Source: an uncultured Oscillospiraceae bacterium
GTDB taxonomy: Bacteria > Bacillota > Clostridia > Saccharofermentanales > Saccharofermentanaceae
Direction of reading: 5' to 3'
Assembly (NCBI GenBank): GCA_964499575.1
Contig: CAZCLK010000001.1
Coordinates: forward strand, 18,330 to 82,329
DNA: 64,000 nucleotides
Part shown: positions 1-64,000 of the stretch, piece after piece
Numbering within the stretch: position 1 is the first letter of the stretch
How the letters are laid out: each line of letters begins with the position of its first letter
The notes under the pieces: model-generated
The model's database searches: none
Told to the model about the DNA's origin: nothing
The model's input: only the letters and a program-made list of their open reading frames with translations
Program-made: the position numbers and the translations under genes

Positions 1-92
1 GCGTGAAAGACGGTGAATCCGTCCCTCTTTAGAAAATCGCAAAGCAGGGTCCCGAGCTCTTCGTTATCTTCGATCAGGAGTATGTCTACCAT
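1..92 (-). CDS. Response regulator, N-terminal receiver fragment (gene runs off the left edge)
   Basis: Reverse-strand ATG at 92-90 reads MVDILLIEDNEELGTLLCDFLKRDGFTVFH, a typical OmpR/PhoB-type receiver start. It is absent from the ORF track because the window edge truncates it. It lies directly downstream of the ABC permease/ATPase genes. Confidence 0.6.
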   Translation of the reverse strand, partial: MVDILLIEDNEELGTLLCDFLKRDGFTVFH

Positions 93-154
93 GAATCGCT
101 CCGCTTCTACGTTCGGGCTCGCGCGTTCGATCACGCGATAAGCTCATTTTACCA

Positions 155-931
155 TTACCAGCCCATATTCTCGAGCCACGCGTTCAGCTTCTTTTCGCGC
201 TCGCGGGCGTCCTCTTCCCCCGAGTATTTCCCGAGGACCAGCTGCCCTTTAATATTTCCGTCGACGATGTAGAACACTTTATCGCTTCGGGCGGATACCT
301 TCGTGTCGTGCGTCACCAGAAGGATTGTGGATCCGTCGCGATTAAGCTCGTTGAGTTTATCCATCACCTCGGTCGCCGCCTTGGAATTGAGGGATCCCGT
401 CGGCTCGTCCGCGAAAATCATCTTCGGATCGTTGATCATCGCCCGGCAGATGCACGCGCGCTGGAGTTGGCCGCCGGAAACCTCCGTAATGTCGTTATCG
501 GCCGTCTCGATGATATCGAACTTGCGCATCAGATCCCTGGCCTTTTCGTTGATCTCGCGCCGGCTCGCTGGCGTTTTGCCGTTTTTCGAGTGGTAGGCGG
601 AGAGGATAATGTTATCAAGGACGCTTAGATTTCTGAGCATGTGCATCTGCTGAAAGACAAATCCCATCTCCGTGAGCCGAAGATCCGCCATCTTGTCATC
701 GCTCTGCTCCGCAATGTTTTTCCCGAAAAAAGTGACCTCGCCCGACGTCATATTGTCCATGCCGCTCACCGTGTAAAGGAGAGTCGATTTTCCCGAGCCG
801 CTCGGGCCCATGACGGAGACGAACTCGCCTTTTTCGAGAGAAAAGTTCACGTTCCGCAGGACATTGTTCTGACGCTTGTTGACGATGTAGGTTTTGCATA
901 GATCCTTGACGACCAGTGTGTTCACGCTCAT
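155..931 (-). CDS. ABC transporter ATP-binding protein (MacB/FtsE-like)
   Basis: 258 aa. Walker A GPSGSGKST, signature VSGGQLQR, Walker B MIFADEPTGSLN, H-loop LVTHD. Confidence 0.92.
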   Translation of the reverse strand: MSVNTLVVKDLCKTYIVNKRQNNVLRNVNFSLEKGEFVSVMGPSGSGKSTLLYTVSGMDNMTSGEVTFFGKNIAEQSDDKMADLRLTEMGFVFQQMHMLRNLSVLDNIILSAYHSKNGKTPASRREINEKARDLMRKFDIIETADNDITEVSGGQLQRACICRAMINDPKMIFADEPTGSLNSKAATEVMDKLNELNRDGSTILLVTHDTKVSARSDKVFYIVDGNIKGQLVLGKYSGEEDAREREKKLNAWLENMGW

Positions 932-1012
932 ATTATTCTCCTCACATTTCTGTTATGACCCGGGTGTTTCTGCCGGACTTTACCGGTTTCCGGCCGGAAT
1001 GAATCCCCGATT

Positions 1013-3403
1013 CTATTCCTGATTGTTCAGTTGTTCGACTTTTGTTTTTTCAATATGTCCGACGGAGACCATCACCGCCAGAACCGTTGACAATAGAAGT
1101 ATCGCGGGGTAGATCAGATAGACTTCCATGGGGTTAATCACCTGCGTGACACGGGAAACCCCGAGCGAGCCGAAGATGGCGTTGATCACGGCTCCGCCGA
1201 CGGGACCGGCGATCATTGTCCCGAGGACAATCGAAAGGATCAGAATGATCGCGATCCGTAGGATCTGCCACCTTCTTAAGGCGGCGTTCCGGAAGCCGAT
1301 GCTTTTTAAAAGCGCGATCTCCGATGTCTCCCTGGAAATCAGAAGCCGGACGACCAGGGACGTGATCAGAAAGATGATCCCGAGCATGACCGCGACGATC
1401 AGATTCTTCATTCCATTCACCACCTCGACCGTTCCGCCGATGTATCGGTCGTATGAATCCTCATCCGTTGATATCGTCAGGTCCGGGTTTGCCGATTTGA
1501 CTTTCCCGATCATTGCCCCGATGTCATTCGTGTGTTTATCCAGTATTCCGATAACATTAACGTTCGAAAAATTCACCGGGCCGGCATCATATGTGTCCGC
1601 GACCCGGATATCGGCCCCGTTATGCATCAACGACTGATAGATCGCGGTGATCACAAAGTGTTCGACCGCGCCCGAGCTCCGAACCGAAATCGTATCACCC
1701 AACGAAACCCCGAATGTCTCGGCAATCATTGTGGTAACGGCCGCTTCGTTCGGGAGCATCGGTGCTGTTCCGGACAGGAAAGGATATTGATTAAGGTCGT
1801 AGTCTTTGACCTGAAGCATTGTCCCGTTGATACTCTCCTCTTCGTTCTCCGCAAAAATATTCGCGCTAACCCCAATCTCCATGTAGATTTCCAGAGGATA
1901 CCCTTCCTTTTCGAAAAGCGCCTTAATACGGGTCATTTCGCGATCAAGGCCCTCATTGTCTCCGCCCAGGAAGCATCGGTAAAGTTCCGTGCTAAATACG
2001 ATAACGTCATTCGGCGGAGTGCCGAAAAGTTTGGCTATCTCTTCCTTTTCCTTCAACGTGTTGATCATATTGAGCGGTAGGATAATCAGAAGAGTCCCGA
2101 GAACGAAGGTCACCGCTAATACGGCATACTTCTTAAAACCGTTCAAAAGGTCGCTAATCGCCATAAAGTCCGTGGAATGTAGACGCTTTTTCTTGTTGAA
2201 ACTGATTTTTTTGGCTTTCGAAAAACGCTCTCCGGAGTTGCCCATCCGGATGGCTTCAACGACCGAAACTTTATTGATCCGTCGTGTACAGATCACACAG
2301 AAAAACATACTGATGAGAACAACGCCGGCCGCCCCGAGAACTGAGAGCAGAAGACTGAACGGATTCCCGCTAATCAGAAAAAGATCTGCCACGCTTCGGA
2401 GCATTACCCGTGTGTAAATAAAGCTCAAACCGAATCCGATGATCCCCGCCAAAAAAGACAACACAAAATACTTGATCAGATAGATCCTCCGAACTTCCCG
2501 ACTTCGGATCCCGATCCCCTTCATCACGCCGATGCTCCGATAGTCCTCCTGGATCGTAAAAACAATCGTAAAACGAAGAATAAGAAAAGCGATCAGGATC
2601 AGGCTTGCGCTGACGATGATCATAATCGCCGCGACGAGCTGAGAAACAAAATAACTGAGAGTAATGGTGTCTTTACCAAGGATCGTAAGCACGTCGATCG
2701 CGCGGTTTCCGAATTGACCGGCCAAGGCTATGTATTCGACATCCGACCTTGAGTCGACGGACCACATTCCGATCGGGATCAGGTCTTTGGAATCCTTCTC
2801 CGGATACAAAGAGAAATCCTCCTTCGATAAAACAAACCGCTTGCTACTGACCATATCGGACCCAAGGAGGATGTCCTTGGTATACTTCGCCACCCGAAAG
2901 GATCGAACCTCTCCGTCCGCCGATAAGTCGATCGTCTGACCGATATTGATCTCGTATTTTTTGTGAAAAGACATCGGGATCGCGATCTCACCTGCGGAAA
3001 GTTCCAAGAGTTGATCCTCCTGATCGAAAAGAAGCGCGTTATCTTCGGGCACAGGAATGAGAAACGAGGACCCCACATCCTGATCTTCGACGATCACTTT
3101 CCCGTCCTGCTCCAGACAGTCCATCATAAAAAGCAGAGCGTCGTCCTTTGCGTAGGATGCCACCAAATCAGAATTTTCCACCCAGTCCTCAATTTTATCC
3201 GTCACGCCCTGCTTATCAAAAGCGAAGATCGTCATATCGGCGACGTTCCCTTCGCGGATCATCCGGTCGATCGCCGCGGACGTCGTGTATAAGACGTTCG
3301 CGCTGCCCGCCATGAGCATCGACGCGATGATGATAAACACGAAAAGGATCAAATTGACGGACTTTTTTCGCTTAAGGTCCCTCGACAGTATTCTGAAAAT
3401 CAT
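1013..3403 (-). CDS. ABC transporter permease, duplicated FtsX-type with two large extracytoplasmic domains
   Basis: The ORF runs 1013-3436. I prefer the second ATG (3403, MIFRILSRDLKRKK) because GGGAGAAAG lies just upstream. The layout is TM, large loop, three TM, repeated twice, and the gene is adjacent to the ABC ATPase. Confidence 0.8.
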   Translation of the reverse strand: MIFRILSRDLKRKKSVNLILFVFIIIASMLMAGSANVLYTTSAAIDRMIREGNVADMTIFAFDKQGVTDKIEDWVENSDLVASYAKDDALLFMMDCLEQDGKVIVEDQDVGSSFLIPVPEDNALLFDQEDQLLELSAGEIAIPMSFHKKYEINIGQTIDLSADGEVRSFRVAKYTKDILLGSDMVSSKRFVLSKEDFSLYPEKDSKDLIPIGMWSVDSRSDVEYIALAGQFGNRAIDVLTILGKDTITLSYFVSQLVAAIMIIVSASLILIAFLILRFTIVFTIQEDYRSIGVMKGIGIRSREVRRIYLIKYFVLSFLAGIIGFGLSFIYTRVMLRSVADLFLISGNPFSLLLSVLGAAGVVLISMFFCVICTRRINKVSVVEAIRMGNSGERFSKAKKISFNKKKRLHSTDFMAISDLLNGFKKYAVLAVTFVLGTLLIILPLNMINTLKEKEEIAKLFGTPPNDVIVFSTELYRCFLGGDNEGLDREMTRIKALFEKEGYPLEIYMEIGVSANIFAENEEESINGTMLQVKDYDLNQYPFLSGTAPMLPNEAAVTTMIAETFGVSLGDTISVRSSGAVEHFVITAIYQSLMHNGADIRVADTYDAGPVNFSNVNVIGILDKHTNDIGAMIGKVKSANPDLTISTDEDSYDRYIGGTVEVVNGMKNLIVAVMLGIIFLITSLVVRLLISRETSEIALLKSIGFRNAALRRWQILRIAIILILSIVLGTMIAGPVGGAVINAIFGSLGVSRVTQVINPMEVYLIYPAILLLSTVLAVMVSVGHIEKTKVEQLNNQE

Positions 3404-3530
3404 TTTCTTTCTCCCGCCCGAAAATATGCTGTACATGATTCACTCACGCACAGCATACCGCGGCAATTCTTAAATAGTCCTTAAGTGGGAGAATTATTAT
3501 TTAGAAGCGATCCGACGTGATCCCGTGTCT

Positions 3531-4019
3531 CTAGAGATCCTTTTTCAGATACCCGCAGGTAAACGGAAAAAAGTCAAACTTCTTCGTTCCGATATGTTCC
3601 GCCCCGAACGACTCATACCATTTCCGAAGGCGGATGTTCTCCTCGATGATCCCGATGTTCATCGTTTTACATCCCGAATCCCGCGCGGTCGAAATCGCGT
3701 GTTTCATCAGTTCCGCGCCGATTCCGAGATGGCGGTATCCGGGAAAAACGCACAGATTATTCAATTCGCATTCGTTATTTTGAAGAATGATCTGTGCGTA
3801 ATATCCGATGATCCGACCTTCCTCATTGAAGTATCCGACCATCGGAAACCCGGACTCAAAAAGCCGCTCCAACCGGGCTTCATCGGTCGCGAAGGCGCTA
3901 TGGCGGGGCGCGTTCTCGCGAGTCAGGGAAAACTCATCCGCAACGGTTTGAAAACTTTCCAGGATCATTCGTACGCATTCGGGGATCTCTTCTTTTTTGA
4001 TTTGACGTATCATAACCAA
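3531..4019 (-). CDS. GNAT family N-acetyltransferase
   Basis: 162 aa. Acetyl-CoA binding region VFPGYRHLGIGAELMKHAI (R/Q-x-x-G-x-G/A) and a typical GNAT length. Confidence 0.8.
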   Translation of the reverse strand: MVMIRQIKKEEIPECVRMILESFQTVADEFSLTRENAPRHSAFATDEARLERLFESGFPMVGYFNEEGRIIGYYAQIILQNNECELNNLCVFPGYRHLGIGAELMKHAISTARDSGCKTMNIGIIEENIRLRKWYESFGAEHIGTKKFDFFPFTCGYLKKDL

Positions 4020-4028
4020 ATCCTTCCG

Positions 4029-4868
4029 TTATGGATTAATTCTACGCAGTTTTTTTCTAACCAGTGCGTACACCCTTTTCTTTTCCGTTTCGGGTACGCC
4101 TTCACTCAGGCGGGCGGCCGCGACCGGGATTTCCCATCTTCGAATGTCGGCGCTTTTCGCTCCGGTCAACTCCCGGTACTCTCTGACATATGTGATACAT
4201 AATAATCTTCTGAAAATTCTTTCCGCAACTCCTGACGGAGGATGCCCTTCGGGCGGTTCGGCATAGATCAAGAGTAGCCGGGTCCGCGCGACGTCCGCCA
4301 GAGGATCACCGACGCAAGCGGTCACCCAGTCCATCACCCGGCACCGGCCGTCCGAGACCATAATGTTATCCGGGTGAAAATCAAAGTGACAGGTACTCTT
4401 TCCATCCGGAAGCGCTTTCAGGATGTCGAGGACTATACTTTTCTCTTCCGGGGAGATCGCCGAAGACCGCCCGATCTCCTCGCTCAGTTTATCCTTTACG
4501 GTGAGACCTTCAATATCGACTATATTGTGAAGATCCGCGTGATATTTCGCGAGCATCTTCGCATACTGATTGAGACGCCTTTTATTCCAGCTCAACAGCG
4601 AGAGCATGGTTTCTCCGTGTAAGCGCTCGTAAACGGCTCCGCACCGGTCGTCAATGTGAATCATTTCGATCGGTTCCGGCGCGACCTTTACGTGCTCATT
4701 GACACGTAAGACCCATTCAAATTCCTGTCTGCAGACACTTTCGGGCATGAAACTCCGGTAAAGCTTCAGGATATGTTCCCCGCCCCACTCGAAAATCTCG
4801 GCCGTTCGCCCCTGTCCGATTTTTTTGCCTTTCATATCAATATCCGGCATCTTCTGTTGATGTGCCAA
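4029..4868 (-). CDS. Phosphotransferase (APH/choline-kinase family)
   Basis: 279 aa. Catalytic loop HFDFHPDNIMV followed by VMDW, a Brenner-type kinase motif. Apparent TTG start preceded by AAAGGAGAG. Substrate unknown. Confidence 0.75.
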   Translation of the reverse strand: MAHQQKMPDIDMKGKKIGQGRTAEIFEWGGEHILKLYRSFMPESVCRQEFEWVLRVNEHVKVAPEPIEMIHIDDRCGAVYERLHGETMLSLLSWNKRRLNQYAKMLAKYHADLHNIVDIEGLTVKDKLSEEIGRSSAISPEEKSIVLDILKALPDGKSTCHFDFHPDNIMVSDGRCRVMDWVTACVGDPLADVARTRLLLIYAEPPEGHPPSGVAERIFRRLLCITYVREYRELTGAKSADIRRWEIPVAAARLSEGVPETEKKRVYALVRKKLRRINP

Positions 4869-4904
4869 CCGGCGTATCTCTCCTTTCTCCGCTAAAGTGA
4901 CGGA

Positions 4905-5609
4905 TCAATCGTCAAACGGAAATACTCCTTCTTCGCATTCGAGATCGTGAGCCCGATCCATGTTAAAATCATGATCCCTTTTAATGACTGTATTTTCGAG
5001 ACTTATAGAATTGCGTTCTCCGTATTCCGGATCAAATGATCGGATCCGCTTGATCAACTCATCATAACCGGCCGGCTTCATAAAATCTTCGGCATAGTCC
5101 GTCAACACAGCGCGCGCACAACATGTGTCATAGGCCGGGAACGTCTTTTCCCGGATTAATCGAACGATAACGTCAGAAACAAGAACCATGTCCCCGCATT
5201 TCACGGCAAGCTCCGCGAAAAGTTCCCCGGCAGCATCCGTGTAAATGCTTTCGATATATTCATCATAATACGATAATGAACTCATCACCGTCTCGTCTGT
5301 AGCAAAAATTCTTTCAAGAAGTTGAACCGCTTCGACCGGGTCTCCAATATCCCTTCTGATGTTTTGGATGATCTGTTTGAGGAAAAAAGCCAGGCGGTCA
5401 TATTCAGGGATGTGATCTGATTTGACCTGTTTGGAGAACCAAAGTACATTTCCGACAACGCTCTCCCGTCTTTCTTCGGGAGAGCTGACCAAGCGGTTGA
5501 TTACGCCATGGGATTCGGGAGCGGTCCATAGCTCCGTCAACGCTTCGACTAACGACTCTTTTTCGAGTTTCATCAACAACTCCGTCAATTCTTCATTTGA
5601 ATATTTCAT
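4905..5609 (-). CDS. Hypothetical protein, predicted all-helical and acidic
   Basis: 234-aa ORF with ATG and AAAGGAG 6 nt upstream. It sits between the two kinase genes. I recognise no motif. Confidence 0.55.
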   Translation of the reverse strand: MKYSNEELTELLMKLEKESLVEALTELWTAPESHGVINRLVSSPEERRESVVGNVLWFSKQVKSDHIPEYDRLAFFLKQIIQNIRRDIGDPVEAVQLLERIFATDETVMSSLSYYDEYIESIYTDAAGELFAELAVKCGDMVLVSDVIVRLIREKTFPAYDTCCARAVLTDYAEDFMKPAGYDELIKRIRSFDPEYGERNSISLENTVIKRDHDFNMDRAHDLECEEGVFPFDD

Positions 5610-5690
5610 TCCAAGCTCCTTTCTGTCCTTGAGGCACTTTTCGAGATTGTGCGCTCCTGCCTGAAAACGTTTGACTGAGTTTCCGTAGAG

Positions 5691-6665
5691 TCACTCCAGG
5701 CACCTTTCATACTCGCTTGTCATCGAGCCCAGGATCTCCCGAAGTCCGGTCATCCAATCCGGCTCGTGATCAAAGGTCTCCGCGACGCTTCGAATAATCC
5801 GCGCATACCGGTAAAGATCGACAAAGCGACGCATGAGAGGACGTGTCTCCAAGGCTTCCGGGGGCAAATCATATTCTTCCCGATATCCTTGAAGAAATGT
5901 CTCCTCTGCGCGCTGTGCAGCCGTCGGACTGAGGGCGTCCCGCAATTCACCGAAAGCCTGCTCGATATCCAGCGCGAAAAAGTGGACCATCCCGTCGTCG
6001 AAATCGATCACATTGCAAAGCGCTTTGCCGTTCTCGAAAAACACGTTGTCCGGCTCGAAATCGTAGTGTACAAGCCCGTACGTGACGTCGCTTTTCGGAA
6101 GTGCCGATAAGGCCACGCGAATCGAGTCGAGTTCCCGGCGGGCCGCTTCGGGAGCACGATACTCCAGAAGGACCTGCTCCGTCCATTGAAGCGCATCCTC
6201 CCAACTCCACTTCCCTATATCCGGAGTATACCGGGACGAGAGGGCATGCAGTCGACCGAGTGATCTTCCGTACGCGAGCATAATATCGGCCGGATAATCG
6301 GTACGATCGATCCGGATTCCGCCTACGCCCCGAAAAGCGGTCGCAAAATACTCGCCCCTTTCGGTTTTCAATGCAAGGAGATATTCCCCCGAACGCGAGG
6401 TGATCGGTTCGACGGCGGGGTAGCCGTTTTCGCGAAGATAACGGATGAACGAGAGCTCGCCCTCTATGTTTTCGCGAATTTTCTCGTCCGTCGGCGCGAG
6501 GCGCAGGAAACAGACTGCTCCGTCCTGATAGTACGGATAGATCGCGTTACCGGAGATCCGGAACTGCGCGAGCATCCCGTCGAGAGATTCTGTGTCGTGC
6601 GTCCAGTTGTTAAGAGCTTCCCGGACCAGATCAAAATTGGGGAAAAGATGTCTTAATTTCAGCAT
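5691..6665 (-). CDS. Phosphotransferase (APH family)
   Basis: Catalytic loop VHYDFEPDNVFF and metal-binding VIDFDDG. I prefer the start at MLKLRHLF (6665), which has AAAGGAA upstream, over the longer ORF that reaches 6719. Confidence 0.75.
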   Translation of the reverse strand: MLKLRHLFPNFDLVREALNNWTHDTESLDGMLAQFRISGNAIYPYYQDGAVCFLRLAPTDEKIRENIEGELSFIRYLRENGYPAVEPITSRSGEYLLALKTERGEYFATAFRGVGGIRIDRTDYPADIMLAYGRSLGRLHALSSRYTPDIGKWSWEDALQWTEQVLLEYRAPEAARRELDSIRVALSALPKSDVTYGLVHYDFEPDNVFFENGKALCNVIDFDDGMVHFFALDIEQAFGELRDALSPTAAQRAEETFLQGYREEYDLPPEALETRPLMRRFVDLYRYARIIRSVAETFDHEPDWMTGLREILGSMTSEYERCLE

Positions 6666-6867
6666 CGTATGATTCCTTTCAATCAAAAAACGTGCACTTC
6701 CGGGATTACGGAAGAACACGTTTTGTCACAACTTGATCCGCACGAGTGCCGTTAGATGCTGATCAGGCGAGCGACAGTACTTCCGATTACCGCAATGATT
6801 CGGGTTCTCATATATCCGCTCACCTGCCTTTCTTTTGTAATGAGTATATGGGGACAAAATCAACTCG

Positions 6868-7602
6868 TCAAGCGTGCAATTTCCCGTCGACACTCCGGAT
6901 CACCCGACCCCGCCGGATGAAGTAAATAATGAATCCGGCGGCAACCTCAATGACGATAAGCGTAAAGTAAATATTGGTAATCATTTTCGATGCCCGATCC
7001 GCCCGATCTGTATCTTTGCGGGAAAAAACCATGACTCGTTGATTTTCATCAATGTTTATGTATCCGTACTTCTCGGGATTATAGATGCTTCTGAAAAATA
7101 AGTTTCCGTTTGGGTCCGCAAACCCGACTTCCGAATGAGAACCGTCATCGGCAAGGCCTTGACTCAGATATGCCTTTGCCTCTTCATAATCCGCGAAAAC
7201 CGTCGGGGTGGAAGTTTTCTCAACACTGAATTTATTGGCGATAAAATAGACGATTCCGGTTTTGGCTAAAGTTGCCAGGACGACCAACACGGCACAAACC
7301 ACCTTCAGCCGTCGAAGGCGACGCTTAAGTTTCGCCTGCTCCGGTTTTAGCGTATACACTCCGTTTCTGACCAGCGCAAGATCGACAAAAAATGAGACCG
7401 TCATGCAAAAGAATCCTCCGATCAGCGCCAACGGAGTCCCGTATAAGAGCAGCTCGCCAAGTGATATCTTTGATCCTTCAAAAAAGAAATCCAGATCGCT
7501 GCTCATAAGCAGCATCGGTAAGGTGAACATGAAGACGATTACCGTCACGGTCAAGGCTTGACTGAATCGCCGTATCATTTGAATTTTTATTTGATTTTGC
7601 AT
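6868..7602 (-). CDS. Membrane protein, unknown function
   Basis: Several hydrophobic helices (e.g. ALTVTVIVFMFTLPMLLM, LLYGTPLALIGGFFCMTVSFFV). The ATG at 7602 is preceded by GAAGGAGAG. The start is uncertain because the ORF is open to 7692. It overlaps the end of the upstream XRE gene. Confidence 0.55.
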   Translation of the reverse strand: MQNQIKIQMIRRFSQALTVTVIVFMFTLPMLLMSSDLDFFFEGSKISLGELLLYGTPLALIGGFFCMTVSFFVDLALVRNGVYTLKPEQAKLKRRLRRLKVVCAVLVVLATLAKTGIVYFIANKFSVEKTSTPTVFADYEEAKAYLSQGLADDGSHSEVGFADPNGNLFFRSIYNPEKYGYINIDENQRVMVFSRKDTDRADRASKMITNIYFTLIVIEVAAGFIIYFIRRGRVIRSVDGKLHA

Positions 7603-8099
7603 CTCTCCTTCAAACTCGTCGTCACTGCTTTTCGAGAAGGAAAGCGAAAAAAAGACAGATTCGGAAATGATCGCCACCAGATAAAGGCACAACCGAGAAA
7701 AAAGGCCATGAGCAACTTGAGGAGCACGAAATTGACAGCCGTCGCTACCAGAAGTCCGAGCATTGAAATTCCGACTGATATCATGGAAAGCGCGTTGAAT
7801 CGATCCATGGAAGTCTTTAGCAGCCGCTCGATTTGCTTTTCAACTTTGAAATTTGCTTTTCCGGATTCTTCACGTTCATGATGCACCAGGATTCGCTCTC
7901 CCCGAAGGATCTCATCCGAGGTTACCCCGAATATTTCCGCGATCACCGGGATCAGGCTGATGTCCGGCGCATAGTCATCGCGCTCCCACCGACTGACCGC
8001 CTTATCGGAGACACCGAGTTTGTCCGCAAGAGCTTTCTGTGTCAGGCCGCTTGATTTTCGCAATGCGTTAATGAACGATCCGATCGTTTTCTTTTCCAT
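7587..8099 (-). CDS. XRE-family helix-turn-helix regulator with C-terminal transmembrane segment(s)
   Basis: The HTH is LRKSSGLTQKALADKLGVSDKAVSRWERD. A hydrophobic stretch follows: SMISVGISMLGLLVATAVNFVLLKLLMAFFLGCAFIWW. The ATG at 8099 has GAGGAGG 5 nt upstream. Confidence 0.8.
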   Translation of the reverse strand: MEKKTIGSFINALRKSSGLTQKALADKLGVSDKAVSRWERDDYAPDISLIPVIAEIFGVTSDEILRGERILVHHEREESGKANFKVEKQIERLLKTSMDRFNALSMISVGISMLGLLVATAVNFVLLKLLMAFFLGCAFIWWRSFPNLSFFRFPSRKAVTTSLKERCKIK

Positions 8100-8420
8100 A
8101 AAACCCTCCTCATGAACCAATCCGGGTGCGATTCTTTATGGTCATTCTACATTACCGTCGGAGAGAAAAAGAGACATCATAACGCGATTATGTCGTTAAT
8201 TGCGAGAATTTCGGCCTCGAACGTTGTTTTCTGAAAAGATATTTGTGTTGCGTGGCTGGGTTAAAGTATGTGATCGATATCGATCTGATTTGGTTTGGAG
8301 ATAGCGGAAAAAATAAGAGATGTCCGATGTTCCTGTCAAATGCGTAACGATTCGCATGCGATAAACCGTTTCGCTTCCGCAACTTGAAGTCTTCGGGCAG
8401 TCGAGTTGTACGTACAAGCA

Positions 8421-8429
8421 TGTTATAAT
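8421..8429 (+). promoter_or_regulatory. Extended -10 promoter element (TGtTATAAT) for the esterase/GH operon
   Basis: TGTTATAAT sits about 70 nt upstream of the 8500 start in a 380-nt intergenic region. There is no good -35, which fits an extended -10. Confidence 0.4.
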
Positions 8430-8499
8430 AGAGAAAATTTTTGGAGTCCTTCTCCCGATCACGAGCCACGAACCGATCAAAATCGCAAAGGAGCAATCT

Positions 8500-10029
8500 A
8501 TGCTTCGAACCGCAAAAACAGAAAACGGACCGGTACGCGGTTTGCCGGCGGCCGATCCGAGAGTCACCTCGTTTAAGGGCATCCCGTTTGCCGCGCCGCC
8601 GACCGGACAAAACCGCTGGCGCGCGCCTCAACCCTGTGCCGACTGGGTAGGGATTCGCGATGCCTATGCTTTCGCGCCGATCTCCGTTCAGGACACTCCC
8701 GGGCTCGGTACCGATATTTATTGCCGCGAGTGGCATGTTGACCCGGATATTCCGATGAGTGAGGACTGCCTCTACCTTAACGTCTGGACCCCCGCGAAAA
8801 GCGCGGACGAGCGGCTTCCCGTCCTCGTGTGCTTTTTCGGCGGAGCATTTCAGTGGGGCTACACCGCGGAAATGGAGTTTGACGGCGAACGCATCGCGCG
8901 GCGCGGTGTTGTCGTCGTAAGCGTAAACTATCGCCTGGCCGCGCTCGGCTTTCTCGCCCACCCGGAAATCACCGCGTCTCAGCCGGACGCTCCGGCGAAT
9001 TTCGGAAGTCTCGATCAGCAGGCGGGGCTCCGGTGGGTTTCTAGCAATATCGCGGCATTCGGCGGAGATCCGGGCAAAATCACAATCGCGGGCCAATCCG
9101 CCGGCGGAATGAGCGTCATGACTCAGATGTCCTGTTTCGCCAATGAAGGACTTTTTCAAAGAGCCGTCGTGATGAGCGGAATGATCCGAAGCCCGTATAT
9201 GAAGGATCCTTTTGTGATTCCGAAAACACTTCCGGAAGCCGAGCGGGCCGGAGTCGATTTTTTCGAATATCTGGGCGTTCGCTCCCTATCCGAAGCGCGC
9301 GAACTGGACGTGTTTTTCATTCGCGAACGGTATGCGGAATACGTAAAAACCCACCCGCGCTTTGCGGTGATCACCGATGGTTTTTTTTGCACCGGGGATC
9401 CCTATACATCATTTGTTAACGGACGGCGCATCCGCGTTCCGGTAATGTCCGGCAATACCGGGGACGAATTTCTCCGGGGCATCGACGCAACAGACGAGGC
9501 GGGACGAGACAGCCGCGCGGTCGGGATTTTCGGCGAAAAGGCCGGAGAATTTCTATCCTTTACTGAATCGCAGGTTCGAAGCGAGCAGGGGTACGGGACA
9601 GTCAGCGGCATCGAGTGTGCAGTTAAAGCCGCTTTTCTGGCCGAAGGTTATTTAAGAGATCCGAACCCGTGCTATTATTACCGCTTCGCGCCGGGGATTC
9701 CCGGAGAAGATCAACCGGGGACTTTTCACTCGGTCGACCTGTGGTTCTTTTTCGAAACCCTTGCGAAATGTTCGCGACCCTATCGCGGAAAACACTACGA
9801 CCTCGCGCGGCAAATGTGCGACTATTTGGCAAATTTTATCAAGTCCGGGGACCCGAACGGCACGACGGACGACGGCAGTACGCTTCCGGAATGGACGCCA
9901 TTTACCGGTTCGACGCTTGCGGAGATGACATTTTGCGACGAAGGAGCTGTCCCTTCGACCGGCACCTCTTCGTTTATCCGGTTTCTGACAGAGCATATCT
10001 ATAAAGATACGGTTGAGGAGGATATCTGA
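8500..10029 (+). CDS. Type-B carboxylesterase (para-nitrobenzyl esterase-like)
   Basis: 509 aa. Nucleophile elbow GQSAGG, oxyanion region FFGGAFQWG, EDCLYLNVW motif. No signal peptide. Confidence 0.88.
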   Translation: MLRTAKTENGPVRGLPAADPRVTSFKGIPFAAPPTGQNRWRAPQPCADWVGIRDAYAFAPISVQDTPGLGTDIYCREWHVDPDIPMSEDCLYLNVWTPAKSADERLPVLVCFFGGAFQWGYTAEMEFDGERIARRGVVVVSVNYRLAALGFLAHPEITASQPDAPANFGSLDQQAGLRWVSSNIAAFGGDPGKITIAGQSAGGMSVMTQMSCFANEGLFQRAVVMSGMIRSPYMKDPFVIPKTLPEAERAGVDFFEYLGVRSLSEARELDVFFIRERYAEYVKTHPRFAVITDGFFCTGDPYTSFVNGRRIRVPVMSGNTGDEFLRGIDATDEAGRDSRAVGIFGEKAGEFLSFTESQVRSEQGYGTVSGIECAVKAAFLAEGYLRDPNPCYYYRFAPGIPGEDQPGTFHSVDLWFFFETLAKCSRPYRGKHYDLARQMCDYLANFIKSGDPNGTTDDGSTLPEWTPFTGSTLAEMTFCDEGAVPSTGTSSFIRFLTEHIYKDTVEEDI

Positions 10030-10031
10030 TC

Positions 10032-11438
10032 ATGGCAAAAGCACAAGCATTCAATCCTTATCTTCCGGGCTGGGAATACATTCCCGACGGCGAGCCCCAT
10101 GTGTACGGCGGCCGGGTCTACGTGTACGGATCTCACGACTTTTGGAACGGCCACGTATTCTGTCTCGGAGATTATGTATGCTGGTCGGCTCCGGTCGACG
10201 ATCTGAGCGATTGGCGCTATGAGGGCGTGATTTTCGAAAAGACCGCCGACCCGCTGAACCGCGAAGGCAAGATGTGCCTGTACGCGCCGGACGTTACCCG
10301 CGGACCGGACGGCCGATACTATCTCTATTACGTTTACGACAAGGTCGGGATCGTTTCGGTCGCGGTCTGCGATTCGCCCGCCGGGAAGTATGAATTTCTT
10401 GGTTACGTCCGTCACAGGGACGGAACGCTCCTGGGCGAAGCGCCCGGCGACGAGCCTTCCTTTGATCCGGCGGTGCTGACCGAAGGCGATCAGACCTATA
10501 TCTATCTGGGATTTTGCGGTCACGGAGACAAGTCGAGGACCGGCTGTATGGTCAGTGTTCTCGAAAAAGATATGCTGACCGTGAAGGAGAAACCCAGGCT
10601 TGCGGTTCCGGGAGCCCAATACAGTAAGAGTACCGGCTACGAGGGGCACGCCTATTTTGAAGCCCCGTCGATTCGGAAGGTCAACGGCAAGTATTACCTG
10701 ATCTATTCCTCTCAGCTCATGCATGAACTCTGCTATGCCGTAAGCGACCGGCCGACCGAAGGATTTGAATATAGAGGCGTACTTGTCAGCAACTGCGATA
10801 TGGGCGTCGGCACGTACAAGTCCGCGGACATGCCGTCCGCATACGGCGCGAACAATCACGGCGGGATCGCGGAAATCAGCGGGTCGTGGTATATTTTCTA
10901 CCACCGCCACACCAACGGGACATGGTACAGCCGTCAAGGGTGTGCGGAGCCTTTGGTTCTTCTTCCCGACGGCCGGTTTCCCCAGGTCGAAATGACCTCC
11001 TGCGGCCTGAACGGCGGCCCGCTTCGCGGACAGGGCGAATATGCCGCGTATATTGCCTGCAATCTATTTACAGACACTCCGTCGGTCTATGTCGGCGGCT
11101 GTGATTGCCCCAAGATCGTTCAGGACGGCCGGGACGGCGACGAGGAGATCGGGTATATCGTAAACATGAAGGACAGCGCGACGGCGGGTTTCAAATATTT
11201 CGACTGTAAGGGCGTGCGCGCGATCCGCGTGACCACGCGCGGTTACGCGGAAGGGGTCATCGAGGTACGCACCGATATTTCGGGCGAAGTGCTCGCCGGA
11301 ATCCATATTAATCATTCGAATATCTGGGAGACCGAAAGCGCCGCCATCGCTTTACCCGACGGCGTTCACTCAATCTACCTGACGTACCGCGGCGCGGGAA
11401 ACGCCGCGCTCAAATCGTTTGAGCTTTGCGCCGGATAA
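10032..11438 (+). CDS. Glycoside hydrolase family 43 (beta-xylosidase/arabinofuranosidase-like) with a C-terminal beta-sandwich domain
   Basis: 468 aa. N-terminus NPYLPGWEYIPDGEPHVY...YVYGSHD, then YAPDV and FEAPSI blocks typical of GH43. It starts 3 nt after the esterase stop. Confidence 0.8.
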   Translation: MAKAQAFNPYLPGWEYIPDGEPHVYGGRVYVYGSHDFWNGHVFCLGDYVCWSAPVDDLSDWRYEGVIFEKTADPLNREGKMCLYAPDVTRGPDGRYYLYYVYDKVGIVSVAVCDSPAGKYEFLGYVRHRDGTLLGEAPGDEPSFDPAVLTEGDQTYIYLGFCGHGDKSRTGCMVSVLEKDMLTVKEKPRLAVPGAQYSKSTGYEGHAYFEAPSIRKVNGKYYLIYSSQLMHELCYAVSDRPTEGFEYRGVLVSNCDMGVGTYKSADMPSAYGANNHGGIAEISGSWYIFYHRHTNGTWYSRQGCAEPLVLLPDGRFPQVEMTSCGLNGGPLRGQGEYAAYIACNLFTDTPSVYVGGCDCPKIVQDGRDGDEEIGYIVNMKDSATAGFKYFDCKGVRAIRVTTRGYAEGVIEVRTDISGEVLAGIHINHSNIWETESAAIALPDGVHSIYLTYRGAGNAALKSFELCAG

Positions 11439-11500
11439 TGTATATCCATACTTGTTGAGAAAAGAATCAGAAACCAATCAATGACCGGGAGGAAAATAAC

Positions 11501-12946
11501 ATGGATAAAATCACGATCGGGCGGATGAATAACGCGCCGAAGATCGACAGGAACATTTACGGGCATTTTTCCGAACATCTCGGGCATTGCATTTACGAAG
11601 GGATCTTTGTCGGAAGTAGTAGTTCGATCCCGAACATAAACGGCATCCGTACCGATGTCGTCGAGGCGATGAAAAAAATTGAGCTTCCCGTTCTCCGTTG
11701 GCCCGGCGGCTGTTTTGCCGACGAGTATCACTGGCGGGACGGGATCGGCGCGGACCGGAAAAGGATGGTCAACACCAACTGGGGCGGAGTCGTCGAGGAC
11801 AATTCATTCGGGACCCATGAATTCATGGAGCTGTGCCGTCAAGTGGGCTGCGAGCCGTATGTGAATATCAATGTCGGCAGCGGGACGGTACGCGAGATGG
11901 CCGAGTGGGTCGAGTATATGAACAGCGACGGCGATTCGACCACCGTCCGGGAACGTTGGGCGAACGGTCGGAAGGAGCCCTTTAACGTCCGCTTTTGGGG
12001 AATCGGCAACGAGAACTGGGGCGGCGGCGGAAACATGCGCCCCGAATACTATTCGGATGTTTACCGGCAGTACCAGACCTATTGCCGGGCTTACGGCGAA
12101 AATGTCCCGTACCGGATCGCCTGCGGCTCCGACGGTGAGGACCTCGAATGGACGGACGTCATGATGCGCACAGCCGCAAAGTTCATGGACGGGCTGTCGC
12201 TTCACTATTACACCATCACGAAAACCTGGGAGGACAAGGGAAGCGCGACGGATTTTGACGATAAGCTCTACCTGCAGACGCTTAAGAAGGCACTTCGTAT
12301 CGATGAGCAAATTACCAAACACGGCGCGATCATGGACCGCTATGATCCGGAGCGCAGAATCGCGATGATCGTCGACGAGTGGGGGTGCTGGCACGACGTC
12401 GAGCCCGGCACCAATCCGGGATTTCTCTTTCAGCAAAACACGATGCGCGACGCGATGGTCGCGGCGCTGTCGCTCAATATTTTTAACCGCCACGCGGACC
12501 GCGTACGCATGGCGAACATCGCTCAGGTCGTAAACGTCCTTCAGTCGATTATCCTGACCGAAGGCGAAAAGATGATCCTTACGCCGACGTATCACGTCTT
12601 TGACCTCTACCGGGGCCATATGGACGCGGAACTTCTGAACTGTAACGTCGAATGCGGATGTTTGGAGAACGGAATCGAGAAAATGAGCGTTTCCGCGTCC
12701 CGAAAAGAGGATACGATTACGGTCACGATCGCAAACTTCACCGACGCGTCCGCTGTGCGGCTCGACGGGATTTCGGCTCAAAGTGTCAGCGGCCGGATTC
12801 TATCCGGGTCCCCGCGGACGTATAACACATTTGAAAAGCCGGACGCGGTCAGCCCCGCGATTTTCGAAGGCGCAGAGCTTTTCGGGGATCATGCGAGAGT
12901 TAATCTTCCGGCAAACAGTATCGTCGCGTTGACCTTCACGATTTAG
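11501..12946 (+). CDS. abfA: Alpha-L-arabinofuranosidase, GH51
   Basis: 481 aa. [23 protein letters not shown], the acid/base block WGIGNENWG and DEWG are all typical GH51 blocks. Confidence 0.88.
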
Positions 12947-13003
12947 GAGGCCCTCTTCCCTGTTCTAAAAACATGCAAACACAAATAAGGAGCCGCGAAA
13001 AAT

Positions 13004-14233
13004 ATGGATTACGCACATCGAAAATCTTCCCGATTGATCCGACTCACCGATCAAACGGGAAATCCGCTTTCGAATACCGAAGTCTCTTTTGATCAAACGA
13101 AGCATGAATTCCTGTTCGGATGCGGGGCCGGCGACGCAGTCACTGCGGCCAATCCCGTAGGCGACGCCCGCGCGGACGCAATCGCAACGGAACGCCTCGA
13201 AAAATGGCTCAAAATTTTCAATTACGGAACGACTCACTTCTACTGGGACCGCTTCGAGCCCAAGCGCGGCGAGCCGAGGACCGACATTCTGATGCGCGGA
13301 GCCAAACTTCTTAAAGACCGGGGGATCCCGGTCAAAGGACATCCGCTGTGCTGGCATACCCTCGCGCCGAAGTGGCTTATGGATTTGACAGAGGACGAGA
13401 TCCTCCGCGAGCTTCTGGCCCGCATCGAGCGTGATGTGACCGCTTTTCGGGGAGTAATCGACATTTGGGACGTGATCAACGAGGTCGTCATCATGCCGGT
13501 TTTCGATAAATACGATAACGGCATCACGAGGCTCTGCCGCAAGATCGGCCGGTTCGGTATCGTCGATCAGGTGTTCCGGAAAGCGCGCGCGTGCAATCCC
13601 GACGCGACTCTGCTGCTTAACGATTTTAACATGTCGCAATCCTACGAAATCCTGATCGAAGGACTGCTCGACAAGGGCGTTCCAATCGACGTCATCGGCC
13701 TTCAGTCGCATCAGCATCAGGGATATTGGGGACTTGAAAAACTCGAGGAGGTCCTCACGCGCTTTGAACGATTCGGCCTTCCGATCCACTTCACCGAAAA
13801 CACATTCGTTTCCGGTGAGTTGATGCCGCCGGAGATCGAGGACTTGAATGATCATGTCGTTGATTCCTGGCCGTCCACGCCGGAATACGAAATTCGCCAG
13901 GCCGAAAATATCCGCGATATGTATTCCGTCCTCTTCGCTCACCCGCTTGTCAAGGGCATCACCCAGTGGGATTTCACGGACGGATGCTGGCTCGGCGCGC
14001 CTTCGGGCGTGATCCGTGCGGACGGATCGATCAAACCCGCATATGAGATGCTGGACCGGCTGGTCAATCATGAATGGCACACCTCGTTTGCTGCGAAAAC
14101 GAACGCCGACGGTATCGTAGATCTCACGGGATATCGGGGCGAGTACCGGATCTTTTGCGGCGACCGTACCGGCAGTATGATCTTGGCCGACGGGGATGCT
14201 TCAGCTATAATCGCGGCTGTCGCCGACCGCTGA
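13004..14233 (+). CDS. GH10-like endo-1,4-beta-xylanase, intracellular type
   Basis: 409 aa. WDVINEV (acid/base block), IHFTE (nucleophile block) and HPLCWH. No signal peptide. Confidence 0.7.
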   Translation: MDYAHRKSSRLIRLTDQTGNPLSNTEVSFDQTKHEFLFGCGAGDAVTAANPVGDARADAIATERLEKWLKIFNYGTTHFYWDRFEPKRGEPRTDILMRGAKLLKDRGIPVKGHPLCWHTLAPKWLMDLTEDEILRELLARIERDVTAFRGVIDIWDVINEVVIMPVFDKYDNGITRLCRKIGRFGIVDQVFRKARACNPDATLLLNDFNMSQSYEILIEGLLDKGVPIDVIGLQSHQHQGYWGLEKLEEVLTRFERFGLPIHFTENTFVSGELMPPEIEDLNDHVVDSWPSTPEYEIRQAENIRDMYSVLFAHPLVKGITQWDFTDGCWLGAPSGVIRADGSIKPAYEMLDRLVNHEWHTSFAAKTNADGIVDLTGYRGEYRIFCGDRTGSMILADGDASAIIAAVADR

Positions 14234-14249
14234 CACAAAGGAGTTCTTA

Positions 14250-14897
14250 ATGAATTTGTTCAATTACGACAGTCCTTTCAGCCGCTTCATGATGCGCTTG
14301 GTCGACATCATCGTTTTGAGTTTTCTGACGCTTCTGTATTGCCTTCCGATCATAACGATCGGTGCGGCATTTTCAGCGCTCTATTATGTCCTTCTGAAAA
14401 TGGTCCGCGATACGGACAACAGTATTGTCCGAAGCTACTTCAAGGCATTTAAGGACAATTTCGTGAAAGGAACCTTGCTTTGGATCGTCCTTTTAGTCAT
14501 TCTTTTCGTACTGTATATGGATTTCTACCTGCTTTTAAACGAAAGGATGGATCATACTGACCTGATGCTGATTCTTATTCTGATCATGAGCGCAATTTTT
14601 CTGATGGTCGGAAACTACATCTTTCCGATGCAGGCCCAGTTTGAGAATTCGGTATGGGGCACGATCAAGAAATCCTTTCTCGTCTGTGTCATGAATCTTC
14701 CCAGAAGCCTCCTTCTTCTTCTCATCATGGTAAGTCCGTTGTTAATTATCGTACTTCTGTTTCCGGAAATGGAATACTTTCTTCCGTTTGTCTATATTGC
14801 CCCGATCCCATACCTGAAGACGCAGATCCTGGTCCGCGTTTTCGATCGGTATATGCCCAAAAACAGTGAAGGAGATATTTCCGGAGAGTCACAATGA
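14250..14897 (+). CDS. YesL-like (DUF624) membrane protein
   Basis: 215 aa, multi-TM, with the N-terminal FSRFMMRLVDIIVLSFL motif. It sits immediately upstream of the YesM/YesN-type pair, as in characterised loci. Confidence 0.7.
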   Translation: MNLFNYDSPFSRFMMRLVDIIVLSFLTLLYCLPIITIGAAFSALYYVLLKMVRDTDNSIVRSYFKAFKDNFVKGTLLWIVLLVILFVLYMDFYLLLNERMDHTDLMLILILIMSAIFLMVGNYIFPMQAQFENSVWGTIKKSFLVCVMNLPRSLLLLLIMVSPLLIIVLLFPEMEYFLPFVYIAPIPYLKTQILVRVFDRYMPKNSEGDISGESQ

Positions 14898-16756
14898 AAC
14901 GACAGAAAAAATCGACATGGTTACGAAGACTATCCGCGAAAACGCTCCGCTTGGCGGAGCGGATCGCGCAATATGTAACCGGTCTTTTGAATAACCAAAA
15001 ACTCCGGTACAAAATGATCATCACGACCGTCGTGTGCGTTCTTCTTCCGATCGCGGCTACCAATATCATTTTCTTCTCGATGATGTACTCGGCCGAAAAG
15101 GAAAGACAGGAAAACGAAATCAATAACACACTGAAATCGGTCGAAATCACACTGGACAATATGATCGAGTACATGACCGGAGCAGCTGCGAATCTATATA
15201 CAACCAAAGCATTGTACCCTTTTTTGGATGAGCCCTACGACAGCGGATATGATTACCTGATCGCGTATAAAGCGAACTCCGCTCTTTTTCACAAGGTCAC
15301 ATACGGCAACAACACCTATATTTCAAACATACAGATTTATTGCGACAATGACACATTGGTCAACGGCGGCGGAATCAATCGTCTGGACACGGCACGGGAT
15401 TCGGAGTGGTACAAGCGATTTGTCCTTTCGGGCCGGCAAATGGCACTTTATCCGAGCCTGGATTCCAAATCGGAAACGGACAAGCGTGAATTGTCCCTGC
15501 TGTGTCAGATGAATTACACCGGCAACATCGACAGAGAGCGCATTATCAAGTTGAATCTGAACTATTACTATCTCACGCGGGTTCTGAATCAGCAGTACTA
15601 CAACGCCGATATATATATTTGTGACAGCGAGCGCGTGTTGTTTTCTTCCGTGGATACCAATAAAGGAACGAAGGTGTTTACTCCGCTTGACGAAATGGAC
15701 TTTTCGGATGCCCGCTATATGAGGGATTACGACGTATTCGGAGTAACATGGAAGATTTACCTCTACCCCCACAGCCACATGAGAATTAATGCAGTCGATG
15801 TCATCGGTCGGCACGGGGAGCTTTTCTTCGTGCTGGTTTTTATCAATATGCTGCTTCCGGCTATGGCAATCTACTTCATCAACCGTTCGATTACCCATCG
15901 GATCATAGTTCTGAGTAATCACCTTCAGATGGTTAAGGATGAGAAGTACGTGCAGATGGACCTCACCCCGTCCAAAGATGAAATCGGCGAACTGGTCGAG
16001 AATTATAATCTTATGGTCGCTCAGATCGATAATATGACCGGAGTCGTTTTTAAAGAGAAAATCATGCGTCAGGAATTCGAACTCGCCAAACAGAGAGCCG
16101 AACTTCAAGCCCTGCACAGTCAAATCAACCCTCATTTCATCTTCAACGCCCTCGAGAGCATTCGAATGAGAAGTCTTTTAAAAAACGAGGATGAAACGGC
16201 AAAAGTCATTGAACTTCTGGCCGTGTTGATGCGGAAATCAACGGACTGGTGGGATGACTGCGTCACGTTGGCCGATGAAGTCAGTTTTGCTGAGGCTTAT
16301 CTTAAACTTCAACAGTACCGCTTCGGCAGTCGCTTGAGTTACAAAATCAGCATCCATGAGAATTGCCTGGATCTCCTTCTGCCCAAGTTGACGCTGGTCA
16401 CTTTTGTAGAAAATGCCTGCGTTCACGGCGTGGAAAACGTCAGTCATGACTGTATGGTTCTGATTTCGGCTGAAACGGAAGACGACTTTTTGGCCATATA
16501 CGTCGAAGATACCGGAGCCGGGATGAACCCGGCCGACCGGGAGGAGATCCTGAAGGAAATGCGCGAAGGCAATATCGAGAGCCTCCGCCGTCGCCGCTCG
16601 GTCGGAATCCTCAATGCGTGTTTGAGGCTCAGAAGATATTTCGGAGACGACATTGTTTTCGAGATCGACAGCGAACCGCAAGCCGGGACCTGTATAACGA
16701 TCCGGATTCCTCTTAGTAAAATCAGTCGATGCAAAGGAGGTTCGGAAATTGCTTAA
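14894..16756 (+). CDS. Sensor histidine kinase, YesM/LytS-type (HAMP + His_kinase + HATPase)
   Basis: 620 aa. H-box region LHSQINPHFIFNALESI, N/G boxes ENACVHG and DTGAGM, two TM segments. The start overlaps the yesL-like stop (ATGA). Confidence 0.88.
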   Translation: MKRQKKSTWLRRLSAKTLRLAERIAQYVTGLLNNQKLRYKMIITTVVCVLLPIAATNIIFFSMMYSAEKERQENEINNTLKSVEITLDNMIEYMTGAAANLYTTKALYPFLDEPYDSGYDYLIAYKANSALFHKVTYGNNTYISNIQIYCDNDTLVNGGGINRLDTARDSEWYKRFVLSGRQMALYPSLDSKSETDKRELSLLCQMNYTGNIDRERIIKLNLNYYYLTRVLNQQYYNADIYICDSERVLFSSVDTNKGTKVFTPLDEMDFSDARYMRDYDVFGVTWKIYLYPHSHMRINAVDVIGRHGELFFVLVFINMLLPAMAIYFINRSITHRIIVLSNHLQMVKDEKYVQMDLTPSKDEIGELVENYNLMVAQIDNMTGVVFKEKIMRQEFELAKQRAELQALHSQINPHFIFNALESIRMRSLLKNEDETAKVIELLAVLMRKSTDWWDDCVTLADEVSFAEAYLKLQQYRFGSRLSYKISIHENCLDLLLPKLTLVTFVENACVHGVENVSHDCMVLISAETEDDFLAIYVEDTGAGMNPADREEILKEMREGNIESLRRRRSVGILNACLRLRRYFGDDIVFEIDSEPQAGTCITIRIPLSKISRCKGGSEIA

Positions 16757-18365
16757 TGTCCTGATTGTTGATGATGAGCCCTTCATCCGACAGGGGCTAG
16801 CCGTACTGATCGACTGGGATGCTGAGGGATTTTGTATCGCGGGAGAAGCCTCAAACGGAGAAGAAGCGATCGTGCTTCTGAAAAAGGGAGATTACGACCT
16901 CGTGATCGCGGATATCCGAATGCCTGTGATGGGCGGGATCGAGCTGTTGAAGCAAGCGCGGGAAAGCGGCCTGACGAACGCGCCTTTTGTGATATTGAGC
17001 GGACATTATGAATTTGAGTATGCCAAGGAAGCGATCCGATTCAATTGCACCGACTATATTTTAAAACCGATCAAGGAAGAGGAATTGCTCTGCCTTCTTC
17101 GAAAAGTCTCCGCCGACTGTGAAAAAAGCCGTGAAGCCGAAAAGCAGGAGGAATTTCGCGACCGCGTCGTACTGGAGCGTCATTTGTCCTCGATTATTCT
17201 CGGCAAATTCGACAGTATCAATCTCGACTACGCCCGCTCACACCTGGGCGCGAGCGAATGCTTTCGCTATGTCAATGTTCAGCTCGATCTGTCAGACGAT
17301 CGGGTCCGCAACGCGGACGAACGATCCCGCAGAAGCATGCAACGCAGGTTGTATGACCATCTGCGGCGGGTCATGGGAACAAACAGCCGGCATATCATCT
17401 TCGATGTCAACAAGCATGAGGATTGCTTCGACGTCGGATTCGTTTTCGCGGATTACCTGGCAACCGAACAATCCATGTCCGAGCGGGAATATCTCGAATG
17501 GTTCGCGGAAAAGGCCTCCAGCCTGGAATACGGGATCACCGTGCAGGCAGGTTGTCAGGTCCCCTCGATCGAAAAGCTGTCCGACTCCTTTCGATCGGCC
17601 ACGATCGCAAAACTGATGCACGGCTTTTCCGACGGCAGTCTTTCTCTATCGGGAGAACCGGGACAACCCGGGAAACAATACGCAGACATCGGTTACGGAG
17701 AACAAAAACGAAGTATGGATGACCTGATCTCGTCCATCGAACGGGGCGACAGACAGGAAATCGAGCGTAACGTCGGTGAATTCTATCGCCTCATCAGCGA
17801 CTCAAACATGGATTACAAATCCATTGAATTGAACATGAACTACATCATGTTCAGCCTCCTTCACCTGGCAGCGGCCAGAGATCCGAACATCAATCAGGAG
17901 GAGATCGTCGGTTATCTGATCGAAAACACTTTTGATAAAGGACTATCGCGAGGCAGCAAGCGCCATTTCCTGAATTTTTGCCTCCAGTATACGGAATATC
18001 TGGAGCAACTGAACACGCCTGCGTCCAACAACGTCATCACTAAGGTCGAGCAGGAGATCCGGGAATCTTACATGGAAAACATCAGTCTCCGGTCTTTAAG
18101 CGAAAAATACTTCATCAACAGCGCGTACCTCGGTCAGCTTTTCAAAAAGCATTACGGGTTGCCCTTCAAGGATTATCTGAACGCCCAAAGGATCAATGCC
18201 GCGGCAGAAATGCTGATCAGCACACGCAAACATGTTTACGAAATATCCGAAGCGGTCGGGTATCAAAGTCTGGACTATTTCATCTCAAAATTTGTCGCGG
18301 CGAAAGGACATACTCCGACGCAATACAGAAAAAGGTGCGAGCGCCGCTCAGCGGGAAACGATTAG
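16749..18365 (+). CDS. Response regulator with AraC-type DNA-binding domain (YesN-like)
   Basis: Receiver NVLIVDDEP...DLVIADIRMP and a C-terminal AraC HTH (SLRSLSEKYFINSAYLGQLFKK...ISEAVGYQSLDYFISKF). TTG start with AAGGAGG 8 nt upstream. Confidence 0.88.
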   Translation: MLNVLIVDDEPFIRQGLAVLIDWDAEGFCIAGEASNGEEAIVLLKKGDYDLVIADIRMPVMGGIELLKQARESGLTNAPFVILSGHYEFEYAKEAIRFNCTDYILKPIKEEELLCLLRKVSADCEKSREAEKQEEFRDRVVLERHLSSIILGKFDSINLDYARSHLGASECFRYVNVQLDLSDDRVRNADERSRRSMQRRLYDHLRRVMGTNSRHIIFDVNKHEDCFDVGFVFADYLATEQSMSEREYLEWFAEKASSLEYGITVQAGCQVPSIEKLSDSFRSATIAKLMHGFSDGSLSLSGEPGQPGKQYADIGYGEQKRSMDDLISSIERGDRQEIERNVGEFYRLISDSNMDYKSIELNMNYIMFSLLHLAAARDPNINQEEIVGYLIENTFDKGLSRGSKRHFLNFCLQYTEYLEQLNTPASNNVITKVEQEIRESYMENISLRSLSEKYFINSAYLGQLFKKHYGLPFKDYLNAQRINAAAEMLISTRKHVYEISEAVGYQSLDYFISKFVAAKGHTPTQYRKRCERRSAGND

Positions 18366-18600
18366 CCCATAAACAGGCGTTTTTTCTTATCGGAGAGTCA
18401 AAATTTGTAGGGGTATTTTCATAATTTGCACGGTTGTTGTTTTCACCCCGAAATTTAGAATATATCTAATAGCTCAAGAAAAACAGACTTGGGCATTAAG
18501 CCTACACCATTTCGTCAACAGATGCAAAACGTCTCTTCCGATTCGTTTTCTATTGAACGGCGAAAAAGGGAGGAAAAATGAAAAGGGGGATTTTATCAAG

Positions 18601-20250
18601 ATGAAGAAGAAGCTCACCCGACTGATGGCCGTTCTGTTGGCTGTCACCCTCTTGTCCGGTCTTGTTGCCGGATGCGAGAATCTAGGCAAGGCAAAGGTCA
18701 AGAAATTCGACATGTTCATTGCCATGCCCGGAACCGAGCTGAACGAGGGTAACAAAGCCCAAGCGGAAATCACCAAGATCACCGGAGTCGAAGTCAAAGA
18801 GACCTGGTTGACCAGCCAGTCCGCTGAAGAAGCGATCGGAGTCATGATCGCCGCAAAAGACTATCCGGATTTCATTGAGGCTTCCGACGGATACCAGCTT
18901 ATGGTCGACGCCGGAGCGCTGATCCCGATCGACAAGTATTGGGACAAATATCCGAACATTAAGAATTACCTGTCCGAGGCGCAGTGGAATATGTGCCGTA
19001 AAGAAGACGGTCACATCTACGCGATTCCTCAGTTCGGTATCGTGAATGAGCGTGATGTCAGCCCGATCCACAACGACGAGGCTTGGTGGATCCAGACCCG
19101 TGTCCTGAAGTGGGCCGGTTATCCCAAGGTCGAGACCATCGACGAATTCTTCAAATTGCTTGAAGATTATGCAGCTGCGAACCCCAAACACGTGGACGGC
19201 ACAGATGTCATCCCGTACACGATACTCAGTGAAGACTGGAGATATTTCTGTCTGGAGAATCCGCCGCTGTTCCTTGCCGGTTCTCCGAACGACGGTTCCG
19301 TTATTGTTGATCCCGATACCCAAAAGGTCATCGACTACAATACCACTCCGATCGCAAAACAGTATTTCAAGAAGTTGAATGAAGAGTTCAAGAAGGGTAT
19401 GATCGATCCCGAATTCTTCTCTCAGTCATATGACGAGTACATAACGAAAATTTCCACCGGACGTGTTCTCGGTTTTGTCGACCAGTTCTGGGACTGGGGA
19501 TACACGGCTCAAGACGCGATTAAGGCAGCCGGTTTGACCGATTGCACGTATGTACCTCTCGGCATCGTTGCCGAGGCCGGTATTGAAGAGCGTTATCACA
19601 ATGAGCCGGTCCTTGACGTATCCGGCGGTCTTTCCATCACCACCAGCTGCAAGGATATCGACGGCGCGATGAAGTTCATCAGCGACCTTCTGACCCAAGA
19701 AGTTTTGACGCTCCGTTTCTGGGGAATCAAAGACGTAGACTACAAAGTCGGTGACGACGGTCTTTTCTACAGAACTCCTGAAATGCGCGCCAATTCAATT
19801 GATGCCAACTACAAGGCAGACAACCTTTGTCCTTACGCCTACTTCCCGCAGTATCAGGGCATGAATCTCGACGGGAAGAACGGATGGCGTCCGGACAACC
19901 AGCCCTCCGAATTCTTTGAAGATCTGTTACCGGAAGTTAAGGAGTGCCTCGAGGCGTACGGCGCCAAGACATATGTTGAGATGCTTAATCCCAGCGTGCC
20001 GAACTCCCCGTGGTTCCCGATGTGGTCCTATTCCAATGACCTGACCACCGATACTCCCGGCGGTCTTGCCTGGGCGACGATGAGCGAAGTGAAGCATGAA
20101 TGGTTACCGCGTGTCGTCATGGCAGATGATTTTGAAGCAGAGTGGGCGGCATATCTGGAAGAGTATAATACTCGTGCCGACATTGATGCTTTCCTTACTC
20201 AGATGCAGGCTGAAGTTGACAGAAGAATTGCGGTTGCCGCAGGTAATTAA
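18601..20250 (+). CDS. Extracellular solute-binding lipoprotein (LplA-like, ABC sugar uptake)
   Basis: I prefer the start MKKKLTRLMAVLLAVTLLSGLVAGC because it gives a signal peptide with a lipobox. About 550 aa, typical of the LplA/family-1 large binding proteins. Followed by LplB/LplC-like permeases. Confidence 0.85.
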   Translation: MKKKLTRLMAVLLAVTLLSGLVAGCENLGKAKVKKFDMFIAMPGTELNEGNKAQAEITKITGVEVKETWLTSQSAEEAIGVMIAAKDYPDFIEASDGYQLMVDAGALIPIDKYWDKYPNIKNYLSEAQWNMCRKEDGHIYAIPQFGIVNERDVSPIHNDEAWWIQTRVLKWAGYPKVETIDEFFKLLEDYAAANPKHVDGTDVIPYTILSEDWRYFCLENPPLFLAGSPNDGSVIVDPDTQKVIDYNTTPIAKQYFKKLNEEFKKGMIDPEFFSQSYDEYITKISTGRVLGFVDQFWDWGYTAQDAIKAAGLTDCTYVPLGIVAEAGIEERYHNEPVLDVSGGLSITTSCKDIDGAMKFISDLLTQEVLTLRFWGIKDVDYKVGDDGLFYRTPEMRANSIDANYKADNLCPYAYFPQYQGMNLDGKNGWRPDNQPSEFFEDLLPEVKECLEAYGAKTYVEMLNPSVPNSPWFPMWSYSNDLTTDTPGGLAWATMSEVKHEWLPRVVMADDFEAEWAAYLEEYNTRADIDAFLTQMQAEVDRRIAVAAGN

Positions 20251-20308
20251 GGTGCCCCGTTTTGATGACATCCATTGATTTGGAGCCATCGTTGAGACAG
20301 TGTCAATC

Positions 20309-20347
20309 GAGAGGGTGGCCGGGTTTTCGGACAACGGCCACCCTCTC
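20309..20347 (+). promoter_or_regulatory. Intercistronic stem-loop (13-bp perfect stem) after the binding-protein gene
   Basis: GAGAGGGTGGCCG-ggttttcggacaa-CGGCCACCCTCTC. No U-tract follows. It ends 3 nt before the ATG at 20351. Confidence 0.6.
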
Positions 20348-20350
20348 CTC

Positions 20351-21502
20351 ATGAAAGGAAGTGTTGCGGCAGTGACGGAAGAAAAACTGAATGACTCCTA
20401 TTCGGCAGAAACCGATTCGGCAGATGAAATCGCCGCAAAAAAGAAATCGGATTCAATTAAAAGACGCGAGCTCGCATATACGTACCGATCCTCTTCTTCA
20501 CGATCCGAAATAAATGACGAAGAACCCGCGGGCCCTGTATCCCGGGCAGAAAGACGGCGTAAAAAGGCGGAGCGATCCGGCGAACCGAAAGTTAAACTGA
20601 ATAAAAAGACTCTTTTACGACAAAAAGAGCTGATAATAATCACAATCCCTTTTATACTTTACGGATTATTATTCTATTATGCTCCTCTGGGCGGTTGGCT
20701 CATGGCCTTCCAGGACTACAAGCCCCAAAACGGACTTCTTGGCTCCGAATGGGTTGGATTGGATGTCTTTAAATATTTGCTCAATGAAAAATCTTTTCAA
20801 TTGGTTTTCAGAAATACTTTGGCGATGGGTATCATCAATCTGGTCCTGAGCTTTGTTTTCGCGATCGGATTTGCCCTTCTTCTCAATGAAGTTCGTCTCA
20901 AAGGGCCCAAAAAGTTCGCTCAGACCGTTTCCTATTTACCTCACTTCCTATCCTGGATTATTGTCGTAGGAATCATTCGAGACATGCTATCGATGGATCA
21001 TGGTATCGTCAATGAGATATTGGTCGGATTAGGCATAGTCGACGGGCCGATAAATTTCTTTTCTAAACCGGGTTGGTTCTGGTGGATCGTCGGTTTCTCG
21101 AATGTTTGGAAGGAAACGGGATGGAACAGCATCATCTACCTTGCCGCGATCACTGCGATCAATCCGGAAATGTACGAAGCCGCTTCGTTGGACGGAGCGG
21201 GCCGATTCGGAAAAATGTGGCACGTAACGCTGCCCGGGATCCGTCCTACCATATTCATCCTGCTTCTGATTAACCTGGGAAATGTCCTGAATGTCGGATT
21301 TGAGATTCAGTACCTGCTTACGAACGGAGTAGTAAAAAGTGTTTCCGAAACAATCGATATATGGGTCTTATACTGGGGCATCGGCCAGGGTGATTTCTCC
21401 CTGGGTTCGGCCGCAGGTATTTTCAAGAGCGTCATCGCCATCATTTTAATATTCCTAGCCAATTCGTTCGCTAAAGCAACCGGCGAAGAGCGATTGTTTT
21501 AG
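20351..21502 (+). CDS. ABC sugar transporter permease (LplB-like) with a long charged N-terminal extension
   Basis: The core from KKTLLRQKELIIITIPFILYGLLFYYAPL onward is typical, with an EAA-like loop EAASLDGAGRFGKMWHVTLPGIRP. The start is uncertain: GTG 20300 lies inside the hairpin, ATG 20351 lacks an SD, and GTG 20372 has AAAGGAAG upstream. Confidence 0.8.
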   Translation: MKGSVAAVTEEKLNDSYSAETDSADEIAAKKKSDSIKRRELAYTYRSSSSRSEINDEEPAGPVSRAERRRKKAERSGEPKVKLNKKTLLRQKELIIITIPFILYGLLFYYAPLGGWLMAFQDYKPQNGLLGSEWVGLDVFKYLLNEKSFQLVFRNTLAMGIINLVLSFVFAIGFALLLNEVRLKGPKKFAQTVSYLPHFLSWIIVVGIIRDMLSMDHGIVNEILVGLGIVDGPINFFSKPGWFWWIVGFSNVWKETGWNSIIYLAAITAINPEMYEAASLDGAGRFGKMWHVTLPGIRPTIFILLLINLGNVLNVGFEIQYLLTNGVVKSVSETIDIWVLYWGIGQGDFSLGSAAGIFKSVIAIILIFLANSFAKATGEERLF

Positions 21503-21518
21503 AAAGGAGACAATAAAT

Positions 21519-22463
21519 ATGGACAATGTTGAGCTTGAGCCGAAATCTGAGCTTGTTCAATTGAAAAAAGCCAGGAGAAAAAAAATCAAAACGGCGGATT
21601 TGGTGTTCATTATTATCAATACCCTGATTCTCTCCTTTGCGGTCGCGATCACACTTTACCCGCTTCTGAACACCCTCGCCGTATCGTTCAACGACGCCGT
21701 GGATGCCTTGTCCGGAGGGATATATTTGATACCGCGGAAATTATCGTTGAATAATTATGAAGCGATTTTTAACAGACGCAATTTGCGAACTGCCGCAATC
21801 AATTCCGTCCTGCGTACGGTGATCGGCACGGTATTGCACCTTTCCGTCACCGCTTTAATGGCCTATGTACTGAGTGTTAAGGAATTCGTCTTCAGAAAGC
21901 CCGTCTCTTTATTCTTCGTGCTGACCATGTATGTGAACGCCGGTCTGATTCCGGTCTTCTTGCTTTATCGCGAGTTGAGGCTCACCAACACTTTCTGGGT
22001 ATATGTTATACCCGGTATGGTCGCCGGGTTTAACCTTCTGGTTCTTCGCACCTATATGAACTCTCTTCCCGATAGTTACAGGGAATCCGCACAGATCGAC
22101 GGCGCAAATCATATGACTATTTTCATGAAAATATATGCTCCGATCTGCAAACCCGTTTTTGCTACTGTGGCTCTGTTCATTGCCGTTTACCAATGGTCCG
22201 CATGGTTCGATAATATGATCTATAACCCGAGAAACACAGATTTAACGACTCTCCAGTATGAACTAATGAAGCTGTTGTCTTCAGCCATGAGCCAGACATC
22301 CTCGAGCGGTGCCTACGGACAGAGTACTCAGTCGGTCGCAATCACCCCGACATCCATTCGCGCGGCCGCGACGATAGTCACATCCATGCCGATCGTCATT
22401 CTCTATCCGTTTCTTCAGAGATATTTCATCACAGGCCTTACGATCGGCGGCGTGAAGGAATAA
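21519..22463 (+). CDS. ABC sugar transporter permease (LplC-like)
   Basis: 314 aa, six TM, EAA loop ESAQIDGANHMTIFMKIYAPICKP. AAAGGAG upstream. Confidence 0.88.
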   Translation: MDNVELEPKSELVQLKKARRKKIKTADLVFIIINTLILSFAVAITLYPLLNTLAVSFNDAVDALSGGIYLIPRKLSLNNYEAIFNRRNLRTAAINSVLRTVIGTVLHLSVTALMAYVLSVKEFVFRKPVSLFFVLTMYVNAGLIPVFLLYRELRLTNTFWVYVIPGMVAGFNLLVLRTYMNSLPDSYRESAQIDGANHMTIFMKIYAPICKPVFATVALFIAVYQWSAWFDNMIYNPRNTDLTTLQYELMKLLSSAMSQTSSSGAYGQSTQSVAITPTSIRAAATIVTSMPIVILYPFLQRYFITGLTIGGVKE

Positions 22464-22500
22464 TTCAGACCTTTTCGGAGTGCACCTCCCTTCTCTATAC

Positions 22501-22542
22501 ATAACTGCCGCTTCTACCTTTTCAGGAGGAGGCGGCAGTTAT
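22501..22542. terminator. Inverted repeat between convergent genes (possible bidirectional terminator)
   Basis: ATAACTGCCGC-N20-GCGGCAGTTAT, an 11-bp stem. There is no clean U-tract on either side, so confidence is limited. Confidence 0.4.
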
Positions 22543-22577
22543 GTTACCGGCAGCAATACTGTGCAGGCTCATTAATT

Positions 22578-23024
22578 CTATAGTTTGATGGGATCCAAAG
22601 ATTCGACGATACGGATCGCATCGACGACACAACGACAGCAAAGATCCAGTTTATTTTGATCGCCGAAAGCTTTTTGACCCTCGGGGGTCCTCAAATTGAT
22701 CCCATCCAGTATGACCCGGCAAACACAACTGCCGTGAAGCGCTCTGAAACGATCCAAAAACTCATTCACCTTCACATATGTATTTTCCTGTTTTTCTCCG
22801 TCATCGCCTTCTTTTCGACCGTAGCAAAGGCCCAGAGCCATAACGGCACCGGATACGGCTCCGCACACTTCCCCGTTACGCGCGATCCCTCCGCCGAAGC
22901 CCGTTGCGATTCGAAAAGCCTCGTCGCGGCTCATCCCGTAACGCTCGGCAAAACAACTCAGCACAATCTGAGCACAGTTGAAGCCGGAACTGAATAATTG
23001 AAGTACGTCCTTTTCGTTCAACAT
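22578..23024 (-). CDS. C_GCAxxG_C_C family protein (putative redox-active)
   Basis: 148 aa. Has NCAQ, GEVCGAVSGAVMALG and C-terminal Cys pairs (CVC, CCRC) characteristic of the family. Confidence 0.75.
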   Translation of the reverse strand: MLNEKDVLQLFSSGFNCAQIVLSCFAERYGMSRDEAFRIATGFGGGIARNGEVCGAVSGAVMALGLCYGRKEGDDGEKQENTYVKVNEFLDRFRALHGSCVCRVILDGINLRTPEGQKAFGDQNKLDLCCRCVVDAIRIVESLDPIKL

Positions 23025-23149
23025 CCCGTTTTTCCGCCTTTCCTCAGCTTGTTGTTCAGAGTCCCTCCGCTATTCTATAGAAATTATATTTGATTTTGTT
23101 TCACAAGTAAATTCAGCCCGATAACAGGAATCCGTCAGAAATCGCATAG

Positions 23150-23178
23150 TTGACAAGCAAATGGATTTTCTGTAATAT
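23150..23178 (+). promoter_or_regulatory. Sigma-A type promoter of the TetR operon
   Basis: TTGACA (23150-23155), a 17-nt spacer, then TAATAT (23173-23178) with TG immediately upstream. Confidence 0.55.
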
Positions 23179-23204
23179 AACGTTTGTTATATAACATCTG
23201 TTAT
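23177..23204 (+). promoter_or_regulatory. Tandem operator: two abutting 14-bp palindromes ATAAC-N4-GTTAT
   Basis: ATAACgtttGTTAT (23177-23190) is followed directly by ATAACatctGTTAT (23191-23204). They overlap the -10 and end 2 nt before the GGAGG RBS of the TetR gene. Confidence 0.65.
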
Positions 23205-23216
23205 TTGGAGGTTGCG

Positions 23217-23861
23217 ATGCCCAAGGAGACTCAATTTAACCGCGAAGATATACTCGCCGCCGCTTTCGACATTTTTCGGAGGGAAGGCATTAACGCGCTC
23301 TCAGTCCGAAAGATCGCATCCGTTGTCGGCTCTTCGACGGCTCCTGTATATTCGTGCTTTTCGGGCATCGATGAGATCCGGGAAGCCCTGATACAGGAAT
23401 CTTTCGAACGATTGATCCGCTACACCGAAAAGACCTACACAGAGGATATATTTCTCAATATCGGCGTCGGTATGTTGGAATTTGCCAAGGACTATCCGAT
23501 CGTGTACCGTACGATTTTTCTGGAAGACGCGCGCGGTCGGGATATGTTTCAGCGTTTTTCCCGGACGAGTAAAGTCCAGATGCGAAAGGAGCCGAGTCTT
23601 TCGATCTTCAGTGACAATGAGATCGATTCAATACTTGATAAATTAACTGTTTACACCCATGGTCTTTCCGCGATGATCTGCGCCGGAATTATCGAAAATC
23701 CGTCGACCGGGAGTCTCTGTACCCGACTGGCACAAACCGGCGGCGACATTATCGGAGCGACCGCCTTCCTTTCAGGTAAATGGCCGGATTATTGTAAGAA
23801 TTTTGAAGAATTGAAGGGAGATCACTATGCGAACCATCACAATCCTGAACGGGATACCTGA
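23217..23861 (+). CDS. TetR/AcrR family transcriptional regulator
   Basis: N-terminal HTH ILAAAFDIFRREGINALSVRKIASVVGSSTAPVYSCF. Start at MPKETQF with GGAGG upstream. Confidence 0.88.
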   Translation: MPKETQFNREDILAAAFDIFRREGINALSVRKIASVVGSSTAPVYSCFSGIDEIREALIQESFERLIRYTEKTYTEDIFLNIGVGMLEFAKDYPIVYRTIFLEDARGRDMFQRFSRTSKVQMRKEPSLSIFSDNEIDSILDKLTVYTHGLSAMICAGIIENPSTGSLCTRLAQTGGDIIGATAFLSGKWPDYCKNFEELKGDHYANHHNPERDT

Positions 23862-24375
23862 CGACGCCTACACCGTATTTGAGTCGGCGCTGGAACAAGC
23901 CGCAAGCGTCGAAAATCCGGATCGAAAAATCAATATCATCCGTCTTCGGGACCTTGACATCCGCTATTGTACGGGGTGTTGGGATTGCTGGGTCAAGACC
24001 CCGGGAATATGCGCGCATCATGACGATATGCCCGCGATATATCGCGAGGTTCTGCATTCGGATCTGATGGTCTTCCTCTCCCCGATAACGCTCGGCTTTG
24101 TCAGCGCGCTCACCAAGAAAACATGTGACCGTATGATTCCGATCGTTCACCCCTATATTACCTTCCACAAAAATGAACTTCATCACAAGAGTCGATACAA
24201 GAAATACCCGAAGATGGGGCTGATCCTTCTTGACCCCGAAAAGAGTCTTGTCGACTTTGAAAATACCCGTCAAATATTTTACCGGCTCTCGATTAATTTA
24301 AAGACGGACTTAGCGCTGGCTTTACACGTTAACGGTTCCGAAAAGGAGGTTCACGATGCGATTTCTTCTATGTAA
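23827..24375 (+). CDS. Flavodoxin-like fold / iron-sulfur flavoprotein-type NAD(P)H-dependent reductase
   Basis: 182 aa. Cys cluster YCTGCWDCWVKTPGIC typical of Isf-like FMN reductases. Overlaps the TetR gene end by 35 nt. Confidence 0.65.
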   Translation: MRTITILNGIPDDAYTVFESALEQAASVENPDRKINIIRLRDLDIRYCTGCWDCWVKTPGICAHHDDMPAIYREVLHSDLMVFLSPITLGFVSALTKKTCDRMIPIVHPYITFHKNELHHKSRYKKYPKMGLILLDPEKSLVDFENTRQIFYRLSINLKTDLALALHVNGSEKEVHDAISSM

Positions 24376-24997
24376 CGGCTCACCACGCGGCGTCAAAGGC
24401 TTTTCCGCGAAATACATTGAGGCTTTGGCGGAAGGTCTTTTGGAGCACCGGGATATTACTGTTGAAAAGGTCCTTCTCAATCGCGTCGCCGAACACCGGG
24501 AAACTGCCGTGCGTCTTTCCGGGGTCGACTGCGCCGTCGTCGTCTTCCCTCTTTATACCGACGCGATGCCGGGGATTACAATGGCGTTTTTCGAGGAACT
24601 GCGCCCGTTTATCGGCTCTTTGGAGAACTTGTCTCTGGGATTTATCGTTCAATCCGGCTTTCCCGAGCGTGTTCAGTCCCGGGCAGTCGAGAAGTATCTT
24701 GAGCGCCTGACCGGAATACTCGGAGCCCGCTACGCGGGGACCGCCGTCTTCGGCGGAGGAATGGGCATGAATGATAAGCGGACCGAACTGCTTCATCAAC
24801 TCGGTCAGTCTTTTCTACCCGGGAAAAGATTCAATCCGGAAATTCTTTCTATGACCACTCCAATGGAAAATATACCCTTACCGGGCCGTGTATTCATGAG
24901 AATTCTCGGACTAACGCCTCTTGTCCAGATGGACTGGATTCGGCAACTGAAGGCAAACGGAGCATATGAGAAACGAAATGATCGTCCGTACGCATAA
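24356..24997 (+). CDS. Flavodoxin-like fold NAD(P)H-dependent oxidoreductase
   Basis: 213 aa. N-terminus MRFLLCNGSPRG and VVVFPLYTDAMPG resemble the FMN_red/flavodoxin_2 fold. AAAAGGAGG upstream. Confidence 0.6.
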   Translation: MRFLLCNGSPRGVKGFSAKYIEALAEGLLEHRDITVEKVLLNRVAEHRETAVRLSGVDCAVVVFPLYTDAMPGITMAFFEELRPFIGSLENLSLGFIVQSGFPERVQSRAVEKYLERLTGILGARYAGTAVFGGGMGMNDKRTELLHQLGQSFLPGKRFNPEILSMTTPMENIPLPGRVFMRILGLTPLVQMDWIRQLKANGAYEKRNDRPYA

Positions 24998-25026
24998 TTA
25001 CCGGTCAAATGTTTATTCGGATTTTC

Positions 25027-27087
25027 TCAATCCAACATAACCCTCGTCTCGTACCGCGGATCGGCGTTCACTTCGTCCAGCCGGCAGGCGACCCCATCCG
25101 TGAACGTCGGGCGATTCTCGAAGAAGACCTCATCGTTCTCGAAAAGAGGCTTTATCTCAATTTGAATCTCACGGGGCATACCGAAGCGTGAAAGGCCGAT
25201 CTCCCACGCTTCCCCGGCGTTGAAATCATCTCCTTCGGGGCTCCCGTTGACGAGAAGCCGAGCACTGTCTCCTTGATAATGGACACGAAGGATACAGTCC
25301 GTCGCCGACGGATCGCATTCCAAGCGAACAGTAAAAAGTTCCCGCGACGGATCGGAAGAGCGCTTTTCGAAATAAACGCGCGGCGGTACTTCCGAGCATC
25401 GCCGCTTGTATACATGAAAGACGCCCGACATACCCGAGGCGGTCAGCCCTTCCGGGACTTTCCGAAAATCCGGATAGACCAGAAGCCTCAATTCACTTCC
25501 GCTCTCGATCGTAATTCCTTCGCCGTCCTCGATCAGAGCCCCGTCCGTAATGATCAGGCGTTCGCCGCCGACATGAACTTTATATGCATTTAGCGCTTGC
25601 TCACGGGTCAGAGTAATGATTTCCGCCCCGCCGGTCGGCCCCTCCATGTCATAGGAGGGCTCCCCGTCGGTATAGAAAAAATAGACGTGCTCATCAAGGA
25701 CGCATAGAGGTGTCGCTAAAGCGGTCTTCAAAACAGCTCTTCCGACTGGCATATTGAACGGAAAGAAAAAGTAATCGCCGTCGCGAATGTCGATCGGAGG
25801 AAAAGTGACGGTACCGTCTTCGAGCGGGACTTGAAGGATTTCGTTAAGATGTTCCGCCTGCTTTTGCCGGCGCTGATAATTATTCACGAAAACGTAACCG
25901 GTTTTTCCGCTTCGTCGCACGGAAATCCGAAGATCACCGGTATTTTCAGGATGAAGCGGGTTGGAATCGGGAATGGACGTGTCCATTTCGGACAATGCGC
26001 CTCCGAAGTCCCGAAGAAACATGGACAGAAGTTTGATTTCCCGGTACGGACCGCCGAGTTGTCCGTATTCGCGGATCGGAGCCCGAAAATCATACGAGAA
26101 TTCAGGCACATCGTTAATATCCCCGGCTTCCCTGCTCTCCTGAAGTCCCGAAAACCGCCCTTTGGGGTTCGTTCCACCGCTGTACATATAGTATCCGAGA
26201 AGGCTCGCGCCGCTTCCGAGTTTAACGAGCGACATCGCGCCGATATCCCGGCCGGTCGCGACCGGCCGCCTTTTGCGGGTCACCTGAAGGCCGCCGCCGA
26301 GCTCCGCGGTCAGATAGGGAAATTTAGCAGGATCAAACGATAGCGTCTCGTTGATGCCGTAATCCGACCCGATGCTGTGGTCGTTGCGCTCGTGCGTAAA
26401 GATGTAGTTTCCGCTCGGCTCGATCGCCGTGATTCTCGGGTCCCACGGAGCCTCGCAATACCCGCCCATCACCGGCAGAAGTCCCGCGGTAATCGCCCCG
26501 CCCCAACCCGTCGCCGTGTAATAGGGCACGTCAAAGCCGATCTCGCGGGCGAGTCTCGTCAGTGTCCTCATATGAAAGACTCCCTCGTCACCCGAAAGTC
26601 CGCCGCAATGTCCGTATTCGTTTTCGATCTGAACACCGATGATCGGACCGCCATCTCCGGCAAACAAACCTTTGACCTGCTCGAAAATCGCCCGGTAGAA
26701 GCGTTCAACCTCCAGAAAATAATCCGGATCGTTTGTTCTGGGCTCAAAGCCCTTTTCGAAAAGCCAGTCGGGGAATCCGCCGTGACGGACTTCTGCATGC
26801 GACCACGGACCGATACGCAGGAAGAAGTAAAGCCCGCAGTCGCGGCAACATTCGATGAAGCGCCGAAGGTCTTTTCGACCGTTAAAGTCGTACTCGCCTT
26901 CCGACTCTTCATGATGAATCCAGATCACGTACGACGAGGCAATGTCGACTCCGCCGGCTTTCATTCGTCGAAGTCTCTTCTCCCATTCTGTTTCCGGGAC
27001 GCGCGAATAGTGGATCTCCCCCATAACCGGAAACCAGGGTTCCCCATTCCGGGTGAGGCCGCGCTCGTTACAGCCGAATTGTTCCAT
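25027..27087 (-). CDS. Beta-galactosidase, GH35
   Basis: 686 aa. Has GEIHYSR, GPWSHAEVRHGGFPDWL and the acid/base block IGVQIENEYG. No signal peptide. Confidence 0.88.
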   Translation of the reverse strand: MEQFGCNERGLTRNGEPWFPVMGEIHYSRVPETEWEKRLRRMKAGGVDIASSYVIWIHHEESEGEYDFNGRKDLRRFIECCRDCGLYFFLRIGPWSHAEVRHGGFPDWLFEKGFEPRTNDPDYFLEVERFYRAIFEQVKGLFAGDGGPIIGVQIENEYGHCGGLSGDEGVFHMRTLTRLAREIGFDVPYYTATGWGGAITAGLLPVMGGYCEAPWDPRITAIEPSGNYIFTHERNDHSIGSDYGINETLSFDPAKFPYLTAELGGGLQVTRKRRPVATGRDIGAMSLVKLGSGASLLGYYMYSGGTNPKGRFSGLQESREAGDINDVPEFSYDFRAPIREYGQLGGPYREIKLLSMFLRDFGGALSEMDTSIPDSNPLHPENTGDLRISVRRSGKTGYVFVNNYQRRQKQAEHLNEILQVPLEDGTVTFPPIDIRDGDYFFFPFNMPVGRAVLKTALATPLCVLDEHVYFFYTDGEPSYDMEGPTGGAEIITLTREQALNAYKVHVGGERLIITDGALIEDGEGITIESGSELRLLVYPDFRKVPEGLTASGMSGVFHVYKRRCSEVPPRVYFEKRSSDPSRELFTVRLECDPSATDCILRVHYQGDSARLLVNGSPEGDDFNAGEAWEIGLSRFGMPREIQIEIKPLFENDEVFFENRPTFTDGVACRLDEVNADPRYETRVMLD

Positions 27088-27089
27088 GC

Positions 27090-28178
27090 CTATTCCTTCA
27101 CGCCGGCTCCCGCAAGGGACGACACCAGCACCTTCTGTGTGAATACGAAAAACGCCACGAAGGGTATCGCGACGATCAGCGCGCCCGCGCAGAACAAGGT
27201 GAATTCGTTCTTTCTGTCAGTGACGAAACTGAATAGTCCAAGCGCGAGCGTCTGGTTCTCATTGGACCTTAAGATCAGCTTGGCGAAAATGAATTCCATC
27301 CACGGCCCGGTGAAGCTGACGATCGACAGAAATGTGATGATCGGCTTCGCCTGAGGCAGTATGATACTGAAAAATGTGCGCGCACTGCTCGCGCCGTCGA
27401 TTCGGGCGGCTTCGTCATAAGCTCTTGGAATCGAGTCCATGTAACTCTTAACAAGCCAGGTATTATACGGAATGTTTCCGGCAAGATAAATAAGAACCAT
27501 GCCCCAAAGCGAATCCAGTCCATTGATACGAAGAAGTATGACATAGATTGCGATCATGCCGATAAAGGAAGGAAAAATTTGAAGGATCAGGAGCGCGAGC
27601 ATCATCGTTTTTTTGAATACAAAGCGAAAGCGTGAAAACACATACGCAGCCAGAGAGCATACCAGAACCGTGCTGATTGAGGTGCCCGCGGCAATGAGGA
27701 TCGTGTTTTTGAACCACATCAGATAATTCGTTTCGGAAAAGAGACGCACAAAATGTTTGGTGGTGAAACCGCCCCCGAACGGGATGATGCTCGTCGCCGA
27801 AATCGATCGTCCCGGCGAAAAGGCCGCGCTGACGGCGTATACCAACGGGTACAATACAAGAAGGCTGATCAGGCTGAGGAAAATTACGATGAACGTCTTG
27901 TAGATCCGCGTACGCGCGCGTTGAAGAGTATTGTAATACGTGAGTGTCTTCTTCGGTTCAATCATGCCGTCGGAGCTGTATTCCGAAGTGTCCGCAGTCG
28001 CCGATTCGGGCGGGGCGGTCTTCCGTTGAGCGGCTCTGGCTCTCTCCTCGGCCATTTTTGTCGCCCGTTCCACGCGCTCGGCTCTCTCTTCGGAGCGTTT
28101 CGCTTTCTCTGCGTCCGAAATTTCAATTTCCGGGATCTTATCCGGTACTTCCGGATTTTTATCCGAGTTTTCCATCAT
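27090..28178 (-). CDS. ABC sugar transporter permease (MalG/GanQ-like) with a charged N-terminal extension
   Basis: EAA loop DEAARIDGASSARTFFSIILPQAKP and six TM. There are about 90 aa of Lys/Glu/Arg-rich sequence before the first TM. Confidence 0.88.
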   Translation of the reverse strand: MMENSDKNPEVPDKIPEIEISDAEKAKRSEERAERVERATKMAEERARAAQRKTAPPESATADTSEYSSDGMIEPKKTLTYYNTLQRARTRIYKTFIVIFLSLISLLVLYPLVYAVSAAFSPGRSISATSIIPFGGGFTTKHFVRLFSETNYLMWFKNTILIAAGTSISTVLVCSLAAYVFSRFRFVFKKTMMLALLILQIFPSFIGMIAIYVILLRINGLDSLWGMVLIYLAGNIPYNTWLVKSYMDSIPRAYDEAARIDGASSARTFFSIILPQAKPIITFLSIVSFTGPWMEFIFAKLILRSNENQTLALGLFSFVTDRKNEFTLFCAGALIVAIPFVAFFVFTQKVLVSSLAGAGVKE

Positions 28179-29500
28179 AATTCTCCTTCCTTATAAGATT
28201 TGGTCCGTCTGAAGTTAAAGATCGCAAACGGTGCCAGCACGATAAATATGCACACCGCCAGTACGGCCGCATAATTATATTTCTGCAAATTGAGTGTCAA
28301 GTTGTAGATCCAGGTGACGACGATGTCCGTTCCCTTCGCGCTGGTGGTGGTAGAATCGGCAACAACCGGATTGCCTCCGGTCAAAAAGAATATCGCGCCG
28401 AAGTTGTTGATATTATGCGTAAAAGACATGATGATCAACGGCATCGTCTGATAGATGACCGACGGCAGAGTGATCGACTTGAACACTTGAAAACGGCTCG
28501 CGCCGTCAATCCTTGCCGCTTCGAAGGTCTCCTTCGAAATTGCCGTCATTGAGCCCATCGTCAGAAGCATAAAGTACGGAAATCCGGCCCATAGATTGAT
28601 GAGCACGCAGGTAAATTTTGCCAGAGTGGGATCGCTGAGCCAAGGTATGGTGGTCTCCTGCGTCATGAGCCCCAACTCGATCAGCGTTCGGTTGATCGTA
28701 CCGAAACTTCCGTTTAGTAGGTTCTGCCACACCAGCATCGAGACGACCGCAGGGACCGCGTAGGGGAGTATAAAAAGGGTTCTAAAGATCGGCGATATCT
28801 TCAATTTGGTCTCATGCATGATGACCGCCATAAGCATGCCGCCCGCATAACAGGTAACCGTCGCGGCGGTCGCCCACACGAGGGTCCACGCGGCGACCCT
28901 TCCCAGCGCGCCGGTCCACGTGATATTACCTCCGAACATTGTCTTGAAGTTATCGAGGCCGACCCAGTCCACCGTATTATTGGGCGGAATATGATCCGGC
29001 GATGAGTAGTTCGTAAAGGCTACGGACGCGGAGAAAACCAGCGGAACCACAACAAAGAACAGTATCAACACAACAAGCGGCGAAAGCGCCGCAACGGGAA
29101 AGGCTTTCGTCGTCATTTCCGAAAAGATTTTCTTATGAGAAGGAAGCTGACCGAGAGCACAATAATCCTTGTACGTTGAAAGAGCGCTTCGCACGGAAAT
29201 CGCGTAAAGGGAGACAAATATAAACAGTACGGCAAGAACGATGATTCCGTCGATCAGCATGAACATCGAGTGATCCTTTTCGAAAATCGTTACGCCGGGC
29301 TTCGGTTCGCCCAGTGTGATCACTCCGCCGAGAATGCGGAAGATAAACGGAGAAAGCGCCAGAACGGCGACTTCGACAGCAGCAAAAATCGCTCCCTTTA
29401 TGTATTGCTTCAGCATGGTCAAATGCGCAAGTCCCATGAGCAAAAGCGACAGCAAAAGGATCTTTTTTCGAGAGGAACCGTCACGAGCCAGAGTAACCAT
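28175..29500 (-). CDS. ABC sugar transporter permease (MalF/GanP-like)
   Basis: 441 aa, EAA loop EAARIDGASRFQVFKSITLPSV. Overlaps the next permease gene by 4 nt. GAGGAGGGGAGGG upstream. Confidence 0.88.
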   Translation of the reverse strand: MVTLARDGSSRKKILLLSLLLMGLAHLTMLKQYIKGAIFAAVEVAVLALSPFIFRILGGVITLGEPKPGVTIFEKDHSMFMLIDGIIVLAVLFIFVSLYAISVRSALSTYKDYCALGQLPSHKKIFSEMTTKAFPVAALSPLVVLILFFVVVPLVFSASVAFTNYSSPDHIPPNNTVDWVGLDNFKTMFGGNITWTGALGRVAAWTLVWATAATVTCYAGGMLMAVIMHETKLKISPIFRTLFILPYAVPAVVSMLVWQNLLNGSFGTINRTLIELGLMTQETTIPWLSDPTLAKFTCVLINLWAGFPYFMLLTMGSMTAISKETFEAARIDGASRFQVFKSITLPSVIYQTMPLIIMSFTHNINNFGAIFFLTGGNPVVADSTTTSAKGTDIVVTWIYNLTLNLQKYNYAAVLAVCIFIVLAPFAIFNFRRTKSYKEGEL

Positions 29501-29566
29501 TTCAGGGTATCCCTCCCCTCCTCAAACGAGAAGACTTCGAGCATATAAGAAAATTCCAAAGTGCTG

Positions 29567-29594
29567 GGGATGCATGGGGCAAACCATGCATCCC
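29567..29594 (-). promoter_or_regulatory. Intercistronic stem-loop (11-bp perfect stem) after the binding-protein gene
   Basis: GGGATGCATGG-N6-CCATGCATCCC, about 25 nt downstream of the binding-protein stop and upstream of the permease RBS. No U-tract. Confidence 0.55.
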
Positions 29595-29618
29595 TTTGCA
29601 CCAAGGAGGGAAGTGATC

Positions 29619-30818
29619 TTATGCGACGAACGATACGATCGCGGTATCCAGAGCTTTCAGCTCCGTCTCGACATCGGCGCCGTCCCAGATGTTGCTGCTC
29701 GCGCTGCCCGCTGCATCCCAGAACGCACTCATTTGAGGCACCGAGGGCATCGGGAAAGCATAATTCAATTGATCGATGAATCCCTTGGCGTACTCGCTCT
29801 CGACCTTGACGTCGATCGAAGGAAGCGCGCCGGTGATCTCATTTCTAAGAAGTTGCATTTCCTCCGAAATCAGGAACTCGGCAAACATATTCGCTTCCTT
29901 TGCGTGCTTGGTATAGGCGGAAACGAACATGCCGCGCGTTCCGGAGAAGGAAGCGGACGGGGTCGACTCGCCGCTCAAAGCGGGCAGAGTCGTGATGCCG
30001 TAATTGAGGCCGGCATCCTTAAAGTTGCTGACATTCCAAGGTCCCGAAATGTGCATCGCAGCGGTCCCGGCGGCAAATGCGCCGTCCGCGGTACCCGTTC
30101 CGAGATCGGCCGCCGGCAGATTGATGACTTCCTTAATCTTCTGGAATTCTTTCATTCCTTCAACCGCATTCGGCGTCGCCAGGAACGACGAGGAAACATC
30201 CGTTCCGCTCGGCCCGAACAGGCGGTTGCCGCCCTTCGTGGTAAAGAGGATCGTGTAATACATCGACGTTACATCCATAACAAAGCCGTATTTTCCGGGA
30301 TTCGCGTCGTTGAACGTCTTGCACCAATCCACAAGATCCGCCCAAGTCTTCGGCACCTGATCCTCGGAGATCAAATCCTTGTTGTAATACAAGGCGTAGG
30401 TCTCGGCCGATGTCGGATATCCGTACATCTTGCCGTTATAGGTCAAAGCCGCGGAGCAAGCGGGAAGCACAGCCGTCTTCACCTTATCTGCGTTGGCGGT
30501 CTCCAGAATATGCCCGCCGGACACGAGCTCGCCGAGCTTATCGTGCGGAGCGGCAAACAGGTCCGGTCCGACCCCGCCGGGGCCGTCCAGGGCAATCTGC
30601 GATGATGAATCGCCCAACTCAACGTTTACGAACTTGATCGTAATGTTCGGATTTTTGGCCGTGAAGGCCGCTCCGGCCTGTTCGATCCATTGGTCCGGTC
30701 CGTCAACGGACTCCCAAACGACCAATTCAACCTTCTCCTGCTCTTTTTCGCAGGCGGCGGCGAAAACGGTCGCGAGCAACACCATGGCCATCAACAAAGC
30801 AAACACTCTCTTTTTCAT
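29619..30818 (-). CDS. Sugar ABC transporter substrate-binding lipoprotein (CycB/GanS-like)
   Basis: I prefer the start MKKRVFALLMAMVLLATVFAAAC because it gives a signal peptide with a lipobox. It is a MalE-like family-1 binding protein of about 400 aa. Confidence 0.85.
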   Translation of the reverse strand: MKKRVFALLMAMVLLATVFAAACEKEQEKVELVVWESVDGPDQWIEQAGAAFTAKNPNITIKFVNVELGDSSSQIALDGPGGVGPDLFAAPHDKLGELVSGGHILETANADKVKTAVLPACSAALTYNGKMYGYPTSAETYALYYNKDLISEDQVPKTWADLVDWCKTFNDANPGKYGFVMDVTSMYYTILFTTKGGNRLFGPSGTDVSSSFLATPNAVEGMKEFQKIKEVINLPAADLGTGTADGAFAAGTAAMHISGPWNVSNFKDAGLNYGITTLPALSGESTPSASFSGTRGMFVSAYTKHAKEANMFAEFLISEEMQLLRNEITGALPSIDVKVESEYAKGFIDQLNYAFPMPSVPQMSAFWDAAGSASSNIWDGADVETELKALDTAIVSFVA

Positions 30819-30899
30819 AATCTGCACCTTTCTTTCTCTTGTCGAAACCGTTCCGATCGCGGCTCTATACCGCAATCCGGCCGGTCCCGACGGATCCGA

Positions 30900-31913
30900 T
30901 TACTGAGTCGATCTTTTGAGCGCGATCTGATAATTCAGTATCGTTCTCTTCTTAATTTCCTTACCGGAAATCATGTCGATCAAGCTTTGTCCCGCTACCA
31001 CCCCCAATTCTTTCACATCGATTTCCAGTGCCGTAATCGGCGGATTGTTATATTTCAGATGCGCGCTGTCATAAAACGACGCGATCCGAATGCCGTCCGG
31101 AATGGAAAGTCCCATGTTGTTCAACTTTGACAATACTTGACTGCATATGATGTCGTCTCCGCATAAAATGCAGTCGGCGCCTTCTCGAATTGCTGCCTCC
31201 ACGCTCTTATCGATTGCCGTCTTACTGCCGATGTTCTGAAAAACGATTCTTCTGTCCGGACCTTCCGGACTTGCTTCGGCCGCCCTGATAAAACCGCGAT
31301 AACGGCTGACATTCACCGCATGCTCGTCGCTTCCGATAATCAAGGCCGTTTTCCGGTTGCCCATCGAAATAAGAAGCGAGGTTAGTTTCTCGCATGCGGT
31401 CTCGTGATCCGTGTCGATCTGAACCAGCGCTTCGTCGTTACTCGAACCGACGACCAGAAACGGGACGCCGGTCTTCTTGAGGTACGTTGCCGCCAGATCA
31501 TGAACGAGAAGTCGGGTTAAAATGATGCCGTCGACTTTTCTGTTATGAACCAGCCGCTTCAAGGCCGAGATATCCTTTTCGACCACCACCGTTACGATGA
31601 CATCGTAATCGTTCGCCGCGGCGGCCTCGCAAGCGCCCAGGAGGAATACCTGAAAAAACGGTTTCTCCGCCAGATCCGAATCCGCCGGAAGGATTACGCC
31701 GAGATTATAGGTCTTGGACTGTGCCAAGCTTCTGGCAATAAGGTTCGGTGCGTAATCCATATCCTTGACGTACTGATGGACGCGCGCGCTGGTCTCGGCT
31801 CCGATTCTGCCCTTTCCGGACAGCGCTCTGGATACCGTGGATTTGGACAACCCCAATTCCCGGGCGATGTCGTCCAGCGAGATCTTTTTTCGCGTCAAGA
31901 TCTTCTCTTTCAT
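30900..31913 (-). CDS. LacI family transcriptional regulator
   Basis: N-terminal HTH ISLDDIARELGLSKSTVSRALSG plus a periplasmic-binding-protein-like sugar-binding core. 337 aa. Confidence 0.9.
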   Translation of the reverse strand: MKEKILTRKKISLDDIARELGLSKSTVSRALSGKGRIGAETSARVHQYVKDMDYAPNLIARSLAQSKTYNLGVILPADSDLAEKPFFQVFLLGACEAAAANDYDVIVTVVVEKDISALKRLVHNRKVDGIILTRLLVHDLAATYLKKTGVPFLVVGSSNDEALVQIDTDHETACEKLTSLLISMGNRKTALIIGSDEHAVNVSRYRGFIRAAEASPEGPDRRIVFQNIGSKTAIDKSVEAAIREGADCILCGDDIICSQVLSKLNNMGLSIPDGIRIASFYDSAHLKYNNPPITALEIDVKELGVVAGQSLIDMISGKEIKKRTILNYQIALKRSTQ

Positions 31914-31931
31914 CGGTACGCCTCTTATGAA

Positions 31932-33917
<1,986 letters not shown>

Positions 33918-34296
33918 TCACCTTTTATAAAAAACGAGTGCAAAAGCGGCGGATCGATTGGCATGGGCGAACGGTTTCCGGGCTCATAATATTCGTTTGA
34001 CTGTCAAATATTTATGACGGTAGCGCAACCGCTTGCTCACAAACTCATACTACACCGATTCATTTTTTATGTCAATAAGCACAAATCAATTTGCCGCAAC
34101 GGTGCAATATTCGCCGTTAATCATAATATTCCGGCTTCTGTTGCACTTTGTTGCGCTAATGTGATAAATAGATACTGTCGACAGAAATATCGCATGAAAA
34201 GAATTTATTGCGCAACTCAACCGCCGCCATGCCGGTTAACATCCGTAGCGTTAAACACCATGGCGGAAATAACACGGACAGGCAGATTTCCGCGAA

Positions 34297-34725
34297 CTAT
34301 TTTTCGAAAATTAATACGGCTCCGTCTTGATTCGGTCTCCGGATCAATTCCTGCGACAGGATCTCCTGGATCACCATTTCGCCCAGATACAGAATGCGGC
34401 AACCGTCCAGAATATGACCCGCCCATGTTTGGGCAGCGTTGCTGATTACGCCGTGAATATGCGGCTCTCCGTTTATGATCGTACCGTCCAGGCTGACGAG
34501 TTCCAGCGGTTCCTCCAAATGCTCGACGTGATAGCCGATCGGAAAACCCTTTGTAGTCGTCATTTGAAAGTTCGCTTCGTCGAAGGTGGCGATCCCCGAG
34601 AGGACGACGCCGTTCCTGATGTTTTCTTTTCGGGATATATCCGCGATGGTCTCACGCAGAAGATCCCCCTTCTCCAGACTGACGATGATCGTTTTTCCGA
34701 CTTGATCCGCCGAAAAGTATCGCAT
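34297..34725 (-). CDS. PPC (DUF296) domain protein
   Basis: About 142 aa from MRYFSADQ. The block GTIINGEPHIHGVISN matches the conserved PPC/DUF296 core as I recall it. Confidence 0.6.
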   Translation of the reverse strand: MRYFSADQVGKTIIVSLEKGDLLRETIADISRKENIRNGVVLSGIATFDEANFQMTTTKGFPIGYHVEHLEEPLELVSLDGTIINGEPHIHGVISNAAQTWAGHILDGCRILYLGEMVIQEILSQELIRRPNQDGAVLIFEK

Positions 34726-34788
34726 ATCGATTTTCCTCCCTGATAGAGAATGCCGCACGGTTTAGCGGCGCCTTCGCCGACGTAACTT

Positions 34789-35799
34789 TTATGAACTCGC
34801 GCTTGCCGCCGATGCCGCCCCGGCCGCGGAAGCGGCAGAGGCCGCCGCCATCATGATCAGTATCGCTATATACTGATTGATGAGCATCGCCGTAACTCCT
34901 GTAGTTACAGAAACGATCACCGCACCGCCGTCGTCACGGGACGCAAAATCAATCGCGACCAAAGACGAGGCAATTAAAAGAAGCTCGAATTTATAGATCG
35001 ACCAGGCACTGAAGCCCTTGAGTTTGCGCATATGGCGGAAAGTATCGACCACTTCATCGGCAAGCGTGTCCGTATCTGCACCGAGCAAGGCCAGAAGGCC
35101 GATTAACGGATAATTGTAATCGCGGTCGAGCCTCAGTTTTCTGCTTCTGAAGGCTTCGCGCAGAGCGAGCGCGCGCTCCGTCCCGCCCTCACCTGCCCGC
35201 CCCATCAGAAGAGCCTGGGCGATACTCTGTGCTCCTCTTCCGGAAGATATCTTTGTCTTCAGCTCTTTATGCATCGTATCCAGGCCGGAAAGGCCGGACT
35301 GCGGATCAATCCCCGTCAAAGCAAGGAGGGTTGCCGCGATATAATCACGTTCGGATGTTACGAAAAAGTGCCGGGAACGCATCCCCTGATAATATTCACG
35401 CGCTCTTGCCACAACCGGCGCGAAGTTGGCTTCGTCCGTCCCGACTGCGATCCGGCAGGCCGCAATAACCATGTATGACGACCGGTGGAAACGCTCGCCC
35501 TTCATCATATTGTAAACGGCAAGCGTTTTATCGATTGCTCTTTGCCGGTCGTTCTCAAGCGATATCATCGCCGCGACAGCCATGAGCATGTCTCCGCGAA
35601 AATATGAAAAAGGCGAAGTGATTCCCTTGATCATTTTCATAGTATCCGAAACGGCCTCGTACGAAAGCGACTGCCCCTGAAGCGTATAGACGATCGCAGC
35701 AAGCCGCTTCAGAAGAGCCGACCTCCAAAAAAATCGACCTTTAATGTTCTGATAATTTTCGAAAAAGAGTTGTATTTTTCTCTGTACGCCGTCCCGCAT
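34789..35799 (-). CDS. Hypothetical protein (DUF4003-like by recollection) with a C-terminal TM helix and Ala/Ser-repeat tail
   Basis: The ATG at 35799 has GGGAGAG upstream. The protein is helical and ends ...MLINQYIAILIMMAAASAASAAGAASAASASS. The family assignment is from memory only. Confidence 0.5.
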   Translation of the reverse strand: MRDGVQRKIQLFFENYQNIKGRFFWRSALLKRLAAIVYTLQGQSLSYEAVSDTMKMIKGITSPFSYFRGDMLMAVAAMISLENDRQRAIDKTLAVYNMMKGERFHRSSYMVIAACRIAVGTDEANFAPVVARAREYYQGMRSRHFFVTSERDYIAATLLALTGIDPQSGLSGLDTMHKELKTKISSGRGAQSIAQALLMGRAGEGGTERALALREAFRSRKLRLDRDYNYPLIGLLALLGADTDTLADEVVDTFRHMRKLKGFSAWSIYKFELLLIASSLVAIDFASRDDGGAVIVSVTTGVTAMLINQYIAILIMMAAASAASAAGAASAASASS

Positions 35800-36014
35800 G
35801 TTCTTCTCTCCCAAAACTATGATGGTTCCAAAAATTTGTTAATCATATTAATGATACCCCACCTTTTCAAAATCGTACATTATTCCGCAAAATGGAAAAG
35901 AACAAATTTACATCTTATCTATGGGATAAAACAGTAATAATGGCTAAAATAAAAGCAGATATTCGGATGTACGGGCCTTTGTTCCGAGGGCCGTACTCAA
36001 AGGAGGCGGAGGCC

Positions 36015-37271
36015 ATGACGATCGAAGTTTTCAAGTGCCCTCAGTGCAACGGAAATCTGGAAGAAGTCAACAAATCCGGCTTCTATACCTGCCCGTATTG
36101 CGGAGCCCGGATGCAAATAAACGTCTATGAACCGGATCCGAACACACGGCCGGACGGCCGGCGAACGATCTATGATCCGAACACGGGCGCCGAACTTTGT
36201 TATATTAAGCTACCGCGCGGATGGCTCGCGGAGGGGTCGATCGAGAATCGACTTCAGAGCGCAAACTGGCCTTTTTGCCTGCGCGTCCGCGCAAACGCGC
36301 CGGACCGCACCGCACTGATCCGCTACCAATCCGGGGCATCTTTCAAAGAGGTCGTGAATAGCTCGGTGGAGCGCCATATCGAAGGCGGTTTTGATCAGGC
36401 GGAAATGATGCCGATGATGCGTCTCCGGAATCCGGCGGAGTACGCCGACGCATTCATGGCGATCGACGTTCCGTCGGGGACGGCGCTTCAACCGGTTGAT
36501 ACGAGGCCGCTTCCGAAGCTTCCGCCCGAGGACGAAGAAGCGAAACGCCGGCAGGTCTTCGAGGAAACGGCATCCGTCCTTCGCGCCAAGACCCCTCCCG
36601 GAATGCGTTCGGGCGTGGATCAGTCTTTCTATAACGGGATCACGCGCGTTTATTCTTTTCTCGAAAACGGGATCGAGATGCGCCAGGCCGTCGCCACGAT
36701 CATCAGCGGAGTTAAGATATCTTTCGGAGCGCCGATGATGTTTTTCGGGGGCATGAGTACCTCCGTGTTCTGGGATGCGCTCTATGTACTGACATTAAGG
36801 GCGCCCGCCGAATTTTTCGAGATTAATTACGAAAACCTCGTGATGTTCTGTTCCTCCATGCAATCCGCGCCGGCCGTCGCGACCCGGATGATCGAAGAGC
36901 GTAACCGGATCCTCGGCTATCTGGAAAGCCGTCAGCGCAGTGAGTTTGAGGCCCAGCAGCGAAGACATCAGGAACAGGAGGCCTCCTACGCCGCCTACAA
37001 CAAAGCGCAATTCGAACGTTCGGACCGCGATTTCAGAGCGCGCCGCGCGAGCTCTGTCGCGCAACAATCGTCCGAAGACCGCATGTCCGACCAAATGAGT
37101 GAAGCCATCCGCGGCGTCGATACCTATATTCGACCGGATGGAACCGAAGTCGAGTACTCGGTCATCAACGAAGCGGCTTTCGCGAACGTAAATGACAGCA
37201 GGGATACTTTCGCGACACAGAGTAAAGCCTTTGAGTCCGCCGACTGGGTGGAGATGAAGAAGAAGTACTGA
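36015..37271 (+). CDS. Zinc-ribbon protein of unknown function
   Basis: AAGGAGG lies 8 nt upstream of the ATG at 36015. N-terminus MTIEVFKCPQCNGNLEEVNKSGFYTCPYCGARM (CxxC-N16-CxxC), an unknown central domain, and a charged coiled C-terminus. Confidence 0.6.
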   Translation: MTIEVFKCPQCNGNLEEVNKSGFYTCPYCGARMQINVYEPDPNTRPDGRRTIYDPNTGAELCYIKLPRGWLAEGSIENRLQSANWPFCLRVRANAPDRTALIRYQSGASFKEVVNSSVERHIEGGFDQAEMMPMMRLRNPAEYADAFMAIDVPSGTALQPVDTRPLPKLPPEDEEAKRRQVFEETASVLRAKTPPGMRSGVDQSFYNGITRVYSFLENGIEMRQAVATIISGVKISFGAPMMFFGGMSTSVFWDALYVLTLRAPAEFFEINYENLVMFCSSMQSAPAVATRMIEERNRILGYLESRQRSEFEAQQRRHQEQEASYAAYNKAQFERSDRDFRARRASSVAQQSSEDRMSDQMSEAIRGVDTYIRPDGTEVEYSVINEAAFANVNDSRDTFATQSKAFESADWVEMKKKY

Positions 37272-37296
37272 CTCACCCCGGAAAGCGAGGCAACGG

Positions 37297-40269
37297 ATGG
37301 CCGGATTTTCGAAAAAGCAAGTACTCGTCGTGTCTGCAATCGCTGTTTGCGTTGTTATTTTTGTTCTGCTTATCATATTTCTTGCCACGCGGTGTGCACC
37401 CAAATTGATATCCGGGATCACAACGACTGCGTCGGCTGTCATCGTCGACCCGTCGGATATTCCCGGTGTTGAGCCGGACGCACTGGTTTTTGAAGATTCG
37501 GATGTTGATCAAAAACAAAATCTGGATCAACTCACCGACCCGGCAGTTCTCGGCGATCCTTCTTGTCCGTCCCCGATAACCCTTCTCATATCCGACAAAC
37601 CGGGACGCCCCGGTTTTCCCGTTGATATTATTGCACCTGATAGCACAACGACCCCACCCGTGATTGAACCGATCCCCGAACCCTCGTTCATCCAGCCGAT
37701 CTCCCCGGACGCCAGCATTTCTTTGGCAACACCTACCCCCTCGATCATCCTTCCGATTATGCCGCCGGCTCCGTCCTTCATCATTCCGATTGCGACGCCG
37801 ACACCGTTTCCCGTCACCTGGCTCACGTTTACAAGTCCGGCATCCGGCAACCGTCTCACCGCGGGCACCTCCTTTACGCTTGAATGGTCTGCGGATGATA
37901 TCGGTCGCACTCCGAAATTCGATATTCATTTGAGTACGGACGGCGGTTTAACCTTTGATCTTATTGCCGAGGACGTAATGGAAACGACCTATGCTCTCAC
38001 CCTTCCGACTTCTCCTGCTGAGTCGTGTGTTTTCCGAATCGATATTTATGTCTCGAATAGTTATCTCGGATACGGACTGTCTCCGAATTTCAGCATCATC
38101 GCTCCGACACCGACACCGACACCCTCACCGACTCCCTCACCGACTCCCTCACCGACACCCACCGCGGCTCCGGTTCCGCCTCCGGTTTATATCCCGGCCG
38201 ACAACGCATTTATTTCCTCGGAAGGAAACGCAACACGTTGGTTTTCGGTCGAACATGATCTCAATAATGTCGCTTCTTATATTTGGCAGATCTCCACTCA
38301 GCCGTTTTCCTGTGATACCGGTTCACTTCCCGAAATAATTCCCGGACTGATTGCCACAGGCAGAATGGATGCCGGTACCACTGAATTCTCCGTTGATTTT
38401 GCGTCTCTTCTGAGTCGCTATGAAATTGTCGACGGAATGAAGCCTTCCGAATTTCTTCCGAATCAGGGATCGGAATTCGAGCCGGTTCCGGATATGGTGT
38501 TGTTGCCTCAAAGCCGGCGCGTTTTATACTTACGCATCGTTCCGTTAGACGATGGCGGACTTCCGGTCGCAACCCCGGGAAACGGCGTTCCGATCCTATA
38601 CGGAGAACCGGAGCTCGATCTCGGTTTTCAGAAGGCATTAGGTATCCCCGTCGAAAAGTCCCTGATTATCGAGTGCCCCAAAGAACCCGGAGGAATTCCT
38701 GAGATCATGACCGAAAAAGGCCTCGCGGTCTGGGCCGAAAGCGCGGACTATTGGAGTATAGCCATAGATAACGTCCCGCCCGAATCGATAGAAGTCGATT
38801 TGCAGCTGTCATCCGTTCCTTTTGCGTCAAGCAGCGCGAGTGATTTTTCGGATCCGGCCGGGCTTATCTACCGCAGTAAGGCTTCCGGACTTGTTTATAC
38901 AACAGTTACGCGATACTACCATTGGATTTATTCAGATTTTGCGCCATCGCCTGAGAGCCTCGGAAATTCTACTGTCCTATATTATCTGCGTGCGGTGTGC
39001 CTGGTTCCCGACGGGCCGACCGGGACGGTTCGGCCGGTCATTTCCGAAACGATTCCGATCTACTATACCGGCGACCCGCTTGTCTTTGCAGCCGTATCCT
39101 ACGATCCGCCGGATCCTGAGCCGGAAGAGGTCCTTGTTCAATCAAACGCCCCATATACTTATTTTCAGAGATATATAACGACTCAATGGCCGATCTATAA
39201 GAGCGATCAGTACTTTGAGGTGACCCGGCCCATTCAGGCCGAGGAAATGTGTTTTTCGATCACCAACAACAAGACGGGAGATTTTCTCCTTCCCTACAGT
39301 TTACACAAACAACTTTATCCTCAGACGACCAGGGAGTCGTATCAAGCTACACTGGACGCGATGCTTCCGGTCGGGGCATGGTTTCATCTGACACTCACCG
39401 AAAGCGAATGGTCCCGGTTGTGGGGCGATTTCGTTGAACTCGCCAAACAGACGTACAACGGAATTCGAAGCGCGTATAACGGTATTAAGGGTGAGGTCGC
39501 GGTTTTTATTGCCGATCGGTTCTCGTTCCTCGGAGAAGACGCGCGCAATCTGATCGAAAAGGCCGTTACGAGAGCGATCGACGTAGGGCTTGCCTCCATC
39601 GGACTTCCGCCAAGCTTACCGGATTTTGAAACGATGGCCGAAGAGGGTGTCGATTATTGCCTGCGCGTGGCTTTGGCCGAAACCGGCGCGTCGCTCGGTG
39701 TCCCGATCGACGAGATTCCGATCGAGGTACATAACCAGGTAACCGATGAAGTTATAAATCGCATCAATTCGTTGGCCGAAATGAACCGCATCAACCCACT
39801 GAACGTCGATTTTCTGAAACCCGCATCCGAAGCGGCCTACCGTCCGGCCTATATTGACGTTCGCGTTTATAATCAAAACGGCGTCCTAAGTCCGACAGGA
39901 ACACTGACGGTGAGTTTCTACCCGGTTCATAAGCCGCACTATAAGTTTTATGAGTATGTGACGTTGCCGGTCCCGTCCTTAAAGCCCGGAGAGGAAACGA
40001 TTATTCGGGTGTATCTGAAGCCGGACAATACAGACTCCGCGGGGATATACAACAGTTACTACTTCGGCGAAGAAGGCGACTGTCTTCTTACCGTGCGCGT
40101 CGAGTACGATGTACCGGAAGTCCACGAAGCCGCAATAGATCAGGGAATCAGCGGCAGTGACCCGAACCGTCCGGATGTATTTGTTTTTGATTACGACCCG
40201 GTGTATGAGTTTCTCGCAATAATGCCTCCGGGAGAAAACATCTATCCGGCCAATCAGTACTATGAATAG
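37297..40269 (+). CDS. Large membrane-anchored surface protein with Pro-rich and PT-linker regions
   Basis: 990 aa. N-terminal TM VLVVSAIAVCVVIFVLLIIFLA, a Pro-rich spacer, an Ig/FN3-like block (LTFTSPASGNRLTAGTSFTLEWS), a (PT/PS)n linker, about 650 aa with no recognisable motif, and a CARDB-like C-terminal block (LPVPSLKPGEETIIRVYLKP). Confidence 0.65.
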   Translation: MAGFSKKQVLVVSAIAVCVVIFVLLIIFLATRCAPKLISGITTTASAVIVDPSDIPGVEPDALVFEDSDVDQKQNLDQLTDPAVLGDPSCPSPITLLISDKPGRPGFPVDIIAPDSTTTPPVIEPIPEPSFIQPISPDASISLATPTPSIILPIMPPAPSFIIPIATPTPFPVTWLTFTSPASGNRLTAGTSFTLEWSADDIGRTPKFDIHLSTDGGLTFDLIAEDVMETTYALTLPTSPAESCVFRIDIYVSNSYLGYGLSPNFSIIAPTPTPTPSPTPSPTPSPTPTAAPVPPPVYIPADNAFISSEGNATRWFSVEHDLNNVASYIWQISTQPFSCDTGSLPEIIPGLIATGRMDAGTTEFSVDFASLLSRYEIVDGMKPSEFLPNQGSEFEPVPDMVLLPQSRRVLYLRIVPLDDGGLPVATPGNGVPILYGEPELDLGFQKALGIPVEKSLIIECPKEPGGIPEIMTEKGLAVWAESADYWSIAIDNVPPESIEVDLQLSSVPFASSSASDFSDPAGLIYRSKASGLVYTTVTRYYHWIYSDFAPSPESLGNSTVLYYLRAVCLVPDGPTGTVRPVISETIPIYYTGDPLVFAAVSYDPPDPEPEEVLVQSNAPYTYFQRYITTQWPIYKSDQYFEVTRPIQAEEMCFSITNNKTGDFLLPYSLHKQLYPQTTRESYQATLDAMLPVGAWFHLTLTESEWSRLWGDFVELAKQTYNGIRSAYNGIKGEVAVFIADRFSFLGEDARNLIEKAVTRAIDVGLASIGLPPSLPDFETMAEEGVDYCLRVALAETGASLGVPIDEIPIEVHNQVTDEVINRINSLAEMNRINPLNVDFLKPASEAAYRPAYIDVRVYNQNGVLSPTGTLTVSFYPVHKPHYKFYEYVTLPVPSLKPGEETIIRVYLKPDNTDSAGIYNSYYFGEEGDCLLTVRVEYDVPEVHEAAIDQGISGSDPNRPDVFVFDYDPVYEFLAIMPPGENIYPANQYYE
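38104..38163 (+). repeat. Short tandem DNA repeat encoding the PTPTPTPSPTPSPTPSPTPT linker
   Basis: ccgaca x3, then tcaccgac(t/a)ccc x3. In frame within the 990-aa ORF. Confidence 0.85.
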
Positions 40270-40408
40270 AAGATACCCGTTCCCGTCGTTTAGAAACGAT
40301 TCGCAAATCAGCCGAACCGGATGTCTGATGGTACATTCGGGGCACTTTTCGAGTTGATTCCTGTGGCAAAAATCCGGAAATAATGCTAGTATATGTACTG
40401 CTGTTTAT

Positions 40409-40491
40409 GCGGACGTGGTGGAATTGGCAGACACGCTGGATTTAGGTTCCAGTGCGAGAGCATGCAGGTTCAAGTCCTGTCGTCCGCACCA
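40409..40491 (+). tRNA. tRNA-Leu (anticodon UAG), class II with long variable arm, CCA encoded
   Basis: Acceptor GCGGACG/CGTCCGC, anticodon stem CTGGA/TCCAG with loop TTTAGGT, variable arm TGCGAGAGCAT, T-arm GCAGG-TTCAAGT-CCTGT, discriminator A plus CCA. Confidence 0.9.
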
Positions 40492-40522
40492 AATATCAAA
40501 AAACCCTTCCCCGCGTTCGGAC

Positions 40523-40582
40523 AAGTCCCCGGATCACAAGCGATCCTGCGGAACTCCGGCGGGAGACGGGACTTTTCTTTTT
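40523..40582 (+). terminator. Probable terminator downstream of tRNA-Leu
   Basis: AAGTCCC...GGGACTT enclose an inner hairpin CCGGA...TCCGG and are followed by TTTCTTTTT. Confidence 0.45.
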
Positions 40583-40704
40583 AAGGCGGCGCCGCAAGGC
40601 AGCGCGTGAATCAATACTCTTTTCTCTCGTTTTGAGCGCCATTCGGGCGCGAGAGTCTCCTGGTTACGCCACACCGGGGCTTGGGGTTTTTGTAGAAATT
40701 AAAC

Positions 40705-41622
40705 TCACAGCCACTTCTTTCTCTTAAAGAAGATCAAGGTTCCGATCGCCGTCAATATACTGATCCCGATTACAAACAGATAGCCGTAACGCCATCCGAA
40801 TTCGGGCATTTTGAGGTTCATGCCGTACCATCCTACGATGAGGGTCAGCGGGAAGAAGAACGACGTGATGACAGTAAAAACCTTCATAATGCTGTTGAGG
40901 TTGATATCGATTTGTGTCTGGTACGCTTCTCTTACTTGGGTCACGTAATCGCGCAGGTTCAGGACACCGTCATAAAGTCGCGTCGCTCTGCCGGAAAGAA
41001 TTCTGAAATTACGCTCTTCTTTCAAATCGAGCAGGGCGTTTTCGTTCTGCTCAATCCCTTCATAGACCTCAAGAAGCTGTTGATAGTAGAGCTTCAGCGA
41101 AAGGAGTTTTTTTCGAAAAGTCATGATGTCAACAAGATCAATCTTCTTGAAGAGCATCAGCTCGTCTTCGAGGTCCGATATTTCCTCTTCAAGGTTACGG
41201 AGATCCAGCGAATCATCATAGGTCAATTTATCAAAGTACAGGTGAATGATCTTGCTGAGACTCAAGTTCTTGATCGGCTCGGTCCGGAGGGATTCGACCA
41301 TTTTGGTGACGACCGGATCGTCATTACAGATAAATAGGAGCAGATCCCGGGCAAAATAAATACAAACGCGCTGAGGTTCTTTCTTCATATTTGCGACGTC
41401 CGGGATATTCAGGACGATCAGATCATATCCGTCGTGACTTTCGAACTTGGATATTCTGCTCGAAAAGATATCCTCCGCCGTCTTGTCGCTGATACCGATC
41501 TTACTACTAACCTTTTTGAACTCAGAAAAACCGAACACGCACAAATGCTGCCGATCCTTTTCGAGAAGGGCTTGCTTAACGGTATCTTCGGTCAGGGCGT
41601 CTTTTTCGACAAGAAACACCAT
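40705..41622 (-). CDS. corA: Magnesium/cobalt transporter CorA
   Basis: C-terminal TM pair with YGMNLKMPE (GMN motif). I prefer the start MVFLVEKD (AAAGAGGGA upstream). The alternative ATG at 41643 overlaps the lepA stop. Confidence 0.85.
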   Translation of the reverse strand: MVFLVEKDALTEDTVKQALLEKDRQHLCVFGFSEFKKVSSKIGISDKTAEDIFSSRISKFESHDGYDLIVLNIPDVANMKKEPQRVCIYFARDLLLFICNDDPVVTKMVESLRTEPIKNLSLSKIIHLYFDKLTYDDSLDLRNLEEEISDLEDELMLFKKIDLVDIMTFRKKLLSLKLYYQQLLEVYEGIEQNENALLDLKEERNFRILSGRATRLYDGVLNLRDYVTQVREAYQTQIDINLNSIMKVFTVITSFFFPLTLIVGWYGMNLKMPEFGWRYGYLFVIGISILTAIGTLIFFKRKKWL

Positions 41623-41635
41623 ATTTGATCCCTCT

Positions 41636-43441
41636 TTACTCATCGAGCCTCAGCACGCTCATGAAAGCCTCCTGCGGAACCTCGACGCTTCCGACCTGCC
41701 TCATGCGCTTCTTCCCTTCTTTTTGTTTCTCCAAAAGTTTCTTCTTGCGCGTAATGTCACCGCCGTAGCACTTTGCCAGAACGTCCTTCCGATAAGCGCG
41801 GATCGTTTCTCTGGCGATAACCTTTCCGCCGATACACGCCTGTACGGGGACCTCGAACTGCTGCCTCGGGATATTGTCCTTGAGCTTCTCCGCCATTCTT
41901 CTTGCCCGGGCATACGCCTTTTCGCGATGAACGATAAAGGAAAGCGCATCGACGATATCCCCGTTGAGCATAATATCGAGTTTCACAAGGTCGGATTTCT
42001 GATACCCGTCCACCTCGTAGTCCAACGAGCCGTACCCGCGCGTTCTGGACTTGAGGGCGTCGAAAAAGTCGTAAATAATCTCATTCAACGGCATGCGATA
42101 GTGAAGGATGACACGCTTATCGTCCAAATATTCCATGTTCAAATATTCACCGCGCCGTTCCTGACACAGATCCATTATATTTCCGACGTATTCCTTCGGA
42201 ATCATGATCGAGGCCTTGACGATCGGTTCTTCGATATAGTCGATGTCCGCAGGATCCGGCATATTGGTCGGGTTATCCATACGAATCTCTTCCCCGTTCG
42301 TTCTGAACACTTTATACACTACGGATGGCGCGGTCGAAATCAGGTCAAGATTGAATTCGCGCTCGATGCGCTCCTGAACGACCTCGTAATGCAAAAGTCC
42401 CAGGAAGCCGCATCGGAATCCGAAGCCCAGCGCGGCAGAGGTCTCGGGCTCGAAGGAGAGCGCCGCGTCGTTGAGTTGAAGTTTCTCCAGAGCGTCCCGG
42501 AGGTCCGGATACTTCGCCCCGTCGATCGGATAAAGGCCGCAGAAAACCATCTGCTGGATCTTCTTATATCCCGGGAGCGGCTCGGACGCGGGGCGTTCGG
42601 CAAGCGTCACCGTATCGCCGGGCGCCGTGTCCCGAACGTTCTTAATAGACGCACAGATGTATCCGACCTCACCCGCAAGAAGACATTCCGACGGCACCAG
42701 AACTCCCGGGTGAAAATACCCGAGTTCGACCACGGTGAATTCTTTTTTGGTGTGCATCATCCGGATCCGGTCACCTTGTTTCACCTGACCGTTTACGATA
42801 CGGACGTGCACGATAACGCCTTTATACGCGTCAAACTTCGAATCGAAAATCAGAGCCTGCAGCGGAGCTTCCTCATCGCCTTCGGGCGCCGGCAGATATT
42901 TAACGACCGACTCGAGAACCGCGTCGATCCCGATATCATTTTTCGCGGATATCAACGGCGCGTGCGCTGACGGAAGACCGATCACGTCTTCTATTTCCAT
43001 CCGGACTTCCTCGGGCATGGCCGACGGCAAATCGATTTTGTTGATGACCGGCAGGATTTCAAGGTTTGCGTCGAGCGCGAGAAACACATTGGCAAGTGTC
43101 TGCGCCTCGATCCCTTGTGCCGCATCGACGACCAGAACGGCTCCGTCGCACGCCAGAAGGCTCCTCAGCACTTCGTAATTGAAGTCGACGTGACCGGGAG
43201 TGTCGATCAGATTCAACTGGTATTCAACCCCGTCGTTCGCCTTATAGAACATGCGCGTCGCTTGGGCCTTGATCGTGATGCCCCGCTCGCGCTCGATATC
43301 CATGTTATCCAGAACCTGGCTTTGCATTTCACGCGCGGTAAGAACGCCGGTATGCTCGATCAGGCGATCGGCAAGAGTCGATTTGCCGTGATCGATATGC
43401 GCAATGATGCTGAAGTTCCTGATTTTCGAAAGTCTGTCCAT
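41636..43441 (-). CDS. lepA: Translation elongation factor 4 (LepA)
   Basis: 601 aa. [33 protein letters not shown] and a LepA-specific C-terminal domain. Confidence 0.97.
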
Positions 43442-43465
43442 TATATGTTTGCCGTTTACTTTCTC

Positions 43466-44422
43466 TCAGAATAATTCGATCGCGTCAAACGGATAGATCC
43501 TTGCGATGACGTGGGATTTGATCTGTTTGACCGTGAAGGGGCCGAGTCGTCTGCTGTCGTTACTTGCGCCGCGATTATCTCCGAGGCAATAGTACTGATC
43601 CGGTCCGAGCGTTATATGATCGTAGCCTTTCGCGGCACCTTCCTCAGAAACATATGTCCTTACTCCCTCGGTCAGATATGGTTCGATCAGCAAACTGCCA
43701 TTGATATAAATAAGGCCGTCCACGATATCAACCGTTTCTCCGGGACGTCCGACGATCCGCTTGATCAGATTTTCCTTGTGATAATAGCCTTCCATTCCCT
43801 CTGCGTCAATGGTCACGATATCGCCCCGCTCAAAGTCTCCCAGATACACGCTGATCATCTCGACGAAGACCGCGTCATTATCGAAAAGTGTCGGCTCCAT
43901 CGACTCGCCGTAAACATCATTCCTCTGAACGACAAAAACAACAAGTAGGATCCCGACCAGCAGGCCGAGGCTGATAAATCGCAAGGTGTCCAAAAAGGAA
44001 TAAAGAAACCCGTGCGCTTCCTCACCTTGATCTTCCGGATGTTCCACCTTTACACGCCGCACTTTGAGTCCCGCAGCTTCAGGTTCCCCGGCCTTCTCCG
44101 CTCTTCTGACGAGCAGAACCTCTCCGTCCAGTTTGCTCGGACCTTCCGGCACAATGATGTCCTGCCGGTCCTCTTCCACACGGATCACGCGTCCGTTCAG
44201 CACGTCGTCTTCGTCGATCTGCGCTTCTTGCGGTTTTGAACCGGTATCGTCGTCCGTCTTCGCGAAAAGCTCCGGGTCTATGACCGGCTGATCTTCGCTG
44301 TCGGGTGTCTCCCCCGATTCTTCCGCTACGACTGTATCCGTCAATTCATTCCGATCTTCGAGCATATCGGCGGAGCGTTCTTCGTCCTTACCGTTTGTAT
44401 GCTCAGCAGGGTCACGAAACAT
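43466..44422 (-). CDS. lepB: Signal peptidase I with an unusually long acidic N-terminal cytoplasmic extension
   Basis: S26 motifs GESMEPTL, RIVGRPGE and GDNRGASNDSR. I prefer the start MFRDPAEH (AGGAG 7 nt upstream), which overlaps the aspS end by 11 nt. Confidence 0.85.
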   Translation of the reverse strand: MFRDPAEHTNGKDEERSADMLEDRNELTDTVVAEESGETPDSEDQPVIDPELFAKTDDDTGSKPQEAQIDEDDVLNGRVIRVEEDRQDIIVPEGPSKLDGEVLLVRRAEKAGEPEAAGLKVRRVKVEHPEDQGEEAHGFLYSFLDTLRFISLGLLVGILLVVFVVQRNDVYGESMEPTLFDNDAVFVEMISVYLGDFERGDIVTIDAEGMEGYYHKENLIKRIVGRPGETVDIVDGLIYINGSLLIEPYLTEGVRTYVSEEGAAKGYDHITLGPDQYYCLGDNRGASNDSRRLGPFTVKQIKSHVIARIYPFDAIELF

Positions 44423-46199
44423 CGGCCGGCTCCTTTCGAATGTCAATACCCAGTTCATCCAGTTGCTTTGACGAAACCGGCGCGGGCGCCTCCGTCATCA
44501 GATCGGAGGAGTTCTGCACCTTCGGGAAGGCGATCACGTCGCGAATACTGCCGCATCCGCCCAAGAGCATCGCGATCCGGTCGAGCCCGAAAGCCAGACC
44601 GCCGTGCGGCGGCGCTCCGAATCGAAATGCGTCGAGCAGGAATCCGAACTGCTCCATCGCCTGTTCTTCCGAAAAGCCCAGGAGCGCAAACATCTTATTC
44701 TGCAACGCGCGGTCATGGATACGAATGCTTCCGCCGCCAAGCTCGGTACCGTTCAGGACAATATCGTATGCGTTGGAGCGAACCGATCCCGGATCACTGT
44801 CCAACAGGCTCAGATCCTCGAGCATCGGGCTGGTGAATGGGTGGTGTTTGGCAACAAACCGACCTTCCTCTTCATCGTACTCCAAAAGAGGAAACTCCGT
44901 AACCCACAGGAGCGCCATGACGCTCTCGTCGATCAGATTCATTTTTGCCGCGGCCTCGCGGCGGACCGCCCCGAGCGCTTCGAAGACCGTCTGATTTTTG
45001 TCCGAAACGAACAGAATCAAGTCCTCTGCCCCGGCATGCATCGCCGAGGCGATTTCCGAGATGTTTTCGGCGGTCAAAAATTTGAGGAAGGATCCACGCG
45101 GCGGGTCGGACGGGATCAGCCATGCCAAGCCTCCGGCGCGATAAGTCTTTGCAACCTCACCGAAGGCTTCGATCTCTTTCCTGGAAAGTGAGGCGCCACC
45201 CGGAACGCAGATCGCGCGGACACTGCCGCCCGCAGTCACGGCGTTTGTAAACGGAGGAAATTCAGTCTTCTTCGCGATTTTCGAGAGGTTGACGAATTCA
45301 AGCCCGAAACGGATGTCCGGCTTATCCGAGCCGAACCGCTCCATCGCTTCCGCATAGGTGATTCTCGGGATCGGTGAGCGAACAGTAATCCCCATCACAT
45401 CGCGCATGACCTCGACGATAAAACCTTCCGCAACCCGCATGACGTCGTCGCTGTCGACAAAGGACATCTCCAGGTCGATCTGGGTAAATTCCGGCTGACG
45501 GTCCGCTCGCAAATCCTCGTCACGAAAGCATTTGGCAATCTGCATATAGCGATCGTAGCCGGCGAGCATCAGCAATTGTTTGTACAGTTGAGGCGATTGG
45601 GGAAGCGCAAAAAAACTTCCGTTCTTGACGCGACTCGGGACCAGATAATCCCGTGCGCCCTCCGGCGTACTTTTGCCGAGCATCGGTGTCTCGATCTCCA
45701 GAAAGCCGTTCCGATCGAAATAATCGCGGGCGCATTTGGCGATCCGGTGGCGAAGAACCAGGTTTCTTTGTACGTCGGGTCTTCTTAAATCCAGATACCG
45801 GTACTTGAGCCGAAGCGCTTCGTTGGCCGCGACGTTTTCTTCGATATAAAACGGCGGCGTCGCGGCTTCTGACAGGATCCTCAGTTCGGAAACACAAATT
45901 TCCAGTTCACCGGTCTTCATCAGAGGATTGGGCGCGCTTCTCTTCCTTACGTTCCCGACACAGGCGAGAACAAACTCACTTCGAATCCGGGAAGCCTTCT
46001 CACGTATATCCGCACTGCTGTCGGGTGTAACCACCAGTTGAATTTCTCCGGACCGGTCTCTCAGCGTAATAAAATATAAACCGCCCAAATCTCTGTTGTG
46101 ATGGCACCAACCCATCAGGGTAACATCCTTACCGATATCCCCGGGGGTAACCTCTCCGCAAAGCATCGTCCGTTTCAGTCCCAAAATTGTCTCCGCCAT
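44412..46199 (-). CDS. aspS: Aspartate--tRNA ligase
   Basis: 595 aa. Class II motifs FRDEDLRADRQPEFTQID and GGGSIRIH...GAPPHGGLAFGLDR. Confidence 0.97.
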   Translation of the reverse strand: MAETILGLKRTMLCGEVTPGDIGKDVTLMGWCHHNRDLGGLYFITLRDRSGEIQLVVTPDSSADIREKASRIRSEFVLACVGNVRKRSAPNPLMKTGELEICVSELRILSEAATPPFYIEENVAANEALRLKYRYLDLRRPDVQRNLVLRHRIAKCARDYFDRNGFLEIETPMLGKSTPEGARDYLVPSRVKNGSFFALPQSPQLYKQLLMLAGYDRYMQIAKCFRDEDLRADRQPEFTQIDLEMSFVDSDDVMRVAEGFIVEVMRDVMGITVRSPIPRITYAEAMERFGSDKPDIRFGLEFVNLSKIAKKTEFPPFTNAVTAGGSVRAICVPGGASLSRKEIEAFGEVAKTYRAGGLAWLIPSDPPRGSFLKFLTAENISEIASAMHAGAEDLILFVSDKNQTVFEALGAVRREAAAKMNLIDESVMALLWVTEFPLLEYDEEEGRFVAKHHPFTSPMLEDLSLLDSDPGSVRSNAYDIVLNGTELGGGSIRIHDRALQNKMFALLGFSEEQAMEQFGFLLDAFRFGAPPHGGLAFGLDRIAMLLGGCGSIRDVIAFPKVQNSSDLMTEAPAPVSSKQLDELGIDIRKEPADVS

Positions 46200-46211
46200 A
46201 TTCGTCTCCCG

Positions 46212-47489
46212 TCAAATATTTCCGTATATATATTCTTTGATGTCCGCTATCCCGTTTTCAATCGAAAACCCGGCGGACGTACCGTCGCTCATTCTTTTGA
46301 GCGAAAAGGTCCCCGCGGCCGCCTCATCCGGTCCGATGACCGCGACAAACGGGATCCCGGCCTTGTTCGCATATTTCATCTGTGCCCGGAAACTTCTTCC
46401 GACAAGATCGGTCTCGCACCCGATACCGGAAGAGCGCATCCGAAAAGCCAGTTTTCGACAAGAAGCACGCGTCTCTTCCGAAAGGTTTGCGATATAGACC
46501 TTGACGGGGCTTTCCTCTAAAAGTTCGATCCCCTGCGCTTGCATTTCCATCAAAAAGCGTTCGACGCCCATCGCGAATCCGACTCCGGGAACATCCGGTC
46601 CGTCCATCATCCCGACCAGTTTGTCGTATCGGCCTCCGCCGCAGATCGTCCCTTGCGTTCCCACATGGTCGGAAACAAACTCAAAAACCGTTCTGGTGTA
46701 ATAATCGAGCCCCCGGACAATTCCGGGGTCGACCGTGTATGTGATGTCGAGGTCGTCAAGGGCGCTCTGGAGCCCTTCAAAGTGCTCTTTACATTCCGCG
46801 CAAAGAAATTGAAGCTGCCGCGGCGCGTCGGCTGTGTATACCTTACAGCGCGGTTCCTTGCAATCGAGAATCCGCATCGGATTCTGCTTCATCCGCTCGT
46901 TACAGTCCGGGCACATGCCCGTAAGTTTGTCCGAAAAGTATTCTCTCAGCTCCTCATAGTACGCGGACCGGCATTTCGGGCATCCGATGCTGTTGATGCA
47001 TAATCGCGTCTCCCGAACACCCATCCGTTTGAAGAACAGCAAGAGAAGGCTGATGATCTCCGCGTCGATATCGGGTCCCTGCGCGCCGAACGCCTCGACG
47101 CCGAACTGGTGAAATTCGCGGTACCGCCCTTTTTGCATTTTTTCATAACGAAAAGCATTGATCATATAAAAGAGCCGCACGGGCGCCGGCAAGGAAGACA
47201 TGCCGTTCTCGATATAACTTCTGACAACGCCCGCAGTACCCTCCGGTCTCAGCGTCATACTACGCCCGCCTTTATCGTCGAACGTGTACATTTCTTTACG
47301 AACGACGTCGGTAGATCCGCCCACGCCCCGGGTGAAAACTTCGGTATGCTCAAACGTCGGAATCCGGATCTCGCAAAAGCCATATCCGGCGCAGACTTCC
47401 GAAAAGACCCGCTCCGCCCGCTGCCATCCGGAAACCTCTGCGGGCAATATATCTTTGGTTCCTTTGGGGACCGAAAAAGCCATCTTCAC
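46212..47489 (-). CDS. hisS: Histidine--tRNA ligase
   Basis: 425 aa. Has KGTKDILP, FRYEKMQKGRYREFHQFG and GGGRYD. Confidence 0.97.
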   Translation of the reverse strand: MKMAFSVPKGTKDILPAEVSGWQRAERVFSEVCAGYGFCEIRIPTFEHTEVFTRGVGGSTDVVRKEMYTFDDKGGRSMTLRPEGTAGVVRSYIENGMSSLPAPVRLFYMINAFRYEKMQKGRYREFHQFGVEAFGAQGPDIDAEIISLLLLFFKRMGVRETRLCINSIGCPKCRSAYYEELREYFSDKLTGMCPDCNERMKQNPMRILDCKEPRCKVYTADAPRQLQFLCAECKEHFEGLQSALDDLDITYTVDPGIVRGLDYYTRTVFEFVSDHVGTQGTICGGGRYDKLVGMMDGPDVPGVGFAMGVERFLMEMQAQGIELLEESPVKVYIANLSEETRASCRKLAFRMRSSGIGCETDLVGRSFRAQMKYANKAGIPFVAVIGPDEAAAGTFSLKRMSDGTSAGFSIENGIADIKEYIYGNI

Positions 47490-47549
47490 TCTCCTTAAGG
47501 GTGCGTTACAATTGCCGGCCGATGAAAACCTGCAACTTGTTATTATACA

Positions 47550-48362
47550 TCACGGAAGCTCAAGACGATAGAGCAACATCGACAGAACGGCAAGCCCCGC
47601 AGTCTCGGTGCGAAGGATCCTCTTCCCGAGCGATACCGCGATCGCGCCTTTTGAGACGGCGTATTCGATTTCCCGAACGTCGAATCCCCCCTCCGGACCG
47701 ATGAATATCGAAATCCTCGGCACATGCCTTTGGAGCTGCGCATATTCCGGTTGCGGCTTCTCGTTTTTCGAAAAATCAACGGGTTCACATCGCCCGGCAA
47801 AATCCTCCAGCGCCTCGAAAAACGACACGCTTCGCTCTTCTTCCCACGGGATGAACACGAGATCTGAAATTCGGCACGCCTCATCCATTGCTTCCCGAAA
47901 AGAATCCGGCGCATGAATGCGCGGAACGATTCCCCGCCCGCTTTGCCTCGCCGCCTCAAGGGCGACCTTCTGCCAACGCGCAGTTTTCTCGGCCGATTCG
48001 CGGGCACCGACCTTAACGACACAGCGCGCGCAGGCGACCGGATAAACGGCGGAGACTCCGAGTTCCACGGCTTTTTGAATGACCGAAGACATCTTGTCGG
48101 CTTTCGGAAGGCCTTGATACAAAAACGCCTCGTACGGCGCCTCGTTTTGATTCGGCGTCCCGGGACCGAGAGCAATTTCGATGCGCTTTGCCGCGGGGTT
48201 GACGATTATTCCCTCGTAGTCCGTCCGTAACGGATCACACACCGTAATGCTCTCTCCGGCGCGCATTCGCAAGACATCGCGGAGATAGCGGCTGTCTTCT
48301 TCTCCGAGGATATAGGACCCGGTACCCGGTTCAATCGGGTGTTCGGAAAATAATCTGGTCAT
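47550..48362 (-). CDS. rsmE: 16S rRNA (uracil1498-N3)-methyltransferase RsmE
   Basis: 270 aa. C-terminal SPOUT knot IGPEGGFDVREIE...LGKRILRTETA. Confidence 0.9.
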   Translation of the reverse strand: MTRLFSEHPIEPGTGSYILGEEDSRYLRDVLRMRAGESITVCDPLRTDYEGIIVNPAAKRIEIALGPGTPNQNEAPYEAFLYQGLPKADKMSSVIQKAVELGVSAVYPVACARCVVKVGARESAEKTARWQKVALEAARQSGRGIVPRIHAPDSFREAMDEACRISDLVFIPWEEERSVSFFEALEDFAGRCEPVDFSKNEKPQPEYAQLQRHVPRISIFIGPEGGFDVREIEYAVSKGAIAVSLGKRILRTETAGLAVLSMLLYRLELP

Positions 48363-48431
48363 ATTTTCTCCGATTTCTGTCGATTCTACGATGAATTATA
48401 TCAAAGAACGCGGGATCGATAAAATTTTCCA

Positions 48432-48460
48432 TTGAATATGCCGCAAAATAACTGTAAAAT
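48432..48460 (+). promoter_or_regulatory. Candidate sigma-A promoter for the AIM24-like gene
   Basis: TTGAAT, a 17-nt spacer, then TAAAAT, about 70 nt upstream of the start codon. Confidence 0.35.
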
Positions 48461-48530
48461 ATTAATGTATTCCTTAATTCGGGATGATTATAATCAACGG
48501 AAATCGAACCACGTGTGAGGAGGAAATATC

Positions 48531-49205
48531 ATGAAGTATGAAATTAAAGGAACACCTCTGCCTGTCGTCATCTGCGAACTGGACCCTGATGAGTTTTTAA
48601 TTACGGAAAAAGGCTCCATGAGTTGGATGTCACCGAACATGGAAATGGAGACTGTCGGCGGAGGAGTCGGCAAGGCTTTGGGACGTATGTTCTCGGGCGA
48701 GTCGCTTTTCCAGAACAAGTATACGGCGAAGGGCGGTAAGGGCTTGATCGCTTTTGCCTCAAGCTTTCCGGGCCAGATCATGGCGCTCGATATTCAACCC
48801 GGTAAGAGCATGATTGTTCAGAAGTCCGCATTCCTGGCTTCTCAGCCGAGTGTTGAGTTGTCCGTCCATTTCCAGAAGAAACTCGGCGCCGGATTCTTTG
48901 GCGGTGAGGGATTCATTATGCAGAAGCTGGCCGGACAGGGCGTCGCTTTTGTGGAGATTGACGGCCATGTTGTCGAGTACAATCTTCAGGCGGGCCAGTC
49001 GATGATGATCGATACCGGATATCTGGCAGTCATGGAAGAGAGCGTTTCTATGGATATTGTGACCGTCAAAGGCCTTAAGAATAAGCTCCTCGGCGGCGAG
49101 GGTTTCTTCAACACGAAGGTGACCGGCCCCGGACGCGTTTGGCTCCAGACAATGCCCATCAGTGCCGTTGCCATGAATATTATTCCGTTTATTCCGGCCA
49201 AGTAA
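48531..49205 (+). CDS. AIM24/TIGR00266-family (DUF124) protein
   Basis: 224 aa. The N-terminus MKYEIKGTPLPVVICELDPDEFLITEKGSMSWM and repeated beta-rich GGEGF blocks match this family as I recall it. Confidence 0.7.
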   Translation: MKYEIKGTPLPVVICELDPDEFLITEKGSMSWMSPNMEMETVGGGVGKALGRMFSGESLFQNKYTAKGGKGLIAFASSFPGQIMALDIQPGKSMIVQKSAFLASQPSVELSVHFQKKLGAGFFGGEGFIMQKLAGQGVAFVEIDGHVVEYNLQAGQSMMIDTGYLAVMEESVSMDIVTVKGLKNKLLGGEGFFNTKVTGPGRVWLQTMPISAVAMNIIPFIPAK

Positions 49206-49225
49206 TCTTCGCAGAAAGAATATAT

Positions 49226-49262
49226 AAAAATGCCGTCCGATCCATATCGGGCGGCATTTTTT
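49226..49262. terminator. Bidirectional rho-independent terminator
   Basis: AAAAA-ATGCCGTCCGAT-ccat-ATCGGGCGGCAT-TTTTTT lies between the convergent AIM24-like and trpB-like genes. Confidence 0.85.
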
Positions 49263-49281
49263 GATGTTTGGCGCTTGATAA

Positions 49282-50667
49282 CTATTCCTGGATTCCCGGA
49301 ATCTTCGGCAAGGTCGCGAAACCCTCCGCAAGGTCGGCATCCGTAGGCACATAATCCTTCATCTTGCCTTCGCGATAAGCGGTATAAGCACCCATGTCGA
49401 AGTTACCGGTTCCGCTCAGGTTAAAGAGGATGACCTTGGACTCGCCGGTTTCCCTGCACTTGATCGCCTCTTGCATGGCCGCGAGGATCGCGTGCGCAGA
49501 TTCGGGTGCGGGAAGGATCGTCTCACACTTTGCAAACTCTACCGCCGCCTTAAAGACATCGGTCTGCCTGACCGCTCTGGCCTCGTCGAGAAGACCGTCG
49601 TGATAAAGCTTCGAGAGGACCGGAGACATACCGTGATAACGCAGTCCGCCCGCGTGATCCGGTGAAGGAATGAATCCCGCTCCGAGTGTATACATCTTAG
49701 CCAGAGGTGTCATATGACCGGTATCGCAGAAATCGTACGCATACTTTCCGCGTGTCATCGTCGGGCAGGAAGCCGGTTCGACCGCGATGAAGTGCGGATT
49801 GGCCTTGCCCTGAAGTTTATCGCGCATAAAGGAAGCCATGATTCCGCCCATGTTGGAACCGCCGCCGGCACAACCGATGACGATGTCCGGGTACTCGTCG
49901 ATCATCTCCATCTGGATTTTGCACTCCTCGCCGATGATGGACTGGTGAAGGAGAACCTGATTGAGGACGGACCCGAGTACATACCGATACCCTTCGGTCG
50001 TGACGGCCTTTTCGACCGCTTCGGAAATCGCGCAGCCGAGACTGCCGCCGGTATTCGGATGTTCCGCTAAAATCCTGCGGCCGACTTCGGTCGTCGTGGA
50101 CGGCGAAGGGATCAACTGAGCCCCGAAGGTCTCAATGACAGCTTTGCGGTATGGTTTCTGCTCGGAACTGCACTTGACCATGTAGACGATCAGATCGAGT
50201 CCGAAATACGATGTGGCCATCGCCATCGCCGTGCCCCATTGGCCGGCGCCGGTCTCGGTGGTCAGGCCTTTGAGCTTCTGTTCTTTGGCATAGTAGGCCT
50301 GAGCCGCAGCTGTATTGAGTTTGTGGCTTCCGGACGTGTTGTTGCCCTCAAACTTATAGTAGATACGAGCCGGAGTATCCAGTGCCCGCTCCAGTTCGTA
50401 CGCGCGAACGAGAGGAGACGGTCTGAAGATTTTATAAAAATCGAGGATCGGTCCGGGAATATCAAAGTAGCGTGTTGTGTTGTCGCCCTCTTGTTTGGCG
50501 AGTTCTGTACAGAAGACCGGCAGGAGATCCTCCAGTTCGACAGGCTGCATCTTGCCCGGATGGATGTACGGTTCATGCATTTCTTTCATATCCGCACGAA
50601 CGTTATACCACCGGGTCGGCATCTGATCTTCGGTTAAAAACACTCTCTTCGGTACTTTACGTGACAT
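49282..50667 (-). CDS. trpB: TrpB-like PLP-dependent enzyme (tryptophan synthase beta chain 2 type), stand-alone
   Basis: Starts at MSRKVPKRVFLTEDQMPTRWYN with GAAAGGAG upstream. Has GSHKLN (PLP lysine) and GGGSN. About 460 aa, typical of TrpB2. There is no trpA in the window. Confidence 0.85.
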   Translation of the reverse strand: MSRKVPKRVFLTEDQMPTRWYNVRADMKEMHEPYIHPGKMQPVELEDLLPVFCTELAKQEGDNTTRYFDIPGPILDFYKIFRPSPLVRAYELERALDTPARIYYKFEGNNTSGSHKLNTAAAQAYYAKEQKLKGLTTETGAGQWGTAMAMATSYFGLDLIVYMVKCSSEQKPYRKAVIETFGAQLIPSPSTTTEVGRRILAEHPNTGGSLGCAISEAVEKAVTTEGYRYVLGSVLNQVLLHQSIIGEECKIQMEMIDEYPDIVIGCAGGGSNMGGIMASFMRDKLQGKANPHFIAVEPASCPTMTRGKYAYDFCDTGHMTPLAKMYTLGAGFIPSPDHAGGLRYHGMSPVLSKLYHDGLLDEARAVRQTDVFKAAVEFAKCETILPAPESAHAILAAMQEAIKCRETGESKVILFNLSGTGNFDMGAYTAYREGKMKDYVPTDADLAEGFATLPKIPGIQE

Positions 50668-50756
50668 GGCTGACTCCTTTCCTCGCCGCTTGTGCTTTTC
50701 GAAAAGCAACGGCATGCCGTCATCGGGCAAATCAAAAATAACGCTTGTTTGGGGCA

Positions 50757-51005
50757 AACAAAAAGCTCCCATCCCCTATATGGGACAAGAGCATAACGCC
50801 TGCGGTACCACCCAAATTGACCGTGATTATGAGGCACGGCCCACTTACTCCGCGTCGATTCGACGCGCTCCCCTGATAACGGGTGAAGTCCCCGTCAGCG
50901 ACTACTCGATTCGTGCGGCGCACGCATCTTTCGGGCTGCCCTCTCAGGCCCATTCTCTCTTCTTCCCGTGCCCTGTTCCCATCGTCCGGGGCTCTCTGTG
51001 ACGGT
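50757..51005 (-). promoter_or_regulatory. T-box riboswitch leader upstream of the TrpB-like gene
   Basis: The minus strand reads AAUUUGGGUGGUACCGCAGG (50820-50799), the canonical T-box sequence. Upstream are GAAGAAGAGAGAA (AGAGA-type stem I element), CCGUUA (F-box-like) and a stem III-like CGCGUCG/CGACGCG helix. Downstream is UCCCAU-AUAGGGG-AUGGGA followed by GCUUUUUGUUU. Confidence 0.8.
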
Positions 51006-51013
51006 TCTTTGAA

Positions 51014-51042
51014 AAGATACTATCCCTGATCAACGGTTTCAA
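51014..51042 (-). promoter_or_regulatory. Candidate promoter for the T-box leader
   Basis: The minus strand reads TTGAAA, a 17-nt spacer, then TATCTT, immediately upstream of the leader. Confidence 0.35.
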
Positions 51043-51116
51043 TATCCTGTAGGGTGAAGTATGCAACACACCGGAAAACTTGTCAAGTATGATATACTTC
51101 GTACGAGGTAAAAACG

Positions 51117-52229
51117 ATGCAAAACGACTATTCCGGGCACGTCCGCACGCTTTTTGTCTGGTACGATGCCCATCGGCGGGACCTTCCGTGGCGCAAGGAT
51201 CGCAACCCCTATACATCCTGGATTTCCGAGGTTATGCTTCAGCAGACCCGGGTCGACACCGTAATCCCTTATTATGAACGTTTTCTGAAGCTTTTTCCCG
51301 ATATCCGGGCCTTGGCCGCGGCCGGGATCGACGACATCTATAAAGCGTGGGAAGGACTCGGCTATTATTCGAGAGCCGCGAATCTATCCAAGGGCGCGAA
51401 ATATTTAGTTGAGAATTACGACGGGGTGTTCCCGAAAACCGCGGAAGATATACGTAAAATACCTGGGATCGGTCCATACATCGCGGCGGCGATCCTTTCG
51501 ATGGCATACGGTGAGCCCGAACCTTCCGTTGACGGGAATCTGATCCGCGTAATTTCGCGCCTGAATGCGATGGATGGTACACCGGACGACTCTTCTTCGC
51601 GAAAAGCGATTACCGCGATTGCCCGCGATATGATCCCCGCTGATCGGCCGGGCGACTTCAACGAGGCAATGATGGACATCGGCGCGACAATCTGCACGCC
51701 CAAATCCCCCGCTTGTGAAATATGTCCGTTTCATGCTCTCTGTACAGCCAATAAACTCGGTACGCCCGAGATGTTTCCGGGAAGCAGGAAGGCAGCATCT
51801 TTGCCCGCCTACCCGTTTACCGTCTGTGTTGTATCGTGGAACGGTTCGGTGTGGGTTCAAAAAAGACCTTCAGAAGGTCTTCTGGCCGGGCTTTATGAGT
51901 TTCCGATGTTTCCCGGACACCTGTCGCCGGAAGAAGCGAAGCAGTCTCTTTGTTTGACCACGGGCATCTCGGCCGTTTGCGCGGCACGACCCGAAGAACT
52001 TCCGAATTCGACACACCGCTTTTCGCATATGATCTGGGATATGAAGGGTTATTTGTTTCGTATCGACGCCGAGCCTTCCAAAGAAAGTTCTCCGCTCTAT
52101 TTCGCCGAGAATAATGGCACGAAGTCTTGTAGGTTCGTTACTCCGGATGAGTCCCGAAAACTCGCTTTTCCGACGGCACTTCGGGCATATACCGAAGCAA
52201 TTCGCCCTCCGAAATCCCGGCCCGGCTGA
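51117..52229 (+). CDS. mutY: A/G-specific adenine DNA glycosylase MutY
   Basis: 370 aa. PWR...PY..WISEVMLQQT, an HhH-GPD region, the 4Fe-4S cluster CTPKSPACEICPFHALC and a NUDIX-like C-terminal domain. Confidence 0.92.
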   Translation: MQNDYSGHVRTLFVWYDAHRRDLPWRKDRNPYTSWISEVMLQQTRVDTVIPYYERFLKLFPDIRALAAAGIDDIYKAWEGLGYYSRAANLSKGAKYLVENYDGVFPKTAEDIRKIPGIGPYIAAAILSMAYGEPEPSVDGNLIRVISRLNAMDGTPDDSSSRKAITAIARDMIPADRPGDFNEAMMDIGATICTPKSPACEICPFHALCTANKLGTPEMFPGSRKAASLPAYPFTVCVVSWNGSVWVQKRPSEGLLAGLYEFPMFPGHLSPEEAKQSLCLTTGISAVCAARPEELPNSTHRFSHMIWDMKGYLFRIDAEPSKESSPLYFAENNGTKSCRFVTPDESRKLAFPTALRAYTEAIRPPKSRPG

Positions 52230-53247
52230 ACAGGTATGCGTGCCAGTCGCCCTTACGGACCGATTCAATTAAGGCATAATCCCTTTCTTTATAGGCGCGA
52301 AGTACCTCTTCGCTTCGGTGATCAATGATTCCCGACACGAGCAGTAAACCGCCTTCATTCAGGTATTCGGGGAAGGACGGGCACAGATCGATGAGCACAT
52401 CCGCGATAATATTCGCGACAACAATCGAATAATCCTTCCGATATGCGTCAGTCAGGACCCCGCAATGCACCTTAACCTTTGAACGGTTGGCGTTGATGTT
52501 CTCCGATGCCACCATGATCGCGGTCCGGTCAATATCGATGGCTTCGACATATTCGGCGCCGAGCCGGTCCGCGATGATCGATAGAATGCCCGAACCGCAA
52601 CCGAGATCGAGGACCCGATCCCCGGGCCGGAGGATTCGATCCAGAAGTTCGGCGCACATGGAGGTCGTCTCGTGCGTACCGGTCCCGAAAGCCGAACCCG
52701 GATCCAGGTAGATAACATGTTCTCCCTCACCGGCGCTGTATTCCTCCCAGGACGGCGATACGGTGATGCGTTCGGATAATCGGAAGGGCTTATAATCCTT
52801 TTTCCAATTGTCCGCCCATTCTTCCTCGCGGACAGTTACGCAATTGACTTTCGCGTCTCCGACCGGCAAATAATCGGCGATTTTCACCAGACGGGAAATA
52901 ATTTGTCTCTTGAGCTCCGCGATGGATCGTTCTTTCCGGGGGCGATCGGCATAAAGCTCTTGTCCGCGATTCATCGGTTCCCGATCTTGACGGAGCTCGG
53001 CTGTGATCACCATCTCTCCTTCAGAAGGGAAATACGCTTTGATCACCACATCCGATCCAAGAGAATCAATGAAAGCGTCGTCCGCATAGGCCAGAGAATC
53101 CGGCGCGTTCAGGATCTGTTTGATATCGGACGGATCTTCGACCGACACACCTTCCGCGCCCAATTCAAAAAGCATCTCGCACACGGCGTCGGATGCTTCC
53201 TGAGTAGTATTGACCGTAAATTCGATCCAGTTCAATTCAGATGCCAA
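52138..53247 (-). CDS. prmA: Ribosomal protein L11 methyltransferase PrmA (with about 30 aa of extra C-terminus)
   Basis: N-terminus [11 protein letters not shown] motif [13 protein letters not shown], and GDW near the C-terminus. TTG start inside the dnaJ end. The 3' end overlaps the mutY 3' end. Confidence 0.88.
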
Positions 53248-54364
53248 AGATATCCTTCACTTTCTTGAAAAAGCTGTTGCGCTTCTGATAATTCCTGTCC
53301 GAAAGCGTCGATTCAAATTTCTTCAACAGTTCTTTCTGCTCCTCGGTAAGGCTGGTCGGCACTTCCAAAACAAACCGGCATATATGATCTCCGCGGGTTG
53401 TCGGGCGGTTCTTCATCGGGATTCCTTTCCCCCGTAGCGTATAGGTATCAAACGGCTGTGTTCCGTCTTTGATATGCGTAGTCACCTTACCGTCGATCGT
53501 TGGGATCTCGATATCGGCTCCGAGGACCGCCTGAGCGTATGTGATCGGCAGATCACAGTAGGTGTTAACCCCCCTTCGCTCGAAAACGGGGTGCGGCCGA
53601 ACCTTGAATTGAACATAAAGATCTCCGTACGGACCGCCGCGCAATCCGGGCTCCCCTTCCCCCTTGATCGGCATCATATCGTCGGTATCGACACCCGCCG
53701 GGACATGGATCTTCAGATCCTTCTTTTTGGCGCGACGACCGCGACCTCCGCAAGCGGTGCAGGGATTACGAATGACGGTACCTCTTCCGCCGCATGCCGG
53801 GCAGTCCCGCGTAACCATCGTCATTCCGAAAAGAGTCTGCGACTGTTGTTGGACGCGACCGGAGCCCTTACAGGAAGGGCAAGTCTCCGGTGATGACCCG
53901 GAAGCGGCGCCGGAACCTCTGCAGGAATCACAGACATCTTCTTTGGTTATCGTAATGGTTTTATCGACCCCGAACGCGGCTTCCATAAAATCCAACGACA
54001 TACCGTATTTGAGGTTAGCTCCCTGCTCCGGTCCGCTTCTTCTTCTGCCGCCGCCTCCGAACGCCCCGCCGAAAATGGATCCGAAGAGGTCCCCCAAATC
54101 GATATCCGATCCCGAGAATCCCGAGAATCCCTGACCGTCCATTCCGGAATGACCGAACTGATCGTATTGCCGACGCTTTTCGCCGTCAGACAGTACCGCA
54201 TAGGCCTCGTTGACTTCCTTGAACTTTGCCTCCGCAACCTTATCGTTCGGATTCAGGTCGGGATGGTACTGCTTGGCCAACTTTCGGTAAGCCTTTTTCA
54301 GATCCTCATCCGATGCGCTCTTGCCGACTCCGAGAACCTCATAGTAATCACGCTTTTCTGCCAA
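53237..54364 (-). CDS. dnaJ: Molecular chaperone DnaJ
   Basis: I prefer the TTG start at 54364 (GAGGAGG upstream), giving (M)[12 protein letters not shown]. It has a J-domain HPD motif, a G/F region and four CxxCxGxG repeats. The ORF track extends to 54418. Confidence 0.95.
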
Positions 54365-54453
54365 AGACGTGTCCTCCTCGTGTATAAGTCCGGATAAAAA
54401 CAGGAAACGATGCGGCATCTCTGCCGCATCGATCTGTCTTTCGGGTCAACGGA

Positions 54454-56328
<1,875 letters not shown>

Positions 56329-56351
56329 CTATGCCCGTTGCTCGAAAATAA

Positions 56352-56957
56352 TTACGCTCTTTTTGTCATGATTTGATCGACGATTCCGTATTTTACGGCC
56401 TCTTCGGCGCTCATCCAGTTATCGCGGTCCATGTCCTTTTCGATGGTCTCAAGCGGCTGACCGGTCATTTCGGCCATCAGCTCGTTGAGCTTCTTTTTGG
56501 TTTTCTCGATATGTTTGGCCGCGATCAGGATATCCGTAGCCTGTCCTTGCGTACCGCCCGAGGGTTGATGGATCATCACCTCGGCATTCGGCAAGATAAA
56601 TCGCTTGCCCTTGGTTCCCGCCGCCAGAAGGAAGGCGCCCATCGACGCGGACATCCCCATACAGATTGTCTGAACGTTCGGTTTGATGTGCTTCATCGTA
56701 TCGAAGATCATCAGACCGTCCGATACCGATCCTCCGGGGCTGTTGATGTAGAATTGAATATCCTTATCCGGATCTTCCGCTTCCAAAAACAGTAGTTGCG
56801 CCGTAATGAGGCTGGCGGTGATATGATTGACCTCCTCGGAAAGGATGACGATCCGCTCCTTTAAGAGTCTTGAAAAGATGTCGTACGCGCGTTCTCCGCG
56901 GTTGGTCGTCTCGATAACTGTCGGTACCAGATTGGACTTGATGTTCTCGTTTGTCAT
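56352..56957 (-). CDS. clpP: ATP-dependent Clp protease proteolytic subunit ClpP
   Basis: 201 aa. [19 protein letters not shown], catalytic Ser in [11 protein letters not shown], His in MIHQPSGG, Asp in DRDNWMSA. Confidence 0.93.
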
Positions 56958-56976
56958 GTTCTTTCTCCTTTATAAA

Positions 56977-57585
56977 TCAGTTTGCGACTTTCACCACTGA
57001 ATATCTTAAGACCCTGTCCGCGGTACGATAGCCCTTTTGAAAAACCTGAGCGATACACTGTTCTCCAAGCTCTCCGTCCTCCACGTGAAGCACGGCCTCA
57101 TGAAGATTCGGGTCGAAACAGACACCTTCCGCGCAATCGATCTCCCGGATCCCGAATTTTGCGAAGACTTCCTGAATCTGCCGATGGATCATCCTAACGC
57201 CCTCGGCGACTTTCTGCGCGGTCTCTTGCGAATCCTCGATCTGAAAACACATTGCTCGCTCCACATTATCGATGACCGGAAGCCACTCCTTCGCAATCTC
57301 CGCCACCGCATCCGCATAAAGGGATTCACGTTCTTTTTGCGTTCTCTTTCTGAAATTATCGTACTCGGCTAAAAGCCGTAAATACCTGTCCTTCAGCTCG
57401 CTGATCTCGGCGTTCGTCTTATCCTCGTGTTCGGGTTTTCTGCCCTTCTTGTCGCCCTTCGCAGTCCCTCCGGACCCCTCGGGGCTGTTCGCGGCTTCGC
57501 TGCTATCTGCTTTCGGTTCCGCCGATGGATCCTGCGAAGCTTTGTTGATATTCTCCTGTGCTTCGCCGTGTGGTCTTTTCGTCAT
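56977..57585 (-). CDS. grpE: Nucleotide exchange factor GrpE
   Basis: 202 aa. RLLAEYDNFRKRTQKE and a C-terminal beta domain GYRTADRVLRYSVVKV. Confidence 0.93.
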   Translation of the reverse strand: MTKRPHGEAQENINKASQDPSAEPKADSSEAANSPEGSGGTAKGDKKGRKPEHEDKTNAEISELKDRYLRLLAEYDNFRKRTQKERESLYADAVAEIAKEWLPVIDNVERAMCFQIEDSQETAQKVAEGVRMIHRQIQEVFAKFGIREIDCAEGVCFDPNLHEAVLHVEDGELGEQCIAQVFQKGYRTADRVLRYSVVKVAN

Positions 57586-57589
57586 TATT

Positions 57590-58645
57590 CTATCCTCCGT
57601 TCAATGCTTTTATTTTTTCGAGTTGATGATTGATCACCTGCCGTATGAAACTGATCTGCGATATGACCTTGGAATACTCCATGCGCTTCGGTCCGATGAC
57701 GCCGATATTCCCGGCGATCTTGTCCCCTACGTTGTATGTAGTCGTGATGAAACTGCAATCCGTCAATCCCTCAATGGATATTTCCTGCCCGATGCGGATC
57801 ATATACGAAGCCCTTTCATTCTCCAAAGATAGTTCGTTTACATATCCGGATACGATCCCGTCCATGGCCAAAGTATCGAAAAGCGTCCTGGCCTTCGTCA
57901 CGTTGCTGAACTCGGGAAGCGACAGCATCCGGTTCGTTCCGTCCATATACAGTTCCAGGTTATCGGCCTGCTTGATTGCCGTATAAGCCTCATAGAGCAC
58001 CTGATTTAAAAGAGAGTCCGGCACATGGGAATCCTTCGCCGCCGAGGCAATAGTGACCAGAGAGATTTCTTCCAGCGGCTTCCCGCTCAAACCGGTCTCA
58101 ATCGCCGACGAAATCCGTGAAAGTTGCTCCGGCGTCAGATAATCCGGGATACGAACCAACCGGTCCTTGACGATCCCGGCGGACAGAACAACAACCACCA
58201 ATACCTTTCCGGGCTCAATCATCATCATCTTCAACTGCTTCAGATAGCTTTTCCGAAGTCTTGGGGTGATCGCCAGGGAAACATACCCTGTCTGCTCCGA
58301 AATCGTGCTGGAAGCCTTCTTCAGAAGCCCCGCAAGTTCGTCAAAACTCTCGCTGAGTCTTCTCCTGATCTCCTCGCCCTGCGCGTCGGACAACGTGTCG
58401 ACCTTCATCAGGGAATCGACATACTCTCTGTAGCCCTTGTCGGACGGGACCCTTCCCGAAGAGGTGTGGGGTTGTTCCAGATAACCCATCTGTTCCAGAT
58501 CCGCCATCTCGTTTCTGACCGTCGCCGAACTGACGCGAAATTCATGGCGCTGAATGAGCGCGTTGGAAGCGACCGGTTCCGCCGTCGAGACATAGTCGTC
58601 GACGATCGCCTGAAGAATTTGCTTTTTCCGTGGATCCAAAGGCAT
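57590..58645 (-). CDS. hrcA: Heat-inducible transcription repressor HrcA
   Basis: Starts at MPLDPRKKQILQAIVDDYVSTAEPVAS (winged helix). About 350 aa, with CIRCE immediately upstream. Confidence 0.93.
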   Translation of the reverse strand: MPLDPRKKQILQAIVDDYVSTAEPVASNALIQRHEFRVSSATVRNEMADLEQMGYLEQPHTSSGRVPSDKGYREYVDSLMKVDTLSDAQGEEIRRRLSESFDELAGLLKKASSTISEQTGYVSLAITPRLRKSYLKQLKMMMIEPGKVLVVVVLSAGIVKDRLVRIPDYLTPEQLSRISSAIETGLSGKPLEEISLVTIASAAKDSHVPDSLLNQVLYEAYTAIKQADNLELYMDGTNRMLSLPEFSNVTKARTLFDTLAMDGIVSGYVNELSLENERASYMIRIGQEISIEGLTDCSFITTTYNVGDKIAGNIGVIGPKRMEYSKVISQISFIRQVINHQLEKIKALNGG

Positions 58646-58723
58646 AATCGGTCGCTCCTTTCCCGGGATATCACCGGCGCCCGACATGGGCTTGCGCTTA
58701 TCGCGTACCGGCTGATTATAGGG

Positions 58724-58750
58724 TTAGCACTCCTAATCATCGAGTGCTAA
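58724..58750 (-). promoter_or_regulatory. CIRCE operator (perfect consensus)
   Basis: TTAGCACTC-ctaatcatc-GAGTGCTAA, the 9-N9-9 inverted repeat that HrcA binds, about 80 nt upstream of the hrcA start. Confidence 0.95.
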
Positions 58751-58754
58751 AACC

Positions 58755-58783
58755 AATTTAGCACCAATGTCAAAGAATGTCAA
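58755..58783 (-). promoter_or_regulatory. Candidate sigma-A promoter of the hrcA operon
   Basis: The minus strand reads TTGACA, a 17-nt spacer, then TAAATT. CIRCE begins 4 nt downstream of the -10. A second TTGACA copy lies 10 nt closer. Confidence 0.5.
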
Positions 58784-58818
58784 ATGGTAATTCCGGGAGA
58801 ATGGAAATGTTTTTTCCG

Positions 58819-59967
58819 CTACACAAAGCTCCGGAAAACCTCGTTGCCGAAGTCCAGTCCCTTCTGACTTAAAAACCAAAAGTCCCCGGTTTTTTCGATC
58901 AGGCCAAGCAGAAGGAGCGACTCCAGTTCAGACCCGAAAATCTCCTCTGCGGGAACCCCGAAACGCCCCATAAATCCGGTCGCCGATATCCCGGATATTT
59001 TACGAAACCCAAGGAGCATATACTCTTTCATTTCGGCTTTGCCGTCGATCCGCTCGCACTCCTCGCGGATTGCCTCGAGTCGCGGAGGGTCTTCGAATAA
59101 TGCCTCGATATACCGCCGGATATTCTTCGTGTTTCCGATCCGCTGTCCGCCGGTATATGAGTGCGCGCCGCACCCGAAGCCGTAATACGGAAGCGCATCC
59201 CAATAAACCGTGTTGTGGCGGCTTTCAAAGCCCGTCTTCGCATAATTACTGATTTCATAGTGGCGATATCCGGCGCCGGTCAAAAGACGCCGGGTCGTAT
59301 GATACATATCCCGTTCTTCCTCATCGGAAGGAAGCAAATCGGGGCGTCCGGAATACTTATCGAAAAACCGGGTGCCCTCTTCAAGGCTGAGCGAATAGCA
59401 TGAGACGTGAGGGACACGCAACTCCGTCAGGTGCAAAACAGAACCGATGACATCCTCGAGCGTCTGTTCCGGGACACCGAGCATCAGATCGCAGGATATG
59501 TTCGAAAAACCGGCTTCCCCGGCAAGCGCGATTGCATGATCGGCGTCCCGCGATGTATGTATTCTTCCGAGCCCTCGAAGGACACGGTCCGAAAAGCTTT
59601 GAACACCGACCGAGAGCCGGTTGAAACCGACCTCTTTATATCCCTGAAGATGAGATTTTGTAACCGTGCCCGGATTGACCTCTATCGTAATCTCTGCCGC
59701 ATCATGAACGCCGAAAGAATTTCGCAGTTTTTCGAGGATCCTTCCGGCTTCTTCGGGCGTCAGGAGTGACGGTGTCCCTCCGCCCAGATAAACGGAAGAG
59801 AGCGGTCCGCCCGGGGTATGCCCGGATGTCCGATCGATCTCGCGAAGGAGCGCCGTAAGGTAAGGGTCCTTAAGGCCGGTTACTTGATCAAACGACGTGA
59901 AATCACAGTAGGGACATTTTCGAACACAAAAAGGGACGTGGACATACGCGGCGGAACATGCGTTCAT
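58819..59967 (-). CDS. hemW: Radical SAM heme chaperone HemW (HemN-like, oxygen-independent coproporphyrinogen oxidase family)
   Basis: 382 aa. YVHVPFCVRKCPYCDF (CxxxCxxC) and GGGTPS. It sits upstream of hrcA, as in the Bacillus lepA-hemN-hrcA arrangement. Confidence 0.9.
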   Translation of the reverse strand: MNACSAAYVHVPFCVRKCPYCDFTSFDQVTGLKDPYLTALLREIDRTSGHTPGGPLSSVYLGGGTPSLLTPEEAGRILEKLRNSFGVHDAAEITIEVNPGTVTKSHLQGYKEVGFNRLSVGVQSFSDRVLRGLGRIHTSRDADHAIALAGEAGFSNISCDLMLGVPEQTLEDVIGSVLHLTELRVPHVSCYSLSLEEGTRFFDKYSGRPDLLPSDEEERDMYHTTRRLLTGAGYRHYEISNYAKTGFESRHNTVYWDALPYYGFGCGAHSYTGGQRIGNTKNIRRYIEALFEDPPRLEAIREECERIDGKAEMKEYMLLGFRKISGISATGFMGRFGVPAEEIFGSELESLLLLGLIEKTGDFWFLSQKGLDFGNEVFRSFV

Positions 59968-60638
59968 GCGTTCAGTCGCTCCGCTTCTTTACGGACAATA
60001 TAGGACAAATAGGAGGCAAACCGTTTAAAACTCGGGGAGCCGTTATGGTCCGGATCCATATACTCGGAAATCCGAAGTGCCCATTCGTGCTTATATTGTC
60101 CGATTGCCGGATAACCGACGCGGATTACACGTTCCGCCTTGTGGCCGAGGAGGCATCGGCAAAGGATTTCCCACGTACCGCAGACACTGTCCTGTTCATA
60201 ATCTTCAAGCACAGACATGTCCGCCTCGGGGTATGCCGTAAGCAACGCTTTTTTATCCCCGATGAGCCAGGACTCGGTCTCCTCGACGCAAAGTCCGATG
60301 ACAAACGGTAAAGACGGCGCATGCCTCTTGCATAGAGTAATCAATTGATCCTTCAGTTCGGCCGGCGAGTTGTAGTCGGAATCCATCACCACGACCAGCA
60401 CAAGATCCGTACCCGCATAAATTCTGTCGTAGGCCCGCAGTTTGGCGGGAAGAAGATCCAGAAGTCCGGAAGCTTCCGGCTTCGGCGGCTGGTAGGGATT
60501 AGCCGGAACATCCCCTCTGCCCCGGTGCGGACGGACGGATATCTCGTAATCCGAAATGATCGGCGCGAGAATCCTATTCATCAAACGGTTCATCACAACG
60601 GCACCCGACCGGTCTTCCGTCAATACCTCAAAACGCAT
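59964..60638 (-). CDS. DUF4276-like protein with TOPRIM-like Glu/DxD motifs (putative nuclease effector)
   Basis: The ATG at 60638 has GGAG upstream; an alternative GTG lies at 60647. Motifs are RFEVLTEDRSG, LVLVVVMDSDYN and GLCVEETESWLIGD. The stop overlaps the hemW start (ATGA). The family call is from motif recollection. Confidence 0.65.
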   Translation of the reverse strand: MRFEVLTEDRSGAVVMNRLMNRILAPIISDYEISVRPHRGRGDVPANPYQPPKPEASGLLDLLPAKLRAYDRIYAGTDLVLVVVMDSDYNSPAELKDQLITLCKRHAPSLPFVIGLCVEETESWLIGDKKALLTAYPEADMSVLEDYEQDSVCGTWEILCRCLLGHKAERVIRVGYPAIGQYKHEWALRISEYMDPDHNGSPSFKRFASYLSYIVRKEAERLNA

Positions 60639-60653
60639 TTTTGTCACTCCGGC

Positions 60654-61865
60654 TCAATCGTCAAAATGCCCCGAATACCAAATCGCACCCATTCCGACGC
60701 CCTGACGGTACATTTCCGATACAATGGGATCGGCTCCCGCGCAACGGATATCGACAGAGTCCGCATCTTCACTCTCCGCTCGTTTAAAAATCCACACCTC
60801 ATCGGGCGCCATCGCCTCAAGGATGTACGGATTGTGCGTGGAAAATATGATTTGAGAAAACGGATGCCTTATCGTATAGTCGCGGAATTCCGCCGACAGC
60901 ACGTCAACCATGTCGTGGTACAATTCCAGATCCGGAGTTTCCACGCAAATCAGGGGGCGCGGCATGGGGTCATTCAAGAGAAGCAGGTAAAGAAAGAGCC
61001 GGTTCGGGCTGTCGCGGAAGTCGTCGGGTAATTTATCTTTGACTTTGCCGACCGCCGGGATCTTCTCCTCGATCCGGTCCATCAGCCGCTGATAATAGTG
61101 AGGGTCCTCTTCTTTCAGATATTGAAGGACATTATTGACATTGGATCCGTCGCTATTCAGGTGTTTGTGGCCGCCGGGAGCTATCTGCTGTTTCGATCCG
61201 TTGTTGATCTTCGGACTGCTGAACCGGCAAAAAAACCAATGCGTGATCTCCCGTTGCAATGCATTCAGCACGGCGCACTGAAGGATGTTGCCGTAAGATC
61301 TCAAAGCAGAGTGCCCGGAATCCATGATATCGGCATCGATCAGCATTTCCCCGAACATGACTTTACCTTTGCCTTTTTGAACATCGAGCACGGTAATAAA
61401 GTTGTCTTCCTTATTCGGATTGATTCCGTAACGGACTTTCTCGGAGTCATACGAGGGCTTGCCGTACGGATCCGGGATCAGGGAAAAGCAATAGGACAGA
61501 TAGAATTTGTCGGGTAACGCCGGGTTGTGTCCGTTCGACATGATAAACATCAGTTCAAATTCCATCCGGTCCGCTCCCGCCGACAGGAGTTTCGAAAAAC
61601 CGGGACGTCCGCGGATGACGGAAGCCTCCGCGCAGCCCTTGGTAACGCAATCGGAAATAAATGAAAGACAATCGAAAAATGAACTCTTTCCGGACTGATT
61701 CCGACCGATGATCGCGTTAAGGCTGGTCAGAGGAACGACCGGGGATATGCCGGCGGACATCAATTGGCCGTTTTGAACCCGGCCGGATAAAAAATCCCCG
61801 AGAAGCGCTCCCGCGCTGTCGTCGAGGAATAATTTGGCATTTCGGATCCGGATTCCCAACAGCAT
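60654..61865 (-). CDS. ABC-type (AAA_21-like) ATPase
   Basis: 403 aa. Walker A GRNQSGKSS, signature-like LNSDGSNV, Walker B region PLICVETPDLELYH, H-loop IIFSTHNPYIL. AAGGAG lies 7 nt upstream of the ATG. Confidence 0.8.
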   Translation of the reverse strand: MLLGIRIRNAKLFLDDSAGALLGDFLSGRVQNGQLMSAGISPVVPLTSLNAIIGRNQSGKSSFFDCLSFISDCVTKGCAEASVIRGRPGFSKLLSAGADRMEFELMFIMSNGHNPALPDKFYLSYCFSLIPDPYGKPSYDSEKVRYGINPNKEDNFITVLDVQKGKGKVMFGEMLIDADIMDSGHSALRSYGNILQCAVLNALQREITHWFFCRFSSPKINNGSKQQIAPGGHKHLNSDGSNVNNVLQYLKEEDPHYYQRLMDRIEEKIPAVGKVKDKLPDDFRDSPNRLFLYLLLLNDPMPRPLICVETPDLELYHDMVDVLSAEFRDYTIRHPFSQIIFSTHNPYILEAMAPDEVWIFKRAESEDADSVDIRCAGADPIVSEMYRQGVGMGAIWYSGHFDD

Positions 61866-61886
61866 CGGGATACTCCTTTGCGCGTT

Positions 61887-62378
61887 CTACTTGAGTTCTT
61901 TCTTATTTTTCTGAACCTTGACGAGCATCTCCGTCAACTGGTTCTCGATCTCCGTCAGTCGCTGTCTGGCGTAATCGGTTGATGCGACGCGGATCTGCCA
62001 AGCGGCCTGATTTGCCTGTTCCACGGTCGATTGAGCCATTTCCCTTGCCCGAAGCGTAATCTCATGCTCATCGACCATGATCGCGGAACGCTGCTCCGTC
62101 TCACGCAATATACTTTCCGCCTTCTGGCGGGCACTGGCGACAATCTGGCGGTTCTGCTCGACAATCCAACGCGCCTGACGAACCTCCTCGGGTAAATTCT
62201 CCCGGATCTGATTGATCCAATAGAGAACATCCTGCCGGTCTACGACACAGTTGTCCGAAAAAGGAAGCCCCTTGGCTTGAGTAACCGTTTCCTGAAGCTG
62301 ATCGAGCAATTCAAACAAATCCGTCTCGCTGGATCGATTGGAACGGACATTGTCCTGCGCTCCATACTCCTCCATCAA
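61887..62378 (-). CDS. Hypothetical coiled-coil protein
   Basis: 163 aa, Gln/Glu/Arg-rich heptad-like sequence (EQNRQIVASARQKAESILRETEQRS...). The start overlaps the coaD stop by 4 nt. Confidence 0.55.
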   Translation of the reverse strand: MMEEYGAQDNVRSNRSSETDLFELLDQLQETVTQAKGLPFSDNCVVDRQDVLYWINQIRENLPEEVRQARWIVEQNRQIVASARQKAESILRETEQRSAIMVDEHEITLRAREMAQSTVEQANQAAWQIRVASTDYARQRLTEIENQLTEMLVKVQKNKKELK

Positions 62379-62869
62379 TTCTCCGCCTTCCTTTCAATGA
62401 TCTTGGACTGTACAAAATCGACAATCTTCGGATTCACCATTTTCGAAATGTCTCCGCCGAAAAGGGCAACTTCTTTGATTGTAGATGAACTGATATATAC
62501 CATATCCGTACTGCACGGGAGAAGAATCAGGTCATATTCCGGGAGAAGGAGTTTGTTGACGGCCGCCATTTCCGCTTCGATGCGATAATCCGACTCGCCC
62601 CGCAGACCGCGAACTACGGCGGAAGCTCCGAGTTTACTGTACAGATCCACCAGAAGCCCTTCAAACATGATCACTTCGACGCCGTCGATTCCCGAAAGAC
62701 ACATCTTGGCCATGGAAACGCGTTCTTCGGTCGTAAATGCGGGCGCTTTGCCGGGGTTGCTCAAAACAGCCACCACCAGACGGTCACAAAGAGCGGCTGC
62801 CCTCCGCGCGATGTCCTGATGCCCCAGAGAAAAGGGATCGAAGCTTCCGGGGAACAAAAAGGTCTTCAC
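62375..62869 (-). CDS. coaD: Phosphopantetheine adenylyltransferase
   Basis: 164 aa. FPGSFDPFSLGHQDI (T/HxGH-type motif) and ISSSTIKE. Confidence 0.93.
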   Translation of the reverse strand: MKTFLFPGSFDPFSLGHQDIARRAAALCDRLVVAVLSNPGKAPAFTTEERVSMAKMCLSGIDGVEVIMFEGLLVDLYSKLGASAVVRGLRGESDYRIEAEMAAVNKLLLPEYDLILLPCSTDMVYISSSTIKEVALFGGDISKMVNPKIVDFVQSKIIERKAEN

Positions 62870-62889
62870 GATATAACCCCCAAATCATC

Positions 62890-63447
62890 CTATCTGTTAT
62901 AAAATGTTAACAGAGTCGTTCCGTACTTACAACATCGGATCAATGTCAAGTTGATTACATTTCCCTCGAAGGTTGTATCGGCGGAATGCTCGATGATCAG
63001 CACGCCTCCTTCATTCAGAAGATCGTTTCCGGCGATCAGTTCAGTCGTTTTTTTGAACGCCGATGCGGCTTCCGCATAGGGCGGATCCATAAAAATGATA
63101 TCAAAACGCCTGTTTGAGTCCGCTAATTTTTTAATAGCGGAGTATACGTCCGAGATGACGATTTCGGTCTGCTCTTCGGCATGAAGTCTCTCGATATTGC
63201 TTTGAATGACGGCCGCGACGTTTCTACTGTGCTCGACCATGACCACCTCCGATGCGCCCCGGCTCAGTGCCTCAAGTCCGATTTGACCGCTTCCCGCAAA
63301 CAAGTCCAGAAAGCGCGCGCCCGGAATGCGCATCTGAAGGATCGAGAAAAGCGCTTCCTTGACCTTATCCGACGTCGGACGTGTTTTTTCGCCCTTCGGC
63401 GCGATTAAATGCGTGCCTTTATATTTTCCCGATACAACTCTGGGCAT
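62890..63447 (-). CDS. rsmD: 16S rRNA (guanine966-N2)-methyltransferase RsmD
   Basis: 185 aa. LDLFAGSGQIGLEALSRGA and the DPPY motif. Confidence 0.92.
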   Translation of the reverse strand: MPRVVSGKYKGTHLIAPKGEKTRPTSDKVKEALFSILQMRIPGARFLDLFAGSGQIGLEALSRGASEVVMVEHSRNVAAVIQSNIERLHAEEQTEIVISDVYSAIKKLADSNRRFDIIFMDPPYAEAASAFKKTTELIAGNDLLNEGGVLIIEHSADTTFEGNVINLTLIRCCKYGTTLLTFYNR

Positions 63448-63485
63448 TTCAATTCTCCTCGTACATCAAATCTTTTATCCGATCA

Positions 63486-64000
63486 TTATAACGGCGGCCG
63501 ATCCATCTCCAAACCGAAGCGACGGCGGAACGCGTCGAAAAGCCTCGCGGATTCGGTTTGGGTCAAGCCGCCCTCCTCTTTGAAAAGTTCGTCGACCGTT
63601 TGTGCGATGTGCGCCAAAAGACCTGCGTCCCGATACAGATTGGCAATGCGCAAGGCAGGCAGACCGTGCTGTCTCGTTCCGAAAAAGTCTCCCGGACCTC
63701 TCAGTTCAAGATCTTTTTCCGCGAGGACGAATCCGTCGGTCGTTGAACACACTGTCTTCAGCCGCTTGACGGCAAGCTCCTCCTCGCTGTCCGATTTAAG
63801 TATACACACTGAACGGTACGGTCCGCGACCGATCCTGCCGCGGAGCTGGTGAAGTGTCGCCAATCCGAAACGCTCGGCGTTCTCGATGACCATCAGCGAA
63901 GCGTTGGGATTATCGACACCGACCTCAACCACCGTGGTCGAAACCAGAAGGTTTACGCTCCCGTCGGCGAATCCGAGCATCACCTCATCCTTTTTGCCGG
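63486..64000 (-). CDS. recG: ATP-dependent DNA helicase RecG, C-terminal part (gene continues past the right edge)
   Basis: Helicase motifs V-VI: TTVVEVGVDNPNASLMVIENAERFGLATLHQLRGRIGRG. The reading frame is open to position 64000. Confidence 0.9.
   Translation of the reverse strand, partial: GKKDEVMLGFADGSVNLLVSTTVVEVGVDNPNASLMVIENAERFGLATLHQLRGRIGRGPYRSVCILKSDSEEELAVKRLKTVCSTTDGFVLAEKDLELRGPGDFFGTRQHGLPALRIANLYRDAGLLAHIAQTVDELFKEEGGLTQTESARLFDAFRRRFGLEMDRPPL

What the first reader, a model, noticed from the sequence alone, without database searches (positions are those of the whole stretch)
59964..61865. ABC-ATPase + TOPRIM-like DUF4276 two-gene cassette: candidate uncharacterised defence/abortive-infection system
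**ATPase.** 60654-61865 encodes an SMC/ABC-type ATPase. It has Walker A GRNQSGKSS, a signature-like LNSDGSNV, the Walker B region LICVETPDLELYH and the H-loop FSTHNPYIL. This is the AAA_21-like architecture used by OLD nucleases, PARIS AriA, AbiL/RloA-type proteins and Septu PtuA.

**Partner.** Six nt downstream of the ATPase stop, in an ORF open from GTG 60647 (ATG 60638 preferred), lies a ~225-aa protein. It opens with a strand plus Glu (RFEVLTEDRSG), has a hydrophobic strand ending in DxD (LVLVVVMDSDYN), and carries CVEETESWLIGD. I recognise this TOPRIM-like Glu/DxD layout as DUF4276.

**Why it matters.** ATPase plus small TOPRIM effector pairs are established anti-phage modules. I know of no experimental characterisation of the DUF4276 version.

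**Context.** The pair sits between two universally conserved housekeeping strings (recG-rsmD-coaD and hemW-hrcA-grpE-dnaK-dnaJ). No mobility gene is present.
Basis: partly seen in the sequence, partly recalled or inferred. Interest (0 to 1): 0.8.

Follow-up and report, generated by a model that had tools for sequence, protein, structure and literature searches.

The report
Inherited ATPase–nuclease pair fused to hemW
The two genes are a real ATPase plus nuclease-like pair from a known candidate anti-phage family (PADLOC "HEC-01"), but in this group of gut and digester Clostridia they are inherited from parent to offspring as part of a housekeeping operon, which is unusual for a defence system.

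Summary
**Observation:** confirmed. The region holds a 403-aa ABC-type ATPase (60654-61865, −) and a 224-aa DUF4276/Toprim-like protein (59964-60638, −).

**Already known:**
- Both match PADLOC's candidate system HEC-01 (E 3e-65 and 2e-61).
- HEC-01 has been phage-tested twice: negative in Payne 2024, protective in a 2025 cold-seep study.
- The same domain pair is Mad3/Mad4 of MADS.

**New here:**
- In 80/80 species-representative genomes, and in further loci down to 40 % identity, the order ATPase–TOP–hemW is fixed.
- The TOP stop overlaps the hemW start.
- The pair co-diverges with hemW, hrcA, coaD and rsmD (Mantel r ≈ 0.9).
- dN/dS is 0.05-0.11, with no fast-evolving sensor region.
- Base composition matches the flanks, and no mobile or defence genes lie nearby.
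- Distant relatives (31-37 %) sit in a prophage, on a conjugative plasmid, or elsewhere on the chromosome.
- The ATPase in this lineage has lost the ABC catalytic Glu (ICV-E-T-PD) and the signature Gly.
- Sampling by the neighbouring gene found two nested lineages with clean deletions, so the pair is dispensable.

**Verdict:** a new variant of a known kind. Whether it acts in immunity or has been exapted is unresolved.

The parts
60654..61865 (-). ABC-type ATPase, 403 aa (HEC-01A-like; AAA_21)
   Evidence: ORF. Pfam AAA_21 at 56 bits against a cut-off of 27. PADLOC HEC-01A PDLC04182 at 2.6e-65. AF2 model with pLDDT 80 and pTM 0.85. Foldseek best hits are GajA, OLD, Smc head and PtuA. dN/dS is 0.045 against L009.
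61683..61706 (-). Walker A, GRNQSGKS (aa 54-61)
   Evidence: G54, N56, G59 and K60 are invariant in 29 homologues. Coordinates were verified.
61137..61163 (-).
   Evidence: H235, L236, G240 and N242 are invariant. The motif is also conserved in mobile relatives, which carry a separate canonical signature downstream.
61002..61013 (-). True ABC-signature position, degenerate here: DSPN (aa 285-288) instead of SDGT
   Evidence: Alignment with mobile relatives. S/K-P-[DN] is found throughout the coaD-flanked lineage. S286 and P287 are invariant in A2.
60930..60953 (-). Walker B strand LICV-E309, then T310 in place of the catalytic Glu, then P-D312
   Evidence: β-strand 305-309 in the model. Mobile relatives read I-E-E-P-E. 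The catalytic position is T/S/A in every locus of the coaD-flanked lineage.
60825..60842 (-). H-loop STHNPY (aa 342-347)
   Evidence: T343 and H344 are invariant and kept in all relatives.
59964..60638 (-). DUF4276/Toprim-like protein 'TOP', 224 aa (HEC-01B-like), predicted metal-dependent nuclease
   Evidence: ORF. PADLOC HEC-01B PDLC04205 at 1.7e-61. AF2 model with pLDDT 93.9 and pTM 0.89, with a β-α-β-α-β-α-β core plus a helical domain. dN/dS is 0.106.
60612..60629 (-). β1 and the following acidic pair: E4-V-L-T-E8-D9
   Evidence: E8 is invariant in 66 family members at 26-56 % identity. E4, E8 and D9 are invariant in the clade. E8 sits directly after strand 2-7.
60375..60383 (-). DxD motif, D86-S-D88, at the end of β3
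   Evidence: D86 and D88 are invariant in 66 family members. Strand 79-86 is seen in the model.
60267..60284 (-). Second acidic cluster after β4: E119-E120-T-E122-S-W124
   Evidence: E122 and W124 are invariant and E120 is at least 90 % conserved in 66 members.
59964..59967 (-). ATGA overlap of the TOP stop (TGA) and the hemW start (ATG): translational coupling
   Evidence: Sequence. Overlaps of −8, −4 or −1 nt occur in 70 of 81 related loci, and the gap is at most 14 nt in 80 of 81.
58819..59967 (-). hemW (radical-SAM haem chaperone), the invariant downstream partner
   Evidence: NCBIfam TIGR00539 at 320 bits against a cut-off of 205. It lies directly downstream of TOP in 79 of 80 species loci.
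61887..62378 (-). Conserved 163-aa coiled-coil gene (cc163) directly upstream; same transcription unit
   Evidence: ORF. No family found. It is adjacent to the ATPase in 47 of 60 loci of this lineage. dN/dS is 0.02. Only 119 homologue clusters exist.
62375..63447 (-). coaD and rsmD, upstream genes of the same tightly packed same-strand unit
   Evidence: NCBIfam equivalogs pass their cut-offs. Gaps are −4 to 21 nt, and no convincing terminator was found.
58724..58783 (-). Boundary of the unit: σ70-like promoter (TTGACA-17-TAAATT) plus a perfect CIRCE operator (TTAGCACTC-N9-GAGTGCTAA) for hrcA-grpE-clpP-dnaK

Best explanation
**What it is.** This is a two-gene module of the HEC-01 family. An ABC (OLD/Gabija/SMC-head-like) ATPase is paired with a DUF4276, Toprim-like, metal-dependent nuclease.

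**History (shown).**
- In the ancestor of a large clade of Oscillospiraceae-type Clostridia (Saccharofermentans, Mageeibacillus and relatives), the pair became fixed immediately upstream of hemW.
- It has been inherited vertically since then, as part of the rsmD-coaD-cc163-ATPase-TOP-hemW unit.
- hemW translation is coupled to TOP.
- The pair is retained in most lineages but has been cleanly deleted at least twice, so it is beneficial but dispensable.

**How it most likely works (inferred by analogy with PARIS and OLD-type systems).**
- The ATPase binds ATP, dimerises or oligomerises, and holds or gates the nuclease.
- A signal sensed by the ATPase releases or activates the nuclease.
- The nuclease uses E8, D86/D88 and E120/E122 to bind Mg2+ and cut nucleic acid. 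RNA is as likely a target as DNA.
- In this lineage the ATPase has lost the catalytic Glu and the signature Gly. It is therefore predicted to act as an ATP-binding switch rather than a hydrolysing motor.

**Biological role.** My leading reading is a stably inherited stress or infection-response (abortive-type) module. I put this at about 0.45 on its own, only slightly ahead of an exapted cellular role.

**Confidence by layer.** The value of 0.5 applies to the whole composite.
- Family identity: about 0.95.
- Vertical inheritance: about 0.9.
- Gated-nuclease mechanism: about 0.55.
- Immune role: about 0.45.
For: **Family identity.**
- PADLOC HEC-01A at 2.6e-65 and HEC-01B at 1.7e-61.
- Mobile relatives hit the same sub-models.
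- The ATPase fold matches GajA, OLD, Smc head and PtuA.

**Nuclease-type active site.**
- E8, D86, D88 and E122 are invariant in 66 members at 26-56 % identity.
- They sit after β1, β3 and β4 of a confident model with pLDDT 93.9.
- The literature calls HEC-01B and DUF4276 Toprim with an OLD-like metal site.

**Vertical inheritance.**
- ATPase-TOP-hemW is intact in 80/80 species genomes. It is also intact at 44 % and 40 % identity with a different upstream flank.
- Mantel r is 0.88-0.91 against hemW, hrcA, coaD and rsmD. Housekeeping-versus-housekeeping controls give 0.86-0.88.
- dS is about 1 for all genes, and dN/dS is 0.045 (ATPase) and 0.106 (TOP).
- GC and GC3 equal the flanks.

**Operon embedding.**
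- An ATGA overlap joins TOP and hemW, conserved in 70/81 loci.
- A separate CIRCE-controlled promoter for hrcA lies downstream.

**Degenerate ATPase site.**
- E-[T/S/A]-P-D and S/K-P-[DN] occur throughout the lineage, against EEPE and SDG in mobile relatives.
- In PARIS, the equivalent E393A mutant is ATPase-defective, while ATP binding is what trigger recognition needs.

**Accessory or immune leaning.**
- Two nested, independent clean deletions exist.
- Relatives sit in a lambdoid prophage between Q and the lysis genes, and on a conjugative plasmid.
- One HEC-01 representative protected E. coli against phage.
Against: **Against an immune role.**
- No direct functional data exist for this clade.
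- The one HEC-01 tested by the family's discoverers gave no protection.
- Long-term fixed synteny, co-divergence and uniform purifying selection are atypical for defence genes. This includes the variable insert, with dN/dS 0.11 over 25 independent pairs.
- AriA sensor pores, by contrast, are poorly conserved.
- No defence or mobile genes lie within ±10 kb.

**Against the mechanism.**
- Loss of the catalytic Glu departs from PARIS and HEC-04, where ATPase-motif mutants lose defence.
- The Toprim fold was not recovered by Foldseek: no hit at E ≤ 1e-3 in the PDB or BFVD. PDB profile searches and hhalign against P2 Old also failed.
- No complex model was made.
Confidence: 0.5

Rival explanations
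1. **Exapted cellular function.** The module descends from a mobile HEC-01-type system. In this clade it has been domesticated into a non-essential, conserved host function. One candidate is a regulated Toprim RNase or DNase acting on host RNA or DNA, on the precedent of RNase M5 or RecF-RecR. It would be co-expressed with hemW, next to the ribosome-biogenesis and heat-shock genes.
For: - Housekeeping-like evolution: fixed locus in 80/80 species genomes.
- Mantel r of about 0.9 with housekeeping genes.
- dN/dS of 0.05-0.11, with no fast-evolving region.
- TOP is better conserved than hemW and rsmD.
- Conserved translational coupling to hemW.
- No defence or mobile neighbours.
- Repeated loss of the ATPase catalytic base, suggesting a changed mode of action.
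- Loss of two insert segments present in mobile relatives.
- Much weaker fit to the PADLOC sub-model than mobile relatives: 219 bits in two stretches against about 650 bits.
Against: - At least two independent clean deletions in thriving lineages show it is dispensable.
- No specific host substrate or pathway is indicated.
- No functional link between HemW and nucleases is known.
- In L062 the pair is separated from hemW by an insertion.
- All nuclease residues match those of the mobile, presumably immune, relatives.
Confidence: 0.3
2. **First reader's reading.** This is a hitherto uncharacterised anti-phage or abortive-infection cassette of the ordinary, horizontally mobile, defence-island kind. 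It merely happens to sit between housekeeping operons.
For: - PADLOC would call it HEC-01.
- ABC ATPase plus Toprim pairs are established defence modules: PARIS, OLD, Gabija, AbiL and MADS3-4.
- Relatives occur on a prophage and a conjugative plasmid.
Against: - It is not uncharacterised as a family. HEC-01 has been named, modelled and tested twice.
- It is not mobile here. There is the same locus in all carriers, co-divergence with neighbours, native composition and no MGE genes.
- The insertions that do occur around it are metabolic genes, not defence genes.
Confidence: 0.08
3. **Selfish retention.** The pair persists mainly as an addiction or toxin-antitoxin-like module, with a nuclease toxin held by the ATPase. 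It also persists because hemW expression became dependent on read-through and translational coupling from it. It would not provide a function of its own.
For: - Pfam describes AAA_21 as a putative AbiEii, type IV TA-associated domain.
- In PARIS, AriA sequesters a toxic AriB.
- The TOP-hemW start/stop overlap is conserved.
Against: - Addiction does not explain purifying selection as strong as on coaD and grpE across the whole of both proteins.
- Clean deletions leave hemW functional, with its own upstream region.
- TA modules are normally patchy and mobile.
Confidence: 0.07

Closest known systems
HEC-01 (Hma-embedded candidate 1; PADLOC-DB; Payne et al. 2024, bioRxiv 10.1101/2024.01.29.577857)
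   Same: - Two adjacent same-strand genes: an ABC ATPase followed by a DUF4276/Toprim-like protein.
- The best PADLOC models for both proteins are HEC-01A and HEC-01B.
- Mobile relatives hit the same sub-models, PDLC04182 and PDLC04205.
- The acidic motifs are the same.
   Different: - It is not embedded in Hma/MADS, a defence island or an MGE.
- It is fixed upstream of hemW and vertically inherited.
- The ATPase catalytic Glu and signature Gly are lost, and two insert segments are missing.
- The fit to the sub-model is much weaker (219 against about 650 bits).
MADS Mad3/Mad4 (methylation-associated defence system; 'MADS3-4' in the PARIS paper, PMC11464382)
   Same: The domain pair is the same, an AAA_15/21 ATPase plus DUF4276. 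There are weak hits to the mad3 models: PADLOC 1e-7 and NCBIfam 2e-12.
   Different: - NCBIfam MAD3 scores 46.9 bits against a cut-off of 420.
- No methyltransferase or other mad genes are nearby.
- The module here is standalone, inside a housekeeping operon.
PARIS (AriA ABC ATPase + AriB DUF4435 Toprim nuclease)
   Same: - The logic is the same: a separate ABC ATPase and a small Toprim effector.
- There are weak AriA model hits of about 1e-12.
- PARIS supplies the mechanistic template used here: ATP-dependent trigger sensing, then release of the nuclease, then tRNA cleavage.
   Different: - The effector is DUF4276, not DUF4435, and has no AriB hit.
- AriA is not among the top 50 structural matches.
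- AriA has a catalytic Glu (E393) and variable sensor pores. This ATPase has neither.
OLD-family nucleases / Gabija GajA (ATPase and Toprim fused)
   Same: These are the closest solved structures for the ATPase: GajA 8x5i at 7e-11 and Thermus OLD 6p74 at 1e-9. They share the Glu/DxD metal-site logic.
   Different: - There the domains are fused in one chain, whereas here they are two genes.
- TOP shows no significant sequence or Foldseek match to OLD Toprim domains.
AbiL / RloA-RloB type pairs
   Same: - An AAA_21-type ATPase (AbiLi model at 1e-14) is paired with a small Toprim-like partner.
- The only suggestive structural hit for TOP is a phage 'RloB-like protein', with probability 0.90 and TM 0.40.
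- The Menshen paper groups DUF4276 and RloB as new Toprim members.
   Different: TOP has no RloB Pfam hit, and the structural hit is below significance.
RecF-RecR (housekeeping ABC ATPase + Toprim-domain partner). Own knowledge, not tested here
   Same: It is a precedent for a vertically inherited, non-immune ABC ATPase working with a Toprim-fold partner.
   Different: No detectable homology was sought or found. It is named only as a functional precedent for the exaptation rival.

Membership tests
HEC-01 (PADLOC candidate system) | Protein A matches a HEC-01A ATPase model | tested here: met
   PDLC04182 at 2.6e-65 and 219 bits, in two stretches.
HEC-01 (PADLOC candidate system) | Protein B matches a HEC-01B (DUF4276/Toprim) model | tested here: met
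   PDLC04205 at 1.7e-61, full length: residues 4-215 against profile positions 1-210 of 213.
HEC-01 (PADLOC candidate system) | The two genes are adjacent and co-oriented | tested here: met
   15 nt separate the ATPase stop from the TOP ATG, on the same strand. This holds in 79/80 related loci where the contig allows.
HEC-01 (PADLOC candidate system) | Found embedded in or next to other defence systems or on mobile elements (the basis of its discovery) | tested here: not met
   All neighbours are housekeeping genes. Insertions near the locus are metabolic genes. Only distant relatives at 31-35 % identity are on a prophage or plasmid.
HEC-01 (PADLOC candidate system) | Confers protection against phage | not testable with these tools
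   The literature is mixed for other representatives: none, and at least one phage.
Pfam DUF4276 (PF14103) | Score at or above the gathering threshold (30.2 bits) | tested here: not met
   - The window protein scores 18.3 bits, E 0.003.
- All 28 homologues give a hit, best 7e-8.
- Several close homologues are annotated as DUF4276 by NCBI or carry a precomputed PF14103 hit.
- The protein is therefore a divergent member by transitive homology.
Toprim fold | Conserved Glu after β1 and DxD after β3 of a β-α-β-α-β-α-β core | tested here: met
   Strands are at 2-7, 32-37, 79-86 and 112-117. E8, D86 and D88 are invariant in 66 members.
Toprim fold | Significant structural or profile similarity to a solved Toprim domain | tested here: not met
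   - Foldseek against the PDB gave no hit at E ≤ 1e-3 and TM < 0.3.
- BFVD gave none at that threshold.
- PDB profile searches found nothing.
- hhalign against P2 Old gave probability 2 %.
ABC ATPase (AAA_21; OLD/SMC-head type) | Pfam AAA_21 above threshold and an ABC-head fold | tested here: met
   AAA_21 scores 56.3 bits against a cut-off of 27. There are 125 PDB hits at E ≤ 1e-3, led by GajA, OLD, Smc head and PtuA.
ABC ATPase (AAA_21; OLD/SMC-head type) | Walker A GxxxxGK[ST], Walker B acidic residue and H-loop His | tested here: met
   G54, G59, K60, E309 and H344 are invariant.
ABC ATPase (AAA_21; OLD/SMC-head type) | Catalytic Glu directly after the Walker B acid, and a signature motif with Ser-x-Gly | tested here: not met
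   T310 replaces Glu, and DSPN replaces SDGT. The same holds in every locus of the coaD-flanked lineage, whereas mobile relatives have EE and SDG.
PARIS | AriA plus AriB (DUF4435) model matches | tested here: not met
   AriA hits are weak at about 1e-12, far below HEC-01A. TOP has no AriB or DUF4435 hit.
MADS | MAD3 equivalog score, plus accompanying methyltransferase and other mad genes | tested here: not met
   The score is 46.9 bits against a cut-off of 420. No such neighbours are present.

The most novel reading that the evidence does not exclude
A PARIS/OLD-like ABC-ATPase plus Toprim-nuclease immune module has been domesticated. In a whole clade of anaerobic Clostridia it now serves a conserved cellular function, not an immune one. 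That function would be a nucleotide-gated RNase or DNase, expressed in fixed stoichiometry with HemW next to the heat-shock and ribosome-biogenesis genes. Its ATPase would have been converted from a motor into an ATP-binding switch. This would be a documented case of a defence system turning into a host gene, rather than the usual opposite direction.
Probability: 0.3. Interest if true: 0.75.

Novelty: new variant of a known kind. Interest (0 to 1): 0.45.

Why it matters
**1. It corrects the record for this finding.**
- The cassette belongs to a named family, HEC-01, which is related to MADS Mad3/Mad4.
- That family already has published structure predictions and two phage tests.

**2. It shows a defence-type module behaving like a host gene.**
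- The module is a sensor ATPase plus a Toprim effector.
- It has been stable for a long evolutionary span: fixed locus, co-divergence, strong purifying selection, and translational coupling to hemW.
- It gives a natural series of ATPase active-site states: EE, then EN/EQ, then ET/ES/EA.
- It also gives natural knock-outs, the two clean deletions.
- This is ready-made material for asking two questions. Does ATP hydrolysis matter in this family? Do such modules get exapted?

**3. It has a practical consequence (inference).** PADLOC-based censuses will count one "HEC-01 defence system" in nearly every genome of this abundant rumen and digester clade. This could inflate the apparent defence repertoire. 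HEC-01 is reported among the most abundant candidate types in one metagenome survey.

Tried and rejected
- **Foldseek, TOP model against the PDB and BFVD.** No significant hit. Only a sub-threshold phage RloB-like protein appeared. Toprim could not be confirmed structurally.
- **PDB sequence-profile searches.** I used a narrow TOP profile (A1), a broad one (A3) and the ATPase profile (A2). Only Walker-A-level matches were found.
- **hhalign of A3 against the single P2 Old sequence.** Probability 2 %. The aligned stretch is Old's Toprim Glu strand. This is a hint, not evidence.
- **PHROGs.** Nothing for TOP.
- **hemW-first metagenome scan.** This was meant to measure in-clade retention. It showed only that the linkage is clade-specific: 2 of 63 loci carried TOP.
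- **'Strictly core or essential gene'.** I held this view. I rejected it after cc163-first sampling found two pair-less, nested lineages.
- **'Decaying remnant'.** Rejected on dN/dS of 0.05-0.11 and invariant active-site residues.
- **'Recent horizontal acquisition'.** Rejected on composition, synteny and the Mantel tests.
- **Arms-race signature in the ATPase insert.** Not found.
- **Rfam and tRNA scan.** Nothing near the locus.
- **The MANTIS preprint.** It only cites MADS and was not informative.
- **Model coordinates.** They are not exposed, so I could not measure clustering of the acidic residues.

Full report
**1.
- One search lists a 403-aa ORF at 60654-61865 (−). It also lists an ORF open from GTG 60647 to 59964 (−).
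- Homologues all begin M-[RH]-x-E, and a GGAG lies 8 nt before ATG 60638. The small protein is therefore 224 aa, starting at 60638.
- The ATPase passes Pfam AAA_21 (56 bits, cut-off 27).
- The small protein reaches only 18 bits on Pfam DUF4276 (cut-off 30.2). All 28 aligned homologues hit that model.
- PADLOC gives strong, specific matches: HEC-01A at 2.6e-65 and HEC-01B at 1.7e-61.
- The neighbours are confirmed as HemW, HrcA, CoaD and RsmD. A ClpP lies between grpE and dnaK.

**2. The family is already known.**
- HEC-01 was defined by Payne et al. (bioRxiv 10.1101/2024.01.29.577857) as an ABC ATPase plus a TOPRIM protein embedded in Hma systems.
- Their predicted structures showed an OLD-like metal site. 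Their representative protected against none of the phages tested.
- A cold-seep metagenome study reports that one HEC-01 cluster protected E. coli B against at least one of T4, T5 or T7.
- The Menshen paper classifies DUF4276 and RloB as new Toprim members and equates DUF4276 with Mad4 of MADS.
- The PARIS Nature paper lists 'MADS3-4' and AbiL among ABC-ATPase plus TOPRIM systems.

**3. Structure and motifs: the ATPase.**
- The model has pLDDT 80 and pTM 0.85.
- Its best solved-structure matches are Gabija GajA, Thermus OLD, Smc heads, retron-Eco8 OLD, Septu PtuA and Rad50. There are 125 hits at E ≤ 1e-3. The ABC/OLD-type call is confirmed.

**4. Structure and motifs: TOP.**
- The model is very confident (pLDDT 93.9, pTM 0.89). 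It has a β-α-β-α-β-α-β core followed by a helical domain.
- Across 66 family members at 26-56 % identity, the invariant residues are E8 (just after β1), D86 and D88 (end of β3), E122, W124, K183 and S203.
- That is the classical Toprim placement.
- I could not confirm the fold independently. Foldseek gave no significant PDB or BFVD hit. PDB profile searches gave nothing. hhalign against P2 Old was insignificant.
- I therefore treat Toprim as motif-consistent and literature-supported, not as shown here.

**5. The unexpected part: evolutionary behaviour.**
- A scan of one genome per species found at least 559 genomes with a relative. The best 80 are all Oscillospiraceae-type Clostridia MAGs or isolates, such as Saccharofermentans, Mageeibacillus and Ruminococcaceae KHP2.
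- In all 80 the ATPase is directly upstream of TOP, and hemW is directly downstream. The one exception is L062, which has a 1.7-kb insertion.
- The outer flanks are less stable than the trio:

| Flank | State | Loci |
|---|---|---|
| hrcA | Displaced | 15 |
| hrcA | Absent within about 9 kb | 14 |
| rsmD-coaD-cc163 | Displaced | 13 |
| rsmD-coaD-cc163 | Absent (NfeD-Band_7 where gene calls were read) | 10 |

- The inserted genes are ordinary metabolic or regulatory genes.
- The trio persists at 53 %, 44 % and 40 % TOP identity.
- At 37 % (Solidesulfovibrio) the pair lies elsewhere.
- At 31-35 % it lies in a lambdoid prophage between the antiterminator and lysis genes, and on a conjugative plasmid between T4SS genes and the relaxase.
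- These mobile relatives hit the same PADLOC sub-models far more strongly and keep the same TOP motifs.

**6. Co-divergence and selection.**
- Pairwise distance matrices of TOP and the ATPase correlate with those of hemW, hrcA, coaD and rsmD at Mantel r = 0.88-0.91 (p = 0.001). The housekeeping genes correlate with each other at 0.86-0.88.
- Against the closest relative, dS is about 1 for all genes. The dN/dS values are:

| Gene | dN/dS |
|---|---|
| ATPase | 0.045 |
| hrcA | 0.052 |
| coaD | 0.073 |
| TOP | 0.106 |
| grpE | 0.107 |
| hemW | 0.132 |

- dS is near saturation, so these values are approximate.
- Over 25 independent close pairs, the four ATPase regions give dN/dS of 0.056-0.113. 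This range includes the variable insert, so there is no arms-race signal.
- GC and GC3 match the flanks.

**7. Operon structure.**
- Genes from rsmD to hemW are packed on one strand with gaps of −4 to 21 nt. No convincing terminator was found.
- The TOP TGA overlaps the hemW ATG as ATGA. Such overlaps of −8, −4 or −1 nt occur in 70 of 81 loci.
- Downstream of hemW there is a σ70-like promoter and a perfect CIRCE operator for hrcA-grpE-clpP-dnaK. hemW therefore ends the unit that contains the pair.
- In other Firmicutes sampled hemW-first, lepA (or whiA-like genes) sits upstream of hemW. Only 2 of 63 such loci carried TOP.

**8. The ATPase active site is degenerate.**
- Mobile relatives have a canonical signature (MSDGTLK) followed by a Walker B with catalytic Glu (LCI-E-E-PE).
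- The window has DSPN and ICV-E-T-PD.
- The catalytic position is T, S or A in every locus of the coaD-flanked lineage. It is E, N or Q in the NfeD/Band_7-flanked lineage.
- Walker A, the Walker B acid and the H-loop His are invariant.
- In PARIS the equivalent E393A is ATPase-defective, and ATP binding (K39) is what trigger recognition needs.
- I infer an ATP-binding, hydrolysis-impaired switch.

**9. The pair is not strictly core.**
- All the sampling above was TOP-first, so I re-sampled by the neighbouring cc163 protein. It has 119 clusters and is clade-restricted.
- Of 52 hits on contigs of at least 9 kb, 29 share a contig length with contigs already known to carry the pair. This is a proxy.
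- I looked up six of the unmatched hits, a choice biased towards finding losses. Four carry ATPase-TOP-hemW.
- Two have cc163, then about 115 nt, then hemW, with no trace of the pair. One of these lineages is abundant.
- On an NJ tree of rsmD+coaD+cc163+hemW, both pair-less lineages are nested among carriers. They are not each other's nearest neighbours. No bootstrap was run.
- I conclude at least two independent clean deletions. The pair is ancestral and retained in roughly 85-95 % of sampled lineages, but it is dispensable.

**10. Interpretation.**

*Shown:*
- Family identity (HEC-01).
- An ABC-type ATPase fold.
- A conserved Glu/DxD/Glu constellation.
- Vertical inheritance with fixed synteny.
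- Purifying selection.
- Coupling to hemW.
- A degenerate ATPase site.
- Occasional loss.

*Inferred:*
- A PARIS/OLD-like mechanism in which the ATP-bound ATPase gates a metal-dependent nuclease.

*Unresolved:*
- The role of the pair. Dispensability and mobile relatives favour an accessory or immune function.
- The housekeeping-like evolutionary regime, the operon embedding and the altered ATPase favour exaptation.
- I put these at about 0.45 and 0.30.

**11. Verdict.**
- It belongs to a known candidate defence family.
- Here it represents a new, vertically inherited, hemW-coupled variant that lacks the catalytic Glu.
- Interest is moderate.

Noticed in passing
window 61887-62378 (−): - A 163-aa coiled-coil protein (cc163) lies between coaD and the ATPase.
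- It has no Pfam or NCBIfam family, only weak DivIVA- or ATP-synthase-B-like hits.
- It is the most conserved gene in the neighbourhood. dN/dS is 0.02, and identity is 94-97 % where TOP is 75-83 %.
- It is restricted to this clade, with 119 homologue clusters.
   Followed up: partly
window 56352-56957 (−): A ClpP protease gene (Pfam CLP_protease, 282 bits) sits between grpE and dnaK inside the CIRCE-controlled hrcA operon. This is an unusual member of that operon. It is also present in relatives L004-L006, L179 and L182.
   Followed up: partly
L050:7905-8702 (−); L080:5584-6405 (+): A family-less ORF of about 270 aa carries the motif RVKSKSE…GIPY.YE, which looks nuclease-like. It sits between cc163 and the ATPase in L050 (within a 1.2-kb insert) and in L080 (within a 3.7-kb insert). 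Inserts of 1.1-1.3 kb at the same junction in L052, L063, L069, L071, L073 and L085 were not inspected. It has no Pfam hit and could be a small selfish or accessory gene.
   Followed up: partly
PADLOC-DB models PDLC04144 and PDLC04143: The labels look swapped. PDLC04144, labelled 'HEC-01B', matches the ATPases at 96-326 bits. PDLC04143, labelled 'HEC-01A', matches the small Toprim-like proteins.
   Followed up: no
L062:10651-12347: This is the only locus of 80 where TOP and hemW are separated. The 1.7-kb insertion carries a 271-aa putative lipoprotein on the opposite strand.
   Followed up: no
L021, L025, L027, L029, L057, L058, L060, L068, L072, L091, L092 (ATPase Walker B): Within the hemW-linked clade the catalytic-Glu position varies by sub-lineage: E, N, Q, S, T or A. 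This suggests repeated independent loss of the ABC catalytic base.
   Followed up: partly
L007, L091-L093 (upstream of the ATPase): In a second sub-lineage the pair is preceded by NfeD plus a Band_7/SPFH protein instead of coaD-cc163. In both lineages the immediate upstream neighbour is a scaffold or coiled-coil type protein.
   Followed up: no
window 50778-51042 (−); 40409-40488 (+): There is a T-box leader (103 bits) and a tRNA gene. Both are unrelated to the finding.
   Followed up: no
L112, L166, L104, L116, L108 (upstream of hemW): In hemW loci outside the clade, lepA lies directly upstream of hemW, the canonical Firmicutes arrangement. In the clade studied here, the ATPase-TOP pair occupies the slot lepA holds elsewhere. 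Where lepA went was not examined.
   Followed up: no
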